Translations under genes and position numbers: made by a program
Virus record (IMG/VR): IMGVR_UViG_3300042197_001567
Location: 1-64,000 of that record
Origin: a virus
DNA length: 64,000 nucleotides
Reading direction: 5' to 3' (one strand)
The notes under the pieces: generated by a model
What the model saw: the letters and a program-made list of their open reading frames with translations, nothing else
What the model was told of the DNA's origin: nothing
Database searches by the model: none
Shown: positions 1 through 64,000 of the stretch, piece after piece
Layout: each line of letters starts with the position of its first letter
How positions within the stretch are numbered: position 1 is the stretch's first letter

Positions 1-138
1 ACCTAAAAGACCGTCACTGGAAAGTACTTCTCAAAAGGAAGTGGATACGAGTAGAAACAATAATGACTCAAAAGATTTCCATCAAAACGTGTAATCTCAG
101 CGTTTCTTTTTTTAAAGTGGAGCCACCGGTAAATATTT

Positions 139-161
139 AGGGACAATTCGTCCCTTTTTTT
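139..161 (+). terminator. Intrinsic terminator
   Basis: AGGGAC-aattc-GTCCCT hairpin followed by a T-run; abuts the stop of the minus-strand gene at 160. Confidence 0.7.
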
Positions 162-828
162 ATATATTTTCTATTTTGATTTGTTCGTCTCTATTTACAA
201 GTTTTTTGTATAATTCGATATCTGATGACCACTCTTTCCCGGTCCAGAATTCAAACCCAGAAAAATTAGATTTATATTCACAACATTTTTCGTATCCGCC
301 CATCAAATAAACATAATTTGATTTATTTTCCTGGGCGATCTTACATTCAAACATTTGTGCAACATTACCCATAGATAATTTAGAATCTTCATAGTCCCAT
401 AAAAATTGATAAGCAACCATCTGGGAGTCAAAATATTTGTATATCGAAATTGCAATTAATTTGTCCGTCCAATATTCGATTACATTACAATCTAAAAAAG
501 TTTCCAATTTTATTTCCCTTTTGAATGAGTTGTGATTACAATATTTTTCATGTAATTTTTTATATTCACCCAGATTAAAAGAAATATCACCATTTTTTAT
601 TGTTATTTTATTAGATAATCTTTTTGTTGTTTTGGATGGTTTATATTCTGTTAGATTAATTCTAGTGCTCCTTTCATTGTACCATTTTTCTTTCCAGGGT
701 ATCCATCCTGAATTTAAAATTTCAGAAATATTATCATTATCTTCTAAAAGCCCATAAGCACAATTTACAACAACTTCATAATCACTAATTTTTCCAAAAC
801 CATTAATATGGTCAAATATAACTTTCAT
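160..828 (-). CDS. Aminoacyl-tRNA--protein transferase, Bpt/ATE1-like (N-degron pathway)
   Basis: GW...STRI N-part and C-terminal SMG...YVYLMGGYEKCCEYKSNF, resembling the ATE1/Bpt C-domain (SLG...YxYLGY...YKxxF). Confidence 0.7.
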   Translation of the reverse strand: MKVIFDHINGFGKISDYEVVVNCAYGLLEDNDNISEILNSGWIPWKEKWYNERSTRINLTEYKPSKTTKRLSNKITIKNGDISFNLGEYKKLHEKYCNHNSFKREIKLETFLDCNVIEYWTDKLIAISIYKYFDSQMVAYQFLWDYEDSKLSMGNVAQMFECKIAQENKSNYVYLMGGYEKCCEYKSNFSGFEFWTGKEWSSDIELYKKLVNRDEQIKIENI

Positions 829-863
829 TTCGATAAATATTTCTCACTTCAGTATTTATTATT

Positions 864-1073
864 ATGACAGTGATCCACGAAGTACAACAAGTTTTAACTG
901 TGAATACACCTTTCGGCGAAGCTCAAGTTTTATTCATAATAGATTACGGAATTCATAGAAATTCTATATGGGTATGTTCTTCTTTTGAAGATGGTAAAAT
1001 AAGACACTTTGATACTAATCAAATAACGGTTACAATCAACCATACTTTAAATTTTAACATGAAGGATAAATAA
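864..1073 (+). CDS. Hypothetical small phage protein
   Basis: 69-aa ORF with TATTTAT motif at 853-859 and a downstream hairpin. Confidence 0.7.
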   Translation: MTVIHEVQQVLTVNTPFGEAQVLFIIDYGIHRNSIWVCSSFEDGKIRHFDTNQITVTINHTLNFNMKDK

Positions 1074-1106
1074 AAAATCCCACCATAATTAAATGATGGG
1101 ATCAAT

Positions 1107-1524
1107 TGGTGGACCTAGAGGGCTCCGACTCCCTCGTCCGGCTCGTTTTGTCAAAAAGACAACTACATGTTTAGGTTAAGATTTTTCATATCTTCCAAAA
1201 TATTTGGTTCCTATTTTGACATTGTTACCAAAAACTGTGTCGAGTTCACTTTTGTTACGGTAGCTCTCTGAACGAGACCGTTGTTTTCTTTTAGAGTAAA
1301 AACCAACTCATCTACGACTTCTGTTACTAGGTATCTGTCTGACCGACCCTCCGTTTCCGTATCTTATTAAGCTACAGTAACTTCAGAACCTCTTACTAAT
1401 CCAAGAGTTTCCATTTTGTTTAGCACATTGCCAATTATTGTTCGAATCAGTTTTTAACGAGTTTAATTCAGACCCGACATGCTTCTTTAATCCAACCAAC
1501 GCCCGTCAAATCCAATATAGGCCC
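1107..1524 (-). ncRNA. ssrA: tmRNA
   Basis: 5' GGGCCUAUAUUGGAUUUGAC; 3' UAGGUCC-A-CCA; 7-bp acceptor stem with G3:U wobble (Ala identity); T-stem GAGGG/CCCUC; internal tag ORF; 418 nt. Confidence 0.93.
1364..1432 (-). other. tmRNA tag reading frame (A)GNVLNKMETLGLVRGSEVTVA**
   Basis: AUAAUU followed by GGC resume codon, 21 codons and tandem UAA UAA. Confidence 0.75.
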
Positions 1525-1591
1525 ATATGTTTTGTACGGTGTGTTTTAAATGAACTAGTTATAAATATAAAGATAATAATATTTATTATAT

Positions 1592-2662
1592 ATGCCAAGT
1601 GAAACTTACAAATTTTTAGAAAAGTTAAGTCAGGGTGATAATTCTGAAATTAATCGATACAACTATCCGGATGAATTGATATCTGATGTTCGAGAATCTT
1701 CTAAAAATCCAAGATTAACTCAAATAATAATACAATTTGAAGATGCTGAAAAATATCTTAACCTTTTAGGTGTTGATAGTGAAGAAGATTTATGGGTTTG
1801 GAGAAAGTTTTCAGACAGTTACGGTTATGAGGAATATACCTGGGATAGATATCGTGATGATTTTTTTGAGGGATATATTTTGGAGAGTTTGAATGCGGAA
1901 AACTTAAGGTTAATTTTAAAAATAAGAAGCTTATGTCCAGTTCCTAAAACAAGAGATGAAGATCCACAACATAAACTAGAAAATTTTTTAAACGAGAGAT
2001 TTTATAATGAAGTTGATAACATAATTGCGATATATCAAACATATCATGATGAATGTATTGCAAGAGCAGTTAACGAAATAATTGAAAATGAAACTAAAAA
2101 CCCATTTCAAAAATTAGGAATTACAGAAATTTATAAAAACTATAGATTTAAAACAACTGTTGGTATCTTGCTAAATTTGTATAAAATAATAAATGGTCAA
2201 GAATTAGATTTGTTTGGACTTCTAAAAAAACTTGATGAAAAGTATAACAAATACATAGTTAGAGGCGATTGGTACGAATTGGAGTATAATAGTTGGTGTG
2301 ATGATTTTGATTCTAATAGTATGAATGATGAAATAAAAAAATATTTGAATGACATCATAGAACAACTTGAAGAAGAGAGTGAAGATAATAAGGATCTTAA
2401 AGATTTTAATGAATTATTTGAAGCCGTTTGGAAATTAGGTGGGTTTGGATGGTGGATTAACATGGCCGAAAAACAAATCGATATAAGATTTAAGGATTTA
2501 GAAAGAAATCCAACAAGACTTACATTTCATTACAAGAAACCGAACCAAAATTATATGGAAAGTGAGATTAGAAGTGTGAAAAACCTTGAGGAATTAAATA
2601 TGATGCTTTATCAAGGTGATTTATTTGAAAACGTCAAAAAAATATTAAGAAAACTTTTGTAA
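1592..2662 (+). CDS. Hypothetical protein
   Basis: 356-aa acidic ORF, TATTTAT upstream; no recognised domain. Confidence 0.75.
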   Translation: MPSETYKFLEKLSQGDNSEINRYNYPDELISDVRESSKNPRLTQIIIQFEDAEKYLNLLGVDSEEDLWVWRKFSDSYGYEEYTWDRYRDDFFEGYILESLNAENLRLILKIRSLCPVPKTRDEDPQHKLENFLNERFYNEVDNIIAIYQTYHDECIARAVNEIIENETKNPFQKLGITEIYKNYRFKTTVGILLNLYKIINGQELDLFGLLKKLDEKYNKYIVRGDWYELEYNSWCDDFDSNSMNDEIKKYLNDIIEQLEEESEDNKDLKDFNELFEAVWKLGGFGWWINMAEKQIDIRFKDLERNPTRLTFHYKKPNQNYMESEIRSVKNLEELNMMLYQGDLFENVKKILRKLL

Positions 2663-2686
2663 AAAAATAAAAGTTTCTTATCTTTG
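2656..2686 (+). promoter_or_regulatory. Bacteroidota primary-sigma promoter (-33 TTTG, -7 TAnnTTTG)
   Basis: TTTG(2656-2659)-N19-TATCTTTG(2679-2686), 4 nt before the ATG at 2691. Confidence 0.7.
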
Positions 2687-2690
2687 TTTT

Positions 2691-3476
2691 ATGGAAAGAG
2701 ATTTCGAATTATTGAAAAAGGTTTTATCGGTTCCTTCAAAAACTTACAAAGAAGATTTAATGATAGATTTTATAACAACATGGTTGGAAAAAAATAAAAT
2801 TCCTTTTTATGTTGATGAATTTTATAATATCTACGCAACAAAGAAAACAGATGAAAATATTGATTATTTTCCATGTGTTGTATCTCATACCGATACGGTT
2901 CATAATATAGATTCAATAAATGTTGTTGAGGAGATGTTGCCAAATGCTCAGAACGAAATTAAATTATCATTGAGAGCGTATAACAACGAAGGATCTCCAA
3001 CTGGAATTGGTGGTGATGATAAATGTGGTATTTTTGGATGTTTGGAATTATTGAAAGAACTTCCAAATCTAAAGGCGGCATTTTTTGTTGCGGAAGAAAC
3101 TGGATGTAAGGGTTCTTTTAATTCGGATCCTTCATTTTTTGACAACGTAGGTTATGCAATTCAATTTGATGCCCCTGAAAATAATATGATTTCAGAATTT
3201 CTTATGGGTAAACCAATGTTCAAACGAGATAGTGATTTTTTCACAATAGGATCTGAACTTCTTACAGAGCATTTCCCAAAAGATACCAAATATCACAAAC
3301 ATCCATATACGGACATCTATCCTTTGAATCAAAAATTTGGTTTATCTTGTTTTAACATATCAATTGGATATTATAATTATCATACCAGAAATGAATATGT
3401 TGTAGTTGAGGACACTTATAATGGGATCAAAGTAGGTAAACTTATGATAGAAAAATTAGGATATAATAAATATTAA
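2691..3476 (+). CDS. Zinc metallopeptidase, M20/M28/M42 clan
   Basis: SHTDTVH, GGDDKCG, EETG and C-terminal YH metal-ligand motifs. Confidence 0.85.
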   Translation: MERDFELLKKVLSVPSKTYKEDLMIDFITTWLEKNKIPFYVDEFYNIYATKKTDENIDYFPCVVSHTDTVHNIDSINVVEEMLPNAQNEIKLSLRAYNNEGSPTGIGGDDKCGIFGCLELLKELPNLKAAFFVAEETGCKGSFNSDPSFFDNVGYAIQFDAPENNMISEFLMGKPMFKRDSDFFTIGSELLTEHFPKDTKYHKHPYTDIYPLNQKFGLSCFNISIGYYNYHTRNEYVVVEDTYNGIKVGKLMIEKLGYNKY

Positions 3477-3501
3477 AAAAGGAGGTTTAATCCTCCTTTT
3501 T
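3475..3501. terminator. Bidirectional terminator between convergent peptidase and clpC
   Basis: AAAAAAGGAGG-tttaat-CCTCCTTTTT. Confidence 0.8.
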
Positions 3502-5547
3502 CTTTCTTACCCTTTTTTTAGGTTCCGGTTTAATTATCTCTTTAAGATCGACATATTCATCTTCACCATTTTTCTTAATAAATAAAATATATTCTTTTTC
3601 TTCCTCAAGTTCATTGGTTAGAATTTTTTCTGAAATCAAGTCTTCGATTTTGTCTTGAATTGCCCTTTTTATTGGTCTTGCACCATACTGATCATCAAAT
3701 CCAATTTTGGATATGTAATCAATAAGACAATCTTCATAACCAATATTATATTTCATGTTATTAACTCGAAGAATTAATTTGTCAACTTCCAATTTAACAA
3801 TCCTATTAATGTCGTCTTTTTGAAGTGAGTTAAAGATAACAACTTCATCAATTCTATTTAAAAATTCAGGTGCAAAAAACTTACTTAATTCTTTTCTCAA
3901 AACATCTCGTTTAAGTTCTTCTTCCAAGATTTCATTATTTGTTGACTTAAAACCAACACCGGTTCCAAAATCTTGTAATTTCTTAACTCCGATATTAGAA
4001 GTCATAATTATTAAACAATTTTTGAAATTAATTTTTCTACCCAGACCATCAGTCATATGACCATCGTCCAACATTTGAAGTAAAGTTGAAAATATGTCTT
4101 TATTTGCCTTTTCAATTTCGTCAAATAAAATTACAGAATATGGTTTATTTTTAACTTGTTCAGTTAATTGACCACCTTCATCGTGACCAACATATCCTGG
4201 AGGCGAACCGATTAATCTAGAAATTGTATGTTTTTCTTGGTATTCACTCATATCAACTCTAATAAGACTATCTTCACTTCCAAAAATTTCTTTTGCCAAT
4301 TGTTTTGCCAAAAATGTCTTACCTACACCAGTTGATCCCAAGAATATAAACGAACCAATGGGTCTGTTTGGATCTTTGATTCCAACTCGATTTCTTCTAA
4401 TTGCTTTCGAAATCTTCTTAACGGCTTCTGATTGACCAATAATTAATTTGTTTAAAGTATCTTCTAAACTAACTAATGAATTTTTTTCATCAAGATTTAT
4501 TTTTGACACCGGTATCTTTGTCATATTAGATACTACCTCATAAATTAAGTCTTCTGGTATTTCTCTTTTATTATTTTTTAAATCTTCTTCAAATTTATTT
4601 TTTTCAACTTCTAATTTTATATTAACAGTTTTTTCACGATCTCTCAATTCGGCGGCTAATTCATACTTTTGTTTTTTAATAACCTCGGCTTTTTCTTGTT
4701 TAATTGCAACAATTTCAGCCTTCAAAATTTCAATACTTTCTGGAAGTTTAATATCAATTTGCATTCTTGACCCAACCTCATCTAAAATATCGAAAGCTTT
4801 ATCTGGAAATTCTCTATCAGTAATATATCTATCTGCCAATTCTACAAACAACCATAATACCTCATCACTATAATGAACCATATGATGATTTTCATACTTA
4901 CCTTTACTTAATTTTAGGATTTCAAAAGTTTCACTTTTAGTTGAAGGGTCAACAATTATTTTTTGAAATCTTCTTTCTAACGCTCCGTCTTTTTCAAAAT
5001 GTTTTCTGTACTCGTCTAATGTTGTTGCCCCAATACATTGTATTTCACCCCTAGATAATGCCGGTTTGAATATGTTTGAAGCGTCTAATGAACCTGAACT
5101 ATTCCCAGCACCTACCATAGTGTGAATTTCATCGATAAAAATAATGATGTTAGGATTGGCCTGCAATTCTTCAATGATCACTTTCATCCTTTCTTCGAAT
5201 TGACCTCTATATTTTGTACCCGCAACAATAGAGTTCATTTCTAATGATACGATTCTTTTATCCGCCAAATTTTTTGGGCATTCCCCAGAATGAATCATCA
5301 TTGCAAGACCCTCAACAATTGCCGTTTTACCAGCTCCAGGTTCACCAATAATGATTGGGTTGTTTTTCTTTCTTCTAGATAAAATTTGGGCAATCCTTAT
5401 AATCTCTTTTTTTCTTCCAATTACAGGGTCTAATTTACCTTGTTCCGCAAGTTTATTAAGGTCTTTACTAAAATTATCTAACACAGGTGTTGTATTATCA
5501 CCCTTTTTTTTGTTTTTGTCTCCATCATCTGCGAATTCAATTGCCAT
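3487..5547 (-). CDS. clpC: ClpC-type Clp/Hsp100 ATPase lacking the N-terminal domain
   Basis: LDPVIGR, GEPGAGKT, IDEIH, UVR-like middle domain (KYELAAELRDRE), GSTGVGKT, LIGSPPGYVG, VGF ClpP-docking loop, GARP. Confidence 0.9.
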   Translation of the reverse strand: MAIEFADDGDKNKKKGDNTTPVLDNFSKDLNKLAEQGKLDPVIGRKKEIIRIAQILSRRKKNNPIIIGEPGAGKTAIVEGLAMMIHSGECPKNLADKRIVSLEMNSIVAGTKYRGQFEERMKVIIEELQANPNIIIFIDEIHTMVGAGNSSGSLDASNIFKPALSRGEIQCIGATTLDEYRKHFEKDGALERRFQKIIVDPSTKSETFEILKLSKGKYENHHMVHYSDEVLWLFVELADRYITDREFPDKAFDILDEVGSRMQIDIKLPESIEILKAEIVAIKQEKAEVIKKQKYELAAELRDREKTVNIKLEVEKNKFEEDLKNNKREIPEDLIYEVVSNMTKIPVSKINLDEKNSLVSLEDTLNKLIIGQSEAVKKISKAIRRNRVGIKDPNRPIGSFIFLGSTGVGKTFLAKQLAKEIFGSEDSLIRVDMSEYQEKHTISRLIGSPPGYVGHDEGGQLTEQVKNKPYSVILFDEIEKANKDIFSTLLQMLDDGHMTDGLGRKINFKNCLIIMTSNIGVKKLQDFGTGVGFKSTNNEILEEELKRDVLRKELSKFFAPEFLNRIDEVVIFNSLQKDDINRIVKLEVDKLILRVNNMKYNIGYEDCLIDYISKIGFDDQYGARPIKRAIQDKIEDLISEKILTNELEEEKEYILFIKKNGEDEYVDLKEIIKPEPKKRVRKKKED

Positions 5548-5610
5548 AATCTTTGTTTTTTGTTTTAAAATTAGTTATAATTTACATTATAGTAAACTAA
5601 AATAAAAAAG

Positions 5611-5668
5611 TGTCATAAAAACTGACAATTTGTCATGTTATATAAAATGGCACGTTTATTTATAAATA
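5611..5668. promoter_or_regulatory. Divergent clpC / UVR-dnaK control region: TGACA/TGTCA inverted repeats, TGGCACG, palindromic TATTTATAAATA
   Basis: TGTCA-N7-TGACA-ATT-TGTCA (5611-5635), TGGCACG (5648-5654), TATTTATAAATA (5657-5668). Confidence 0.45.
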
Positions 5669-5702
5669 GGTTTACACAAATAAACTTATAAAAAAAACAA
5701 AA

Positions 5703-6077
5703 ATGGATTTCGATAGTTTTGACGATTTGTTCAACAAAATGTACAATTATGTAAACACATCAAGTTTTTCAGGTAATGACTGGACCGAAAAAAAATATCA
5801 GTCGCCAGATGGAAAAATTAGCTTTACTTATTTCTCTAGAAATAATAAATTTGAGCCCACTCTAGATGAGATTGGTAAACTAAAAAACGAGTTGGACACT
5901 GCGGTTGAATCACAAGATTTTGAACGGGCAGTCGTGTTGAGGGATAGAATTAAAAGTCTGGAAAAAAATAAACAACAGATCCTTGATCTTGAGACCAAAT
6001 TAAAAGAATGTGTGAAATCACAGGATTTTGAAAAGGCAATTGAGTATAGGGATCAAATAAACAAATTAAAATCATAA
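5703..6077 (+). CDS. Tandem UVR (UvrB/C) motif protein, putative ClpC adaptor
   Basis: Two UVR motifs: [20 protein letters not shown] and [20 protein letters not shown]. Confidence 0.8.
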
Positions 6078-6079
6078 AA

Positions 6080-7939
6080 ATGGGAAAAATTATTGGTATT
6101 GATTTGGGTACTACAAATTCTTGTGTTGCCGTAATGGAAGGCAAAGAACCTGTAGTAATTACAAACAGTGAAGGGAAAAGAACAACACCATCGGTTGTTG
6201 GTTTTATTAAAGACGGGGAAAGAAAAATCGGTGACCCGGCCAAACGTCAGGCGGTTACAAACCCCAAAAAAACGATTTATTCGATCAAAAGATTTATGGG
6301 AACATCATTCACCGAATCAAAAGGTGAAATTGATAAGGTACCATATAAAATCGTAAATGAAAAAAATTCACCACGAGTTGATATCGATGGTAAAAACTTT
6401 TCACCACAAGAAATATCTGCGGCCATTCTTCAAAAAATGAAACAAACCGCAGAAGATTATTTAGGTCAAAGTGTGACTGAAGCCGTAATTACCGTTCCGG
6501 CATATTTCAATGACGCACAAAGACAAGCAACAAAAGAAGCTGGCGAAATTGCCGGTCTTACTGTGAAAAGAATTATCAATGAACCCACGGCCGCCGCTTT
6601 AGCTTACGGTCTTGATAAACAATCGAAAGACATGAAAATTGTCGTATTCGACTGTGGTGGTGGAACTCATGACGTATCAGTATTAGAATTGGGTGGTGGT
6701 GTTTTTGAAGTGTTGTCAACTGATGGTGACACACATCTTGGTGGGGATGATTTCGACCAAGCTATTATTGATTATTTGGCAAGTGAGTTCAAAAATGAAC
6801 ATGGTATGGATATTACCCAAGATCCAATCGCACTTCAACGACTGAAAGAAGCTGGTGAAAAAGCTAAAGTAGAATTATCTTCGTCTCCACAGACAGAAAT
6901 TAATTTACCTTATGTAACCGCGGACGCTTCTGGACCAAAACACCTTGTAAAAACAATTACAAAAGCCAAATTTGAACAATTGGTGGAACCTTTAATTCAA
7001 AGAACAATTAAACCATGTGAGTCGGCATTGAAAAATGCGGGTCTAAAACCAAGTGATATCGATGAAATTATTCTTGTTGGTGGATCGACACGTATTCCAG
7101 CAATACAAGATGAGGTTAAGAAGTTCTTTGGTAAAGAACCATCTAAAGGTGTTAATCCAGATGAAGTGGTTGCTTTAGGGGCTGCGATTCAAGGGGGTGT
7201 ATTGGCTGGAGATGTAACGGATGTATTATTGTTGGATGTGACTCCACTTTCTTTAGGTATTGAAACTATGGGCGGTGTATTTACAAAATTAATTCCAGCC
7301 AATACAACCATACCAACTAAAAAGTCAGAAACATTTACAACCGCATCTGATAATCAATCCACAGTGGATATTCATGTACTCCAGGGTGAGAGAGCAATGT
7401 CAAAAGATAATCGAACTATTGGTAAATTCCATTTAGATGGTCTCCCACCAGCAATGAGAGGTGTACCTCAAATTGAAGTAAGCTTTGACATTGACGCGAA
7501 TGGTATTATTCATGTGTCCGCAACAGATAAGGGTACCGGAAAATTACAATCAATTAGAATTGAATCTTCTTCTGGTTTGTCAAAAGACGAAATCGAAAAA
7601 ATGAAAATGGAGGCCGAAAAAAATGCTGAATCCGACAAGCAATTAAAGGAAGATGCTGACACATTAAATTCTGCCGACTCATTAATTTTTAGAGTTAATA
7701 AATCAATTAAAGATTTGGAAGGGAAAATTAGTGATGAAGAGAAATCAGATGTTGAGTCCTCTATTAATAAATTAAAAGAAGCGTTTGACAAAAAAGATGT
7801 TTCAGAAGTTAAGGTTTTAACTGAAGAAGTTAATCAAAAATTTCAAACAATAAGTGAAAAACTTTACGCATCTACAACCACAAACGATGATGTTACGGAT
7901 CAAGATTTTGAAAACGTTGACTACCAGGAAGTAAAATAA
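6080..7939 (+). CDS. dnaK: Chaperone DnaK (Hsp70)
   Basis: [39 protein letters not shown]; acidic C-terminus ending VDYQEVK. Confidence 0.98.
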
Positions 7940-7960
7940 TCTCCCAAGATTAAATAAATT

Positions 7961-7990
7961 AAAATCCACCTTTTTGGTGGATTTTTTTTT
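7961..7990 (+). terminator. Intrinsic terminator after dnaK
   Basis: AAAATCCACC-ttttt-GGTGGATTTTTTTTT. Confidence 0.85.
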
Positions 7991-8019
7991 ATCACTATTT
8001 ATATTATAATAAAAAAATC

Positions 8020-8265
8020 ATGGCAATTACAAAAGAAGAAATCCAGGGAACAAAAATTTTAAATGAAATTGATTCGTCTAATTTGGTTAGAACCGAATAT
8101 GATACCGAAACAAAAAAAATGATTGCGGAGTTCAAAAATGGAATGAAATATGAATATGAAGGAGTTCCACATCAAACCTACACGTCTTTTAGATCGGCAC
8201 AGTCACAAGGAAATTTCTTTAACAAGAACATATCTAAAACATTCGCGTACAAGAAAATAGGTTAA
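8020..8265 (+). CDS. KTSC domain protein
   Basis: SSNL..TEYD...EFKNG..YEY.GVP......F..A.SQG.FFNKNI pattern. Confidence 0.9.
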   Translation: MAITKEEIQGTKILNEIDSSNLVRTEYDTETKKMIAEFKNGMKYEYEGVPHQTYTSFRSAQSQGNFFNKNISKTFAYKKIG

Positions 8266-8292
8266 AATGCTTTTTTTTAATATTTATATTAG

Positions 8293-9027
8293 ATGGATAA
8301 AGATGTATTAAAAAGTTTTGAACAAAAAGAAACTTTAAATCCTAAAATTTGGGATAATGTCGATGGTCAATATAAACTAAATGAAGAAGTTAGAGACCAT
8401 TTATTAGATATTGCAAATACATTTATTGACTATCTTGATGTTGATATATTGATCACGGATATAATTATGATCGGATCGGCAGTAAATTATAACTGGTCTA
8501 AATATTCTGATATCGACGTTCATGTACTTTTGAATTTTTCACAATTTCCAGAAAACACACAAGAATTATATATAGAATTTTTCGATCTTAAAAAAACATT
8601 ATTCAATCAAAAACACGAATTATCTATTTATGGTTTAGATGTTGAATGTTTTGTTCAAAACGAAGCCGAAACTGCATTTAGTAGTGGTGTTTATTCTATT
8701 TTATATAATATGTGGGTAAACGAACCAAAAAAAGGTGACACTGTTGATGTGGATTTTGATTTACTTAAAGATAAAGTTAATCAATGGATGGAAATAATTG
8801 ATGGTGTAATTGAAAATATTGAAGATGAGGATCCGGAAACAATAAAAGAACTTGTTAAAAAGTATAAATCAAAATTAAAGAAATATAGACAGTGTGGTTT
8901 AGAAAAAGGTGGGGAAATGTCTTTAGAAAATTTGGTGTTCAAATACTTACGAAGAAACGGATATATTGAGAAGTTATATAATAAACCAACAGAAATTATT
9001 GATAAAAAATTATCAATGAACCAATAA
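8293..9027 (+). CDS. Pol-beta superfamily nucleotidyltransferase
   Basis: GS..NYNW...SDIDVH (GS + DxD) and a downstream VE strand. Confidence 0.7.
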   Translation: MDKDVLKSFEQKETLNPKIWDNVDGQYKLNEEVRDHLLDIANTFIDYLDVDILITDIIMIGSAVNYNWSKYSDIDVHVLLNFSQFPENTQELYIEFFDLKKTLFNQKHELSIYGLDVECFVQNEAETAFSSGVYSILYNMWVNEPKKGDTVDVDFDLLKDKVNQWMEIIDGVIENIEDEDPETIKELVKKYKSKLKKYRQCGLEKGGEMSLENLVFKYLRRNGYIEKLYNKPTEIIDKKLSMNQ

Positions 9028-9103
9028 TAGTTTCGAAAAATAAATATTCTAACTTAATGATATATTTATTAAGAAAAATAATACATTATTAAAAATAATT
9101 AAT

Positions 9104-10678
9104 ATGGGAGGATTAAAACCTATTGGTAGTGAAAAACTACAAGGAATGGAAAAAATCAAAAGAATGATTGAAATTTCGCGTTATAACGAAAATTTTCCAT
9201 CAAGAGTAAATGAGGACTCTAAAAATACATATAGTGTCGATTTAGCCGATGGTAAAACATACTCTATCGTAAAAGAAAAGGGTGGATATATTATTAAAGA
9301 AACTCTTGGAGGTATTTACGACGAATATATTGAACCAATACAAAATAGAAAATATTTTTCTTCTTTTTCACAAGCACTTAAAAAAGTGAATTTGATGGCA
9401 AAAGAATTTAATACGTTGTATGAAAATGAAGAAGGAACTTCACTTTTAGGCGAAAAAAAAAAGTTTAAATTAAGGTTAGGTAAATCAAAAACTCAAGACA
9501 CACCAGAACCAGCAGGAGCGATGCCACCGGCACCAGAACCAGCAGGAACGATGCCACCGGCACCAGAACCAGCAGGAACGATGCCACCGGCACCTGTAGG
9601 AGATGCGTCTGGAGGTATGCCGCCGGCACCTGTAGGAGATGCGTCTGGAGGTATGCCGCCAGCACCTGGAGGTGACGACATGGGGGGTATGCCACCAGCG
9701 CCAGAGGGAGATGATATGGGTGATATGCCACCAGCGCCAGAGGTAGATGATATGGGTGATATGCCACCAGCGCCAGAGGTAGATGATATGGGTGATATGC
9801 CACCAGCTCCAGAAGATGATGAAGACATGTCAGACTCTGAAGAAGGTGACGAAGAATCATCAAAAAAAGATGAGGGAACATCATTTAAAGTAATTCAAAA
9901 ACTCACAGGTAAATTAGCTCAAAAGATTAGAAAATTCAATAACAATGATGATATGGACCCGAATGATGTAAAATACATCATTAATTCTATTTTATCAGCA
10001 TTGGATGTCGATCTGTTAGACGAGGATGATATCGAAGAAATAATATCAAGACTTGAGGGTGATACTGATGAAGATGAGGACGAAAATGATGAAATGTCAA
10101 AATCTGATGAAGATGAAAATATGGGGGATGAAGAACCAATGGACTCTTCCGATGAAGATATGCCTCCACCGCCAGAATCCCCAGAGGGTGGTGAAATGAA
10201 AGAATATTCACATTACTCTGAATTAGACGAAATAATGAATTTACCAGATGCAATTAATAAAAGCATCGGTTCTAAATTTTCCGGTAATGTACATGATAAA
10301 ATGCAAGAATTTGGTGAAGAGTATGGTATGCATGGAGCAAGAAAACCAAGACACGAGTACAAACATTTGTCTCACGGAACTTTTGGTGAATCCAAGGTTG
10401 ACAAAATTTTATCAAAATATTTTGTTCAAACAAAAAAAGAAATTATCAACGAAGAAAAGAAAAAATTCGAAAAGCAGACTAAGCTTGATATGAAATTACA
10501 GAAAGATTCTAATTATATTAGAACAATTTCTGAAAGCGTTCAACAGGAAAGATCATCTCTTAAGTATTTGGAAAATAACCCAACATCAAAACTTGTTGGT
10601 AAAACCAACCAAGGGAATATCATTTTCAAAGAAGGAAATATTATTACAAAACTTACAAAGAACGGAAAAGTAATATGA
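9104..10678 (+). CDS. Acidic Pro-rich protein, probably head-associated/internal
   Basis: 524 aa; MPPAP repeats; D/E-rich; lies in the late block before terminase. Confidence 0.6.
   Translation: MGGLKPIGSEKLQGMEKIKRMIEISRYNENFPSRVNEDSKNTYSVDLADGKTYSIVKEKGGYIIKETLGGIYDEYIEPIQNRKYFSSFSQALKKVNLMAKEFNTLYENEEGTSLLGEKKKFKLRLGKSKTQDTPEPAGAMPPAPEPAGTMPPAPEPAGTMPPAPVGDASGGMPPAPVGDASGGMPPAPGGDDMGGMPPAPEGDDMGDMPPAPEVDDMGDMPPAPEVDDMGDMPPAPEDDEDMSDSEEGDEESSKKDEGTSFKVIQKLTGKLAQKIRKFNNNDDMDPNDVKYIINSILSALDVDLLDEDDIEEIISRLEGDTDEDEDENDEMSKSDEDENMGDEEPMDSSDEDMPPPPESPEGGEMKEYSHYSELDEIMNLPDAINKSIGSKFSGNVHDKMQEFGEEYGMHGARKPRHEYKHLSHGTFGESKVDKILSKYFVQTKKEIINEEKKKFEKQTKLDMKLQKDSNYIRTISESVQQERSSLKYLENNPTSKLVGKTNQGNIIFKEGNIITKLTKNGKVI
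9503..9813 (+). repeat. Coding tandem repeats (ATGCCACC(A/G)GC... units of about 30-39 nt encoding MPPAP)
   Basis: About nine MPPAP units with progressive drift of the repeat unit. Confidence 0.9.
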
Positions 10679-11082
10679 GTTTTTTAATTTACATCAACGG
10701 ACTAGGTTCTAACTATAAAGGTGAACATATCTATGAATTTATTTTTTCAAATTCATTAGATGAAGTCTGGGGTGAAAATTGGGAGTCTAAACCAGCAAAT
10801 GGTTATCCACTACCACCAGATATTGAATACATATCAAAGGTTGGGGTTTTGACTCATGGCGAAATCAAATTAGAATTAATTCAAGATTCGGATGTTTTTT
10901 CTGTTCAAGATTCACTTGATGGTGTAATTGCTCTTGGGTGGGAAAAAGAAGACAAAATTGATTTTTCATTGGTGAAAAGATTAGTATTTAGATTTGGAGA
11001 AGATGAACAAATCGTAAAAGATAAATTATACGAAAGAGACCTCGTATTACAATTTGAAAAAAAAGTAGTTTATGAAAGCTAA
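10675..11082 (+). CDS. Hypothetical protein
   Basis: 135-aa ORF, ATGA-coupled to the upstream gene. Confidence 0.8.
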   Translation: MSFLIYINGLGSNYKGEHIYEFIFSNSLDEVWGENWESKPANGYPLPPDIEYISKVGVLTHGEIKLELIQDSDVFSVQDSLDGVIALGWEKEDKIDFSLVKRLVFRFGEDEQIVKDKLYERDLVLQFEKKVVYES

Positions 11083-12064
11083 AAACGATGTATTAATTTT
11101 ATTGGAAAATGGTTTCCATTTTGAATTTGTATCAAGATTAAACCCAAAAGAAGTTTCAATTTTGGCAGAAAAAGTTTATAAAAGAAATCAAGAAACAAAA
11201 GAGGCGGTACAAACGGTACAACAAACCGGATATAAAACAACAGTTACTCAAGGAACAGAGGCAAATTTAAAAGTTCCTGGTGCTGACATAAGTGTGGACC
11301 CACAAAAAGGTATTACAATGACATCAACATCAAAACCCATTGGTACCGGAGAAGTTACAGAAAAATTCCAATCAAAAAAACAACAAGGTTTATTTTGGGC
11401 TCGTTGTAATAAATGTAAAAATAAAAACTGCGAGTGGTGTAAAATGGCAAAAGAATTTTCCCATAAAACAACTAAAAAGGATTATGAAAATATGTCTGAC
11501 GAGGTATCGGAAGATCTTTATACAAAAAGGGCGGACAAAGAAATGGAAAATTATCTTGAAGAAAGAATATTTGAAATGATCGAAAGGCACATAAGTCCAA
11601 AAATGACTAAAAGTGAATTAATTACTACAATTTTAGAAAAAGTTTCAAAACATGAAAACATGATTTTGAAAAACCCGAAGAAAAATACTATGTTTTCCAA
11701 AGACGAAGGTAAAGAAATGAAAACACCAATTGGTAAAATGTTTAGTATGGGTGGCGAAATGAAAGAAAACACAAAAGAAAAAGAAAGAGAGAAGGAGAAA
11801 GATAGAACAAAAGAAAAGGATAGGGATAGGAGAGGAAATCCTTTTAGGGACCCGAATCCTGATGTTGAAGAAAGACCAAAAGCAAACACAAAAGAAAAAG
11901 AAAGAGAGAAGGAGAAAGATAGAACAAAAGAAAAGGATAGGGATAGGAGAGGAAATCCTTTTAGGGACCCGAATCCTGATGTTGAAGAAAGACCAAAGGC
12001 TGGTCAAGAAACAGAAAAGCAAAAAAGTGATTTTATGCAAGTTATAACAATGACTTTAAAATAA
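11072..12064 (+). CDS. Hypothetical protein with Cys cluster and duplicated charged repeat
   Basis: EKFQSKKQQGLFWARCNKCKNKNCEWC; duplicated ~38-aa unit. Confidence 0.75.
   Translation: MKAKNDVLILLENGFHFEFVSRLNPKEVSILAEKVYKRNQETKEAVQTVQQTGYKTTVTQGTEANLKVPGADISVDPQKGITMTSTSKPIGTGEVTEKFQSKKQQGLFWARCNKCKNKNCEWCKMAKEFSHKTTKKDYENMSDEVSEDLYTKRADKEMENYLEERIFEMIERHISPKMTKSELITTILEKVSKHENMILKNPKKNTMFSKDEGKEMKTPIGKMFSMGGEMKENTKEKEREKEKDRTKEKDRDRRGNPFRDPNPDVEERPKANTKEKEREKEKDRTKEKDRDRRGNPFRDPNPDVEERPKAGQETEKQKSDFMQVITMTLK
11767..11997 (+). repeat. Perfect 114-nt direct repeat (period 117)
   Basis: 11767-11880 is identical to 11884-11997. Confidence 0.95.
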
Positions 12065-12070
12065 AAAAAT

Positions 12071-13459
12071 ATGAGTGAAGAACTATTAAAAAGATTAATT
12101 AGACGGGTCATAAAAGAAGCGCCAGTTGATGATTACCTTCAGGATTATCCAGAAAGGATGCATCCAAGAACAAAAGAAAGAATTGAAGATCCAGAAGGAA
12201 TATATGCGAAAAACAAAGCGTTTCCTAGTGGTGTTTCCGATGTTGAAAGAGTTGCGGCAACAAGATTTAAAGAGATTGTTGATTACGTAAAAAGGTATTA
12301 TGGTACCGATAGAAACATTACTGATCCATCAGTAAAAAGAGCAATCCAGATGGAACAAATGATGGCCGTTAGACAAGTCATGTCTATTGAACCACGACAT
12401 AGAGAAGCTCTTCGTGATCTTGCAATGGAAATCGCATCTAAAGAAGAAGGATGGATGCCTTATTCAGTTGAAGATGATCAACCGCTTACCATGAAAGATG
12501 CAATCGAAAGTGGTCTTGTGGTAAAAAGACAATCAAATAAGGGTGGAGTTATTTATGAATTTGATTACGTAAAAATTCAAACTTATTTAGGTGAAAAACC
12601 AATTAACCCAAATGCATTTCAAATGAAACCTGCGAAACTGGAAAAATTACCAATACCCGCAAATTTTTCATTTGATATTGATGATTTAACTCCTGAAGAA
12701 GAAAGACAATTAGAAATAGAAAAAAGAAACGTTATAAACGCGCTTATTCAAGGTAACGCAAAAAAAGGTCAATTCGCATATCAAATTGAAGAATATAAAA
12801 GACAGCTGGACCAAATAGACCCTAGTTTATACCCTCTTTATAATAAAATTATGAGCGCAAATGACTTGATGTACTTTACCGATGAAGATTTAATTGAAGC
12901 TTTAGGTGGAAACGCGGCTGGTGAAGCCGGTAAGGGTGGTGATGATGATGACGATAACGATGACGATGGTGACGAAAAAGATTTATGGTATGCAAACGGG
13001 CTTATATTTCCAATTTTAGTACACGAGTTGACAAAAGTATTTGATATGATCCCAGCAAGAAGTCAGTGGAAAGGTATGGACCCTGAAATGGCAAGTCAAG
13101 TTATTAGTCAAACAGATACAATGTCAAACGAACCCATGAATTTTAGAGTCGGAACTCCACTTCTTAATGATGTTCGTAATGTATTACCAGACGAATTAAT
13201 TACAAACCCAAAAATGAGAGTTATTAAACCTTTTTTCCAACAAGCACTTTACTCGGTACCAGCAAAAGAATTTCTAAAAGATATAATTGCAAATGTGGTG
13301 TCAACAAATCCAAAAGATAAGGAAAAGGCCAGAAAAAAATTCCAAGAATTATATGAAAAGGCAAAGGCTGAATACAAAAAATATAAAGAAAATTCTGACG
13401 ATGATGACGATGATGATTTTGGTGGAGAAGATGATTTTCTAAAATCTTTAGGAATTTAA
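12071..13459 (+). CDS. Hypothetical protein (possible head-packaged protein)
   Basis: 462 aa; N-terminal LIRRVIKE motif; VHELTK resembles a degenerate HExxH. Confidence 0.7.
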   Translation: MSEELLKRLIRRVIKEAPVDDYLQDYPERMHPRTKERIEDPEGIYAKNKAFPSGVSDVERVAATRFKEIVDYVKRYYGTDRNITDPSVKRAIQMEQMMAVRQVMSIEPRHREALRDLAMEIASKEEGWMPYSVEDDQPLTMKDAIESGLVVKRQSNKGGVIYEFDYVKIQTYLGEKPINPNAFQMKPAKLEKLPIPANFSFDIDDLTPEEERQLEIEKRNVINALIQGNAKKGQFAYQIEEYKRQLDQIDPSLYPLYNKIMSANDLMYFTDEDLIEALGGNAAGEAGKGGDDDDDNDDDGDEKDLWYANGLIFPILVHELTKVFDMIPARSQWKGMDPEMASQVISQTDTMSNEPMNFRVGTPLLNDVRNVLPDELITNPKMRVIKPFFQQALYSVPAKEFLKDIIANVVSTNPKDKEKARKKFQELYEKAKAEYKKYKENSDDDDDDDFGGEDDFLKSLGI

Positions 13460-13480
13460 TCAATCATTAAATATTATTAT

Positions 13481-13509
13481 AAACCCTCGACTATAAAATC
13501 GGGGGTTTT
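13481..13509 (+). terminator. Intrinsic terminator
   Basis: AAACCCTCGA-ctataaaa-TCGGGGGTTTT. Confidence 0.7.
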
Positions 13510-13531
13510 ATATTTATAATAAAGTGTATCA

Positions 13532-15304
13532 ATGGCTTTAACAAAAGAACAACTTACTATTGAATATGTGAAATGTATGAGGGATACTCCGTATGCCCTT
13601 CGTACGTATTTGCAAACTTACGACAATACAGTTCAAAAATATGTACCTTTGGAGTTATTTCCAGATCAGGTTACGCTTTTAAATGATTATGAAAATTACG
13701 AAGAAAATATCGCCTTAAAATACCGTCAAGCTGGGGTATCAACCGTAACCGCTGCATGGATATCCAAAAGGTTAGTTTTCGCTAAAAAAGAAAGGCCAGA
13801 AAAAATTCTAATTATTGCAAACAAACTTGATACATCGATGGAGATGGCAAATAAAATTAGATCATTTGTTGATCAATGGCCAAAATGGGTTGGTGCTGGA
13901 TTTTCTACGGATAAAAACTCACAAAGACATTATAAATTAACAAATGGATGTGAAGTCAAGGCGGTTGCAACATCAAGAGATGCTCTTCGTGGATATACAC
14001 CAACAATTCTTGTTTTTGACGAAGCCGCATTTATTGAGGCGGACAATGATTTCTGGGCTGCTTGTATGGCGTCCCTATCTACCGGTGGTAAAGTTATTGT
14101 AGTTTCCACACCCAACGGATATGATCCGATTTATTATGATGTTTACAACCAAGCAACAAAAGGTATTAACAACTTCAAGATTACGGAAATGTTTTGGTGG
14201 AGAGATCCAAGATACACAAAAGATTTGTATTTAGTACCCACCGATGACATGGTTGATTACCTGTTAAATAAAGACGACAAAGATCATTCTCAAAATATAT
14301 CATTTGGGCATATTGACACTTATGAAAGAGATTATGAAGAACTAAAAAAATATTTCCAACAAGGGTACAAACCATGTTCATCTTGGTATGAAAAAATGGT
14401 TAAAAAACTTAAATACGATAAAAGAAAAATAAACCAAGAGTTAAATTGCGAATTTCTTGGATCAGGTGATAACGTATTTAACAACAAAGAATTAGATTAT
14501 ATTAAAGAAAATTTACTTCAGGAAGCACCAACAAAAATGATGGGTAATTCTCTTTGGATTTGGAAAGATCCACAAGAAGGTCATAAATACATTATGGGAA
14601 TTGACGTTTCTCGTGGTGATAGTGAAGACTTTTCATCAATTCAAATTATAGATTTTGATGAAAGAGAACAAGTATTGGAATATGTTGGAAAAATTCCACC
14701 GGATTCATTAGCAGAAATTGCATATAAGTGGGCGGTTATGTATAGTGCGTTTATTGTAATCGATATCACCGGAGGAATGGGAGTTGCCACAAGTAGAAAA
14801 CTTCAAGAAATAGGTTATAAAAACCTATACATTGATGGAGTTGATAGTACAAACGTTTGGAATTATAATCCAAAGGCTCAAGATAAAATTCCTGGAATTA
14901 ATTTTAATAATAAAAGAGTTCAAATTATTGCAGCATTTGAAGAATATGTAAGACATAGATTCAAAATTAGAAGTGTTCGTTTATATAACGAAATGAATAC
15001 ATTTGTTTATCTCAATGGAAGACCTGATCACCAGAAAGGTCAACATGATGACTTAATAATGGCGATGTCCATGGCCATTTATGTTGGAGAGGTTGCATTT
15101 CAAAAACTTGAAAAGGTTACCCAACAGACAAAGGTTATGATTGAGTCATGGACTGTATCAAATAATGATGCGGTACAAAAACAAATACATTTTGATCCGG
15201 TTTTACCAAATGCAAATTTGATGAATGAAAGAAGGGGATATAACACAAACCCATCAAAAGATGACTATATGAAGTATAGTTGGTTATTTGGTGGTAAAAG
15301 ATAA
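13532..15304 (+). CDS. terL: Terminase large subunit (T4 gp17-like)
   Basis: KYRQAGVST Walker A, LVFDEAAF Walker B, STPNG, QELNCEFLGS, GIDVSRG RNase H motif, HDDLIMA. Confidence 0.95.
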   Translation: MALTKEQLTIEYVKCMRDTPYALRTYLQTYDNTVQKYVPLELFPDQVTLLNDYENYEENIALKYRQAGVSTVTAAWISKRLVFAKKERPEKILIIANKLDTSMEMANKIRSFVDQWPKWVGAGFSTDKNSQRHYKLTNGCEVKAVATSRDALRGYTPTILVFDEAAFIEADNDFWAACMASLSTGGKVIVVSTPNGYDPIYYDVYNQATKGINNFKITEMFWWRDPRYTKDLYLVPTDDMVDYLLNKDDKDHSQNISFGHIDTYERDYEELKKYFQQGYKPCSSWYEKMVKKLKYDKRKINQELNCEFLGSGDNVFNNKELDYIKENLLQEAPTKMMGNSLWIWKDPQEGHKYIMGIDVSRGDSEDFSSIQIIDFDEREQVLEYVGKIPPDSLAEIAYKWAVMYSAFIVIDITGGMGVATSRKLQEIGYKNLYIDGVDSTNVWNYNPKAQDKIPGINFNNKRVQIIAAFEEYVRHRFKIRSVRLYNEMNTFVYLNGRPDHQKGQHDDLIMAMSMAIYVGEVAFQKLEKVTQQTKVMIESWTVSNNDAVQKQIHFDPVLPNANLMNERRGYNTNPSKDDYMKYSWLFGGKR

Positions 15305-15310
15305 AAAAAT

Positions 15311-15568
15311 ATGGGATTACAATTAAGACCAACATCAGGTAAAATTTTAAATGGATCTACTTTAATCGTTCCCGGACAACCTATGTCTAGTTCAAAAGTG
15401 TTTCCAACAACGTTTCAGTTTAAAAAAGGAACATCTAGAGAATTAACCAAGGAATATAATGTTGTTTCACCAACACCAACTCCAACACCAACTCCAAGTC
15501 AAACTCCTTTAGTATCACCAACTCCATTACCAACTCAAACACCAACACCAAGTCCTACAAGATTTTAA
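15311..15568 (+). CDS. Small protein with PT-repeat tail
   Basis: SPTPTPTPTPSQTP... C-terminus. Confidence 0.7.
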   Translation: MGLQLRPTSGKILNGSTLIVPGQPMSSSKVFPTTFQFKKGTSRELTKEYNVVSPTPTPTPTPSQTPLVSPTPLPTQTPTPSPTRF

Positions 15569-15622
15569 TTTTTGAATTTGGAAAGTATTTATCTAAATAA
15601 ATAAAAATTAAAAACAATAAAA

Positions 15623-18427
15623 ATGGCTTTTGTAATTATTGATGACCCTGTTGGTGGGTTATCCTCAACAGTGAGATGTGGATCTAGTAACAACGCAAGA
15701 TCTCCATATTCTACAGTAAGTGGAGGTGCTCTAAACACTTCATCTGGAAAATATTCAACAATATCCGGTGGATATCTAAATACTACAAATAAAGATTATT
15801 CCGTTATCGGAGGTGGTTTATATAATACCACCATAGATGCTTTTAATACAATCGGGGGAGGATCAAGAAACACTTCACAAAAAAATTACTCAACAATTGG
15901 TGGAGGTTTCACAAACACTACTAATGGTTGTTTTACAACAATTGCTGGAGGTAGAAACAATAAATCACAAGCAAATTATTCCACAATAATTGGTGGTTGT
16001 AATAATATTGCAAATGGTATTGGGTCAATCGTATTTGGTTTTGACAATACTGCAAATGGTTATAATTCTGTTGTTTTAGGTGGGTCAAATATTGTGGGTA
16101 ATAACGACAATACAGTGTATGTTCCTTATTTAAATATTTCTTCATTACAAACTGGATCTTCAGTGAATAATCTAGGTATTGATGTGAATGGTAATGTTGT
16201 ATCTGGAGGTTTGCAACCAGATGTTTACATTACTGGAGGTACTATTGATTACAACACAGGTGATTTAACATTAAATAATAACAATTCAACTTCTGTTGTG
16301 ATTTCAGGGTTACAAGACATTTATGCTACAGGTGGTACCTTTACCTTGAACACTCTTACAATAGAAAATAATGATGGATCTTCATTTGATGTGACAGGAT
16401 TTACATCTGGGGGTGGTGGTTATCAACAAGTTACTTTTGATCAATTATATAGTTTGTACACAGGATTAACTTTAACACCAGGTAGTTTTTATTTGATTAC
16501 AGACTTCCAAACTTGTTATGACCAACCTAATTTTGATTCAACAGGATCTCCAATTACAACCGGAAATTATAAAACAGGAAACACAGAATCATTAGTTGTA
16601 TTAGCAACCGCACCTGACAAATTAGCAAGTAATGCATATTCATTAGATCATCCTAATGATAAAATTAAATATGACATAACTTTTATAACAACAGAAGTTA
16701 CTAATTCTCCAGCAAAAGGTAGAATTACAGAAAGGATAGATGAAAAAAATAATAGAGCCGACTATGATTTTAGAAATGTTCAATTTATAAGATATCACGG
16801 ATTTTTTTCTGAAACAATTCTCCCAGGTAAAATAGATATTGATTCTTTCGGTATTGTTACAGGATACGATACAACATTTAATTCAACATTTGTTGTTGGT
16901 GATATTTTTGGAGTGTATTTACCTTTTGCAAGTTCTGATATCGGAGGTTTTAGATATTATGAAATTGTGAGTATAAGTGGAGACACACTTATGGAAGTTA
17001 CCGGAAATAGTATTTATAACTACACAAACACATACTATTCAAGAGGGATCAATTTACCAATTCACATGAATCCTTTTCAATGTAATGTATTAAATCCTAC
17101 TTATACCGGTTTTACAGAATATTATACTTTTAACGACGGTGATAATTATAACACATATTTAGGAAATAATTCAGATTATGATACTTTCCTTTTATCTAAT
17201 AATGTTTTCCAAAATGGAAATTATTATCACAACTATTTTGAAGGTAATGTTGTTGGAAATACATTTAACGATGACATGGATTCAAACACTTGTGGTGCTT
17301 ATTTTGAATATAATATTATAACAAATGATTTTGATGATAATATTGTCGGTTCACATTTTAATCATAATATTATCGACTGTGATATGGATGGAAATATTAT
17401 TTCTGATAATTTTTCATTCAACATGTTGGGTGATAGTGATGGAAATGATTTTGATTACAATATTGTTTCATGGGGATTCAGATATAACTTTTTAACTTTG
17501 GATAATAATGATTTTTCAAGAAATCAGATCGGGCCTAACTTCAATGTTAATATAATCGATAGCTCTTTTGAAAATAACGTGATTGGTAGTGATTTTTACA
17601 ACAATTATATCGTGTATAGTAGTTTTGATACTAACAATATAGGTTATAATTTCAATAATAACAAGATAACTCAAAGTTTTAACAGAAATAATGTTGAGTC
17701 AAACTTTAATTTTAACATCCTTTCAGGAGGAACATTCAACGACAATAAAACTGGAAATGACTTCAATGGTAATATCTTAAGAGATTCAAATTTTTCTAAT
17801 AATACTATTGATGATAATTTTAATACTAATAATATTTATTCTAATTTCCAAAGAAATATAATTGGTTTGGATTCAGGATTAAATAATGTTTATTCCACGG
17901 TTCTGGATAATATGGTAGATTATATGTTCCAAAACAATATTGGTTTATCCTACTCTATAGGATCGACTAATTTCGAGGGTAACCAGTTTAATCAAATTGA
18001 TTCTAATAATTTTTCAGGAAACACATTTAATAATATCGCTGGAAATAACTTTTCAAATAATAACATTCTTGGAGTTTTTTCTTACAATACAATAGGATCA
18101 TATTTTTACAATAATACAATTGGAGATGGATTTGGTTATGGGTTTAGTACAAGTCAAGGAAACAATATCGGGAATTATTTTTATAGCAACACAATTGGTG
18201 AGTATTTTTATAATAACGAAATTGTTGACGGATTCTATTTGAATTCCGTTGTTGACTACTTCCAATTAAATAATGTTAAAACTTCGTTATCAAGTATTGA
18301 TTTTACATTGGCAACACACGTTTATGGAAATTACAATTGTGAAATATTCAAAAGACAAGATTCTAATAATAGACTATCTTATTATGATGGTGCTGACGTT
18401 ATACAAATTGTGAATATTGACGCATAA
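15623..18427 (+). CDS. Fibre/adhesin-like virion protein (GGxxN repeats plus Asn-rich beta-helix)
   Basis: N-terminal MAFVIIDDPVGG; 14-aa (S/T)xxGGxxN repeats; C-terminal FxxNxIG repeats. Confidence 0.7.
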   Translation: MAFVIIDDPVGGLSSTVRCGSSNNARSPYSTVSGGALNTSSGKYSTISGGYLNTTNKDYSVIGGGLYNTTIDAFNTIGGGSRNTSQKNYSTIGGGFTNTTNGCFTTIAGGRNNKSQANYSTIIGGCNNIANGIGSIVFGFDNTANGYNSVVLGGSNIVGNNDNTVYVPYLNISSLQTGSSVNNLGIDVNGNVVSGGLQPDVYITGGTIDYNTGDLTLNNNNSTSVVISGLQDIYATGGTFTLNTLTIENNDGSSFDVTGFTSGGGGYQQVTFDQLYSLYTGLTLTPGSFYLITDFQTCYDQPNFDSTGSPITTGNYKTGNTESLVVLATAPDKLASNAYSLDHPNDKIKYDITFITTEVTNSPAKGRITERIDEKNNRADYDFRNVQFIRYHGFFSETILPGKIDIDSFGIVTGYDTTFNSTFVVGDIFGVYLPFASSDIGGFRYYEIVSISGDTLMEVTGNSIYNYTNTYYSRGINLPIHMNPFQCNVLNPTYTGFTEYYTFNDGDNYNTYLGNNSDYDTFLLSNNVFQNGNYYHNYFEGNVVGNTFNDDMDSNTCGAYFEYNIITNDFDDNIVGSHFNHNIIDCDMDGNIISDNFSFNMLGDSDGNDFDYNIVSWGFRYNFLTLDNNDFSRNQIGPNFNVNIIDSSFENNVIGSDFYNNYIVYSSFDTNNIGYNFNNNKITQSFNRNNVESNFNFNILSGGTFNDNKTGNDFNGNILRDSNFSNNTIDDNFNTNNIYSNFQRNIIGLDSGLNNVYSTVLDNMVDYMFQNNIGLSYSIGSTNFEGNQFNQIDSNNFSGNTFNNIAGNNFSNNNILGVFSYNTIGSYFYNNTIGDGFGYGFSTSQGNNIGNYFYSNTIGEYFYNNEIVDGFYLNSVVDYFQLNNVKTSLSSIDFTLATHVYGNYNCEIFKRQDSNNRLSYYDGADVIQIVNIDA

Positions 18428-18481
18428 ATAAAGTAAAGCCTGGAGTATTTAATTTTAGAGTTTTATTGTTAAGTTTTTGAT

Positions 18482-20296
18482 ATGGAAGAAAATAAGAAAT
18501 TAACCGTTTGGCAACGATTGTCCAAAACATTTGGTCCTAATTCGTTGTTAGGTCAAGATGTACCTACATATAGATTTGATAAAAAAGAATTATTAAAAAC
18601 TAGAGATAAAAATCAATACGATAAAGAATTACTTCAGGCTCAACAATCTATGTATTTGTCTAATCAGTGGGCAAAAATAGAAAGTAATTTATATACTCAA
18701 GCAATTTATTACGAACCAACAAGGTTGGCATCATTTTATGATTATGAGTCCATGGAGTTCACACCTGAAATATCAACAGCGTTAGATATCTACGCCGAAG
18801 AGTCCACAACACCAAATGAAGATGGACACGTATTGTCAATTTATTCGGAATCTAAAAGAATAAAGGCCATATTAGCCGACCTTTTTAATAACACACTTGA
18901 TATAAACACCAACTTACAAATGTGGATTCGAAACACTTGTAAGTATGGTGATAACTTTGTTTACATGAAGTTAGATCCAGAAAAAGGTATCATCGGAGCG
19001 GTTCAATTACCAAATATCGAAATCGAAAGACTAGAGAGAGGTATGAAACCAAAAACTCAAAACACTGAAGTCAAAACTGATGAAAAAGGTTTGAAGTTTA
19101 ACTGGAAAGAAAAAAATATGGAATTCAATAGTTGGGAAGTCGCACACTTTAGACTATTAGGTGACGATAGAAAACTTCCTTACGGAACATCAATGTTAGA
19201 AAAAGCTCGTCGTATTTGGAAACAATTAGTATTGGCTGAAGATGCGATGTTAATCTACCGTACATCAAGAGCCCCAGAAAGACGTGTATTTAAGGTATTT
19301 GTTGGTAACATGGACGACAAAGATGTTGAGGCTTATGTTCAAAGAGTTGCCAACAAATTTAAAAGAGATCAAATTGTTGATAATAAGACCGGTAATGTTG
19401 ATTTAAGATTTAATCAAATGGCGGTTGACCAAGATTACTTTATTCCTGTACGAGATGCGGCACAAACAATGCCAATAGAAACATTACCTGGTGGTACAAA
19501 CTTATCTGAAATTGCAGATATCGAATATATCCAAAAGAAACTTGTAACCGCATTGAGAATACCTAAAGCATATTTGGGTTTTGAAGAACCAGTTGGTGAT
19601 GGAAAAAATCTATCATTATTGGATATTCGTTTTGCAAGAACAATCAACAGAATTCAAAAAAATATTTTATCAGAATTAAATAAAATTGCAATTGTACATT
19701 TATTCCTTTTAGGATTCGAAGACGAACTTCAAAACTTTACATTAGGGTTAAATAATCCATCTAAACAAGCAGATCTTCTAATGGTTGATGTTTGGAAAGA
19801 AAAGGTATTATTATATAAAGATCTGGTTTCTGAAATTCCTAATTCAATTGCACCTACTTCAGCAACTTGGGCTAAAAAACATATATTTGGATTCTCTGAT
19901 GAAGATATTAAATTAGATGTACAAAGAATGAGAATGGAACGAGCAGTTGCCGCTGAATTAACAAATACCGCAACAATTATTTCACACACAGGTATGTTTG
20001 ATCAAATAGACAGATTATATAAAACTGTATCTGGAGCGACTGAAGGAGCAGCAGCTGAAGGTGGAGATGAAGGATTACGAGGTTTAGGAGGACCACCATC
20101 ACCACCATCAGGACCACCATCACCACCATCAGGACCACCACCAGGACCAGAACCTGGAGGACCGGCCGGAGGTCTTCCGGAAAACAAAATAAATTTGGAA
20201 AAATTAATTTTAGAATCTGAAGAAGACGACTTTTTTCAACGAAACGGATCTTTAGGTGAAATGGAAAAAGAATTATTGCGAATATTGAAAGATTAA
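18482..20296 (+). CDS. Portal protein (T4 gp20-like)
   Basis: PEISTALDIYAEE, YGTSMLEKARRIWKQL.LAEDAMLIYRTSRAPERRVF, DYFIPVR, LPGG.NL..I.DIEY. Confidence 0.95.
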   Translation: MEENKKLTVWQRLSKTFGPNSLLGQDVPTYRFDKKELLKTRDKNQYDKELLQAQQSMYLSNQWAKIESNLYTQAIYYEPTRLASFYDYESMEFTPEISTALDIYAEESTTPNEDGHVLSIYSESKRIKAILADLFNNTLDINTNLQMWIRNTCKYGDNFVYMKLDPEKGIIGAVQLPNIEIERLERGMKPKTQNTEVKTDEKGLKFNWKEKNMEFNSWEVAHFRLLGDDRKLPYGTSMLEKARRIWKQLVLAEDAMLIYRTSRAPERRVFKVFVGNMDDKDVEAYVQRVANKFKRDQIVDNKTGNVDLRFNQMAVDQDYFIPVRDAAQTMPIETLPGGTNLSEIADIEYIQKKLVTALRIPKAYLGFEEPVGDGKNLSLLDIRFARTINRIQKNILSELNKIAIVHLFLLGFEDELQNFTLGLNNPSKQADLLMVDVWKEKVLLYKDLVSEIPNSIAPTSATWAKKHIFGFSDEDIKLDVQRMRMERAVAAELTNTATIISHTGMFDQIDRLYKTVSGATEGAAAEGGDEGLRGLGGPPSPPSGPPSPPSGPPPGPEPGGPAGGLPENKINLEKLILESEEDDFFQRNGSLGEMEKELLRILKD

Positions 20297-20319
20297 TATA
20301 TTTATAAAATAAACTAATT

Positions 20320-21036
20320 ATGAAATTCGGTCTTTTAAAAAGTAAAATAGAAAAATATTTAGTTGAATCTTACAAAGGAAAAAATTTTAAAGATTCAATG
20401 TTTGTCTTTGATGAATTAATCTTGAAGAACAAAAATTTGTCCAAACTTTTTTATTTATATGATGAATTATCATCAAACAAGTCATTAAGTGAATCAGTTG
20501 CAAATGAATACATAAATGAATCTATTACCATATTTGAAAACACAATAAATAAAATTTCTAAAAATCAGATTGATGAAATTCAGTTGTGGGTTGGTCATGT
20601 GAAAAGCGAAAACAAATATTCTGACATTGACAATTTATTTTCATCAAATTTACTAACTCTTGAAAATAAATTGCAAAGTAGAAAAGTACTTTTAGAAAAA
20701 TTAAAAAAGTCTTCAACCAAAGAAGATCTTATTGAAAATGTTAGTTTGAATACTTTAGTTGAAGCCGCAAATAAAACGGTAAATAAATATATTAATGGAT
20801 TAAATCCATCAAGTAAAAAAAGACTACTTAAAGTTTTATCGGAAAGTGATTCTAAATTACAAACAAAATATGAAATATTAAAAGAATCAGTTGTTGAGAA
20901 ATTGGAGGATCTAAAATCTAATGAATCAGAAACTGATGTGATTAGTAGAATCGATGAAACAATTCAAAAATTATCAAATGAAGAATACAACAAAATTGCA
21001 TACTTCAAATTGTTTGAATTGAATAAAAATCTTTAA
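20320..21036 (+). CDS. Hypothetical head-module protein
   Basis: 238-aa helical ORF following portal, TATTTAT upstream. Confidence 0.75.
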   Translation: MKFGLLKSKIEKYLVESYKGKNFKDSMFVFDELILKNKNLSKLFYLYDELSSNKSLSESVANEYINESITIFENTINKISKNQIDEIQLWVGHVKSENKYSDIDNLFSSNLLTLENKLQSRKVLLEKLKKSSTKEDLIENVSLNTLVEAANKTVNKYINGLNPSSKKRLLKVLSESDSKLQTKYEILKESVVEKLEDLKSNESETDVISRIDETIQKLSNEEYNKIAYFKLFELNKNL

Positions 21037-21221
21037 TTATTATTGTTGAATTTTTTCTGAACGTAGGCGGCCTTTTTATTTTGTTGTCTTTTAACAACAG
21101 ACTTTTTAGTAAATTCTCGTCTATCGTTCAAAATTGAATTTTGTCTGGTTTTGATAACCTTACTTTTTAATTCCTTTATCGCCCTTTCGATATCGTTCTT
21201 TTTTACTTTTACAATTAACAT
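21033..21221 (-). CDS. rpsU: Phage-encoded ribosomal protein bS21
   Basis: MLIVKV...IERAIKELKSKV.KT......L.DRREFTKKSVVKR....KAAYVQ matches the Bacteroidota bS21 pattern. Confidence 0.9.
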   Translation of the reverse strand: MLIVKVKKNDIERAIKELKSKVIKTRQNSILNDRREFTKKSVVKRQQNKKAAYVQKKFNNNN

Positions 21222-21308
21222 ATACGTTTAAATGGTTTTATATTTGATATATACTTCAAATTTACGTATTTTTTCTAAAAATAAACTAGTTAAGTATGAA
21301 AAAGTTTT

Positions 21309-21776
21309 ATGAAAAAAGGCAAAACCTCAAAAATCAATGGTTTTAGAACTTCAAAAGTATCTTACGGAACCGTTGATTCCAAAGAATTTAAATCACTCTA
21401 TTTAAACATTCAAACCTGGGTAGAACCCAAAAAAGAAGTCGACAACTGGTCAAGACTTGTTTTAAACACAAATCGATCCATCAAACATTCGGTTTACAAT
21501 AATTTAGATAAAGTAATGTTCGATGATAAATTTATTGTGGATATGGATTTAAGAACCAGTGGATTACAACTCAAGAAAAAATCTTTTATGAATCTAGAAA
21601 TAAATTTATTTTTATCACAAGATATAGATTTCAGATCTATAAAATTAAAAAGATCATTAAAAAAATTGACCAAAGATATCTATGATGATGTTTTTATAAA
21701 AAACGAAAACTTCAAATTTTATCTTACCAAAAACGGCAACACCAAAAAAACTATTATAAAAACCGAACTTGTTTAA
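21309..21776 (+). CDS. Hypothetical protein (head module)
   Basis: 155-aa basic ORF between bS21 and prohead protease. Confidence 0.75.
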   Translation: MKKGKTSKINGFRTSKVSYGTVDSKEFKSLYLNIQTWVEPKKEVDNWSRLVLNTNRSIKHSVYNNLDKVMFDDKFIVDMDLRTSGLQLKKKSFMNLEINLFLSQDIDFRSIKLKRSLKKLTKDIYDDVFIKNENFKFYLTKNGNTKKTIIKTELV

Positions 21777-21803
21777 TATTTATAAAAAAAATAAATAACA
21801 AAC

Positions 21804-22532
21804 ATGAAAATATTAGGACCCAACGAAATTGGAAAAGGTATTCTTGTTGAATACGATGCCGGATATATAAATCCAATGGAAAGAAGAAATCTAGATTTAA
21901 TTAGAGAAAACAAATCTTTTTTGGACTACTCAAAACCTTTTGAATTCTATGCGGTACTTCAAAAATATAATACCCCAAATAGAAACGGTAGAGTATATCC
22001 CGAGAAGATATTAAAAAGAGAAGCCGACAACTATAAAAAAATGATCGACAAAGGTGTTGCGTTGTCAGAGTTAAATCACCCAGAGTCTTCTTTGATTGAT
22101 TTGGATAGGGTTTCACACGCAATTACTGAAGTGTGGTGGGAAGGTCCGGTTCTTCTTGGTAAATTGAGATTACTAACAAGTCCCGGTTTTCACGAAAGAG
22201 GCATTGTTTCAACAAAAGGTGATTTAGCCGCTAACTATCTTCGTCAAGGAGTTACATTAGGTATTTCTTCTCGTGGAGTTGGTTCACTTAAAAAAGTTGG
22301 TGATCAAAACGAAGTCCAAGATGATTTTGAATTAATTTGTTTTGACTTGGTATCATCACCATCCACACCTGGAGCTTACTTATTTGTCAATAAGGATGAT
22401 AGAATGAAATTTGAGGAAAACTTGGATGAAGAAAAAAGTATGAATTTGGAAAGAGCAACTGGTATGAATACAAGTTCTATTGATAAAACAAAAAGTTTAA
22501 TGGATAAATTATCCGCATTTCTTGATAAATAA
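21804..22532 (+). CDS. Prohead core protease (T4 gp21-like)
   Basis: NRNGRVYP, ELNHP, VSH, GISSRGVGS, FDLVSSPSTPGA. Confidence 0.95.
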   Translation: MKILGPNEIGKGILVEYDAGYINPMERRNLDLIRENKSFLDYSKPFEFYAVLQKYNTPNRNGRVYPEKILKREADNYKKMIDKGVALSELNHPESSLIDLDRVSHAITEVWWEGPVLLGKLRLLTSPGFHERGIVSTKGDLAANYLRQGVTLGISSRGVGSLKKVGDQNEVQDDFELICFDLVSSPSTPGAYLFVNKDDRMKFEENLDEEKSMNLERATGMNTSSIDKTKSLMDKLSAFLDK

Positions 22533-22568
22533 TATTTTTACTATTATACTTTTCTAAAAATTATAATT

Positions 22569-22784
22569 ATGGAACAAGGAGAAAAGTATTTTGTGGCAAA
22601 AATTTCATCAGATTCAGTAGATAACGAAACTGGTCGTGTGAAAAAATTAAAAGAAGAAAAGTTAGTGTTGGGATATAGCCCAACGGATGTTGAAGCAAAA
22701 GTTACAAAGGTTTATGAAAATTACACTATGGATTGGAGAATCACTTCGATCACAGAAAGTAAAATCGATGAAGTAATCGAGTAA
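22569..22784 (+). CDS. DUF4494-like small protein
   Basis: YF.AKI......GRVKKLKE..LV...S.T..EAKV.......I.SI.ESKI.EV pattern. Confidence 0.55.
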   Translation: MEQGEKYFVAKISSDSVDNETGRVKKLKEEKLVLGYSPTDVEAKVTKVYENYTMDWRITSITESKIDEVIE

Positions 22785-22807
22785 TTATTTAAGTTTATTT
22801 TAATATT

Positions 22808-22836
22808 AAAGGGATGACGAAAGTTGTCCCTTTTTT
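22808..22836 (+). terminator. Intrinsic terminator
   Basis: AAAGGGATGAC-gaaa-GTTGTCCCTTTTTT. Confidence 0.85.
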
Positions 22837-22908
22837 GTTTTATACAAATAAAACTGATTTTTTTCTAAATTCAAAGTATTTATATTAATAAAAATCCAAA
22901 AAGAATAA

Positions 22909-24540
22909 ATGGAAAGAAACATTAATGAAATTGAAGACGCTCTTTTTCAAGTGAAAAACCTTGAAGAGTCTCTCAAAAAAAATGCACAAGGAATACTTTC
23001 TTCAACTATGAAGGAAGAAATCAGTTCGTTAGTAAAAGAATCTCTTAAAAAAGAGGTTGATGAAGAAGATGTTGAAGACGATACAGATGATGAATCGGAT
23101 GATACTGATAATACAATGGATGACATGGAAGGTTCTACAGAAGATGATGTTATAGATGACATAGATTATGAAGAAGACGATTCAATAACAGAACCACCAG
23201 TGACTCCAGAAGATGGTGATGTCGAAACTATTGATTTGAGAGGCGAAAAAAACATGGATAATGTTATGAGAGTCTGGATGTCAATGGATCCTAACGACGG
23301 AATCATTGTAACAAAAGACGATGAAATGATAAATTTATCAGATAAAAACACAGGAAAGGAATATATGATTTCTTTAAATGAGTCTGAAGATTTTTTTGGA
23401 GATCCAAATGAAGAAGATCCATTTGAAGATGATGAATATGACCCAAATTATGACGAATATGAGTCTTTAGGAATTCCTGATGATATGCCATCATATAAAA
23501 CTAAATGGCATTCAGATGAAGATGAGTTAACCGGTTTCGAAGATAATGAAGATGGTGATTATGATCCATTTGAAGACGTTGATTATTCTCAACTAGAAGA
23601 AATGATGGGTGAACTCGGTAATTCAAAAAAAAGACGCGAGGATGACATTATGTATGAACTTGAGTTAAACGACAAATCTGAATTCATGGAAGATTCCGAT
23701 TCAGATCTTTTTGGGGACGAATACAGTGAATTTATGAAGGATTATGATTCAGATGATGATCTAATGGGAGGTGAAACTCTAGAAGATTATGACCTTGAAG
23801 TAGATCAAAGTATTTTTGAAGCCAAAAAAATGTCAGCAAAACCAAAAGGTGTTACCGGACATGGTCCAAAATTCAAATATGGTAAAACAAATAACTTCGA
23901 AATAAAAAAACAACCAACAGCGTTTGGTAAAGAAGGTGTTAAAGCCAAAGGAACTGGCAAAGCTAAGTTCGAATATGATGAGGATGTAAACATGGATGGA
24001 TACACAGAAAAACCAACCAAAAGAACAGAAAAGCCAACCAAAAGAAAAGAGTTTAAAGAAGCATCAAGAACATTAGGTAATGGTTCTAACTTTAGAAAAG
24101 GTGGTCTTCCAAAACCAAGAGCACATTCTAAAGCTAATACCGCTATCAATGAAGAACTTCAATTAATGAGAGAAAAAAATGAAGAGTACAGAAAAGCTCT
24201 TAATTTGTTCAGAAATAAATTAAATGAAGTTGCAGTATTTAACTCAAACTTGGCTTACGTAACAAGATTGTTCACTGAACATTCAACAACTAAACAAGAA
24301 AAGATTAACATTCTACGTAGATTCGACAATATCGAAACTATTAAAGAATCTAAAAATCTTTACAAAGTTATCAAATCTGAACTTGGTTCAGGACAAAAAT
24401 CTCAACAAACAATTAAAGAATCAGTTCAAAGATCTGTAGAAAGAACACCTAGTACGGGTTCTGCAGTGAATTTGATTGAATCCAAAACTTATGAGAATCC
24501 ACAGTTTTTAAGAATGAAAGATTTGATGAAAAAAATATAA
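22909..24540 (+). CDS. Prohead scaffold/core protein (gp22-like by position)
   Basis: Highly acidic, coiled-coil C-terminus, lies between protease and MCP. Confidence 0.7.
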   Translation: MERNINEIEDALFQVKNLEESLKKNAQGILSSTMKEEISSLVKESLKKEVDEEDVEDDTDDESDDTDNTMDDMEGSTEDDVIDDIDYEEDDSITEPPVTPEDGDVETIDLRGEKNMDNVMRVWMSMDPNDGIIVTKDDEMINLSDKNTGKEYMISLNESEDFFGDPNEEDPFEDDEYDPNYDEYESLGIPDDMPSYKTKWHSDEDELTGFEDNEDGDYDPFEDVDYSQLEEMMGELGNSKKRREDDIMYELELNDKSEFMEDSDSDLFGDEYSEFMKDYDSDDDLMGGETLEDYDLEVDQSIFEAKKMSAKPKGVTGHGPKFKYGKTNNFEIKKQPTAFGKEGVKAKGTGKAKFEYDEDVNMDGYTEKPTKRTEKPTKRKEFKEASRTLGNGSNFRKGGLPKPRAHSKANTAINEELQLMREKNEEYRKALNLFRNKLNEVAVFNSNLAYVTRLFTEHSTTKQEKINILRRFDNIETIKESKNLYKVIKSELGSGQKSQQTIKESVQRSVERTPSTGSAVNLIESKTYENPQFLRMKDLMKKI

Positions 24541-24611
24541 AAAATAAACTTTTTTAAAAAACCGTATATTTATTATATACATAAAAAATAAAGCTAAAAA
24601 AAATTAAAAAA

Positions 24612-26459
24612 ATGGGAGCATTATTAGAATCAGGTCTTGTTGGTAACATCGGTCTTAAGCACCTTAAAGTTATCAAAGAAGATACTATTAACAAATGGGA
24701 CAGATTAGGGTTCCTTGAAGGCTTAAGAGGCCACCTAAAAGAAAACGTAGCACAGTTGTATGAAAACCAAGCTTCTTTCTTGATTAACGAAGCAACTTCT
24801 GAAGGTTCTAACGGAGCATTCGAAACAGTTGTTTTCCCTATCGTAAGAAGAGTTTTCTCTAAATTGTTGGCTAACGATATCGTATCTGTACAAGCTATGA
24901 ACTTACCTATCGGTAAATTGTTCTACTTTGTACCTAAAATCCAAGGGTACTCCAATGATGTTGCTGCCGATGGCGAAGCAATTCACTATCCACCAATTGG
25001 TTCTCCTGAAGCAGTATCTGCAACTCCATCACAAAATGACCCTAACCAAGGTTATAGTACTGGATATCCTTACGCTAAAAATCTTTATGATTTATTCTAC
25101 GAAGGTGCAGAACCAGGATTAGATCCTGCTGGTCTATTTGACTACTCAAAAGGTCGTTGGTCCGCAGCAACCGCTCTAGCAACTGTTGTAAAATGGTCTG
25201 GAGGTGATTTAGTACCTGCAAATAACGATGACGCTGCTTACCTTGGTAACACTAGAAAAGTACTTATCAAACTTTGTGGATGGTCTTCAGTTTTAGGGGC
25301 TGGAAAATTAATTGGTCCTGATGGAAATGAAATCGATAGTGAGACTTTCTTGTCTGACTTAAAAATTTTACCAGGAGCTGGTTTATCATTTGGTACTGGT
25401 TCAGTATGTCCTACACCAACTTCTACAACACCTTTGTTATTTAGAGTTGTAACTCAAAAATATGGTAAAGGAATTGTACAGTATGGTAATCAACAACCAA
25501 CTACATTTGCTAGTACTGGTAATGGTGGTTCATTCTATGATATCTGTAACGCTGATGGATGTATTATCCTTGAGGTAGACTTGTCTTGTCCAGCATGTGC
25601 ATCATGCGGTGATGATTCACTTGATGGTTACACTGGATCAACAATTGATGAAATTTTATCTGGTAACTCATTTGTTGCTGTATGGAGAAAATACGAAGAA
25701 CTAGAATTCGAAGAAAAAATTGGTGAAGTTTCTTTCGATTTAGAATCAGTAACTGTTTCTGTAAGTGAAAGAAAATTAAGAGCACAATGGTCTCCAGAAC
25801 TAGCTCAAGACGTTGCGGCGTTCCACAACATCGATGCTGAAGCTGAATTAACAGCATTGTTGTCAGAACAAGTTGCTGCTGAAATCGATAGAGAAATTCT
25901 ACGTGACTTGAGAAAAGGAGCGGCTTGGAATTTACGTTGGGACTACAATGGATGGAGAAGATTGTCTTTGACAACTTCTTACACTCAAAAAGACTGGAAC
26001 CAAACTTTGATCACAGCAATCAACCAGTTGTCAGCACAAATCCACAAATCTACTTTGAGAGGTGGAGCTAACTGGATTGTTGTTTCTTCTGAAGTTTCAG
26101 CTATTTTTGATGATCTTGAGTACTTCCACGTATCAAATGCTTCGCCAGAGCAAGATCAATATAACATGGGTATTGAAAGAGTTGGTACTTTAGCTGGTCG
26201 TTACCAAGTGTATAGAGACCCTTACTTCCCACCAAACACAGTTTTGTTAGGACACAAAGGAACATCGTTACTTGACACAGGTTACATCTACGCACCGTAT
26301 GTACCTCTACAATTGACACCTACAATGTATAACCCATTCAACTTTACGCCTATCAAAGGTATTATGACCAGATACGCCAAAAAGATGGTAAACAATCGCT
26401 TCTACGCCAGAATTACCGTGGATGGTGTTCGTACATTTGATTTAAGAGAATTGAGATAA
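24612..26459 (+). CDS. Major capsid protein (T4 gp23-like)
   Basis: FPIVRRVF, VSVQAMNLPIGKLFY, RKLRAQWSPELAQD, DAEAEL, EIDREI, YAPYVPL, GIMTRYA. Confidence 0.97.
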   Translation: MGALLESGLVGNIGLKHLKVIKEDTINKWDRLGFLEGLRGHLKENVAQLYENQASFLINEATSEGSNGAFETVVFPIVRRVFSKLLANDIVSVQAMNLPIGKLFYFVPKIQGYSNDVAADGEAIHYPPIGSPEAVSATPSQNDPNQGYSTGYPYAKNLYDLFYEGAEPGLDPAGLFDYSKGRWSAATALATVVKWSGGDLVPANNDDAAYLGNTRKVLIKLCGWSSVLGAGKLIGPDGNEIDSETFLSDLKILPGAGLSFGTGSVCPTPTSTTPLLFRVVTQKYGKGIVQYGNQQPTTFASTGNGGSFYDICNADGCIILEVDLSCPACASCGDDSLDGYTGSTIDEILSGNSFVAVWRKYEELEFEEKIGEVSFDLESVTVSVSERKLRAQWSPELAQDVAAFHNIDAEAELTALLSEQVAAEIDREILRDLRKGAAWNLRWDYNGWRRLSLTTSYTQKDWNQTLITAINQLSAQIHKSTLRGGANWIVVSSEVSAIFDDLEYFHVSNASPEQDQYNMGIERVGTLAGRYQVYRDPYFPPNTVLLGHKGTSLLDTGYIYAPYVPLQLTPTMYNPFNFTPIKGIMTRYAKKMVNNRFYARITVDGVRTFDLRELR

Positions 26460-26481
26460 TCAAAATCTTAAAAATATAAGG

Positions 26482-26509
26482 AAAAGGGACAAGAAATTGT
26501 CCCTTTTTT
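26482..26509 (+). terminator. Intrinsic terminator after MCP
   Basis: AAAAGGGACAA-gaaa-TTGTCCCTTTTTT. Confidence 0.9.
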
Positions 26510-26553
26510 GATGTGTTTTTCTTAACAATAGAGATAATGAGAGTATTTATAGT

Positions 26554-27234
26554 ATGAGAAAAATTATATTTAATGATGAACAAATAAAAGATATAATATC
26601 TTTATATGTTAATAATATTTGGGGAACTAGACAGATTGGTGAAAAGTATTCGGTTTCTGAAAAAACAATTAATAGGGTTTTAAAAGAAAATGATGTTAAA
26701 ATGGATACTCCGGGTAGACGATATTTTGGAGGAAAAAAAACATCTGATAAAAAATATTACGAATCTAATAAAGAAAAAATATCAGAATACTATTCTGAAT
26801 GGAGAGAAAAAAATAAAGAACATCTAAAAGAATATCAAAAAAGATGGAGAGAAGATAATCGTGATAAGTTGAGAAAAACCAAACGTGATTACGAAAGAAC
26901 ACGTAAAGCAAATGACCCCCTCTATAAACTAATCAATAATTTCAGAACTGCGATTTATCAAGTTCTAAAAGAAAATAATCTAAATAAAAATGGTCATTAT
27001 TTTGACATTCTAAAATACACACCAGATCAACTAATTTCTCATTTAGAAAGTAAGTTTACTAAAAATATGACGTGGGATAACTATGGTGATTGGCACGTTG
27101 ACCACATTAAACCTATTTCATCTTTTATAATTTCAGAAATAGGAGATTCAGAATTTATGAAATGTTGGTCTTTAGACAATCTTCAACCTTTGTGGGGTGA
27201 AGAAAATTTAAAAAAATCAAATAAATTACTTTAA
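26554..27234 (+). mobile_element. Free-standing HNH homing endonuclease
   Basis: N-terminal HTH, charged helical linker, C-terminal MTWDNYG.WHVDHIKP...NLQPLW..ENL.KSN. Confidence 0.8.
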
Positions 27235-27435
27235 TAATACTCTTATTGATTTTGATAAAACTTCAGTTTCACCTATGGTAAAACAGTTTTTATCATACGC
27301 ATGACGTACGGCTTCAATAAGATAAACAAGTGCATGATTTTTATCCATAGTATCCAAAATACTATCTAAATGATCTTCAGTCTGTAGATCAATTCTGTTA
27401 AACAGATTACCAAATGATTTATTTTCATTTTCCAT
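27226..27435 (-). CDS. Hypothetical protein
   Basis: 69-aa ORF. Confidence 0.65.
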   Translation of the reverse strand: MENENKSFGNLFNRIDLQTEDHLDSILDTMDKNHALVYLIEAVRHAYDKNCFTIGETEVLSKSIRVLLK

Positions 27436-27457
27436 ATTTTATTATATTTATATAGTA

Positions 27458-28978
27458 ATGATAACAGATTCTTTAATAAAGAAAATATTACGTGAAGCAA
27501 CAACTGACTCTGGAAGTAGAGGGTCGTATACGCCACCATTACAACCAGGATTAAGAGATTTTGTAAATAAATTATCTCCGTATAATATATCTGTTTCAGA
27601 TTATAAAAGTCCTTTGGTACAATATGATAGTTATGATCATACATGGGACTTAAGACGTGATGAAATCAAAAAACTAGAAAAAACCGCAAAAAAAGTAACT
27701 GATTTTATTAAAAGTCATCCGGATTCCACATTTACAGATGAAGATGGAGGTATTATAAACCAAACCCCAAGTGGAAAAAATAAAAAAACATCCGAAATAG
27801 TACCAATCAAACGTAATAAAAATAAATTAAACGAAATAACTACCACAACTACTGCCGGTGAGTATTCGGGACCTCAAGAATTGGGTATTAGAAATTGGAC
27901 TGATAATGAACTAGGAGCTTTTAGAATAAAATCCGACATTCCAATAAATAACCAAATTATTAAAAAATTTATTAAAAAAAATGTTTTAAAAACAGTTGGT
28001 GGTTGGGAACCTAGAAAAGGAAAATTTAAAATTGATACTGGATATGCGGGTGAAGAAAAAGAAAAAAAGGTAGATAAAAAAGGTGTTATAGATAATGAAG
28101 TAATTGATTGGTATAAAAATTCTTATAAATCGAAACTAAAAGAAAATTCCGTAAACGAAGATTTGGCCGTGTGGTTTGGAAAAAAGAAAAAACCAAAGGG
28201 ATCATCTCAACCTAAAGGACCTTGGGTTGATATATGTAGAAAAGTTGATGGAAAACACCCCCCTTGTGGAAGAAGTGATACAAGTAAAGGATCTTACCCC
28301 AAATGTAGAGCAGCAGGAGTTGCTGGTAAAATGAGTGATTCACAAAAAAGATCTGCTTGTCAACAAAAAAGAAGGGCCGAAAAACAAGACACACAAACAG
28401 GTAAAGGTCAAAAACCAATAATGACAAGTTATAAACCAAAAAAGAAATTAAAAGAAGACATGAGACAACAAATTATTACATTAACCGAATCAGACATTAT
28501 GAAAATCGTTAGACGAGTTCTAAAGGAACAAAACGTTGGTGATGACGTAAGTAATTTAGGAAACTTGAGCATGAAATGTATTGCATACAACTCAAAAACA
28601 CCATATACATATGATATTGATGGATATAGAGGTGAAGGTACTGTAGAAGAAACTGGTTATGGTCTTGGTTTTAACATAGTAAGATCGTCAAACATTCCTA
28701 TGGATGGAATTGCTGGTGACCCATCACAACCAACTTTAGTTGAATTGGAAGACATGTCTGTAGAGTTACTTAATTATTTAAAAACTAGATTCACTAAAAA
28801 TCCGATTACCGGAGAAGATATCGATTGGAGTACTACAGCAGTAGACAAAAAAGTTATTTACGTTAAAAACTTGGTTTCATCTTTTAAATTTGCTTGTAAA
28901 GTTGATGAGCAAAGAACAGACCCATTATGGATATCGTTCTTTAAAGATACTGCATACAACCTACCGATTGTTGCTTAG
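27458..28978 (+). CDS. Modular hypothetical protein (possible head-packaged protein)
   Basis: LIKKILRE and ITLTESDIMKIVRRVLKE motifs; Cys module WF...WVDIC...PCGRS...YPKC. Confidence 0.7.
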   Translation: MITDSLIKKILREATTDSGSRGSYTPPLQPGLRDFVNKLSPYNISVSDYKSPLVQYDSYDHTWDLRRDEIKKLEKTAKKVTDFIKSHPDSTFTDEDGGIINQTPSGKNKKTSEIVPIKRNKNKLNEITTTTTAGEYSGPQELGIRNWTDNELGAFRIKSDIPINNQIIKKFIKKNVLKTVGGWEPRKGKFKIDTGYAGEEKEKKVDKKGVIDNEVIDWYKNSYKSKLKENSVNEDLAVWFGKKKKPKGSSQPKGPWVDICRKVDGKHPPCGRSDTSKGSYPKCRAAGVAGKMSDSQKRSACQQKRRAEKQDTQTGKGQKPIMTSYKPKKKLKEDMRQQIITLTESDIMKIVRRVLKEQNVGDDVSNLGNLSMKCIAYNSKTPYTYDIDGYRGEGTVEETGYGLGFNIVRSSNIPMDGIAGDPSQPTLVELEDMSVELLNYLKTRFTKNPITGEDIDWSTTAVDKKVIYVKNLVSSFKFACKVDEQRTDPLWISFFKDTAYNLPIVA

Positions 28979-29229
28979 TCTTTCTTTTTATATTTAATTT
29001 CACCGGAAACTAAAGTTTTTAAAATTTCAAAAGCCTCAACGTCTGACAATGTTTCCATGTACATGATAAAATCTTGTTGATTTGGACTTGCGTTTGAAAT
29101 GTCAACCCCACGAACAACATTTGGATTTGTTTGTGTTTGTTTTGTGGTATCAACAGGTGTTGTCGGTTTAGTTTGTGAAAAACTAACAAAGGATAAAAAT
29201 AAAGTGGAGATAAAGATTAATGTTTTCAT
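28975..29229 (-). CDS. Small secreted protein
   Basis: MKTLIFISTLFLSFVSFS/Q Sec signal peptide with Gln at +1. Confidence 0.7.
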   Translation of the reverse strand: MKTLIFISTLFLSFVSFSQTKPTTPVDTTKQTQTNPNVVRGVDISNASPNQQDFIMYMETLSDVEAFEILKTLVSGEIKYKKKD

Positions 29230-29230
29230 A

Positions 29231-29662
29231 TTATTGGTGTTTTTGAGTTTCTTGAAGTATTTTTTGGTAGATTTTATCTAGAGTGTTTTTAATATTTGTT
29301 TTTATTTCTTTTTCAGTTGTAATACGTCGTTTCTCTGTTTCTGTATCATATAAATATAAAACTCTATCAAAATCTCTAGCTGAAAGTTTTACATCATAGT
29401 GAAATATGTGGTTTGTAATTTCAACCTTACCGTAGTCAATGATGATAAACAAATTTAAAGTTTCATTTAAAATGTATCTCTTATTTGTTAGAGGAGCTAT
29501 GGTAAAAACTGAATCTTGATGTGAAATAAGTTTTACACAAATTTTGAATGCTGTTTTTTCATGAAGTTCTAACTCTTCATGAGTTTTCATTGAGGATTTA
29601 CGATTGAGTTTTTCTACAAATACTCTAAACCTTTTATAAAATTTTAAAATTTTTTTTTTCAT
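29231..29662 (-). CDS. Hypothetical protein (start revised from 29743 to 29662)
   Basis: ATG at 29662 lies just downstream of a Bacteroidota-type promoter; the longer ORF overlaps the upstream gene. Confidence 0.7.
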   Translation of the reverse strand: MKKKILKFYKRFRVFVEKLNRKSSMKTHEELELHEKTAFKICVKLISHQDSVFTIAPLTNKRYILNETLNLFIIIDYGKVEITNHIFHYDVKLSARDFDRVLYLYDTETEKRRITTEKEIKTNIKNTLDKIYQKILQETQKHQ

Positions 29663-29687
29663 ATATTGGTGTTTTGTGGTTGTTCTA

Positions 29688-29719
29688 CAAATATATGAAA
29701 TAAATCTAATTAATTCAAA
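29688..29719 (-). promoter_or_regulatory. Bacteroidota primary-sigma promoter
   Basis: TTTG-N20-TATATTTG on the minus strand. Confidence 0.7.
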
Positions 29720-30189
29720 ATTAATGATAAAAAATTTTTCCAAGTTTCTAAATCATTTTTATTTCTACCTATGTTTGCAGAATAACAACACAGAACAACA
29801 TTATCTTTAGTATATCCTTTATTATTATCTAATCTATCTAAAGATGGTTGTTGTGGATGTTTTTTTTGATGGGAAGGTATTAAAGGTATTTTAAACCAAT
29901 GACAAAGACCGTTTTGTTTCTCCATCATTTCATTGATGTCGTCAACGGTTAACGTACATTCTATTTTTCTATGTTTTGAGTCATGAATAAGAGTGTTTTG
30001 CCACAATCTAACCCTTCTTTCTTTTTGTAAGATCCCTTCTCTTTTTCTGTGTTCCGGATCTAATCTTTTCTTTCTTTTATATTCTCGTGTTACTTTTAAA
30101 ATACATTCTTTACATTTATTTCCTCTTTGAGTTTTATAAAAATCAGTTATAGATTTTATTTTTCCGCATTTACTACATTGTTGATCCAT
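29710..30189 (-). mobile_element. HNH-like endonuclease with N-terminal Zn finger (start revised to 30189)
   Basis: CSKC...CKEC; QNGLCHW; SLDRLDNNKGYTKDNVVLCCYSANIG; TATTTAT 4 nt upstream of the ATG. Confidence 0.75.
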
Positions 30190-30250
30190 ACTAATAAATA
30201 TACGGATAAACATAAAATTCAAAAAAAGAGATATTAATTTCTTTTATTCT

Positions 30251-30718
30251 TTAACAAAACGCACCTGAACACCTTCTTTTTCCGTCGAGTCCTTTGATTT
30301 TTCCTTTGCATACTTGAACGGCGTGACCATTACTATAAGCGGAGGGGTGAACGTCATATTTCGCTTTAGCAGATGCTAAACCTCTTGCGCAAAGTTTAGT
30401 TCCTGTTTTTTTACGACCCTCCATCATTACCATATCTTCATCGTCTATATTCATGGACATTTGCATACCATGTTTTTTTGTTTCATTCATTAAAAAATCA
30501 AAAACTTGATCCATATTATTTTTTGCCTCACTGATATGATCTTGAGCCCAGTCGTGACCACTATCAAGGATTTCTTCAATCATAGAATGGTCCATTTCTA
30601 ATAACATATCACATTGTCTTCTCATTTGTTGCAAGTTCGAAAAGAACATGTATCTTGATGATTCACCATCGTGACTTTCTCTAATAACTTTTTTTATAAT
30701 TCTTTCTAACCTATCCAT
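30251..30718 (-). CDS. Hypothetical protein (possible head-packaged protein)
   Basis: IIKKVIRE N-terminal motif; DWAQDHIS; C-terminal CARG..AK.KYDVHPSAYSNG..VQVC. Confidence 0.75.
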   Translation of the reverse strand: MDRLERIIKKVIRESHDGESSRYMFFSNLQQMRRQCDMLLEMDHSMIEEILDSGHDWAQDHISEAKNNMDQVFDFLMNETKKHGMQMSMNIDDEDMVMMEGRKKTGTKLCARGLASAKAKYDVHPSAYSNGHAVQVCKGKIKGLDGKRRCSGAFC

Positions 30719-30720
30719 GA

Positions 30721-30894
30721 CTATCCATTTAATCCATTTCCTGATCCGATAAGTACCATGTTTAGTTGTGTGACCGAATCACCAGCACCATTTGTCCAAA
30801 TCGGATGCGGAGGTACTACCGCTGTTGATCCAGTAAATTCACAATCTGGAACACAAATAAAAGTTTCTGTATTTGCACTTAAAGATTCTCCCAT
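30721..30894 (-). CDS. 57-aa small protein not in the ORF track (MGESLSANTETFICVPDC...GNGLNG)
   Basis: ATG at 30894 to TAG at 30721, fills the gap in a minus-strand operon, TATTTAT at 30909-30915. Confidence 0.7.
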   Translation of the reverse strand: MGESLSANTETFICVPDCEFTGSTAVVPPHPIWTNGAGDSVTQLNMVLIGSGNGLNG

Positions 30895-30918
30895 AATTAA
30901 TTTTATTTATAAATATCT

Positions 30919-32376
30919 TTATTTTTTGTTTACGATTTGAAATTTCAAAGTTCTTTTATATGTGTTAATTTCTCCACTCGAAATAACTTTCATATCTATG
31001 TAATATTCGTTTGGTATTTTATCTCTTGTATCAAACATTAAATAATATTCCGTAGGTGTTCTATTAAGTTTTGTCCAGTCTTGAACTTGGACTTCAGTTT
31101 GTCCCTCTCTAACATAAACTCTATAATAGGCTTCTACTTTTGGTAATCTTTTATTTGTTGTATATGCTTGTTTTATAATGACACTGACTTTTCTCATGTC
31201 GGTGTTTAAAATTTTCTCATCTTGTTTTATACCATAAAAATCAAAACCATAAGTTTTTGGTTCTGTGGACACCACCCCAATTTGTAAAGTTTTTGATATT
31301 GGGTAAACCGTAAATTCATTAACAACATTCGGTAATGAAAACCCATTCAATTTAATGTTTGACCAAGTATCTGATAAAGAACAATTTGGTGGAAATCCAA
31401 CAAGTGGTGGAATTGTAACCTCATAAACTCCTTGTGTTCTTACACAACTTGGCATATTAATTAAACCAGGTATTGCATTTCCATTACCATCTTTAATTGT
31501 CACCAAAGGATTCTCGTCCAAATTTATAAAGTTACCATCTTCATATGAATACAAATAAAGTTTATTTGCCTTACCTAATGAAAAAGTATATCTATCATCT
31601 TCAATTAAATCATTATACGATGTTTCAAGACGAGGTTCATAAAAGGTTTGTGTGTGTCTTGAAAAGAAACCAACATAATAAGCCTTTGTGGTACCAGTAA
31701 GTAATTCTAACTCTGGAAGGTATGATATTCCCCACCCAGCAGGATTTTGAATAGATCCGTTAAGAACTGAATTAATTTCATTTGTCATGTCAAATTCAAT
31801 ATCCTCATTTCCAAACTCAAAATGTTGTATATCAACTATGGTTAATGCCGAATAATTGAAAATTCCTTTATTTTGGTTGTCATATATCCCCTCTTGCTCC
31901 CAATTATCTATTGTTTGTCTTTGAACCCAGTTTGATGGTCTTGTTGAATAATTTCTATCTCCGGGTAAGGAATCTAAATCTGTAAAGTCATACCCCACAC
32001 CTTCATCCCAGTATTGAGGTTGATTTGGATTATTTTCAATATATGGTATTCTCCAAAGAATCAAATCGAAAGAAATTCCTCTTTCTTTTTCTTCGGATGT
32101 TTCTGTATTTAAAAAGTCTCTTGAAAATGTACTTGTGTTTGTCATTCTCAAAATGTGTTTCACATCATCATCACATTGTCCTGAAATAATTTTATTTTGA
32201 TATTTTTTTCTTAAAGAATTTAAATCAATATCAAAAATGCATCTGGAAAACCCATATGGGTATTTTATATTTCCATCACCATAATATAACTCAATAATTG
32301 GATTTCTTCCAGTATTAGTTAATCCTGTAAAAACTATGGTATTATTTCTATTTAAATACGAATTATGAATTGACAT
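30919..32376 (-). CDS. Hypothetical, probably structural beta-rich protein
   Basis: 485 aa; WDEGVG, FFSRHTQTFYEP; Ig-like C-terminus (inference). Confidence 0.65.
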   Translation of the reverse strand: MSIHNSYLNRNNTIVFTGLTNTGRNPIIELYYGDGNIKYPYGFSRCIFDIDLNSLRKKYQNKIISGQCDDDVKHILRMTNTSTFSRDFLNTETSEEKERGISFDLILWRIPYIENNPNQPQYWDEGVGYDFTDLDSLPGDRNYSTRPSNWVQRQTIDNWEQEGIYDNQNKGIFNYSALTIVDIQHFEFGNEDIEFDMTNEINSVLNGSIQNPAGWGISYLPELELLTGTTKAYYVGFFSRHTQTFYEPRLETSYNDLIEDDRYTFSLGKANKLYLYSYEDGNFINLDENPLVTIKDGNGNAIPGLINMPSCVRTQGVYEVTIPPLVGFPPNCSLSDTWSNIKLNGFSLPNVVNEFTVYPISKTLQIGVVSTEPKTYGFDFYGIKQDEKILNTDMRKVSVIIKQAYTTNKRLPKVEAYYRVYVREGQTEVQVQDWTKLNRTPTEYYLMFDTRDKIPNEYYIDMKVISSGEINTYKRTLKFQIVNKK

Positions 32377-32396
32377 TTACTTTTTTATTATAAATA

Positions 32397-33920
32397 TCAA
32401 TTAATTCGAATATTTTGATTAAGAACTGTTTTGTATGCGTTATTAAATGCGGTTTCAATCTGCGAAACTGTAACCGAGTTTAGTGGTTCTTGGATTGGAG
32501 CTTCGTTTATATTGTGGGTGTGACTTGTCAAAAAAGAAACAATAAGTCGAAGTAATTTTAAAAGTTCTTCACCTCTTACCATCGAATTGGTACTTTTTAA
32601 TATTTCATCTGTAAATTTTTCTTGTGGAATACCATAGAGTGTATTACTTAAATTAATTGGGTTGGTTCCTGGAATGACTGATCGATGAGACAACAAATAA
32701 AGAAAATCACCACCTACAGATGCGTAAGTTACTGGTGATTCTTTATATTCTGATTTTTCGATTTCATCTTCAATTGTTGTTGTTTGAGGCCCAACGGTAT
32801 TTTTAGACCAGATCACTGCAAATCCAACTTCATTGCTTACTTCAAATAGTTTAACATTGTTGTAAATTGCCGATATAAAGTTAGATTCAATCGGGTCATT
32901 TCCAATCATTTTATCGTAAGTTAATAATGAAGGTGCAAAAACAAAAGGAAATTGATCGTTCAAAAATCCATTATTTGGGTATTCGTTATAACCATTTATA
33001 TTTATTTTTCCTTTGTTGTAACCTTTTATATATTGGTTGATAAATTGACTAGCTTGACTTATAGTTAAACCACTAAATTCCATTTTGGAATTTGGTACCG
33101 GTAAACATTGTGCGTACGATAAAAGAGAAATTTCAAACGTAGATACAGTTGTTCCGTTTCCTTGTAGTATTGGTATGATTGTGTTTACCTCAACACTTCC
33201 GTTTACGGTTTGACTATTAATGTCGATTGTATCTATTGACCATTTAATAAAGTTCTTTAACTGTAAATCGTTATACTCTTCACTTGTTATTGTTTCTGTT
33301 CCGGTACTTACTTTTTCTAAATCATAAAAAGATAACTGAACAAATGACCTATTATCATTAAGTTTAATCTGTGGAGAATCCGGTCTTTCATTGTTAACAG
33401 AATTTGTGTATTTACCAGATCTTAATATTATGTCTTGGGTTTTTAATAATAGATCTGTATTTCCTCTTCCTAAAATTGCATTATCTCCAGGTAATGGATA
33501 TATTCCTGTAATTTCTTTTTGTATTTCTCCGGTTTCGGGATCTCTAATATTATCCGCCTGTTTTATATAGTCCCCGTTTGCAAGCATCGCTTGAGAACTA
33601 TTAAATGACTCATAGTAATTATTCCACGGTCTTGTTATAGGTCCTTGAATATAAAACTTATTCCAGTCTTTGGTTTCGTCTCTTGTCGAATATATAACTC
33701 CGACATATTCACCAACTTTTGGTACTTGACTTATGTAATAAGGTAAAAGTGGTAAGCAAACAAAAGGATCTAATTTTGTCCATTCTTGTTTTTTTTCTGG
33801 TTGATTTTGAATCTCATTTTCGATTTTTGGTAATACTCTAATTCTACCTAACATCAAAGGATCATTAACATCTAAAACAAGACCAGGGACTATTATTCTT
33901 TTATCATAAATTGCTGACAC
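32397..33920 (-). CDS. Baseplate hub / gp5-VgrG-like OB-fold protein
   Basis: VLDVNDPLMLGRIRV...P.VGE.V N-terminus; GD.AILGRGN; VRGEEL; HTH near C-terminus. Confidence 0.65.
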   Translation of the reverse strand: MSAIYDKRIIVPGLVLDVNDPLMLGRIRVLPKIENEIQNQPEKKQEWTKLDPFVCLPLLPYYISQVPKVGEYVGVIYSTRDETKDWNKFYIQGPITRPWNNYYESFNSSQAMLANGDYIKQADNIRDPETGEIQKEITGIYPLPGDNAILGRGNTDLLLKTQDIILRSGKYTNSVNNERPDSPQIKLNDNRSFVQLSFYDLEKVSTGTETITSEEYNDLQLKNFIKWSIDTIDINSQTVNGSVEVNTIIPILQGNGTTVSTFEISLLSYAQCLPVPNSKMEFSGLTISQASQFINQYIKGYNKGKININGYNEYPNNGFLNDQFPFVFAPSLLTYDKMIGNDPIESNFISAIYNNVKLFEVSNEVGFAVIWSKNTVGPQTTTIEDEIEKSEYKESPVTYASVGGDFLYLLSHRSVIPGTNPINLSNTLYGIPQEKFTDEILKSTNSMVRGEELLKLLRLIVSFLTSHTHNINEAPIQEPLNSVTVSQIETAFNNAYKTVLNQNIRIN

Positions 33921-34128
33921 CGTTTCGTTTTTTGTATTCTTTTAATAATGAATTATAAGTAATTTCTAATTTATCTAAATGGTCCGTCATTTTGATTAAT
34001 TGTTCTTTTGTGTGATCAAAATCCGCTTTGACAAAATTCATTGCAAGTTCCAAATCTTTGTTTGGCCTTTCTCTTCTTTCCGAAATTATTTTTAAGACCT
34101 CATCTGATGTAATTTTTTGTCTATTCAT
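33904..34128 (-). CDS. Hypothetical coiled-coil protein
   Basis: 74-aa ORF in operon. Confidence 0.7.
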   Translation of the reverse strand: MNRQKITSDEVLKIISERRERPNKDLELAMNFVKADFDHTKEQLIKMTDHLDKLEITYNSLLKEYKKRNGVSNL

Positions 34129-34131
34129 TAT

Positions 34132-36138
34132 TTATAATTTTTTACCATAACATAAACCAGGAGCTGTCATACCAATTGGTGTGACAGTAAACCCTAAACA
34201 AGCAATTTCCGTTTTTCCGTTTTCGGCCTCCTCTTTATCGATACCATCAACAATTGCCTTAACTGCTGCCATAAATTTATTTGGAGAACCATCTGCCATT
34301 GGACCTGTCGGTATTCCAACGCTTTCGAACTCACCCACAATGCCAGAATATGCTCTAGAAGATGAAAACCCATCCATAAATTTGGAGGCCGCTAATAAAG
34401 GTAAAGGTATGTCATTTCCACCACCTCCAAAAATTTTTGTAGTTAGTTTCAATAATCTTTGCAATTCATCAATTACACTTTTACATTCTCTAATATCAAC
34501 CACTAAATCATAAAGTGTTGTTATTATTTCTGTAAGAGCTAAAATTATTTTGACCCTTTTATTATTTTTTTCATTTTTAATATCCGCAATTACATCTTTA
34601 ATTAATTTTTTGATATCTTGTACGACTGAATCAAAAATTATTTTTACAAAAATACCACCTATTTTAGATACCACTTGAACAAAAAAGTTTTTAAACTTTT
34701 GTGAAAACTCTGTATAACTTTTTATTGTGTCTAAACTATTATTACCCAAAGATTTTAGAACAATTGCAAATGGTAATAAAGTTTTTGGGGATATAAGAGC
34801 ATTAATAACCGCCTTTGGTAATTCTTTGATAAATTCTAAATCTAAATTTATTTGTATTGGTAACCAGTCTGGATTTTCAGTAATTGATGTTGTGAAATCA
34901 ACCGCATCGTCAATATTGTTATTATTATTTGATCCTGGCACAAAATTCAAATTACCAACTGCAGATATTGCCGCAGATGAATTAACAGGTAATTTGATGT
35001 TATCACATGTTGCAAACACAGCAACTCTATTTTGAATATTAGTCAGAGTTTCATCTATAAAATTCAAATCTATTTCTGAAAATTCAAAAAAAGAATCGTC
35101 CAAATTATCTAACTCTGATAGTTTTGCTGACCCAGATACGTCTATTTCTTTATTAGGATCAAAACATAATCCTAATATTCTTTGAATTATTAGTAATATT
35201 TTTTGATATTCGATGATATCATTTTGACCATCAGATTTTTCAATTGATAAAGCTCCGACCAATTGATTTATTAAATTTGCAAATATATTTTTGAAATCTA
35301 AAACTTCTATAGTTTTATAATAATCTTTTAAAAATTGTTTGACTACATTTCCAGTCACTCTATTTGCCAAATTAATTTTTAAAAAATTACCATTATTACC
35401 AAGATTATCAATATCAACATATGTCATATTGAATAAATCTTGAGTTGATTGACCTTTATATTGAGATCCGTATTGGACTGAAAATGGTTGGTTTATGTTT
35501 TGTATTCTGTTGTAAATTTCCTTGTTCATAGGAAATGGATTAGATGGATACGATAAGTTTTTTTGTTCATATATAATTTTACCAACATCACTAGTCGGGT
35601 CTTGCTTCAACATCCCTAAAAAATCTATTGACTGTAATTTTATGTATAAATCTTGGTTTGGGGTAAATGTTTGATTTTCCGAACATCCCGCGGCTTTTAA
35701 AATTTCATTCTCTAATAATTTTAATATTTCCGGTTTTAAACCCTCAATTCCAATTATAAATTTTCTTATTATGTATTTTTTTACGTCTCTATCTTCAGAA
35801 TGTTTTTTTTCAAAGTCATATAGTTTTTTTTCTAAATTAGTAGATAAACTATCTATTGTGGATTTAACTAAATCATCCGAAGACTCGAGTTTTAAATTCA
35901 AAAGTTCATCGAGTTGTGTTTTGAATTTTTCTTTTGACTTATTAAATTTCTTTTTTTTGGCTTTATATTTTTCACTATATTTTTCGTATCTTTTTGTTAA
36001 CTGCTCTTTCTTTTTTTCAAATGAATCACCATGTTTTTTTTTAAGTTTTTTGTAATCCGCTTGCAGTTGTTTAAATCTTTTGGTGTTTTTTATTTTTTTA
36101 CCGATTTCATCATAACCGTCTTCGATATCAATTGCCAT
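34132..36138 (-). CDS. Hypothetical protein (possibly tail/baseplate associated)
   Basis: 668-aa ORF adjacent to the hub gene. Confidence 0.7.
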   Translation of the reverse strand: MAIDIEDGYDEIGKKIKNTKRFKQLQADYKKLKKKHGDSFEKKKEQLTKRYEKYSEKYKAKKKKFNKSKEKFKTQLDELLNLKLESSDDLVKSTIDSLSTNLEKKLYDFEKKHSEDRDVKKYIIRKFIIGIEGLKPEILKLLENEILKAAGCSENQTFTPNQDLYIKLQSIDFLGMLKQDPTSDVGKIIYEQKNLSYPSNPFPMNKEIYNRIQNINQPFSVQYGSQYKGQSTQDLFNMTYVDIDNLGNNGNFLKINLANRVTGNVVKQFLKDYYKTIEVLDFKNIFANLINQLVGALSIEKSDGQNDIIEYQKILLIIQRILGLCFDPNKEIDVSGSAKLSELDNLDDSFFEFSEIDLNFIDETLTNIQNRVAVFATCDNIKLPVNSSAAISAVGNLNFVPGSNNNNNIDDAVDFTTSITENPDWLPIQINLDLEFIKELPKAVINALISPKTLLPFAIVLKSLGNNSLDTIKSYTEFSQKFKNFFVQVVSKIGGIFVKIIFDSVVQDIKKLIKDVIADIKNEKNNKRVKIILALTEIITTLYDLVVDIRECKSVIDELQRLLKLTTKIFGGGGNDIPLPLLAASKFMDGFSSSRAYSGIVGEFESVGIPTGPMADGSPNKFMAAVKAIVDGIDKEEAENGKTEIACLGFTVTPIGMTAPGLCYGKKL

Positions 36139-36140
36139 AA

Positions 36141-36509
36141 CTATTTTTTGAATTTATATTGATTATCTGACGCATCTTTATCTATTAATGATTTCATAAC
36201 GTCATCGTCCAAATCTAAATCAGATAGGGTAAAATCATCTTCCTTTTCGTTTGATTTTTGCCATATTTGGGCTTGGAGTTTTGAAAGAGATAATTTTTTT
36301 TCAACACAGTCATTAATAATTTTTTGTTGTTTTTCAATTACAGGACCAATAAGAGTCATATCTTCAGGTTCTTTCATCATTGTCAACATTTTATTTTGAA
36401 TTCTAATTGCAGTACTTCTTTGTTCTACAAGTTCATTATAGATTTCCTGCATCAATGATACCATTGAATCTTTAGATAAATTAATTTCTTTTTTTTGTGG
36501 TCTTGGCAT
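36141..36509 (-). CDS. Hypothetical protein (start revised to MPRPQKK at 36509)
   Basis: TATTTAT at 36514-36520 just upstream of the ATG at 36509. Confidence 0.7.
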   Translation of the reverse strand: MPRPQKKEINLSKDSMVSLMQEIYNELVEQRSTAIRIQNKMLTMMKEPEDMTLIGPVIEKQQKIINDCVEKKLSLSKLQAQIWQKSNEKEDDFTLSDLDLDDDVMKSLIDKDASDNQYKFKK

Positions 36510-36520
36510 ATCTATAAATA

Positions 36521-37270
36521 TCAATCTTTAAAAATTTCCTGTATCAAGTCTACGTATATTTTTTTATATCGTTTCATACAAATTCTAATTTCTTTTGTTG
36601 TTAAGTTTGTCATTTCACGTAATTCAAAAAGAATAACATTTTTATTGAACTTATTATTGTTTGATTCTGGTAATAAATTTTTATAATTATCAAATAAATC
36701 TGAAATTGCTCTACCAAGTTTTTTTTCTTCTTCTGTTATTTTTTTATCGTTCATATTATCATAAAGTTTTTTTTTAAACTTTTTAATAATTTCTTCAGTC
36801 GATATTTCCTCTTCATCAATAAAATATATTAAATCCGGGTTGTTTTGAATATCAGAAGATATATCTTCGTATGAAACTTTTCTGTTCATTTCTTTCTGAT
36901 CTTTCATTATTTGACCCATCAAATAATTTTTACATATAGTTCCAAAATATGAATAAGCCTTTTTTTCTTTCGAAGGTTTGAACTTATCAATTTTGGTCAT
37001 CAAAAAAGAATGTGTATCATTATGAATCTCATTATAATTCATATCCTTCCTATACAATTTGTATCTTCTTATTATGGAAGATATCATTTTATCTAAAGGG
37101 TGCCTTAAAAATTCATTATATATTTTATTTTTATCTTCAAAAGAATCGGCGATTAAAAACTCTCTAACCGCCAATTCTTCTTTTTCCGCAAAATAATTTG
37201 TATTATTAGGCTTTCTACCTTTCCTTTTCTTTGTCTCACAATCTAAACAATTCTCATCTTTTTGTAACAT
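36521..37270 (-). CDS. Late-transcription sigma factor (T4 gp55-like)
   Basis: NYF N-terminus; KIDKFKPSK.KKAYSYFGTICKNYL resembles the gp55/sigma region-2 motif (F.P.K...F.YFT.I). Confidence 0.7.
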   Translation of the reverse strand: MLQKDENCLDCETKKRKGRKPNNTNYFAEKEELAVREFLIADSFEDKNKIYNEFLRHPLDKMISSIIRRYKLYRKDMNYNEIHNDTHSFLMTKIDKFKPSKEKKAYSYFGTICKNYLMGQIMKDQKEMNRKVSYEDISSDIQNNPDLIYFIDEEEISTEEIIKKFKKKLYDNMNDKKITEEEKKLGRAISDLFDNYKNLLPESNNNKFNKNVILFELREMTNLTTKEIRICMKRYKKIYVDLIQEIFKD

Positions 37271-38076
37271 TAAACAGTTTCGGGTTCATATTTTATTTCT
37301 CTATCTTTTATGTAGAAATATTCTTTTTTTGCTGAATCAATCCAAAACTTTACCTCATCTTCAGACAAACGATCATCACCATTCTTATAGTTCCAAAAAA
37401 TCGAACCAGTTCGAAGATTCATATGTTTATATCCGATTTTTGGGATTGTCATAATTTTAGTTGAGTTTTGAGTAAGTCTCAAAAACAATTCATAACCAAA
37501 AGTTAATTTAATCGATGGTTTAAGCCCACCATTAATTAGAAAAGAATCTCTTTTTATAACCATTCCAGAAATTTGAAAATTTTGATAGGTCAAGAGAGTG
37601 TCATTGGATAAAATCCCAATATCTGAAGATATATTAGCTGCAAATGTTGCTTCGTTTGTAAATCCCACAAAAACACCTTTGTCATCAACATCAACAACTA
37701 CTGGTAAAAATGCATCATAATCTTGATATATACTCATATAATTTTTTACATTTTTAAACCAAATATTTGAGTACTCATCATCAAACTCTAAAATACTTAC
37801 CCATTCGGAAGTTGCTTTTTCGACTCCAAGATTTACCTGGCTTGAGAAATTGGGCGATCCTTCATGTTCATAAATTTTTACATTGATACCTTCGAAATTA
37901 AATGACTCAACATAATTTTTAAAATTATCTTCGCCAGAATGAACGATAACTAATTCATTTACTTGTTCACTTTGGTTTTTTACCGACAAAATACATTTTT
38001 CGAAAAATTCATCAAAATCTGAAGTGTTTCTTGTCTTAATTGGTAATATTACTGATATTGTGTTCATGTGTTCCAT
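37270..38076 (-). CDS. Glycosyltransferase family 2
   Basis: ISVILP, SV..Q, N.GVE.ATSEWVSILEFDD. Confidence 0.8.
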   Translation of the reverse strand: MEHMNTISVILPIKTRNTSDFDEFFEKCILSVKNQSEQVNELVIVHSGEDNFKNYVESFNFEGINVKIYEHEGSPNFSSQVNLGVEKATSEWVSILEFDDEYSNIWFKNVKNYMSIYQDYDAFLPVVVDVDDKGVFVGFTNEATFAANISSDIGILSNDTLLTYQNFQISGMVIKRDSFLINGGLKPSIKLTFGYELFLRLTQNSTKIMTIPKIGYKHMNLRTGSIFWNYKNGDDRLSEDEVKFWIDSAKKEYFYIKDREIKYEPETV

Positions 38077-38077
38077 A

Positions 38078-39139
38078 TTATTGTATAGTTTCTAATTTAT
38101 TTAATTGATCCTCAAATGAAGCGGATCTTTTGTCAAAGATTTCTGAAAAAACTTCAACAACATTTTTTTGAAATTTCTCATAGCTGCTATATTCAGATGA
38201 TGTTGTTTCCATACTAGAATACAACTCTGGATTAATATTATCTTCTAACCAGTTTTGTACAAAATCAGCAACAACATCAACAACAGAGTTTTTATTAACT
38301 AACCATAATCCGTTGTCTTCGTTTAACCAGTTTGGTTGTACATAAGGTAAAACACCAATTACCGGGATACCCATTTTCATAGACTCCAACGGAAATGTAC
38401 CAAAACTACTTGTTGGGTCTATCCAGATAGAAACAAAACTATCTTTCATTGCCTCACTGAATTGTTTTTCGGTTAACCCTCTCAAATCTCTGAAAGTAAT
38501 CCACCGATATTGTGGAAACCTTGCGTAAAATTCTTTAATTATATTGGCAGTATCACGTTGATCCCTAGTGTGCATTGAGATTATTGTTTTTGCAGGAGTT
38601 TCACTTTTCTGAAAACATTCTGATATAACAGGATTGATAATATCAAAAGATACTTTTCTCATAATTTTTTCAATGTGTGATTTTTGACTTTCGGATGTTG
38701 TAATACATTTGAAAAAACCTAACTGTGACCAGGTTTGTCCAGGTTGTAATGTTTCGAACATGTGATCATATGCTTGAGTTAAAACAATTTTTCCACACGG
38801 AAGATTTTTTACTTGTTCCATAATATATCCAAATATTTCAGGAACAATAAGTAAATCATCTGGAGATATTTCAAGATTACCTTCATCTATTGATTTGTGA
38901 GGTAAAGTGTCCATATAATAAGACCCTAACCATTCACCAACACCAATATATTCTTTTGTTTCATGTAGGATAATTGGATTATATCCATTTTCTTTTAATG
39001 TTAGAGCCATTTGATATGTGTGTCTAACAGATGCTCTAGCATTTCCTTTTGTGTCTTGGACTACAAAGTAAATTCTAGATCTTTTGTCTTTCATATTAGA
39101 AATTGATTTTTCTAACTTCTTGATTTGTTCTGTATTCAT
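38078..39139 (-). CDS. GT-B fold glycosyltransferase (GT4-like)
   Basis: IVPE; SFGTFPLESMKMGIPVIG. Confidence 0.75.
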   Translation of the reverse strand: MNTEQIKKLEKSISNMKDKRSRIYFVVQDTKGNARASVRHTYQMALTLKENGYNPIILHETKEYIGVGEWLGSYYMDTLPHKSIDEGNLEISPDDLLIVPEIFGYIMEQVKNLPCGKIVLTQAYDHMFETLQPGQTWSQLGFFKCITTSESQKSHIEKIMRKVSFDIINPVISECFQKSETPAKTIISMHTRDQRDTANIIKEFYARFPQYRWITFRDLRGLTEKQFSEAMKDSFVSIWIDPTSSFGTFPLESMKMGIPVIGVLPYVQPNWLNEDNGLWLVNKNSVVDVVADFVQNWLEDNINPELYSSMETTSSEYSSYEKFQKNVVEVFSEIFDKRSASFEDQLNKLETIQ

Positions 39140-39147
39140 ATTTTATA

Positions 39148-39447
39148 TTATAATTTGTTTATTATTTCTTTCATTAAAAGTGAATTAAATGCAATCTTAA
39201 ATGGGATTGTTAATTCGCTGTTATTTGGTCCTAACTTTTCATCAACATCGTGTGATTCTGTCAATACAGTTTCTAAAAGGTTTTTTATTAATTCATATTT
39301 AACTAAATGAATTTGTGCTTCTTCTTTAGGTTCTGTATTTTCCATTTCTACATCCTCGATTTCTGACTCAATCGGAACTTTAATTTGTACGTATTCATCA
39401 ATTCTATCGATGTCAACATAGTAAGTTTCATTAAATATTTTAAACAT
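39148..39447 (-). CDS. Hypothetical protein
   Basis: 99-aa ORF in operon. Confidence 0.75.
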   Translation of the reverse strand: MFKIFNETYYVDIDRIDEYVQIKVPIESEIEDVEMENTEPKEEAQIHLVKYELIKNLLETVLTESHDVDEKLGPNNSELTIPFKIAFNSLLMKEIINKL

Positions 39448-40105
39448 AACTTTTTGATATTTTTTCTAATGATAATTTAAATTCTGATAAAGTGGATATT
39501 TTATGATCACATTGAACATCTTTATTATATGCAGTTTCAAATTTAATTACGGTTTTATTGTTCGGGACGTTGTTTAGTAAAGAAGGATTGGCCGTTAGCA
39601 ATACATCAACTTCATCCCACATTTGATTTTTAGTTATTTCACTATAGAATAAAATTTTTTCAATCAAACAACCAAACTTACTTAAGAAAAATAAAGATGC
39701 CGGTTTTGATTTACCAATCTCGTCTGACACTATAAGTAAATTATATTCATCTCGTAAGTCATAATAAATTTCATTTAGTAAATTAAATGTATTCATTTCT
39801 GTTGATGGTGCATGTCCGAATAATTCCATAGTATATTCTTCATACATAAAACTATATAATTCATCTTTGTCTTGAAACTTGTAATGATTCATAAGATCTA
39901 AAGAATTGACATCACTAATAATACCATATTCGAATGAATTTGTGTTATAAGTTTCCTCTGTGTTCCCAGAATAATCCATATTGTACGTTCTACCTAAAAA
40001 CATTTCGTGATCAACGTCGACCAAATGTTTTTCGTAAAGTTGTTTAAATTTTTCTAAAGTGTCTCTTAACACACCATTAATTTCAATCCCTATTCTCATC
40101 GTCAT
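39440..40105 (-). CDS. HAD-fold 5'(3')-deoxyribonucleotidase-like protein with degenerate motif I
   Basis: RIGIEINGVLRD (canonical DxDGV) and C-terminal AYN. Confidence 0.55.
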   Translation of the reverse strand: MTMRIGIEINGVLRDTLEKFKQLYEKHLVDVDHEMFLGRTYNMDYSGNTEETYNTNSFEYGIISDVNSLDLMNHYKFQDKDELYSFMYEEYTMELFGHAPSTEMNTFNLLNEIYYDLRDEYNLLIVSDEIGKSKPASLFFLSKFGCLIEKILFYSEITKNQMWDEVDVLLTANPSLLNNVPNNKTVIKFETAYNKDVQCDHKISTLSEFKLSLEKISKSYV

Positions 40106-40820
40106 ATTTTTTTAGTATTTTACCGATTAATGGATTTCTAACATTTTTGGCGTTTCCAAAATCATATATCCCAACGTCATCAACATTTTTAAATCTTTGA
40201 ATTGCGTCGTACAATCCGGATTGTTTTTTGTCTTTATATCTATCGGTTTGCTCAAGATCACCAGAAATAAAAAACTTACTGTTGAACCCAATTCTGGTTA
40301 ATAATAGTTTCATCTGATTTGGTGTTGAGTTTTGTGATTCTTCAAATATCAAAATAGAATTGTCGATATTCATACCTCTCATGTATGCTAAAGCAAACAC
40401 CTCAATAATTTCAGCGTCTTTTAATTTTTCTCTTGCTTCTTTTCCGATAATTTTATTTAACAAATAATATGATGGAAAAATATACGGGTCTAATTTTTCT
40501 TCTAAATTTCCAGGGAGAGACCCAAGTTTTTCTTCCGCCTCAACTGCTGGTCTAACAATGATAATTTTTTCATAAGAATTTTCGGGATCCATAAGTAAAT
40601 CAACAGCCGCTTTCATTGCAATATAGGATTTACCAACACCGGCAGGTCCTGAAGCTATTGTAATTTGATTTGACTTTAATATCTTATAATATTCTTCTTG
40701 TTCTTCAGATAAAAATTTATTTCTTTGTTTTCTTTTAATTATAGTGTTAATGAAATCTTTTTTAGAAAGAAGAGGTGTTGGTTCTTCTTTCACTGGGGTT
40801 TGTTTTTTTCTTGTTGTCAT
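40083..40820 (-). CDS. phoH: PhoH-like ATPase
   Basis: GPAGVGKS, RPAVE, LGSLPG, AYMRG, ESQN, LLTRIG, GDLEQTD, VRNPL. Confidence 0.95.
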   Translation of the reverse strand: MTTRKKQTPVKEEPTPLLSKKDFINTIIKRKQRNKFLSEEQEEYYKILKSNQITIASGPAGVGKSYIAMKAAVDLLMDPENSYEKIIIVRPAVEAEEKLGSLPGNLEEKLDPYIFPSYYLLNKIIGKEAREKLKDAEIIEVFALAYMRGMNIDNSILIFEESQNSTPNQMKLLLTRIGFNSKFFISGDLEQTDRYKDKKQSGLYDAIQRFKNVDDVGIYDFGNAKNVRNPLIGKILKKYDDENRD

Positions 40821-41266
40821 TAAGTTGCAAATCTTTTTTTAGATTCCTGTTTATAGATTTCTTGTCTTAAAGATGATGTTGAAAAATGATGGTCTCTTCT
40901 ATTATAAATGACTTTAATTCCTCTTTTTTGACATATATCTTTTGCCGTAAAATCTTGGTTCTTATAGTCCTCACCTATGATTCTAACATCTAGATCCAGT
41001 GCGGAAAATAATGTCTCTAACTCTTCTTCAGTTGAATATGGTATAATTTTGTCAACATAATTAACCGCATCGAGTTGTATATATCTCTCAACTAAAGATT
41101 GTATTGGTTTATTTTTTTCGGGTCTGTCTATTGTTGGGTCAACTTGTAATGCACAAATTAAAAAATCACAATATTTTTTACATTCCTCTAACATTATAAT
41201 ATGTCCAGTATGTAATAAGTCAAATGTACTACAAGTAATACCAATTATTTTATTTTCTATTTTCAT
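40820..41266 (-). CDS. Cytidylyltransferase (TagD/RfaE-II-like)
   Basis: STFDLLHTGH (HxGH), ER, GEDY, RDHHFSTS. Confidence 0.9.
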   Translation of the reverse strand: MKIENKIIGITCSTFDLLHTGHIIMLEECKKYCDFLICALQVDPTIDRPEKNKPIQSLVERYIQLDAVNYVDKIIPYSTEEELETLFSALDLDVRIIGEDYKNQDFTAKDICQKRGIKVIYNRRDHHFSTSSLRQEIYKQESKKRFAT

Positions 41267-41292
41267 AATATTAATCTATCACAAAAATAAAT

Positions 41293-42672
41293 TTAGTCCA
41301 CATTAAAGATTAATAACATTTCATAGTTTTTAGGAAGATATTGATTATCTTCCGGTTTAATTGTTGTGTAAGTTATATTTTGTTTTTCTCTTTTAAATAA
41401 ATCTTTTCCGTTCTTTACAACGTCCATAATATGTTCTTCGTTTACAAATTCTCCATTATTATACTCTTGGTGTGAAAAATTTTGAATTTTATTTTTAATA
41501 AAATTTACATCCCCAAAATATGAAAAATGCCAACCTCCTTTTTGTACCACACTTCCATCACCCATTCTAACTCTTTGAGGTGAGTTAATTGTTTTATAAG
41601 TTCCATAATTAATAACTTTTGGAAAATGCCAAACACCATTAAATTTACAAGTTAAATTATAATAATACATTTCCTGTCTCAATGTCATTAAAGATTTTAC
41701 CAATTTTTTAGCTTTAAGTTCTTTGATGGTATTTGTGTCTGGTATTTCATCAACATCGGTTATAAGAATAATGTCATCATCATTTAATGATAATTGTTTA
41801 ATACCTTTATCAATTGCATTTCTTTGTGTTGTTTCATTTGTCCAGGGGTTAGAATGGTTAAGTTCGTCCTCAACAATATGGATAATTTTATTAAGATATT
41901 TTTCATAACGTTCCTTATTTTCCTCAAAAAACAATGGCTTTTCTTTACCGACAAATGTTTTTGTGGACTCAACTAAAACAAATTTATCAACTAAACCATC
42001 AAGTTCTTTCAATCTAAATTCTAACATATCAAACTCATTATAAAAAATAAAACAATCTATTATTTTTGTTTCACTTTCTTCTTTGATTTCTTGTTCTCCT
42101 TTGGTAAAGATAGAAGTCATACTATCATAATTAATTTTTTCGTCTTTTTTAAAAATCTCAATATTTTTCATTTGGTTTATTATATTGGATAGGGAAGGTA
42201 AAGTTTCACTTTTAGTTAAAATCTGGTAAGGAGTGACCTTTGAATCGATATATTCTTCTCTAAAGGATGTATGAAGATCCTCAATCACATAAAATCCAGA
42301 ATTTTTTAATTTTGGCCAAAGGATCTCTAATGATTTTAATTGGTGTGATGTCATATGACTACCGTCGTCAATGATAATATCGAAAAAATCATCTTGATAT
42401 AATTTAGTTAAATTATCGTCCGCTTGTGAAATTTTTGTAAAATGAAATCTTTCGTGTTGAAAATTGATGTCGATAATATCGATGCAATATATTTCAGCGT
42501 TTTGAAAATAATCTAACCATGTTTTAATTGAATTTCCGGATAGAAATCCTATTTCTAATAGATTAATTTTTTCATTTCGTAAATTATTAAATTTAGAATC
42601 ATAAAAATCTAGAAACTTATGATAAGTCGCTTTGTCAGTTTTGTAGGATAATCCTATTTCTTGTAGTGTCAT
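41293..42672 (-). CDS. SAM methyltransferase fused to a GT17-like glycosyltransferase
   Basis: N-part TDK...LLEIG...IIDDGSH...YVIED; C-part DCFIFYNE.DML..R..EL, TDVDEIP, GGWHFSYFG. Confidence 0.8.
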   Translation of the reverse strand: MTLQEIGLSYKTDKATYHKFLDFYDSKFNNLRNEKINLLEIGFLSGNSIKTWLDYFQNAEIYCIDIIDINFQHERFHFTKISQADDNLTKLYQDDFFDIIIDDGSHMTSHQLKSLEILWPKLKNSGFYVIEDLHTSFREEYIDSKVTPYQILTKSETLPSLSNIINQMKNIEIFKKDEKINYDSMTSIFTKGEQEIKEESETKIIDCFIFYNEFDMLEFRLKELDGLVDKFVLVESTKTFVGKEKPLFFEENKERYEKYLNKIIHIVEDELNHSNPWTNETTQRNAIDKGIKQLSLNDDDIILITDVDEIPDTNTIKELKAKKLVKSLMTLRQEMYYYNLTCKFNGVWHFPKVINYGTYKTINSPQRVRMGDGSVVQKGGWHFSYFGDVNFIKNKIQNFSHQEYNNGEFVNEEHIMDVVKNGKDLFKREKQNITYTTIKPEDNQYLPKNYEMLLIFNVD

Positions 42673-43367
42673 ATTGTAATTTTTTTTCTGTTATAAAATA
42701 TGTGTGATGCTCGATATTCACAATCAACAATCACATTTTGTGGTACTTTAATATAACCATAATCATAAAAATCAAAAATATTTACCCAGAATTTTTCTGG
42801 TTGTTCATTACAATGATGGTAATGAGCTGAATTTGTGCCAGGGGGCTCAAAAGAAAACCAAATAATATCTGAATGGTCAACCAGTGTTTTAATTAAAGTG
42901 GCACTAAAAGGAGTTTCGATATGTTCAGCAACTTCAGTACAACAAACCATATCAAATCTTTTTTCTAGGTTTATTGGTAATCTTAAATCGTGTCTTTTTA
43001 TAATTTCTGTTGATATACCTTTACTTATTGACGAATCATAACCACAAATAGAACCCTCAAGTGCAAAAATACCAATATTTCTATTTAAAAATTCTTTTGT
43101 AAACCATCCACCACCACAACCAACTTCTAATACCGAATTAAGATTTTTATTTGTTATTTTTTTGTAATAATTGATAACATGACCTACATATTTTTTTGTG
43201 ACAATATAAGATACATGATCATGTTTAAAATAATTTTTTTCATAGAATGTGTCAATGTCAAATAATTCAAAGGAATTTGGGTGATCTTCATCAAACCACC
43301 ATTTTTGATTTTTACCAATCCACCCAATATCTTGACCGGATTCATTAAATACTTCTACTTTTTTCAT
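42669..43367 (-). CDS. Class I SAM-dependent methyltransferase
   Basis: VLEVGCGGG, FDMVCCTEVAEH, HHCNEQ..FW. Confidence 0.85.
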   Translation of the reverse strand: MKKVEVFNESGQDIGWIGKNQKWWFDEDHPNSFELFDIDTFYEKNYFKHDHVSYIVTKKYVGHVINYYKKITNKNLNSVLEVGCGGGWFTKEFLNRNIGIFALEGSICGYDSSISKGISTEIIKRHDLRLPINLEKRFDMVCCTEVAEHIETPFSATLIKTLVDHSDIIWFSFEPPGTNSAHYHHCNEQPEKFWVNIFDFYDYGYIKVPQNVIVDCEYRASHIFYNRKKITI

Positions 43368-43368
43368 A

Positions 43369-44049
43369 TTATCTTTTTCTCCATTTATTCATAAACACAC
43401 GACCTAATCCATCAGTCATTTCATATTTCTTTCTTCCTTCAAGAAATCCATGACTTTTACTTAAAAGGTGTGTTACTTTTGATTTTGTAATAAGCGCGTG
43501 TTTAATATTGTTTTTCTTTAAACTTTGAGCATAATCATTGTCCTGATACCAAAATGTAAATTGTTCATCAAATCCACCAATTGTTTGAATTGCCGATTTA
43601 TGAACCAATATTGACCAACCAGCAACTTCATATGAAGTTCTATACCCATAGTAAATGTCAGACTTTTTATCAAATGTTTGATGTCTGTGCCAATCATCAT
43701 CCATAGGTGACATAGATAAAATTTGATTGTCATGATTATGAGCAATCATCATTTCTTCTAAAAAGTTTTTGTGATATATTGTATCATTGTTGGATATCAA
43801 AACCCAATCATTTTTACAATCCTTAAGTCCAATATTTAAAAATTTGTTGTAATTAAATTCTTCCTTTGGTTGTATTACTTTAACATTTGGTTGATCATAT
43901 TTGTATCCGTTAATCCAATCAGTTTCAATTAATAAAATATTAAATTTAATATCTTCAGAACTAGAGTTTAGACTATTAATACAGTCATTATTCATTTTTA
44001 AAATTGAGTCGTCTTTTACATAACTCAAAATTATTACATCTACTACCAT
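43369..44049 (-). CDS. Glycosyltransferase family 2
   Basis: VIILSY, FNYNK.LN.G, SNND, GGFDEQF.FWYQDND. Confidence 0.85.
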   Translation of the reverse strand: MVVDVIILSYVKDDSILKMNNDCINSLNSSSEDIKFNILLIETDWINGYKYDQPNVKVIQPKEEFNYNKFLNIGLKDCKNDWVLISNNDTIYHKNFLEEMMIAHNHDNQILSMSPMDDDWHRHQTFDKKSDIYYGYRTSYEVAGWSILVHKSAIQTIGGFDEQFTFWYQDNDYAQSLKKNNIKHALITKSKVTHLLSKSHGFLEGRKKYEMTDGLGRVFMNKWRKR

Positions 44050-44100
44050 CTTATTTATTATTATAAACGTGTTTTATTGTGTTGTAAATATATAAGTTTA

Positions 44101-44244
44101 TTATAAGGCCCTTTTTGTTGTCCAAACTATTATACGTTTACGTTCCAACTTAATTTTTAATTTTTCTTCTACCTGATTGCGAGTTAATAACTCACCTTCA
44201 ATGACCATAACATTTTTTTCTAATTTACTAATGGTTGGTTGCAT
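44101..44244 (-). CDS. 47-aa hypothetical protein not in the ORF track
   Basis: ATG at 44244 directly after the upstream stop; MQPTISKLEKNV...KRAL. Confidence 0.5.
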   Translation of the reverse strand: MQPTISKLEKNVMVIEGELLTRNQVEEKLKIKLERKRIIVWTTKRAL

Positions 44245-44245
44245 T

Positions 44246-45769
44246 TTATCTATTTCCATATAAATGTCTAATAACATTCATGACAAATTGTTGGTTTACT
44301 AATGGTGTTTCTGTTGGTGTTATTCCGTGTTTTCGTTTATAATGTTCTGTACCAACTCTAAAGTTTTCATTCCATTCCGGAGTTCTTGCAATTGTACTTT
44401 CCTGTATTGAGTTTGGAATATCGGTCAAGTAATCCCAACTTTTATCAATATCCGCAAAATACCAAAAAGGTGGGTGAAAATTATTTTTAATTGCTTGATA
44501 AGTGTGCTCAACATGTTCCCAAGCGTTTTTAAACATCGGATCAAATAAACCAATTTTATCTAATACTGATTTGTGATAGTACGAAAATGCACCAACGCAA
44601 TTAGGATATAAAACAACACTGACACCTTCTGGATATGGTACTACCATTCTTGGATTTGGTTCTCCATCAACATCTTTTCTATCTTCAAGAGTTGTAAAAC
44701 CCGTGGATCCTTTTTTATTTGCTGGACCATGAAGTGCAAAATTTAAATGTTTTATCCCGGAAATAACTGAATGTCTTATGTATTGTTCAAAAACTTTTTC
44801 GTTTTTAATTAATATGTCGTCTTCCATAAGAAATATGTGCTCACAACCTTGATCTAACAAATATTTCATTGCGGTATTTTTTGCTGCCCCAACACATTGA
44901 TTTGTTTCATGTTGAATGATGTGTGCTTGTTCTGGATATGATGAACTATCGTATGGAGTACCATCATTTACAATTACAAAGTTTTTCATCCACTTTGGTA
45001 CTGTAAATGCAGATTGTTTGATTCTGTGTTCTGCTTTATATGTTGTCATCCCAATACCAACTTTAGAAATATCAAATTCCATTTTTTCTTCTAAAGTTTT
45101 ATTGTTGGATAATCTTACGGGAAGATTATTCTTATATTTTTCTTCGAATTTTGTTTTATTTTGTTCCCACTGTTCGTTGGTCATGCCAACAGATTTGTGA
45201 GTAACTCTAATTAAAGTTGTAACTCCAAGTTTAACCCCATTTAAGTAGTTTTCAAAACAAAATGGAATTTCATAAAAATGAAACCCTTTGAACTCTTCGT
45301 TGAAATTTGATTTTAATTTTGTTTTATCAACGGCAAAAAATAACCCGTCAAGAACAACAACTTCTTTAATTTTATTTCCTTGGTCAGGCGAATATGTGTT
45401 AGTCCATTTTTTTCCTTCATGTTTGTGTGAAACGATTCCGGTCATTGATTCTTTCATTGTCCACCAACGACCATCAATTAAATCTGTGGTTCCTGCAATT
45501 CCAATTACACCGAATTCGGGGTTTTTAGAAAATAATTTTAATAATTTTTCACCCCAATTTTTTGTATCGAATTCAATATCGTCATGACAAAAAACAACTA
45601 TATCATTTTTCGACTCATTTAAAATTTCATTATAAACTTGTGCCAATCCTTTTTCACCATTATTTACCTTTTCGATAAATTCATAGTGTTTGTTTTTTCC
45701 ACAAGAGCTTCTTAAATATTCTAAAAGTTGTGGATTATGTTGTCTAGTTGAGTATCCTAATGTTATCAT
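44246..45769 (-). CDS. Double GT-A (GT2-like) glycosyltransferase
   Basis: Domain 1 FCHDD...LDG.F...FHFYE; domain 2 VNDG, AKN, LMEDD, EHVE. Confidence 0.8.
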   Translation of the reverse strand: MITLGYSTRQHNPQLLEYLRSSCGKNKHYEFIEKVNNGEKGLAQVYNEILNESKNDIVVFCHDDIEFDTKNWGEKLLKLFSKNPEFGVIGIAGTTDLIDGRWWTMKESMTGIVSHKHEGKKWTNTYSPDQGNKIKEVVVLDGLFFAVDKTKLKSNFNEEFKGFHFYEIPFCFENYLNGVKLGVTTLIRVTHKSVGMTNEQWEQNKTKFEEKYKNNLPVRLSNNKTLEEKMEFDISKVGIGMTTYKAEHRIKQSAFTVPKWMKNFVIVNDGTPYDSSSYPEQAHIIQHETNQCVGAAKNTAMKYLLDQGCEHIFLMEDDILIKNEKVFEQYIRHSVISGIKHLNFALHGPANKKGSTGFTTLEDRKDVDGEPNPRMVVPYPEGVSVVLYPNCVGAFSYYHKSVLDKIGLFDPMFKNAWEHVEHTYQAIKNNFHPPFWYFADIDKSWDYLTDIPNSIQESTIARTPEWNENFRVGTEHYKRKHGITPTETPLVNQQFVMNVIRHLYGNR

Positions 45770-46329
45770 ATGCCTGTACTTCCAAAACCTTTATCGGACC
45801 TATCTTTATTTTTAATAGTTCCTACTTCTACTAGTCTAATCCACTTACCACAAACAACAGGAGATACGACCGCTTGAGCAATTTTTTGTCCTTTTTCTAT
45901 TTTAACTTTTTGATTTGTAGTGTTGAATATAATTACTTGAATTTCACCAGTATAACCTTGATCTACAGTTCCTGGTGAATTTAAAACCATAAGACCTTGT
46001 TTAAGTGCTAATCCACTTTTTGATCTTACTTGGATTTCATATCCGTCTGGAATATCTATGTGTAGTCCAGTCGGTACTAAAATCCTATCGAAAGGATGAA
46101 CCCAGATATCTGTGGTTGAAAATAAATCAAAACCAGAATCCGTAGGATATGCATACTTTGGAGATGTTGCGTCTTCATTTGATTTAGAAAATTTAACGTC
46201 CATAGTTGGTTGATACGCAACCATCTCTTTTTCTAAAGAATCAATAGTAAAACCAAATCTTTCTTCAAAATTCTTAAACGAATTGTTTTCAAAATCATCA
46301 CTGAATAAATCTTCAATATTTTCTTCCAT
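45766..46329 (-). CDS. dut: Trimeric dUTPase
   Basis: SGFDL, RSKSGLA, GTVDQGYTGEI, IAQ, R...GFGSTG. Confidence 0.95.
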   Translation of the reverse strand: MEENIEDLFSDDFENNSFKNFEERFGFTIDSLEKEMVAYQPTMDVKFSKSNEDATSPKYAYPTDSGFDLFSTTDIWVHPFDRILVPTGLHIDIPDGYEIQVRSKSGLALKQGLMVLNSPGTVDQGYTGEIQVIIFNTTNQKVKIEKGQKIAQAVVSPVVCGKWIRLVEVGTIKNKDRSDKGFGSTGI

Positions 46330-47030
46330 TATTTTAAACTTTTTAATTTCATAATTGCGTCAATCAATACTTCAACATCTCTCTCACAGTATTCGGCAAT
46401 TTCTTTTAATTTATTTTGTTCCCAGTAGGATTCGTGTACTTTACCACCAGTTACCTCACCATCTTTTGGTGTCGGTATATCCAAACAAGCACACATCAAA
46501 TCTAATGAACCAATTGCGGTGTATGCCCCATATTGCCAAATTTCTTTTGTGTCAATTGCCTTTACCTCCCATGGTTTAGTATCGTAAGACGGAAGTATTT
46601 TAGATGGCATAATTCCATTTACAATCATACGTTTTGCTAACATAGGAATGTCAAAGTTTTTTAAATTATGACCGCAAAGGTAAAAGTCTAACTTATGACA
46701 ACGATTTAATAAATCTCGAACATCGGTTAACAATTTAACTTCGTCATCACCAGAAAACGTTTGTTTTTTTACTTCACCATTATCTAAAACAAATGCCATT
46801 GACACACAAACAATTTTTGCAAACTCCGGAACTAATGCGGTTCGTTTTGCGAAAATCTGATCTAATGAAAGTTGCGAATCTTCAGGAAATCTTTTTTGAA
46901 ACCAGTCGATATATTTAATGAATTGATCCGCCACTTTTGGATTACTGGTTTTACATGTTTCATAGTCCCTACAACCACCAACAGTTTCAATATCCAAAAA
47001 TAAAATTTTTGTTAAAGGTATATTTATCAT
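46329..47030 (-). CDS. DnaQ-like 3'-5' exonuclease (PolB exo-like)
   Basis: DIETV, GHN.KNFDIP, YCERDV. Confidence 0.9.
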   Translation of the reverse strand: MINIPLTKILFLDIETVGGCRDYETCKTSNPKVADQFIKYIDWFQKRFPEDSQLSLDQIFAKRTALVPEFAKIVCVSMAFVLDNGEVKKQTFSGDDEVKLLTDVRDLLNRCHKLDFYLCGHNLKNFDIPMLAKRMIVNGIMPSKILPSYDTKPWEVKAIDTKEIWQYGAYTAIGSLDLMCACLDIPTPKDGEVTGGKVHESYWEQNKLKEIAEYCERDVEVLIDAIMKLKSLK

Positions 47031-47863
47031 TATTTGTTTTTTAGTTTATCGATTATTTCCCACCCTTTGTTTTTACCATATGCTTTTAAAGTTGTGGTGC
47101 TAACAGACAATTTATTTTTTTTTACATGTTCAATAAATGAAGTATAACCCAAAAATTTTAAAATGTCATTAGATGGTGTTTTAATTACCCAAATAATTTT
47201 TCTAGAGTGAGATTGTTTTTCCACCGATTCCTTGCTCCTTTTCTTACCTAATCTAGATAAAGACATTTGTATTTTTCGTTCATCAGTATATTTTTTACCT
47301 TTGTTAGGTGATACTTGTCCTTTTTTTTTATCTGAAATTTTTTTCTTGGATTCATTAGACATTGGTTTTTTTTTTATACCTTTTAGTGACTCACTAATTT
47401 TTTTTCTTGTGTTGTCATTTATAATTCTACCTTTAGACACTTCTCTAATTTTTTTTCTAAAACCTTCAGACATTTTTAGACCTTTATTCCAACCACCGAT
47501 ATTTCTATTTTGATTTTTTGCGGTTTGAGACATTTTAATTTTACTTTCTTTGGTGTGTTTTTTTCCTAACATAGGGGATCCGCCGTCACCACCTGAAGTT
47601 AAATTAACTAAATTAAATCCCCAACATTTCATTTGATAAATCCAATATGACTCAATTTCATTTGATATGTCATCATCACAGATATCTAATATTTCCATAA
47701 CAATTTTTCTGTTATTTAATAAAACATTATTAATCCACTTTTCTTTATAAGTTTTTTTGTGTTTACTCTCATTGATGTGTGAGTGATATCTTTTGACGGT
47801 AAATTTTGTTTTACCAACATAACGGATTTTTTCTCCGTCGCTTAATGTGTAAATATAAGTCAT
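47030..47863 (-). mobile_element. Free-standing GIY-YIG homing endonuclease with NUMOD3 repeats
   Basis: YIY.L.....IRYVGKT, R..SH, E.YWI, N.T.GGDG, repeated H(T/S).E.K.KMS. Confidence 0.85.
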
Positions 47864-47891
47864 AACAATAAATATTATGACTTATATAATA

Positions 47892-49139
47892 TTACTTAAC
47901 TAAACTCAAATAAAAATCAGCTCTTGTTTTAGTGACCAAATTAAGATCATATCTATCTTTTACGGTTTCATACAATCTTTCTCCAAGATCTGTAATCATA
48001 TTTGGATTTTCAACCAATTTTTTAATCGATTTGAACCAATCGCTGTGATTTCTTGTCTCATCAACTAATAGTGCGTTTCCATCAGTAAACTGACCATTTT
48101 TAAGTGCGTGTTTTAAATCAATTGTATATGGACCAACGTTTGATGCGATTAATGCTTTTTTATAAAAGCCAGCCTCAATTACTTTTAATTGTGATTTCAT
48201 TCGATTAAATACATGATTTTTAATTGGTGCTAATGAAATATCAAATTTAGAATAATTTTTAGCATAGCTTGTAACCGGTCTTGTCCATACTCTAACATAA
48301 TTTTCATTCTCAACACCAAGGTAATCGTTCTCAATAAAAGTATCTAAATAATTTTTATACTTTTCTGAAATTATTTTGTAATTATCAGTAAAAATCTGTT
48401 CGTATTTAACCCAAACGGTTTCTTCAGGTCTAATTGGTCTTTGTGTTTTTTCACCAGTTTGTCTATTGATTTCAGTAACTTGTCCTCTAATGTCAAATCC
48501 ACAAACATAATACTGTAACTTATTTTGGTAGTTTGACAACTTTGGGACCAATCCGTCTAAAAGTTTTAAATCATGTAGGTGAGAAGATCCTCCTAACCAA
48601 CCAACTCTAATTTTTTCGGATGGTAGTGTTGGTTCACAAAACTGCGGGTCTTTTGGATCAACAGCATTAGGTAAAACAAAAACATTTTTATTAAATTTTC
48701 TAATTTCATTTGCAAACAATTCTGTGGTTGTCGTAACATAATCACAAACTTTAAGATTTGCCATAATTTTCTCGTGCAATTTGTTTGACACGATTAACTG
48801 ATGAATTGGATGTTCTTTTGTTGGTAACCAATAATCATCAATATCTCCAATTACAACAATACCTAATGACCGTAATGATTTAATTAAATTTGGTGTGTTA
48901 TCGTAATCTGAACCTATGGTTCTGTGAAAATGTACAATCTGATATTTTTTCCAGTAATTTATATCGTTAATTCTTGGCGAATAATCAATATCAACATGAA
49001 ACTCGTCTGGAAAAAGATTTTGTAATTTAACGTGGGGGTCAACTGAACGGAATTTACCTCAGCCAACCCCCGACTGGTCACTTGGAAGAACCAATACTCT
49101 GATTCTTTCACGACCATTCAAGGGGTTATTTTGTGTCAT
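47892..49139 (-). CDS. GT-B (GT4-like) glycosyltransferase; full frame from ATG 49139 interrupted by one in-frame TGA (codon 27, 49059-49061)
   Basis: MTQNN...RIRVLVLPSDQSGVG*GKFRSVDPH...DIDDYW...RVGWLGGSSH..DL...LAP....FN..KSQLKVIEAG; otherwise open for 416 codons. Confidence 0.85.
49034..49071 (-). other. GC-rich mRNA hairpin containing the in-frame UGA (candidate recoding signal)
   Basis: GGGGGUUGGCUGA pairs with UCAGUUGACCCCC (13 bp, 3 G:U); inner loop GGUAAAUUCCGU. Confidence 0.7.
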
Positions 49140-50040
49140 ATTTTTTAATTAGTTTATTTATTATAGTTCGATCCGAAATATAATCCGATTCCCAAACTAC
49201 TTCTAAATTATAACCATTATTTAAAATTATGTCAACTTTGTTTCTATCATATTCCCAAAGTTTTTCGGCCGTCATACCTTTTACTTGGTGAAAATAGTCT
49301 TTATTGTACTTGTTTGGGTTACAGTGCCAATAATCACCATTATACTCTATTATCAAATTTAATTTAGGTAAAAATATATCACAAATTTTTGTATCAACTC
49401 TGTGAGAATGTTTTACACTATACCCAAGTTTTTTTATTTCATTTATTATTTCTTTTTCTGTTTTTGATCTGTTAATTGATTTTAATTTACCTAGTCTTCT
49501 TGTTTCATTCATTTTTTCAGACATTATTTTTTTAACGTGATCTAATTCACCACTATCCCATTTTTGTTTAAGATTTTTTCTTGCCTTTTCTTTCCACATT
49601 TTGTTTGACATAGAATTTTTATTACCAGTCGCCTTTCCTTTTCTATTTTCAGATATTTGTTTTTTTGTTTCTTCTGAATGTTTTTTATTATAAAATGGGT
49701 TATTATTTCCTTTCATATTTTCAGATAAACAACTTTTACAAACTGAATTTTTATTTTCTGAATTAAAATAGTTTCTACATGTTGTTACTTGAGTTTTTGT
49801 TGTAATTAATATTATTTTTTCACATCTCGGACATTTTCTTTCAGTTACATACTTCCCATTTATTAGTTTTATCTCAATAGATTTACATCTATTTCTTTTT
49901 CTAACAACTTTGTTATCATTCAGTATTTTTAAAATAGTTGGTTTAGAAACATTAAATTCTTCGGCAATTTGTATCGAATTTCTTCCTTGTAAATATTTTT
50001 TGATGATTAACTTTTCGTCCAGATTGATCTTTTTACCCAT
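49126..50040 (-). mobile_element. Free-standing homing endonuclease, Vsr-like (EDxHD/DUF559-type) with HTH, Zn ribbon and NUMOD3 (start revised to 50040)
   Basis: IAEEFNVS..TI HTH; CPRC/CKSC; NPFYNKKHSEETKKQIS; DIF.PKLNLIIEYNGDYWH; VWESD. Confidence 0.8.
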
Positions 50041-50100
50041 AACATTTTTTATTATAAATACACCGTAAATGTCAATAGGCAACATTAACAATAGAAAATA

Positions 50101-50128
50101 AAAAACCCCACAACAATTGTCATGGGGA
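50101..50128 (-). terminator. Intrinsic terminator
   Basis: Minus strand CCCCATGACAATTGTTGTGGGG-TTTTTT. Confidence 0.75.
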
Positions 50129-50149
50129 TTACTACATTTTTTTAGTTGA

Positions 50150-50740
50150 TTAATCTTTGTTAGATATTTTTTTGATTTTAGTTAATTTACCTTCAAATAT
50201 ATGATTACCAACTCTAAATTTAAAAACTTCATCACTTCTTGTTGTTGATTCTACAAGTAATCCATTTTCTTTTAACACATCTTCAACCGTTTCTCTAACA
50301 ATATTTTTAATAGATGAAAGATCAACATTTGTTGATTGTCTTTGTTGTTGTGGTTGTTGCTTAGTCGGTTGTTCTTGTAAGTTAGAATTCATAAGTCTAG
50401 ATGCCTTTTCAACTAATTCATTTGATAGTGTCGGTCCTGAACCCATAGTTGGTTTATCAATAGGATGTTCCATCATTAATTTTTTAATTTCATCTGGAAG
50501 TTTAGAGTTCATAATTCTTTGTTCTGTTGGCATTTGATTTACCATGTCAACAGTTGTTTGCGGTCTTGACTCGGTTAGAAACTCGTTTGGCAAATTATAT
50601 TTTGCCTGTGGGGTTTGAAATTCTTGTAGCTGAACATTAGAAGTTGATTGGATATTACCACCTCTTCCCATGTCATTATGTTTTTCCATTATTTTTTTGG
50701 AAATCATTAGTTTGTTTAAAAGATCTTGTTCTGAATTCAT
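50150..50740 (-). CDS. Hypothetical protein
   Basis: 196 aa; NSKLPDEIK..M.EHPI; FRVG.HIFEGK. Confidence 0.75.
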   Translation of the reverse strand: MNSEQDLLNKLMISKKIMEKHNDMGRGGNIQSTSNVQLQEFQTPQAKYNLPNEFLTESRPQTTVDMVNQMPTEQRIMNSKLPDEIKKLMMEHPIDKPTMGSGPTLSNELVEKASRLMNSNLQEQPTKQQPQQQRQSTNVDLSSIKNIVRETVEDVLKENGLLVESTTRSDEVFKFRVGNHIFEGKLTKIKKISNKD

Positions 50741-50781
50741 ATTAATAATATTAGTATATTGGTTAAAAAATTAAATACTAT

Positions 50782-51162
50782 TTAAAATACTGCGTTTATA
50801 ATAACTTTGGTCATGCTTTTATCTCCCGCAGGATTATAATTTGGTCTTGGCTCGTTAAAAGTTTCGGTCGTAGGTTTTAAAGTTATTATTTTATCAACCC
50901 TAAATAATCTCCAACTCGGTAATGGTTTTTGACCTATATACGCCCTGTGAGAAGATCCTTCTAAATCCCACGCTCTTAAAACCGGATTTCCCGCCTTACT
51001 ATAACCATAACAAACTGGTTCTACAATTCTTAAACCTTTTCCTCCTGGTTCATCACCATTATAATAAACAATAACACGTTGTCTTTTTTTTATCGCATCA
51101 ACAATACTATCGATCGAAGCGATTTCATTCAATAACATATTATATGTTTCTAATAACTTCAT
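50782..51162 (-). CDS. Stand-alone WYL domain protein
   Basis: R.VEP..YG.......LRAW......WRLFRVDKI. Confidence 0.8.
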   Translation of the reverse strand: MKLLETYNMLLNEIASIDSIVDAIKKRQRVIVYYNGDEPGGKGLRIVEPVCYGYSKAGNPVLRAWDLEGSSHRAYIGQKPLPSWRLFRVDKIITLKPTTETFNEPRPNYNPAGDKSMTKVIINAVF

Positions 51163-51449
51163 TATGCTGAAGGTGTGGTATAGGGTTTGTCTTTTTGGTA
51201 TTCGTTGATTTTAATCTCATTGATTCTTTCAATAACATCAACTGAAGAACCTCCATTTGCCGTATCTAAAAAGATGCCGGTACCTTTACCAAACTCATCT
51301 CCATCACCTAAAGCATCTGGATTTGTTGATGAATACTTATTTTGTTCCTTATAATCATTTTTAGGAATAAGTTTTTTTCTTTGTTCTTCACCAATAATAC
51401 CAAGGTCATTCATTGGTTGACTAAAATCTAATCTCTCTGTAGTTGCCAT
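51162..51449 (-). CDS. Hypothetical protein
   Basis: 95-aa ORF, TAATG-coupled. Confidence 0.75.
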   Translation of the reverse strand: MATTERLDFSQPMNDLGIIGEEQRKKLIPKNDYKEQNKYSSTNPDALGDGDEFGKGTGIFLDTANGGSSVDVIERINEIKINEYQKDKPYTTPSA

Positions 51450-51919
51450 TAAAGTAGTTTTTTCATTATTTCGTTTATCCTTTTCAGGTGTTCTCTTATT
51501 TTAACATCTTGTGTAAATGTACTATGTTCTTTGGATGGTCTATTCATATCGGCCAACCATCCCATTTCATCATGTAATTTTGTATCAACAGGTTCTGGAC
51601 TGTAATCTTGTTTAACTTGTTTTGTAAAACTATCACCAGATCGAAGCGTTGTCAAAGTTTGATCTACCCAGCTTCTAACATAATCACCACCATTTAATAT
51701 GAAAGGTGCGTCTGTTTTATCTCCAGTATAATTATCGAACCAATTTTTCATTCTACCAAGCTGTTGATAAGTAACTTCACCACTATCTCGTAGTTCCTGA
51801 TTTCTATTGTATCCTTCGGTATTTGAATCTGCATTTTGTGCTTGACCAAAACATGATTCCAAATACTCAACAATTTCTTCAGGTAATGGAATTATATGAC
51901 CATATAAATCTTTATTCAT
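51449..51919 (-). CDS. Hypothetical protein
   Basis: 156-aa ORF, TAATG-coupled. Confidence 0.75.
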   Translation of the reverse strand: MNKDLYGHIIPLPEEIVEYLESCFGQAQNADSNTEGYNRNQELRDSGEVTYQQLGRMKNWFDNYTGDKTDAPFILNGGDYVRSWVDQTLTTLRSGDSFTKQVKQDYSPEPVDTKLHDEMGWLADMNRPSKEHSTFTQDVKIREHLKRINEIMKKLL

Positions 51920-53037
51920 TACTTAATTTTTTTTAGTAAATGTCTTAATTCTATTCCGTGTTTGTCGGCAATTTTTTTAATCGCTTCTAAATTTCTAATT
52001 ATAATTCTTTCGACTGGAGATTGACTTTGTTTTTCTTTTTCGAATATTTCTTCTTCTTTGGATTTTTTATCTAACAAAAGTTCGTCAATCATTTGTCTCA
52101 TTTTTTCTTTCCTTAACTCGACAATTCTTTGTACCCCTTCATCGTCTAATTCTGGATCAAAACCTATTGATTCACATCTTGATCTTGCGTCATATTCATC
52201 CTTAACCTCCAAACCACCATCTTTTGATTTATGGTCACTGCCCTTCCAATTGAACATTTCCATGCACCCTTTAAATGTTTTTATATTTTTTTTTTGCATC
52301 TCATCCCAACCGTAAGAGACAGAAAAATTTTCTTCATCAATTGTCGACTCACCATCTATAGACTCACCATAATAAATTCTGGCTTTAAATGGAAATCCCC
52401 CACTTGCCATTCTAGTTAGAGATGCTCTCATATCTTGTGTCCATTGAGTGTGTTGACTTCTATCCAAAATTGGAATTGCTGATGATGAAAAGGTTCCGTC
52501 AGCGTCAACAAACTCTTCTATTTCACCAGATGATTTTTCTTTGGTGTTTGATGTAAAATGTAATGATGTTTTTCTTTGTAGTTTAGAAATAAACTCATCT
52601 ATTAATCTTTCATCTGAAAAAAAACTAGTAAGGACCGCAGGTATCGCTCTAACCGCATCCCTTGGTAAAGATTTAATAAAATCTAAATCTTTTTTTTCTA
52701 TTTTAAAATCACCATCTAAAACATAATTATTAAGTGCTGTTGACAATATTTTCGCAACCAAATAGGATTCCGCACTTCCTTTTTTTGTTTCTTTTCTTGT
52801 TTTAGATATTTTTGGAAACAATTTTTCAGCAGAAGTTTTTTCTGGATTTTTCAAAATTTGAGTCACAATACTTTTGATTTCCTTTTCTTTTGATTTAGGG
52901 ACCTCAACTTTTTTTTCTTCTTTTTTTGACTCATTCAAGTTTGATGTAACTTTATAATGTACTGTAATACTATTCCCGTTATCTTTCAAATAAAAATAAT
53001 AAGGCGAGTTATAATATTTCTTGTTAAGCTCAATCAT
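51919..53037 (-). CDS. Hypothetical protein
   Basis: 372-aa ORF, TATTTAT upstream. Confidence 0.75.
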   Translation of the reverse strand: MIELNKKYYNSPYYFYLKDNGNSITVHYKVTSNLNESKKEEKKVEVPKSKEKEIKSIVTQILKNPEKTSAEKLFPKISKTRKETKKGSAESYLVAKILSTALNNYVLDGDFKIEKKDLDFIKSLPRDAVRAIPAVLTSFFSDERLIDEFISKLQRKTSLHFTSNTKEKSSGEIEEFVDADGTFSSSAIPILDRSQHTQWTQDMRASLTRMASGGFPFKARIYYGESIDGESTIDEENFSVSYGWDEMQKKNIKTFKGCMEMFNWKGSDHKSKDGGLEVKDEYDARSRCESIGFDPELDDEGVQRIVELRKEKMRQMIDELLLDKKSKEEEIFEKEKQSQSPVERIIIRNLEAIKKIADKHGIELRHLLKKIK

Positions 53038-53089
53038 GTGTGTATTTTAAATATAAATACTTTAAACTTGGTATTTATAAAGAAAAAGA

Positions 53090-55333
53090 ATGGCCGAGCA
53101 AAATATAAATCAATACGTTTATAAAAAATATAAATTAAGTATAGTTTCGGATTCTCAAGATATGTCCTTGGCTTCCGACGAAAATGACTACCAACAGGAA
53201 GTTATTTTTTCACCATACTTAATTGCTCAAACTTATGGAAAAAAATTACCAGTATTTTTCGATTTAAATGACACGTTAACGGCACAAGATATTTCATTAA
53301 CTTATAATAATTTTAACCCAAATAATATTTTAGTTTCTGCAAATTATTACACAAAAGAAAATAATAATTTTTGTGGATTAAGTGCGTCCACCGCATGTGA
53401 CGTGGGTCTTACGGGTATTGATAATGGTCTTGTAGATAAAATGGTCGGAAAGGACATTTATTTCACAAATGGTATTTTTGAAGACTCTGTAAAGTTTGAA
53501 AGAGAATATTTTGATAAAAGATTAAAATTATTTCAAGTAACCGGGCATACAGGTCAAAACGCCAAATTTTCGGGAATACCAAATTATACAAAATATGAAG
53601 TGGTGTCAAAAATAGATCCCACGGCCGGAAGATATCATGAATTATATGGTGGATTTTATCAAGGGTTTTATAAGTTGTATGGTTATGATTACGAAATTCT
53701 TCCAGAAAGAATGGAAAAAGGATGGACGGTAGAAATGGTTTTAAAACCAAGATTTTGTGACCAATATGGTCCAGGAATTGGTGAAACAACTTTAAACACA
53801 ATTTATCCTAAAAATAAGAATACATTTTTTTATATGGGTACTAGAGCGGAAAATAAGTTTTACCATTATGCCGACGGAACCCCAAAATGTTTTTCCGGTT
53901 ATACAAGAGTTACAACACCATTAGCAAATTGTGTTGAGACTTGTGCTTGTTGTAATCTAACTATATCAAATAGTAAATGTGTATATGTTTATCCGCCAAG
54001 ACCTATTGGTGGAAACTTTGATCCACATATAAGTTATTCATGTCCAACTTGTGGTTCAATTACCGGTGGTAAAACTTCTTGTGGATGTAGTTGTGGTGAT
54101 TTAGCATGTTTAGAATGTGGATATCAATGTTTTGAACATAAATGTGATATTGTAATAACCCCAACTCCCACACCGACCCCAGTACCAACTCCAGTTCCAA
54201 GTTGTGAAACCACGACTCCAGTTTGTACCCCAACTTGTACGACATGTAGTGGTGATGGTTGTTTTGAATGTTTGGACTGTCCATCGTCAGGTTTTACAAC
54301 AATACAAGACACATGTGAAAAAAACCCGTTAGATGATGTAATGTCTAATAACATATCTTTTAAAATTTGTGGAGACATAAAAAATCCAAGAATTGGTATT
54401 AAAGTTTTAAGATTTACAGGTGATTGTATAACTACTGGTGACACAACAATTGGAACTGGTGTTACTTTTACAACCGGATATACAATACAAGAATGGTGTA
54501 CTCCAGCAATATATGATGCATGTAAAGACTTAAACCCGGCATTTTTAGATGAAGAACATTGGTTTATGGTAAGTGTGGTGTGGGAAAGATATACCTATTT
54601 AGATGAATGTGATTTGTGGTATAGAGGAGGACTTGGTGATATAACTAAAAAAGAAAATGTTGAGTCCTTGGCAAATAATAGCATGTCTCTAATTATGCCA
54701 CCATATTCCAATAATAAAAAAGAAGAAGAATTTGTTGATATAGTTAATCTTAACAGTAAATGGATTGAAGATAAGAAATTCAGAAATGGTAGATTAAAAA
54801 TTTATGTTAATGGTAAAAAATTATATACAATTGAAAATTTTGAAGAGGTAATTCCAAGACCTTTGAATACGGAAAAAGAAAAACAATTGACCGTACCTTT
54901 TAATATATCGTGGGGTGGTGGAACACAAGGTCTTCACGAAAATTTAACATTTTCATCTTGCACTGGACTAACATCAAATTATATTCAAGACCCAGAATGT
55001 TTTCCAACATCATTACTGGATACAACATCACTTTCTGGGTTGACAACAAATATTATGTTGGAGAAAGAATTTGGTGGAACTTTTGAAGGAGGGATTTCGC
55101 AATTTAGAATGTGCGTGGAACCATTGAGTGTGTCCGAAATCAAACACAATTTTGATGTGATAAAAGATAGATTTAGAATGTTTGACCCATATTGCCCTAA
55201 TTGTAATACGACTTATTGTCCTTACAATGATTTTACGTATGTGTTGTACACCACAACTACAACTACATTCAACCCAACTACAACAACTACAACTTTTTTT
55301 CCAATAACAACTACAACAACAACTTTTATTTAA
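53090..55333 (+). CDS. Virion structural protein, ConA/LamG-like with Cys-rich insert and Thr-rich tail
   Basis: GWTVEM, LKIYVNG, SWGGG, FEGGISQFRM...LS..EI LamG-like strands; many CxxC; PTPT and TTTTTT tracts. Confidence 0.6.
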   Translation: MAEQNINQYVYKKYKLSIVSDSQDMSLASDENDYQQEVIFSPYLIAQTYGKKLPVFFDLNDTLTAQDISLTYNNFNPNNILVSANYYTKENNNFCGLSASTACDVGLTGIDNGLVDKMVGKDIYFTNGIFEDSVKFEREYFDKRLKLFQVTGHTGQNAKFSGIPNYTKYEVVSKIDPTAGRYHELYGGFYQGFYKLYGYDYEILPERMEKGWTVEMVLKPRFCDQYGPGIGETTLNTIYPKNKNTFFYMGTRAENKFYHYADGTPKCFSGYTRVTTPLANCVETCACCNLTISNSKCVYVYPPRPIGGNFDPHISYSCPTCGSITGGKTSCGCSCGDLACLECGYQCFEHKCDIVITPTPTPTPVPTPVPSCETTTPVCTPTCTTCSGDGCFECLDCPSSGFTTIQDTCEKNPLDDVMSNNISFKICGDIKNPRIGIKVLRFTGDCITTGDTTIGTGVTFTTGYTIQEWCTPAIYDACKDLNPAFLDEEHWFMVSVVWERYTYLDECDLWYRGGLGDITKKENVESLANNSMSLIMPPYSNNKKEEEFVDIVNLNSKWIEDKKFRNGRLKIYVNGKKLYTIENFEEVIPRPLNTEKEKQLTVPFNISWGGGTQGLHENLTFSSCTGLTSNYIQDPECFPTSLLDTTSLSGLTTNIMLEKEFGGTFEGGISQFRMCVEPLSVSEIKHNFDVIKDRFRMFDPYCPNCNTTYCPYNDFTYVLYTTTTTTFNPTTTTTTFFPITTTTTTFI

Positions 55334-55402
55334 TTTTTTTTTTCAAAATGACATTTGTCGTTGTATTTATATAAAAATAAACATTAATAAAAAAAATAAA
55401 AA

Positions 55403-58400
55403 ATGGCATTTGTAATTATTAATGACCCTATTGGTGGTCTAACGTCCACGGTAAGATGTGGTCAATCGAATACGGCGGCTAACTCATACTCAACGGTGTC
55501 CGGTGGTTTTCAAAACACATCGAAAGGAAACTACACCACAATTTCTGGCGGTCGTAATAACCAAAATAGAAACGATTATTCGTCTGTTGTTGGTGGTATA
55601 AAAAATACAACTATAGATTGTTTATCTATTGTTGGTGGAGGTCAATTAAACACCTCTTGTAAAAATTACACAGTGATAGGTGGCGGTTTTGGAAATTTTA
55701 CAAATGGTTGTTATTCATCAATATCCGGTGGTAGAAATAATACCGCATGTGGAAATTATTCATCAGTAATTGGTGGATGTAACAATACTGCAACAGGAAT
55801 TGCTTCAATGGCATTTGGACTTGATAACAAAGCACTTGCTTGTGGAACTGTTGTTTTAGGTGGTCAATTTTTAACTGGTACTGTTGCTAATCGAGTATAT
55901 GTGCCAACATTAAACATAAATTCATTACCTTCAGGTTCTTTTGCAAATAATTTAGGTGTTGACAATTTTGGTAATGTAATCGCTGGTAGAGATTATTTTG
56001 TAACTGGTGGAACTTTGAATTATAATACATGTAATTTAACATTAAATAGACAAAACGGTTCAGTTGTAATTTCAGGTTTACAAGACATATACTTGACAGG
56101 AGCAACTTACGATTCTTTGACTGGTATATTATCCTTGGAAAGAAATAATGGATGTGCAGTGATCAATGCAGGTCCATTTGTTACAAATAACACATTTGTA
56201 ACTGGAGGTACTCTTGATTATAATGCAGGGCAATTAACTTTAGATAATAATGATGGATCTAATGTTATCATAAATGGATTACAAGATTACTATACTACAG
56301 GTTTTACATTTAATAATAGTAACTTTGACTTAACAATTGAATTAAATAACAATAGTGCCTATACAGTAAATCTTGGTGTTCTAGCAACCGACCTTGGTTT
56401 AACTGGTGGTACTTACGACGCAAACACTGGAGTTGTTACATTTATTAACACTTCAGGTCAAACTGTACAAGTATCAGGTTTTACAACAGGTTATACCGAC
56501 ATTTATTTAACTGGTGGTACATTCTCAAACGGAGATTTGACTTTGACAAATACAGATGGATCTACAGTTCTTGTTACTGGATTCACTTCAATCGACACTT
56601 ATGTTACTGGTGGAACTTATGATAACAACACTGGTGACGCAACATTCTTTGATAACCAAGGAGGATCATTTGTTGTAACCGGTTTTACTACTGGTGCGAC
56701 AGATTACTATACGACTGGATTTACATTTAATGTAGGTAATTATGACTTAACCGTAGAACTTAATAATGGAAGTGCTTATACTGTGAATCTTGGTGTTTTA
56801 TCAAGTGATATGACAATTACTGGAGGAACTTATGATCCTGTAACAGGAATCGCAGAATTTACAAATAATACCGGAGGAACCTTCTTTGTTACAGGATTTT
56901 TAACTGGATACACCGATCATTATGTGACTGGTGGTTTTGTGGACGCAGCAAATAATCAGTTAGTAATCCAACAACAAAATGGTAACGTTTTAATTCCTTT
57001 TGATGATGCTGTTATCATTAATGGTACTGGATTTAATTCTGCGGTTAGAAAAAATGTGGGTAACATTGCAAATAACAGTTATTCTTCAGTTTTGGGTGGA
57101 CTCAACAATTTAGGTTCTGGATACGCATCTATAGTTGGTTCTGGTTTACTTAATACTGCTGGTAATTTTTATGGATCCGTAGTTGGTGGTGTTCTTAACG
57201 TAAGTATTGGGGGTTATGATAGTGTTGGTGGAGGTGCTTACAATACAAGTTCATCACAATTCTCAAATGTTGTTGGTGGATATGCCAATACATCATCAGG
57301 ATTTTATTCATCTATTAACAGTGGATATTTCAATAAGTCTAGAAACCAGTACTCCCATATTTCAAACGGACAATCTAACACAGCACATAGTATTTATACA
57401 TTTGTTGGTAATGGGTGTTTAAACAAAGCCGTTGGTTGTCATTCTGCAGTTCTTAACGGAAGTCAAAACACATCTTTAGGTGTTTTTTCTACCGTAATTG
57501 GTGGGTCATGTAATACTTCAGTAGGATTTAATTCTGCTGTAATTGGAGGAAATAGTATTATTGGTGCTGACTCAAATAAGGTTTATGTTCCAAAATTAAA
57601 TATTCAAACAATAGAATCAACCGCACCAGTTTATAATTTGGCAATAGATGCTAATGGAAATGTTGTTTCAGGATCATCTACAACAGATTATTACTTAACA
57701 GGTTTAACTTGGAACCCAGGTACATTTGATTTAACCGCAGAAGTTAATGACGGAAATAACTACACAGTTAGTTTGTCAGTTCTTGCTTCTGATATGACGG
57801 TAACCGGTGGTACTTATGATGCCAACACAGGTATTGTGACCTTTACAACAAATTCTGGAAACACATTTAATGTAACTGGTTTCACAACTGGATATACTGA
57901 TGTTTTCTTAACAGGAGGTACATATAATAACTCAAACGGTGAGATCACATTAACAAACACTGATGGATCAACAGTTGTTGTAACAGGATTAACTTCTTGT
58001 TGTGTGACTGGTGGTACATTTGATTACACGGGAGGTACTTTAACATTAGATACCGTAACTGGTCAAATAACAATTCCAGGATTACAAGATCATTATTTAT
58101 CTGCAGCAACATACAACACAGGTATTTTGACTTTAACTATGGAGGATGGATCAATAATTCAAGCTTCCGGGTTTGTAACACAAGACACATTCATAACTGG
58201 AGGTACTTTTGATCAACTCACAAATACATTAACGTTAGATCTTAATGATACAACTCAAGTTACAATTCCAGGTTTCCCTCAAGAAACATTTGTACAGAGC
58301 GGAACTTTTGATTCTAATTTTGGAATCTTAAATTTACAACAACAAAATGGTATTGTGTCAATTGGTGGATTCCCTACGGGGCCAGCAATCAACCCAATTA

Positions 58401-59197
58401 TAATTCCTGGGTCAGGGACTAATTCATCTTTGAGATGTGGTTTGTCAAATACAACATGTGCGCCAAGATCAATCGCTTTAGGTTGTAAAAACACAGTTGC
58501 ATTAGGTGGGGATGACTCAAATATTTTAGGTGGAGATACTAATAAAATCACAGGTAGCGTCTCAACAATCGTAGGTGGTATTAATAACGTTTCATTGGCA
58601 AGTAACAGCATTAATGGTGGTACTGGAAACTACATTGGATCATCAGGTGTTGCATCAACAATAATTGGGGGTCAAGGAAACTGTGTTAATAATACACATT
58701 CATTTATCGGTGGTGGTTTAACAAACACATTATTAAGTTGTAGATCAGTAATAGCTGGTGGAGAATTAAATAAAATTTGTACAACAGCACCAAACGCATC
58801 CATTTTAGGTGGTAGAGCAAATACAGTCTTATCAAACGCTAATGGAGGATTTATTGGTGGTGGTTCATTTAACACGACTTTAGGAAATCTTTCTTCAGTA
58901 CTTGGTGGATCCACAAATACGGCGGTTGGTGACTTCTCATCAATTTTAGGTGGAAGTTCAAACAAAGCAACTTGTGTTTACTCAAGTGTTATTGGGTGTA
59001 ACATTACATCAACTTGTTCTTATACAACTCACGTAAATAACCTATTAGTTAATGGTGGCGGACTTTCTTTAACTCACGTTATTGTAAACTCAATACCAAC
59101 AGAGTCTGACTTACCATCTCTTCCAATAGGTGCAATTTACAGATGTACAAATGATGGAAATGGAACTAACACTTCATTACACATTAAATGGCAATAA
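55403..59197 (+). CDS. Long fibre/adhesin-like protein
   Basis: MAFVIINDPIGG start; three GGxxN repeat heads alternating with D.Y.TGGT(Y/F)...LTL shaft repeats. Confidence 0.75.
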   Translation: MAFVIINDPIGGLTSTVRCGQSNTAANSYSTVSGGFQNTSKGNYTTISGGRNNQNRNDYSSVVGGIKNTTIDCLSIVGGGQLNTSCKNYTVIGGGFGNFTNGCYSSISGGRNNTACGNYSSVIGGCNNTATGIASMAFGLDNKALACGTVVLGGQFLTGTVANRVYVPTLNINSLPSGSFANNLGVDNFGNVIAGRDYFVTGGTLNYNTCNLTLNRQNGSVVISGLQDIYLTGATYDSLTGILSLERNNGCAVINAGPFVTNNTFVTGGTLDYNAGQLTLDNNDGSNVIINGLQDYYTTGFTFNNSNFDLTIELNNNSAYTVNLGVLATDLGLTGGTYDANTGVVTFINTSGQTVQVSGFTTGYTDIYLTGGTFSNGDLTLTNTDGSTVLVTGFTSIDTYVTGGTYDNNTGDATFFDNQGGSFVVTGFTTGATDYYTTGFTFNVGNYDLTVELNNGSAYTVNLGVLSSDMTITGGTYDPVTGIAEFTNNTGGTFFVTGFLTGYTDHYVTGGFVDAANNQLVIQQQNGNVLIPFDDAVIINGTGFNSAVRKNVGNIANNSYSSVLGGLNNLGSGYASIVGSGLLNTAGNFYGSVVGGVLNVSIGGYDSVGGGAYNTSSSQFSNVVGGYANTSSGFYSSINSGYFNKSRNQYSHISNGQSNTAHSIYTFVGNGCLNKAVGCHSAVLNGSQNTSLGVFSTVIGGSCNTSVGFNSAVIGGNSIIGADSNKVYVPKLNIQTIESTAPVYNLAIDANGNVVSGSSTTDYYLTGLTWNPGTFDLTAEVNDGNNYTVSLSVLASDMTVTGGTYDANTGIVTFTTNSGNTFNVTGFTTGYTDVFLTGGTYNNSNGEITLTNTDGSTVVVTGLTSCCVTGGTFDYTGGTLTLDTVTGQITIPGLQDHYLSAATYNTGILTLTMEDGSIIQASGFVTQDTFITGGTFDQLTNTLTLDLNDTTQVTIPGFPQETFVQSGTFDSNFGILNLQQQNGIVSIGGFPTGPAINPIIIPGSGTNSSLRCGLSNTTCAPRSIALGCKNTVALGGDDSNILGGDTNKITGSVSTIVGGINNVSLASNSINGGTGNYIGSSGVASTIIGGQGNCVNNTHSFIGGGLTNTLLSCRSVIAGGELNKICTTAPNASILGGRANTVLSNANGGFIGGGSFNTTLGNLSSVLGGSTNTAVGDFSSILGGSSNKATCVYSSVIGCNITSTCSYTTHVNNLLVNGGGLSLTHVIVNSIPTESDLPSLPIGAIYRCTNDGNGTNTSLHIKWQ

Positions 59198-59210
59198 AAA
59201 AAATAAACTC

Positions 59211-59237
59211 AACCCCCTTTTAACCGAGGGGGTTTTT
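59211..59237 (+). terminator. Intrinsic terminator/hairpin
   Basis: AACCCCCT...AGGGGGTTTTT. Confidence 0.65.
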
Positions 59238-59252
59238 AAAAAAAATAAAAAA

Positions 59253-61277
59253 ATGGCTTTTGTAATAATTGACGATCCGGTAGGTGGTATCAGTACAACG
59301 GTAAGAACTGGGTACAATAATAAGGCTCTAGGACCAAATTCAGTAGTTTTAGGTGGATTTGGAAATACTTCGTTATCAAAGTATGGAATAATTTCTGGTG
59401 GTTATTGTAATACAAATATTGGTTACTTATCAAACATCGATGGTGGTAGAAGAAACACAACCACAGGTTGTTATTCAAATATAGGAGGTGGTTATTGTAA
59501 TATAACCACTGCTGTTTTATCATCAATAAATGGTGGTTTTAGAAATACGATAACAGGTGGTAATGCAACAATAAACGGAGGTACAACAAATTTCGCGTCT
59601 GGTCTTGTTTCTACAATAGGTGGTGGATGTCAAAATATTGCCACTGGTGGTTGTTCTGTCGTTTCTGGTGGATATTTAAATTCGGCGACCAACACTAACT
59701 CTAGTATTGTAGGTGGTTGTTTAAACACTGCATCTGGTCAGTATAGTTTTATAGGTGGCGGTAGTAATAACACTGCGTCTAGTCTTAATTCAATTGTTAC
59801 TGGTGGATTTTCTAACATCGCAAATAATTTATGTTCTGGTGTTCATGGTGGTTCTTTTAATGAAGCCCTTGGTGAATTTTCATTCATAGGTGGTGGTAAA
59901 GATAACACAGTTTTATGTTCAGTATCAACTGTTGTTGGTGGTAACTATAATACAGTTAATTCTGAATGTGCGATTATTGGCGCTGGTCAAAACAATACTA
60001 TTGAATCAAATTATGGTTTTATTGGTGGTGGTTTATACAATACATTGGATGCTGATAGCTCATCTATTGTTGCAGGATTTAACAATTTAGCATTAGGATC
60101 ACTTTCTTTTATTGGTGGTGGTAGATTAAATACTGTACTATCAAACATGTCAGTAATCGGTGGAGGTTTTAGTAATGATAACTTTGCAACTTACGGTACC
60201 GTTGGTGGTGGTTCTGAAAACACTGTAATTCTGGACGGATCAACAATTGCTGGAGGTCAGTTTAATACTGTTATACAATATAACTCTACAGTTGCTGGAG
60301 GTTATGGGAACTTTATTGATGGTAACTGTTCATTCGCAGTAGGTAATAGTAACGTTGTTAGTGGTGATTCGTCTTATGTAATTTCTAATAGTTCTACATT
60401 AAATGCAACAAATTCAGCAATTATTGGTGGTTCTGGAATTATTGGAAACGATAGTGACACTGTTTATGTTCCTTATTTGAATATCCAAAATGTAACCACA
60501 GGAACTTCAATTTCTAATCTAGGAATTACTTCCGCAGGTTTAGTTGTGTTTGGTGATGACTTAACAGGATCCACACCATCATTGGCACAAACAATAGCAG
60601 TTGACCCTCTTACAGGTGGAAACATTGTAATGACCACCTCAACAGCAATCATTTCTGAAAACACTCAAGGTAATATGAGTGTTAACGATTCCGGGTTAGG
60701 CGCTCAAATATTTATGCAAACCGCAGCAAGTGGAGATACTGTGGATAGTGTATATGATCAACAAAACACTTCTATTTCAGTTCAAGTTAGAGACAATTTG
60801 ATAATTCAAAGTAACCTACAAATGTCCACTAAAGAAATTAAATTAACAACAATTGATAACCCACTTGGAACAACTGGTTCAACCGATACGGGTGTTGTAA
60901 TTAACGGTTACAAATATGTTACGGCAACTTTGGTTACAAATGATGCAACACCAACCGATATAATTAAAATTGAAAATTCTACAGGTGAATTAGTTGGTGG
61001 TGTCACAAATGTAAAAGTATGGTGTAATGCTTATGATACTTCATTAGTATCTTCAGGATTATCACAAGAATTTACTTCAGCATATCTTGTTGACGGATCT
61101 TCAGTTCTTTCTCAATTATCTTTAACTCCAACAACAAATTTAAATTACTCTAGTTTTGATCCGACTGTAAGCGCGGATTTAACTTACACAACATCACCAG
61201 CAAGAGTAATAGTCGAGGTGACTGGTTTAGCTTCAGATTCCGTATCATGGAAATGTAGGGCTAGATGGTCTCAATAA
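59253..61277 (+). CDS. Fibre/adhesin-like protein (start revised to MAFVIIDDP at 59253)
   Basis: Same N-terminus as 15623 and 55403; about 25 GGxxN repeats. Confidence 0.75.
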   Translation: MAFVIIDDPVGGISTTVRTGYNNKALGPNSVVLGGFGNTSLSKYGIISGGYCNTNIGYLSNIDGGRRNTTTGCYSNIGGGYCNITTAVLSSINGGFRNTITGGNATINGGTTNFASGLVSTIGGGCQNIATGGCSVVSGGYLNSATNTNSSIVGGCLNTASGQYSFIGGGSNNTASSLNSIVTGGFSNIANNLCSGVHGGSFNEALGEFSFIGGGKDNTVLCSVSTVVGGNYNTVNSECAIIGAGQNNTIESNYGFIGGGLYNTLDADSSSIVAGFNNLALGSLSFIGGGRLNTVLSNMSVIGGGFSNDNFATYGTVGGGSENTVILDGSTIAGGQFNTVIQYNSTVAGGYGNFIDGNCSFAVGNSNVVSGDSSYVISNSSTLNATNSAIIGGSGIIGNDSDTVYVPYLNIQNVTTGTSISNLGITSAGLVVFGDDLTGSTPSLAQTIAVDPLTGGNIVMTTSTAIISENTQGNMSVNDSGLGAQIFMQTAASGDTVDSVYDQQNTSISVQVRDNLIIQSNLQMSTKEIKLTTIDNPLGTTGSTDTGVVINGYKYVTATLVTNDATPTDIIKIENSTGELVGGVTNVKVWCNAYDTSLVSSGLSQEFTSAYLVDGSSVLSQLSLTPTTNLNYSSFDPTVSADLTYTTSPARVIVEVTGLASDSVSWKCRARWSQ

Positions 61278-61295
61278 AATTATTTTAATAATAAT

Positions 61296-61321
61296 AACCC
61301 CACACTTAAGTGGGGTTTTTT
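61296..61321 (+). terminator. Intrinsic terminator
   Basis: AACCCCAC-acttaa-GTGGGGTTTTTT. Confidence 0.85.
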
Positions 61322-61361
61322 GTTTTATACACTTTTGATTTTCATTTATTATTTTAAAGGT

Positions 61362-62105
61362 ATGTTTGTAAGTATATGTAACAAAGAATACTTGGTTGGA
61401 TATGAAGTAATGTTAAAATCTTTGACTGATACAAATCCAAGAGTTATAAATGAAAATATCCCCTTTTATTTAATTAGTAATGATTTGACTGATGAAGATT
61501 TGATCGTGTCAAAAAAAATTCACTCAAATATTACATTAATGAATTACAACACAGAAAAATACGAAAAATTAAAAAAGTTACAAGAAGGTCAAGTTGTTTT
61601 TGGAGACTATAGTAAGTATGAAATATTTTCTTTAGATTTTTTAGATAAAATAATATTTCTAGATACCGATATTGTTGTGTTAGGAAATATCGATCATTTG
61701 ATAGACTTCAAAGAAGATTTCGGTGCGGTTAGAGAATTATACATTGATCAATATAACACTGGAGTTATGGTGATTGGAAAAAAATATCTCAATAAAGAAG
61801 TTACTGATCACCTTATTCATCTTACAACAATTTATGGAACAACTGAACATTTAGATCAAGACATAATTGATCATTACTTCAGTGACATAATTACCCCACT
61901 ACCAATAGAGTACAATTATTTAAAAACATATTCAAAACAAATATTTCAAAATACAGGACTTCCAAAGTATTTAAAAATTTTACACTTCATTGTAAAAAAA
62001 CCTTGGCAAAATAAACCATTGGTGTTTTTAGAGGAAGGTACAATTTGGCAAGAAAAATATTGGTTTGATGTTTATTCTAAAATATTAAAATTAAAAAATG
62101 GTTAA
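61362..62105 (+). CDS. Glycosyltransferase family 8 (start probably 61362)
   Basis: KIIFLDTD, YNTGVMV, DQD, YN, ILHF..KKPW. Confidence 0.85.
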   Translation: MFVSICNKEYLVGYEVMLKSLTDTNPRVINENIPFYLISNDLTDEDLIVSKKIHSNITLMNYNTEKYEKLKKLQEGQVVFGDYSKYEIFSLDFLDKIIFLDTDIVVLGNIDHLIDFKEDFGAVRELYIDQYNTGVMVIGKKYLNKEVTDHLIHLTTIYGTTEHLDQDIIDHYFSDIITPLPIEYNYLKTYSKQIFQNTGLPKYLKILHFIVKKPWQNKPLVFLEEGTIWQEKYWFDVYSKILKLKNG

Positions 62106-63003
62106 AAGACATTACGAGCAACACGAGTTATTAAAATATAACCAACGTGAACCTAACATTACAAATTATGAAGGAAAAGAATTATTATTACATTTTGATT
62201 CTTTTTGTTTAGGAGATACAATTTGTTTTTCTTCTTTTATGGATTCTTTTATGGAATATCATAAACCAAGATTTGTTTGGGTCACAACATTTTTTCCCCA
62301 TTTATTAAAATCACACAGACCTGATTATGAATTTGTTTCCGCGCAAAATGATAAGTTTTTAGATGTGGACAAACTTTTAGACATAGGTTATGACAAAGAT
62401 AATATGAGCCACACAACAGGAGGAATGTTTTATGCCGTTAAAGATACAATGCAATTACCACAACATTTTTCACCTAGCGATTGTCCTGTAATTCCATTCG
62501 AAAGAAAAATAAACCCTAGAAAAATTACAATAGGTCCAGAGACAATTAAATATATTTCGCAGTGGAACTATAAAGGTGGATGGCAATATGTTGTTGATTA
62601 TTTAAACAATTGTGGTTTTGAGGTTTATAATATTTCATATGAAAACACATTAAATTTAAAAAATGTTTATGGTATTCATGGTCACGACGACTTGAATGTT
62701 GCAATTTCACATATAAATGAATCTAGATTTTTTGTTGGTCTATCATCAGGTCTTTCATGGTTATCATGGGCATATAAGGTTCCAGTTGTGATGATATCGA
62801 ATTTTACAAAAAGACAAAACGAATTTGATTGCTTTAGAGTTGAGAACTTAAATGTGTGTAACGGATGTTTTAATGTATTTCCGAATATTAAATCTGATTG
62901 TCCGGTTTTGAATAATACCAACAGACAAAATGAATGTCACTTAACAATTACACCTCAAATGGTTATAGATAAAATAAACATGGCTATTGAATTTACAAAA
63001 TAA
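62098..63003 (+). CDS. TibC/Aah (BAHT)-like protein heptosyltransferase
   Basis: SFCLGDTI; W..VVDYL; FFVGLSSGLSWLSWA...PVVMISNFT...EF; CNGC...C...ECH..ITP.MV Cys cluster. Confidence 0.75.
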   Translation: MVKRHYEQHELLKYNQREPNITNYEGKELLLHFDSFCLGDTICFSSFMDSFMEYHKPRFVWVTTFFPHLLKSHRPDYEFVSAQNDKFLDVDKLLDIGYDKDNMSHTTGGMFYAVKDTMQLPQHFSPSDCPVIPFERKINPRKITIGPETIKYISQWNYKGGWQYVVDYLNNCGFEVYNISYENTLNLKNVYGIHGHDDLNVAISHINESRFFVGLSSGLSWLSWAYKVPVVMISNFTKRQNEFDCFRVENLNVCNGCFNVFPNIKSDCPVLNNTNRQNECHLTITPQMVIDKINMAIEFTK

Positions 63004-63017
63004 AAAAAATATAATTA

Positions 63018-63907
63018 TGAAAATGGAAAAACAAAAGGAAAAAAAATATTCTATATTCCACATTGAAGGTGGTTTAGGAAAACATGTCTTGGCAACTGCG
63101 GTTGCACAATGTATTAAAAATAATCACCCAGACAGAGAATTAATTATTGTCTGTGGTTATCCTGAAATTTTTATAAATTTAAATTTTGTTAGTAGAGTTT
63201 ATAGAATTGGGTTAACACCTTATTTTTATGATGACTACATTAAAGATAAGGACAGTCTCATTTTCAAACACGAACCATATTTTACTTCGGATCACATAAA
63301 TAAAAAACTTCATTTACTTTTAAACTGGTGTAAACTGTATGGTTTAAAATATAATAATGAACAACCTCAATTAGTTTATAATGTAAGACAACAACAAATT
63401 GCTCATGGTAAATGGTTCAGAGATAAACCCGTAATGGTATTACAAACTAACGGAGGACCACTGCAGGAACAACAGTATACGTACTCTTGGACTAGAGACA
63501 TACCTTTTGATGTTGCCCAAAACATGGTAAATCATTTTTCAACAAAGTATCATGTAATTCAAATATGTAGAGATCAATCTAATGTATTACAAAATGTTGA
63601 GGCACATTTTGGTCCAATGCCAAACATGGAACTATTTTCACTTTTGGCTTACGCACAAAAAAGAATTTTAATTGATTCATGTTTGCAACATGCGGCAGCA
63701 GCAATGAATTTACCATCCACAGTATTGTGGGTTGGTACATCACCAGACTTATTCGGTTATAAATTACATGAAAATATTGTGGCAAAATTACCAGAAAACT
63801 TCAGATTACCTGATAGTTATTTGTTCGACTACAATTTTAATGGTGTAACACATGAATGTCCTATGATGGATACAAACATTTTTGATATGACAAAAATTTT
63901 AAAGTAA
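63018..63907 (+). CDS. GT9-like (ADP-heptose-type) glycosyltransferase
   Basis: GGLGK, IDSCLQHAAAAMNLPSTVLW..TSP..FGY..H.N; start uncertain (62987/63018/63024). Confidence 0.75.
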
Positions 63908-64000
63908 TGGAAAATTGGGATTTTAAATTTCACGGAGGGTTTAAAAGAAACCATGAAAAAAATAAAAGGGCGATGATTGTTGGTACATTTCAACCATACC
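63907..64000 (+). CDS. Partial CDS, possibly HxGH nucleotidyltransferase
   Basis: MENWDFKFHGG...AMIVGTFQPY truncated at window end; resembles G(R/T)FQPxH. Confidence 0.45.
   Translation, partial: MENWDFKFHGGFKRNHEKNKRAMIVGTFQPY

Follow-up and report, generated by a model that had tools for sequence, protein, structure and literature searches.

A proposed, very short programmed ribosomal bypass that would spread with a Vsr-like homing endonuclease in a phage glycosyltransferase gene

A glycosyltransferase (GT) gene of an uncultured lake jumbo phage carries an in-frame stop codon within a 6-nt insertion, and we propose that ribosomes pass it by a short hop. The window analyzed is a 64,000-nt stretch of DNA from this phage. 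Judging from sequence, there are roughly three chances in four that the region around the GT holds one mobile cassette and one unrelated neighbor. The cassette would have three parts: a gene for a Vsr-like, free-standing homing endonuclease; a rebuilt GT 5′ end, made of an 11-codon extension and a 63-nt hairpin ending at the take-off codon; and the insertion itself (GGC UGA), which would fall in the Gly loop that joins strand beta-1 to helix alpha-1. In the proposed mechanism, the ribosome would reach GGC with UGA in the A site, and the peptidyl-tRNA-Gly would then detach from GGC and re-pair with the GGU six bases downstream. Decoding would restart at AAA, giving the native loop SGVGKFR, while the hairpin would refold behind the ribosome and probably aid its forward movement. 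We infer both the hop and the role of the hairpin from comparison of alleles. The least certain step, taken by analogy with the T4 gene 60 insert and MobA, is that the insertion may shield the carrier DNA from the cassette's own endonuclease.

The features of the locus are listed in Table 1. The GT gene starts with ATG at 49139, and the stop codon of the endonuclease gene (TAA, 49128-49126) lies within the GT start region, 65 nt from the in-frame TGA at 49061-49059; the end of the endonuclease gene, its overlap with the GT and this distance all hold as they were given in the original prediction. The TGA is the sole break in the GT frame, with the rest open from 49139 to 47892, and it stands between GGC (49064-49062) and GGT (49058-49056) in codons 26-28, GGC-UGA-GGU. 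Because exactly two codons are missing here in most of 16 aligned homologues, the predicted insertion is real. The gene matches phrog_7162 (glycosyltransferase, E 8.5e-45) and has 7902 homologues, the best insertion-free one (P0001) being 97% identical; its match to PF13692, a Glycos_transf_1-type C-terminal domain (17.9 bits), is under the cut-off of 27. AlphaFold, run on 14 sequences, gave a poor GT model (pLDDT 47). In its N-terminal part, beta-1 spans residues 4-9 and alpha-1 residues 22-31, with the insertion site between them. In database entries for interrupted GTs, gene callers either start the protein past the gap or show Trp (W) at the stop.

Table 1. Features at the GT locus, in window coordinates
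Feature	Coordinates	Strand	Basis or remark
GIY-YIG + NUMOD3 homing endonuclease gene	47030..47863	(-)	Pfam, PHROG
GT gene (predicted GT-B type, GT4-like)	47892..49139	(-)	415 codons; codon 27 is an in-frame UGA
Alternative 3′ hairpin, 13-15 bp, enclosing GGC-UGA	49034..49071	(-)	
Landing codon GGU, followed by resume codon AAA	49056..49058	(-)	Matches take-off codon in first two bases in 69/70 alleles
6-nt insertion: take-off GGC (49064-49062) and stop UGA (49061-49059)	49059..49064	(-)	Absent from most homologues
5′ stem-loop, 63 nt	49065..49127	(-)	dG -27.8 kcal/mol, z -4.7
GT N-terminal extension MTQNNPLNGRE, cassette-specific	49107..49139	(-)	Comparison of insertion and insertion-free alleles
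14-nt overlap of endonuclease stop and GT start codon	49126..49139	(-)	Direct sequence reading
Gene for free-standing homing endonuclease (306 aa, ATG at 50046)	49126..50046	(-)	Pfam + PHROG

A lone in-frame TGA in a metagenomic record might reflect reassignment of the genetic code or an error in sequencing or assembly. The chance of either is practically nil. Both are refuted by the recurrence of the same site across many samples, in more than 100 independent contigs, and by the use of TGA as a stop; TAA variants exist as well. In particular, a code change is ruled out because TGA terminates 12 other long ORFs, only one of which continues open for 60 codons or more past it, and because the 91-kb record carries no tRNA gene.

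The insertion was surveyed in a frame-blind census that counts distinct alleles. Among 169 alleles, 99 had no insertion and 70 had one of 5, 6, 7, 8, 9, 10 or 13 nt. Comparison within the second group yields a simple rule: all 70 have GGY or AGY followed directly by TGA or TAA, then 0-7 more bases, then the landing codon, and none has a sense codon or TAG after the take-off codon. The second codon was TGA or TAA in 59/59 distinct 6-nt alleles. Landing and take-off codons agree in their first two bases with a single exception, an allele that pairs AGT with GGC, and some landing codons differ at the third base (GGA after GGY, AGA after AGC). The length and sequence of the gap otherwise drift freely. 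A DNA pattern search, kept unbiased by placing NNN at the inserted codon, returned a stop in 31/31 viral contigs and in 117/117 loci pooled after a metagenome scan (54 distinct 51-mers).

Out-of-frame insertions make up 10 of the 70 alleles and occur at five of the seven insertion lengths; some have two stops within the gap. Examples, written as take-off codon, gap and landing codon, are GGC-TGAATTTAAA-GGA and GGC-TGAATTA-GGT and, for the Ser type, AGC-TGACA-AGC, AGC-TGAA-AGC and AGT-TG-AGC. When gaps of 2, 4, 5, 7 and 10 nt were examined in three frames, each skip yielded the native loop, alleles with a Gly native loop having Gly take-off and landing codons and those with a Ser loop having Ser codons.

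These alleles weigh against plain readthrough, in which a near-cognate or suppressor tRNA would read UGA and the loop of the GT would gain two residues (Gly-X). We consider this unlikely. The insertion of the window is in frame, UGA is the leakiest stop and the W of the database entries corresponds to such a product, yet the out-of-frame alleles, including those with two stops, give the same loop on skipping. TGA and TAA interchange and are never replaced by a sense codon in the 59 alleles of 6 nt, despite dS above 1; if a loop longer by two residues worked, sense mutants would be expected to spread. The absence of a tRNA gene from the record argues in the same direction. Still less probable is re-initiation, by which a 26-residue peptide would end at UGA and the remaining GT would start anew downstream. 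Although TTG or CTG occurs near the landing codon in a few variants (L213, L224), no start codon is common to all of them, and the next in-frame ATG, GTG or TTG in the window is GTG at 48791, ∼90 codons past UGA. The product would be without strand beta-1 and the Gly loop, and a landing codon matched to the take-off codon would be needless.

Codon comparisons show the GT encoded by insertion alleles to be under purifying selection, and the gene appears functional. The ORF downstream of the insertion is intact in 40/40 complete insertion loci, and variation in the codons ahead of the stop is synonymous, leaving the peptide unchanged. Values of dN/dS were 0.04-0.19 within insertion-only clades versus 0.02-0.09 for insertion-free pairs, with dS often saturated (>1). 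At one locus, L128, the ORF is shortened to 279 codons. That locus would fit an alternative in which a selfish drive kills the gene, with the homing endonuclease dragging a stop into a dispensable GT whose alleles have died recently; so would the scattering of insertion alleles among insertion-free sisters, as expected under repeated recent conversion. We hold this to be very unlikely, since insertion-only clades are strongly diverged at the low dN/dS and with the intact ORFs given above, the gap outlasts decay or loss of the endonuclease, and the stop is conserved together with the matched codons and the hairpin, with covariation. A ribosomal hop is preferred to readthrough or gene death because of the census, the out-of-frame alleles, the restored native loop and purifying selection. 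The earlier proposal that hopping rescues the protein is thus well supported by natural variants.

Two parts of the cassette, the N-terminal extension and the 5′ hairpin, had been overlooked in the original prediction. The extension stands in for the “MS/ME” of insertion-free alleles; it was found in all insertion alleles and in none of the insertion-free ones. As the 5′ arm of the hairpin, its codons pair with those of ..PSDQSGV, the last paired base lying immediately before the take-off codon. In other lineages a homologous hairpin has 84% of cells paired versus 24-44% when slid. Nine pairs show double changes, and the covariation score observed with 27 sequences was reached by 0/500 shuffles, using a covariance-model alignment whose model was built from part of the same family. 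Pair switches include CG/UA, and AU/UA/GC at two synonymous third positions. When 57 upstream regions were aligned simply with MAFFT, RNAalifold returned no structure because the 5′ arms are misaligned between lineages.

The sequence GGGGGUU is contested between the base of the 5′ hairpin and an alternative 3′ hairpin. The latter is strong in the TGA class only, loses strength or shifts register in the TAA class, and is missing in four alleles; for these reasons it is considered lineage-specific and was rejected as a general requirement. SD-like readings were likewise discarded, that of GGGG because the covarying hairpin accounts for it and that of UGAGGU/UAAGGA because Ser-type gaps lack these sequences.

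The upstream endonuclease combines HTH_7, NUMOD3 and a predicted C-terminal Vsr/PD-(D/E)XK-like nuclease. Its NUMOD3 match (PF07460, E 5.9e-10) is over the cut-off, and this region resembles the I-TevI DNA-binding domain (1i3j). The Vsr/MTES_1575-like nuclease domain was matched below the Pfam cut-off of 38.2 (PF18741, E 1.8e-5, 25.2 bits); the motif D..NLxIE.xGDYWHCNP, retained in the enzyme of the window, is invariant across 21 homologues. No Pfam HNH family was matched, and a weaker PHROG match was to phrog_559, “HNH endonuclease” (E 9.7e-9).

Co-occurrence of insertion and endonuclease across related genomes, the check suggested with the original prediction, came out strongly in favor of linkage. 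The endonuclease or a remnant was found at 16/16 insertion loci versus 3/64 others (Fisher p = 3.6e-14) among 80 GT-anchored loci, which are the best 80, an unbiased sample, and are not phylogenetically independent. Note that endonuclease and insertion are only 65 nt apart, which bears on such counts. Among 76 distinct insertion loci, the endonuclease gene was full in 52 and reduced to a remnant in 14, and an enlarged gap was seen in 2, so that a gene or remnant was present in 66/68 assessable loci. In a second GT subfamily, the endonuclease was found at 11/17 insertion-bearing loci versus 0/47 others. The remaining 6 of the 17 scored loci had no endonuclease match, and the gap is therefore kept without the enzyme; direct reading of the upstream ORFs of four second-subfamily alleles revealed no endonuclease and an intergenic space of normal size. 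Elsewhere, remnants are down to 39-117 matched residues, or gone, while the gap persists.

Several patterns point to mobility. On the GT tree, insertion alleles are scattered beside insertion-free sisters, and the endonuclease tree is in conflict with the GT tree. Across the GT 5′ end and most of the endonuclease gene, loci L033 and L020 are 85-94% identical in nucleotide sequence; identity drops to 67-81% within the GT body and to 45-71% upstream. The mean pairwise-identity profile of all insertion alleles had a modest excess near the site only; it is blurred by an indel, and single pairs are more informative.

What the insertion does for the element is the point at which a different reading has to be weighed. 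The hop may be real and the insertion nevertheless no immunity mark: the endonuclease would target the GT start or the unoccupied intergenic site, either already disrupted by the endonuclease gene, and the gap and hairpin would throttle or time GT synthesis or be a tolerated, hitch-hiking scar of the first invasion. We regard this as possible rather than probable. The self-immunity of the original prediction meets some contrary evidence: two endonuclease sublineages (L201-203; L026, L051, L205 and L207-212) adjoin insertion-free GTs at the same position and nest among insertion-linked ones, several having ordinary bases at the site. Retention of the gap at loci without endonuclease and its free drift would also fit, as would the likewise debated further functions of gene 60. 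Against this, the insertion is tightly linked to one endonuclease clade, and the site is among the most conserved DNA of the GT, of the type chosen by homing enzymes. Some insertion-free alleles beside the endonuclease differ near the site: L026 and L051, alone among the insertion-free alleles tabulated (2/42 distinct alleles), have AAA>CGG at the adjoining codon, and in L205 the codon two positions upstream shows GTN>TGT. The MobA/gene 60 precedent favors an immunity mark as well.

The original prediction had noted a second endonuclease flanking the other end of the GT gene. The Vsr-like gene and the insertion are indeed linked; the GIY-YIG gene falls outside this unit and is, from its distribution, a separate second mobile element. 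It follows the GT stop and precedes a 233-aa exonuclease-like gene, and it matches PF01541 (25.4 bits; cut-off 22.6), PF07460 (43.7 bits) and phrog_314 (homing endonuclease). At this GT 3′ junction, homologues are found next to GTs without an insertion (L345, L347 and L344, the last being the same as L051) and next to insertion-bearing ones (the window and L133). A nucleotide search of cultured-phage records gave only a short match, within the GIY-YIG gene, to an unannotated 735-kb metagenomic phage, whose GT was 35% identical to that of the window in a protein search; neither search found a cultured relative.

Programmed bypassing in bacteria and phages amounts essentially to one case, T4 gene 60. 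Bonocora et al. are said to have described its coding gap in 2011 as lying on a MobA homing-endonuclease element. The analogy with that element holds for anatomy and for evolution. In both, a free-standing homing endonuclease lies directly upstream of the interrupted gene, whose 5′ end has been remodeled and encodes an extra N-terminal extension; a stop immediately follows the Gly take-off codon, and the landing codon is a matching Gly codon; the element spreads among large myovirus-like phages; and the endonuclease decays or goes while the gap stays. The gap of gene 60, by contrast, is 50 nt, versus 2-10 nt here (3 nt in the window), and lies in a topoisomerase rather than the Gly loop of a glycosyltransferase. 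MobA is an HNH enzyme and not Vsr-like, and the host gene here does not form two ORFs with tails. With only 26 codons translated before take-off, moreover, the nascent chain would still be within the exit tunnel. From family matches, without direct comparison, no similarity between the elements is apparent (HTH_7/NUMOD3/Vsr-like; GT target), and the cassette would work like the gene 60 element without being a member by descent. The insert in gene 60 acts as a block to MobA, endonucleases have been lost there too from loci that retain the gap, further functions of the gap are debated, gene 60 is still called unique by its students, and Vsr-like replacements have been noted among free-standing phage homing endonucleases (bioRxiv 10.1101/2022.08.31.505936).

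Like T4 Seg/Mob enzymes, the endonuclease gene is intergenic, adjoins a conserved target gene, encodes NUMOD3 and HTH DNA-binding modules and is patchy among close relatives. Immunity of the Seg/Mob type relies on silent substitutions or gene insertion, whereas here a stop-containing insertion inside the reading frame travels with the enzyme. GGC-UGA-GGU also has the design of synthetic stop-hops, in which two codons for one tRNA flank a stop; unlike those constructs, the site is natural, conserved and under selection, follows a conserved hairpin and lies on a mobile element. Stop-hops are known from synthetic constructs only, at low level and without stimulators (1987); natural in-frame stop-hopping has been predicted since 1987 and never found, and “no occurrences are known” in nature (PMC5009743). 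Magnusiomyces capitatus “byps” (27-55 nt, dozens per genome) are mitochondrial and involve relaxed decoding (PMC5009743). As in the cassette, short inserted blocks are skipped and take-off and landing codons need match in only two of three bases; unlike it, byps are not linked to an endonuclease.

No paper describing the cassette was found in the literature. We think it probable that it represents a natural, widespread family of very short programmed bypasses with gaps of 2-10 nt, independent of T4 gene 60, which would include true “stop-hops” (9 nt, one amino acid), be driven by the hairpin as it refolds behind the ribosome, and be spread by a Vsr-like endonuclease that marks the carrier DNA and leaves the protein unchanged. 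Genes of this kind are missed or truncated by gene callers. If this reading is correct, it would provide a second, independent bypass lineage with dozens of natural “mutants”, whose variation (gaps of 2-10 nt, Gly or Ser take-off, TGA or TAA, hairpins) would reveal what the ribosome needs for a short hop, and a minimal bypass system of ∼100 nt for bench work. The pairing of an endonuclease with an untranslated insert would then be a repeatable strategy of selfish DNA.

Every gene of the 47030-50046 stretch is carried by the minus strand (see table). The source record, a 91-kb piece of an uncultured virus, has a G+C content of 31% and contains no tRNA gene. The product of 50046..49126 is labeled a homing endonuclease in PHROGs, with a NUMOD3 portion that matches the DNA-binding domain of I-TevI. 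As had been claimed, this gene ends at 49126 and overlaps the start of the glycosyltransferase (GT) gene by 14 nt, with its stop codon (49128-49126) falling inside the GT start. The GT frame is broken once only, by a TGA. GTs of cultured phages (Phapecoctavirus and others) are 28% identical to that of the window; the sole fairly close GenBank phage record, with a 35% identical GT, is an unannotated 735-kb metagenomic phage (L001, LR756501.1:540613-541806).

Features of the window and homologues of its GIY-YIG gene (L numbers denote homologous loci on other contigs)
Feature	Position	Strand	Remarks
Vsr-like endonuclease gene	50046..49126	minus	306 aa; HTH_7 + NUMOD3 + C-terminal Vsr/MTES_1575-like nuclease
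GT gene	ATG 49139 to 47892	minus	phrog_7162, E 8.5e-45
In-frame TGA of GT	49061-49059	minus	context ...TCG GGG GTT GGC TGA GGT AAA TTC...
5' hairpin	49127..49065	minus	dG -27.8 kcal/mol, z -4.7
Second hairpin, TGA class of the window	49071..49034	minus	encloses GGC-UGA
GIY-YIG + NUMOD3 endonuclease gene	47863..47030	minus	3' of GT
GIY-YIG homologue	L344 (= L051):2501-3316		beside insertion-free GT
GIY-YIG homologue	L345:1487-2290		beside insertion-free GT
GIY-YIG homologue	L347:2501-3058		beside insertion-free GT
GIY-YIG homologue	L133:76-885		beside insertion-bearing GT
GIY-YIG homologue	L346:169-972		contig begins inside GT, site unreadable

The 6-nt insertion of the original prediction is real. 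Protein searches returned thousands of GT homologues, the majority unbroken (PSDxSGV-GKFRS) and the best of these 97% identical to the window GT; a minority has two additional codons together with the longer N-terminus of the window type (MTQNNPLNGRERIRVLV). A DNA pattern leaving the inserted codon unconstrained (GGN GTN GGN NNN GGN AAR TTY...) was found in 31 viral contigs, and scanning metagenomes for it brought in 69 further loci. These matches were pooled with pattern-bearing loci from earlier searches, giving 117 loci and 54 distinct 51-mers, among which NNN was TGA (28) or TAA (26) and never a sense codon or TAG. The stop was always preceded by GGC or GGT in pattern-bearing loci. A frame-blind census of 310 loci yielded 169 distinct alleles, 99 without an insertion and 70 with one of 5-13 nt, and all 70 keep the order take-off codon, stop, landing codon; the sole landing-codon mismatch is in L215 (AGT..GGC). 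Take-off codons in the census were GGY or AGY only, and TAG was never the stop. The tRNAs that decode GGY and AGY have G as their wobble base. Among native alleles, Ser is often encoded by TCN and Gly by GGA or GGG. The restricted choice of take-off codons and stops may stem from descent or from a decoding constraint.

Loci with variable gaps were obtained via the endonuclease and via a second GT subfamily (∼50% identical), and each was read in three frames. Insertions whose length is not a multiple of three were found at the same GT codon, with gaps of a Gly type (GGC|TGAATTTAAA|GGA, GGC|TGAATTA|GGT, GGT|TAAAT|GGT, GGC|TGAA|GGT) and a Ser type (AGC|TGACTA|AGC, AGC|TGACA|AGC, AGC|TGAAA|AGT, AGC|TGAA|AGC, AGC|TGAT|AGC, AGT|TG|AGC). 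In each example, reading the upstream frame gives the conserved ..K-I-K-V-L-V-V-P-S-D-R-T-G-V-(G/S) followed by a stop, and the GT body resumes at the landing codon in another frame. Joining take-off to landing yields precisely the loop that insertion-free relatives have (TGVGYFRS, TGVSYFRS or TGVSFFRS), and where the native residue is Ser, Ser codons stand at both positions. Readthrough of the stop is unable to account for this allele set, and re-initiation is likewise unable to do so. A change of genetic code fails as well; 12 other long ORFs of the record end in TGA, so its code is standard. A peptidyl-tRNA hop can account for the whole set as read from sequence, and we put the probability of ribosomal hopping over the inserted stop at roughly 85%. 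Our literature search found no published description of this GT site. Natural in-frame stop hopping was stated to have no known case in a 2016 review (PMC5009743), and the gene 60 cassette was termed unique in a 2022 preprint (bioRxiv 10.1101/2022.08.31.505936).

By these measures, the GT of insertion alleles is a living gene: all 40 complete insertion loci have an intact ORF for its body, and dN/dS is 0.04-0.19 within insertion-only clades (0.044 at dS 0.22 for the pair L110 and L112) versus 0.02-0.09 for insertion-free pairs. Codons 5' of the stop vary synonymously, leaving the peptide unchanged. In one insertion-bearing locus only, L128, the GT frame ends early (279 codons), which may reflect genuine pseudogenization or a sequencing error.

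An N-terminal extension (..N/T-P-x-x-G-R..) is present in all insertion alleles and in no insertion-free allele. When the 60 nt upstream were folded for 78 alleles, the extension codons (ACC CCN .. GGT CG) paired with the S-D-x-x-G-V codons in a helix stopping 0-2 nt 5' of the take-off codon. A covariance model trained on the second GT subfamily gave full-length matches at the correct position for most members of the window's own subfamily (E ∼1e-6 up to 0.8); at E 1 it missed several insertion loci, including that of the window. Its matches on insertion-free loci were mostly partial, with weak full-length ones in L201 (E 0.012) and L080 (E 0.58). Among 27 sequences, in an alignment fitted to the model so that counts favour the structure, 84% of cells pair, versus 77% in shuffled controls (0/500 reach the observed value) and 24-44% in slid controls, and nine hairpin pairs have changes on both sides. 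One covarying pair joins the third base of the extension Pro codon to that of the Thr/Ser codon preceding GGG (AU, UA, GC); another changes from CG to UA together with GGG>GGA. The Gly codon is GGG in 21 of 25 insertion alleles versus 2 of 42 insertion-free ones, a preference that the hairpin explains. The 5' hairpin is, judging from these comparisons, part of the cassette, and it probably has a role in the hop. The second hairpin, which competes with it for GGGGGUU, is weak in some other lineages and missing from others.

Insertion and endonuclease had been proposed to form one mobile cassette, and tabulating their co-occurrence gave a strong association. In an unbiased sample (the best 80 GT loci of IMG/VR, picked regardless of insertion site), 16 had the insertion, all with a Vsr-like gene (13) or remnant (3) directly upstream, versus an endonuclease at the same place in 3 of 64 loci without it (p = 3.6e-14, from counts that are not phylogenetically independent). 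Across 76 distinct insertion loci, 52 have the full endonuclease gene, 14 a remnant and 2 an enlarged spacer only; the remaining 8 do not extend far enough to tell. The gene accompanies 11 of 17 insertion loci in the second GT subfamily versus 0 of 47 others there, and the other six keep gap and extension with no endonuclease match; spacers are normal in the four endonuclease-free alleles whose upstream ORFs were read. MobA/gene 60 is reported to be similar in that the endonuclease decays while the gap stays (bioRxiv 10.1101/2022.08.31.505936). Insertion and endonuclease are very probably linked as a single cassette.

Insertion alleles are dispersed across the GT tree, each next to insertion-free sisters (window/L011, L002/L004, L016/L046, L033/L051), and the endonuclease tree disagrees with the GT tree. 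L033 and L020 are 85-94% identical over most of the endonuclease and approximately the first 100 nt of GT, with identity falling to 67-81% within the GT body and to 45-71% upstream. Between L002 and its sister L004, divergence stops ≤30 nt past the insertion site. L002 alone has ∼2.4 kb of extra DNA (705-3096) between the endonuclease and the upstream homologue of a 196-aa gene, making a spacer of 3378 nt versus ∼1090 nt elsewhere.

That the insertion protects its carrier DNA from the linked endonuclease is possible, at slightly below even odds in our judgment. In its favour, the insertion site lies within a highly conserved DNA stretch, and L026 and L051, whose endonuclease is 41% identical and whose GTs lack the insertion, both have AAA>CGG (Lys>Arg) at the adjoining codon, as do no others of the 42 distinct insertion-free alleles tabulated; L205 has GTN>TGT two codons 5'. 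Against protection, two endonuclease sublineages nested among insertion-linked ones adjoin insertion-free GT genes, several of which have ordinary bases at the site, and the gap is kept where no endonuclease is left. L026 and L051 share a shorter endonuclease (254 aa) and identical upstream context, although their GT bodies are distant in the tree; the two may represent a second cassette, marked by a substitution.

The GIY-YIG gene was correctly placed at the other end of GT by the original prediction. At the same junction, between the GT stop and a 233-aa exonuclease-like gene, homologues sharing 60-68% identity are found beside GTs with and without the insertion. Judging from this distribution, the gene is an independent homing element, the second at this GT, and lies outside the hop cassette. 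The spacer from GT to the exonuclease-like gene is 5-30 nt in most loci and has an extra 450-650 nt in eight (L030, L036-L039, L048, L050, L057); the added DNA could be a further small insert or what remains of an endonuclease. An intein-like insert of ∼370 residues follows the conserved WLGGS motif in GTs of the second subfamily (L206:3963-5120, also L213, L216, L224 and L231). It is a single open frame beginning with Cys (CMTPDTEIL), ending ..MWVGN ahead of SHLKDL, and containing a LAGLIDADG_3 domain (E 7e-11). Therefore, three kinds of selfish element target this GT gene.

Follow-up and report, generated by a model that had tools for sequence, protein, structure and literature searches.

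Why should a glycosyltransferase gene of a large uncultured phage carry a stop codon near its 5' end and nevertheless look intact throughout? This question was raised by a gene at 49139..47892 (minus strand) in the window, a 64,000-nucleotide stretch of IMG/VR virus record IMGVR_UViG_3300042197_001567. An ATG at 49139 opens a 416-codon frame that ends at TAA 47894-47892 and contains exactly one internal stop, a TGA at 49061-49059 (codon 27), which is flanked by GGC (49064-49062) and GGT (49058-49056). The 413 sense codons encode a glycosyltransferase of predicted GT-B fold (GT4-like), as judged from a match to PHROG 7162 'glycosyltransferase' (E = 1e-44) and from the AlphaFold model of a stop-less homologue (pLDDT 88.7), for which a Foldseek search retrieved MshA, PglA, BshA and PimA at E down to 6.5e-12. 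Pfam Glyco_trans_1_4 matched only below its cut-off, and a PDB sequence search with the glycosyltransferase profile gave no hit. The original prediction proposed that peptidyl-tRNA-Gly hops 6 nt from GGC over UGA to GGU, thereby restoring a GVGKFR loop, and listed UGA readthrough, a small RNA-level excision and a recent inactivating insertion as alternatives.

To evaluate this proposal, we first asked whether the insert is real and how uninterrupted homologues read at this position. We found that 68 of 80 close relatives, as well as a 35%-identical megaphage homologue, lack exactly these two codons and read GVG-KFR/YYR, with the close relatives reading GVGKFRS. The same break recurs in 32 IMG/VR contigs and about 77 metagenome contigs, that is, in about 110 independent contigs representing 72 unique alleles, so it is not an assembly artefact. 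Removal of the 6 nt at the nucleic-acid level, whether by slippage between the GGY...GGT repeats during replication or transcription or by RNA editing or splicing, also appears unlikely, although this judgement was reached without read data. Short direct repeats (GGT TGA GGT) do flank the gap in some alleles, but they are only 2-3 nt long, there is no homopolymer run for transcriptional slippage, introns of 6 nt are apparently unknown, and more than 100 assemblies retain the gap.

We next examined which codons are tolerated at the insertion site. In scans that left the inserted codon free (NNN), every glycosyltransferase allele with the 6-nt gap had TGA or TAA at this position and none had a sense codon, the other matches being unrelated sequences, although flanking synonymous sites are near saturation (pS 0.63-0.69). 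No homologue with two extra sense residues at the site was found. The take-off codon, GGC (Gly26) in the window, is GGC or GGT in every gap-bearing allele (25 of 25 in one set and 59 of 59 in a larger one), whereas stop-less alleles also use GGA and GGG. The landing codon, GGU in the window, is always GGN directly 5' of AAA/AAG (AAA 49055-49053 in the window). In 54 of 59 unique alleles GGY is found at both positions; the other five, and the alleles with the 13-nt gap described below, land on GGA after taking off from GGY, which is a wobble mismatch for tRNA-Gly(GCC).

Notably, the gap at this site is not always 6 nt long. In other relatives we found GGT-TAGGT-AAA (5 nt), GGT-TAACTAAAGGT-AAA (11 nt) and GGC-TGAATTTAAAGGA-AAA (13 nt), each starting with a stop, ending with GGN just before AAA and followed by 313-387 open codons in the landing frame. 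Only bypassing joins these frames. Longer gaps (17-46 nt) with the GGGG core were sought, but none was detected in IMG/VR. These variants bear directly on stop-codon readthrough, in which a near-cognate or suppressor tRNA would read UGA as Trp, Cys, Arg or Sec to give GVG-X-G-KFR. For the in-frame 6-nt version alone, low-level readthrough would also yield a full-length protein, UGA is probably the leakiest of the bacterial stops, and the codon following the stop is always Gly and could simply be translated. However, about a third of the alleles have UAA, and no allele has replaced the stop with a sense codon, which would give the same product at full yield. In addition, no suppressor was found among the 24-25 tRNAs of two stop-bearing relatives, while the window and its 91-kb contig have no tRNA at all, although these contigs are only 28-51% complete. 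The hairpin in the window has its loop directly after the UGA and thus does not appear to be SECIS-like, at least judging from fdhF. We therefore consider readthrough improbable, although for the 6-nt gap it is excluded only by argument and by the out-of-frame relatives. Reassignment of UGA (code 4 or 25) in the phage or its host is less likely still. Although the host is unknown and AT-rich, there is a single in-frame TGA in 416 codons, TGA ends 12 of 73 long ORFs as well as this very gene in two relatives, and TAA and TAG versions of the gap exist. A comparison of ORF counts under reassigned stops was uninformative.

Given that the insert might simply have inactivated a dispensable gene, with gene bodies appearing intact only because each invasion is recent, we next investigated whether the stop-bearing alleles appeared to be functional. 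In its favour, the cassettes move laterally and most stop alleles have a close stop-less sister. However, dN/dS was 0.128 for stop-stop pairs and 0.147 for stop-less pairs, and terminal-branch N/S was 0.39 for branches leading to stop alleles against 0.36 for their stop-less sisters, with a neutral expectation of 4.1 (Fisher p = 0.80). Two sister stop alleles (L146 and L149), which diverged with the gap in place, differ by 38 synonymous and 8 non-synonymous changes (omega 0.043). The 15 codons before the stop have an omega of 0.11 and the 10 codons after it an omega of 0.075, at saturated pS. All gap-bearing alleles whose full gene lies in the locus have no second disruption, including alleles in which the associated endonuclease has already decayed. 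Collectively, these data show purifying selection of the same strength in stop-bearing and stop-less lineages, and make simple inactivation unlikely.

These results also bear on whether termination at the stop could be followed by re-initiation downstream, or whether the enzyme could be split into a 26-residue peptide and an N-terminally truncated transferase. Many stop alleles do have an in-frame AUG about 10 codons downstream (..DPHVMLQN..), and these phages use A-rich leaders without Shine-Dalgarno sequences. However, the window's own allele and several others read HVKLQN or HIKLQN, with no start codon before residue 117, the ten codons between the landing site and that Met are those under strong purifying selection, and the truncated protein would lack strand beta-1 and the Gly loop. 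This explanation thus also appears doubtful.

We then asked which RNA and peptide features accompany the gap. In the window, a 13-bp stem, GGGGGUUGGCUGA/UCAGUUGACCCCC (49071-49059 with 49046-49034, minus strand), places the take-off codon and the stop in the 5' arm of a hairpin (49034..49071) and the landing codon in its loop. This is the minimum-energy fold of the 81-nt stretch around it (-29 kcal/mol; z = -3.3; 0 of 200 shuffles fold as well) in a genome of 31% G+C. Across alleles, 87.7% of cells were paired, with one compensatory pair (C-G to U-A). The hairpin, however, is clade-specific and not a universal requirement, which corrects the original prediction: it is present in 43 of 45 TGA alleles and weak or absent in most TAA alleles, with a median fold energy of the 48-nt segment around the site of -21.3 kcal/mol in TGA alleles, -7.9 in TAA alleles and -6.1 in stop-less alleles. 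Farther upstream, a second stem-loop, GAAAGAAUCAG/UAUUGGUUCUUCC (49084..49109, minus strand), is formed between the extension codons described below and the beta-1 strand codons. RNAalifold and pair counts gave 9 pairs with 94.8% of cells paired, and the pair at alignment columns 48-57 is seen as C-G (10), U-A (3) and A-U (2). The equivalent segment folds at -10.6 kcal/mol in TGA alleles and -7.4 in TAA alleles against -0.7 in stop-less alleles, but we give this little weight, because the stop-less segment is AT-rich leader sequence and the comparison is confounded by G+C content. A GGGG located two bases before the take-off codon might have acted as a Shine-Dalgarno-like element, as in prfB frameshifting, but none of 73 long ORFs has such a motif upstream and a whole clade has GGA instead of GGG.

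The gap-bearing alleles also share an N-terminal extension (MTQNNPLNGRER in the window; 49104..49139, minus strand), which is a candidate nascent-peptide signal. All 72 unique stop alleles carry M-x(3-7)-P-x-[ND]-[GVH]-R-x-[RK] ahead of I-[RK]-V-L, with the P-x-[ND]-[GVH]-R-x-[RK] motif located 14-20 residues before the take-off Gly, whereas stop-less alleles lack the extension and start M(E)KINVLV.

Directly upstream, at 49126..50091 (minus strand), lies a gene for a free-standing homing endonuclease, the stop of which overlaps the glycosyltransferase start by 14 nt. The predicted protein comprises an HTH, a zinc-finger-like CxxC, a NUMOD3/I-TevI-like DNA-binding region and a C-terminal Vsr-like nuclease. 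Pfam NUMOD3 was over the cut-off and the I-TevI DNA-binding domain 1i3j matched with E = 2.5e-5, whereas MTES_1575 and HTH_7 were below cut-off, as was Vsr TIGR00632, matched over positions 1-119 of the profile (E = 1.9e-5). Homologues at 40-94% identity sit upstream of 17 of 25 unique stop alleles; in the remaining 8, the endonuclease is decayed or lost while the gap is kept. Among a set of 81 alleles, 12 of 13 stop alleles have the endonuclease or a remnant of it upstream, against 3 of 68 stop-less alleles. Stop alleles are scattered over the glycosyltransferase tree (9 changes, no clustering), and sister pairs that are 90-100% identical on both flanks diverge only from the end of the upstream 196-aa gene to 30-47 nt past the GGG codon. 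This indicates that the endonuclease, the N-terminal extension, the first 26 glycosyltransferase codons, the gap and the hairpin move laterally as one cassette, with an approximate extent in the window of 49025..50100 (minus strand).

Although they rest on comparative genomics alone, without protein, reporter or RNA data, these results support the central inference of the original prediction, and we consider a programmed +6 peptidyl-tRNA-Gly hop to be the likely explanation. In this scenario, the ribosome reaches GGC in the P site with UGA in the A site, the slow-to-decode stop lets peptidyl-tRNA-Gly unpair, the mRNA slides 6 nt, the tRNA re-pairs with GGU and decoding resumes at AAA. The product would be the canonical SGVG-KFRS loop (beta-1 to alpha-1) of a GT-B glycosyltransferase, with a predicted tryptic junction peptide ...VLVLPSDQSGVGK. 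The P-site hop itself and stimulatory roles for the N-terminal extension, the upstream stem-loop and the take-off hairpin are inferred, and synthetic stop-hops are probably inefficient (about 1%). The gap was brought in by, and still travels with, the endonuclease. By analogy with T4 MobA, it probably disrupts the recognition site of that enzyme in a motif too conserved to change by substitution. Three stop-less alleles (L005, L038 and L060) also have an endonuclease homologue upstream.

The closest precedent is the 50-nt bypass of phage T4 gene 60, the gap of which is part of the MobA element and blocks MobA nicking (Huang 1988; Bonocora 2011, as cited in and extended by Manning & Atkins, bioRxiv 10.1101/2022.08.31.505936). 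There, too, a Gly take-off codon is directly followed by a stop, both lie in the 5' arm of a stem-loop (here in the window and the TGA clade) with another stem-loop upstream, and a Gly landing codon lies directly 5' of the resume codon. A cassette-encoded N-terminal extension likewise precedes the take-off, and the gap sits at the 3' edge of a free-standing homing-endonuclease cassette that invades a highly conserved motif, is spread laterally over the host-gene tree and leaves the gap behind after the endonuclease decays. The present element is an analogue and not a homologue: its gap of 6 nt (5-13 nt in relatives) has no room for an internal Shine-Dalgarno-like element or a forward-slippage barrier, its gene encodes a glycosyltransferase rather than a topoisomerase and is not split in two, its endonuclease is Vsr-like/NUMOD3 rather than the HNH MobA, and it has no sequence homology to the gene 60 cassette. 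The 'byp' elements of Magnusiomyces capitatus mitochondria (10.1101/2022.08.31.505936) are also short mobile inserts in essential coding sequence that are bypassed by translation, with wobble tolerance between take-off and landing codons, but they are 27-55 nt GC-cluster-like elements with a sense codon lacking a tRNA in the A site and no endonuclease gene. Group I introns and inteins that carry homing endonucleases solve the same problem of occupying or altering a conserved site without destroying the host gene, but here the correction would be made by the ribosome and the endonuclease gene lies outside the ORF.

With respect to stop-hopping itself, matched codons flanking a stop, with 9 nt specifying one amino acid and an in-frame shift of +6, have been described in synthetic E. 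coli constructs of low efficiency (Weiss, Dunn, Atkins & Gesteland 1987; reviewed in PMC5009743), and natural occurrences were not known as of 2016 (PMC5009743). The present case is natural, conserved over saturated synonymous divergence and accompanied by conserved peptide and RNA features; if the hop is efficient, it would be the first natural stop-hop and a minimal model system for bypassing. It is about as likely as not that the locus represents a natural family of short programmed hops (5-13 nt), driven by a cassette-encoded nascent peptide, an upstream stem-loop and a stop codon without a Shine-Dalgarno element, which free-standing homing endonucleases would use as a third strategy, beside introns and inteins, to alter their own target sites inside invariant protein motifs. 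The alleles found at this one codon, with no gap or gaps of 5, 6, 11 and 13 nt, three stop codons, the hairpin present or absent and the endonuclease intact or decayed, form a natural mutational series for the minimal signals of hopping. Finally, gene callers will truncate such genes, as illustrated by the ORF listing of the window, in which this frame starts only at GTG 48791 (residue 117), as the original prediction had noted.

To establish whether the interrupted reading frame was real, we first examined the minus strand, on which an ATG at 49139 opens a 416-codon frame that ends at TAA 47894-47892 and contains a single internal stop, TGA at 49061-49059 (codon 27). The local sequence reads TCG GGG GTT GGC TGA GGT AAA TTC CGT TCA GTT GAC CCC CAC, in which the 13-nt stretch G-GGG-GTT-GGC-TGA pairs with TCA-GTT-GAC-CCC-C, and in an 81-nt fold this hairpin dominates (-29 kcal/mol, z = -3.3, with no shuffle as stable). 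The contig is an IMG/VR record of 91 kb with 31% G+C and an estimated completeness of 28%, and thus comes from a jumbo phage. The encoded protein is a glycosyltransferase (GT; PHROG 7162, E = 1e-44), and the gene directly upstream (49126-50091), which overlaps the GT start by 14 nt, is a modular homing endonuclease comprising an HTH, NUMOD3/I-TevI-like DNA-binding repeats and a Vsr-like nuclease domain.

We next investigated whether the interruption recurs in related sequences. A protein-guided scan of IMG/VR returned 80 loci at 66-86% identity, of which 12 have the same GVG*GKFR, whereas the other 68 read GVG-KFR and are two codons shorter. A 35%-identical homologue in a 735-kb megaphage is also two residues shorter. 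Scans in which the inserted codon was left unconstrained identified 32 GT contigs in IMG/VR (a complete scan) and about 77 in the metagenome collection, together making 72 unique alleles. In every one of these the inserted codon is TGA (about two thirds) or TAA, and never a sense codon, all other pattern matches being unrelated sequences. Assembly error is therefore excluded.

Given this recurrence, we asked whether the interrupted genes appeared to be functional. All 13 stop alleles of the first set, and every further stop allele whose gene lies wholly within its locus, have no other disruption. Pairwise dN/dS of the gene body is 0.128 for stop-stop pairs, 0.147 for stop-less pairs and 0.141 for mixed pairs. 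When five sister pairs were polarised with outgroups, branches leading to stop alleles carried 101 synonymous and 39 non-synonymous changes (N/S 0.39) and their stop-less sisters 126 and 45 (0.36; Fisher p = 0.80), against a neutral expectation of about 4.1, and two sister stop alleles that share the same cassette (loci L146 and L149) differ by 38 synonymous and 8 non-synonymous changes (omega 0.043). Lateral transfer could make recently invaded genes look intact, and we thus also tested the codons that travel with the cassette. The 15 core codons before the stop (K/R-I-R-V-L-V-L-P-S-D-x-x-G-V-G) have omega 0.11 at pS 0.63, and the 10 codons after the landing site have omega 0.075 at pS 0.69, with serine seen as AGC, AGT, TCT, TCA and TCG. 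Both sides of the stop are therefore translated into a constrained protein.

An alternative genetic code or readthrough of the stop could in principle also account for a full-length product. However, TGA ends 12 of the 73 long ORFs in this contig (the remaining terminal stops being TAA in 58 and TAG in 3), and it is also the true terminator of this GT in the stop-bearing loci L045 and L070. The tRNA arrays of two stop-bearing relatives (24-25 genes covering all 20 amino acids) contain no suppressor. These contigs are, however, only 28-51% complete. No tRNA at all was found in the 91-kb contig of the window, and ARAGORN found neither a tRNA nor a tmRNA anywhere in the window, although a tmRNA had been proposed in the block at 160-8265. 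Notably, in one stop-bearing relative (G003), ARAGORN reported at 3903-3977 (-) of locus L139 a 'tRNA-???' with a two-base anticodon, in which the anticodon stem UCGGC/GCCGA encloses a 6-nt loop ACACAA, but this was not found in the tRNA arrays of a second stop-bearing genome (G002) or of a stop-less one (G005) and so does not correlate with the gap. More generally, a stop that is maintained over saturated synonymous divergence, with UGA and UAA interconverting but never becoming sense, is the opposite of what readthrough predicts, since a sense codon would then give the same product at full yield.

We further searched for other gap lengths at the same site and found them. GGT-TAGGT-AAA is a 5-nt gap whose UAG overlaps the landing GGT (locus L368), GGT-TAACTAAAGGT-AAA is an 11-nt gap (loci L366, L367 and L370) and GGC-TGAATTTAAAGGA-AAA is a 13-nt gap (loci L373 and L375-L377). 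Each of these has the GT body (313-387 codons) open in the landing frame, and these alleles cannot be expressed by readthrough. In the 11- and 13-nt gaps, the stop and the gap bases form the 5' arm of a small hairpin (for example UGAAUUUA...UAAAUUUAGG-like pairing, about -9 to -10 kcal/mol), and the landing codon is preceded by UAAA in both gap lengths. Every version starts with a stop directly after a GGY codon and ends with GGN directly before AAA, which is the signature of peptidyl-tRNA take-off and landing.

The codons flanking the gap follow consistent rules. The take-off codon is GGC or GGT in all alleles (25 of 25 in one set and 59 of 59 in another), whereas stop-less alleles use GGA, GGG, GGT and GGC at that position. 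The landing codon is GGT in 47, GGC in 7 and GGA in 5 of 59 unique alleles, and most pairs can therefore be read by one tRNA-Gly(GCC). Related jumbo phages (tRNA arrays L138, L139 and L140) carry 22-25 tRNAs covering all 20 amino acids, with U34 anticodons in the four-codon boxes, but include only tRNA-Gly(UCC), suggesting that the hopping tRNA is probably that of the host.

We then explored which accessory signals might accompany the gap. All gap-bearing alleles, and no stop-less ones, start with an 11-14-residue extension containing P-x-[ND]-[GVH]-R-x-[RK], at fixed spacing 14-20 residues before the take-off Gly. At take-off this stretch, a candidate nascent-peptide signal, would lie in the exit tunnel, which is where the gene 60 nascent-peptide signal acts, and there too the signal is a cassette-encoded N-terminal extension. 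The extension codons pair with the beta-1 strand codons in an upstream stem-loop (49109-49084), in which 94.8% of cells are paired and one pair is seen as C-G, U-A and A-U at synonymous positions. The take-off hairpin highlighted in the original prediction is well supported in the TGA clade (87.7% paired, one compensatory change, median -21.3 kcal/mol), but it is weak or absent in most TAA alleles (median -7.9, against -6.1 for stop-less alleles); it may compensate for something clade-specific, but it is not a universal requirement. A Shine-Dalgarno (SD)-like role for GGGG is unlikely, because no SD-like motif occurs upstream of any of the 73 long ORFs of the contig, whose leaders are A/T-rich. 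This hints at a host that initiates without SD pairing, possibly a member of the Bacteroidota.

In order to check whether the gap moves together with its neighbouring sequences, we built a maximum-likelihood tree of the GT body, which scatters the stop alleles (9 changes, no more clustered than shuffled labels), with well-supported stop/stop-less sister pairs appearing throughout. In such pairs both flanks are 90-100% identical, and the divergent block runs from the end of the upstream 196-aa gene to 30-47 nt past the GGG codon, just beyond the hairpin. The endonuclease (40-94% pairwise identity, and so an old family) is intact upstream of 17 of 25 unique stop alleles and is reduced to fragments, or missing, in the other 8, which nevertheless keep the extension and the gap. 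The 11-nt-gap alleles have also lost it. In locus L100 (6635-7550; same contig as L070), the usual endonuclease of the stop-bearing allele is replaced by an unrelated 304-aa ORF followed by 431 nt of non-coding DNA, and again the N-terminal extension and the gap are retained. This matches the published picture of the MobA element point by point, namely lateral spread, 'hit and run', retention of the bypass after endonuclease loss and replacement by other nucleases; in that element the insert blocks nicking of the carrier genome (10.1101/2022.08.31.505936). Whether the gap likewise protects against the present endonuclease can only be inferred. Three stop-less alleles (L005, L038 and L060) have an endonuclease homologue upstream. 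Two of those homologues (L038 2255-3020 and L060 2258-3020) carry a roughly 50-residue internal deletion, and their GT loops have different substitutions (GVGRYRS, GCGKFRS), which may represent an alternative, substitution-based way of escaping cleavage or a decayed cassette that lost its gap.

There are reasons to expect that an insertion at this position would be harmful. The closest structures are MshA, PglA, BshA and PimA, and G15, G17, R20, S21, P24 and H25 are invariant in 33 homologues. A two-residue insertion has never been fixed in any homologue seen.

Functionally, the arrangement is a miniature of the T4 mobA/gene 60 cassette but not a member of it: the nuclease family, the host gene and the gap length (6 nt against 50 nt) all differ, there is no internal SD-like element and there is no sequence homology. 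Formally, it corresponds to the synthetic '+6 stop-hop' of Weiss et al. 1987. A 2016 review says of in-frame stop hopping that 'no occurences are known' in nature (PMC5009743), and our text searches found no later report. Taken together, the interruption noted in the original prediction is confirmed and its interpretation as a hop from GGC to GGU is supported. In the absence of protein-level evidence, and with the efficiency and stimulators unknown, the best explanation, which we hold with fairly high confidence, is a programmed +6 hop carried by a homing-endonuclease cassette.

Notably, the upstream endonuclease is not the only one at this locus. A second free-standing homing endonuclease (GIY-YIG plus NUMOD3; 47030-47863, minus strand) lies downstream, between the glycosyltransferase and the 3'-5' exonuclease gene. 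Among 81 loci it has a homologue in that position only in L038, and it is thus another presence/absence mobile insertion.
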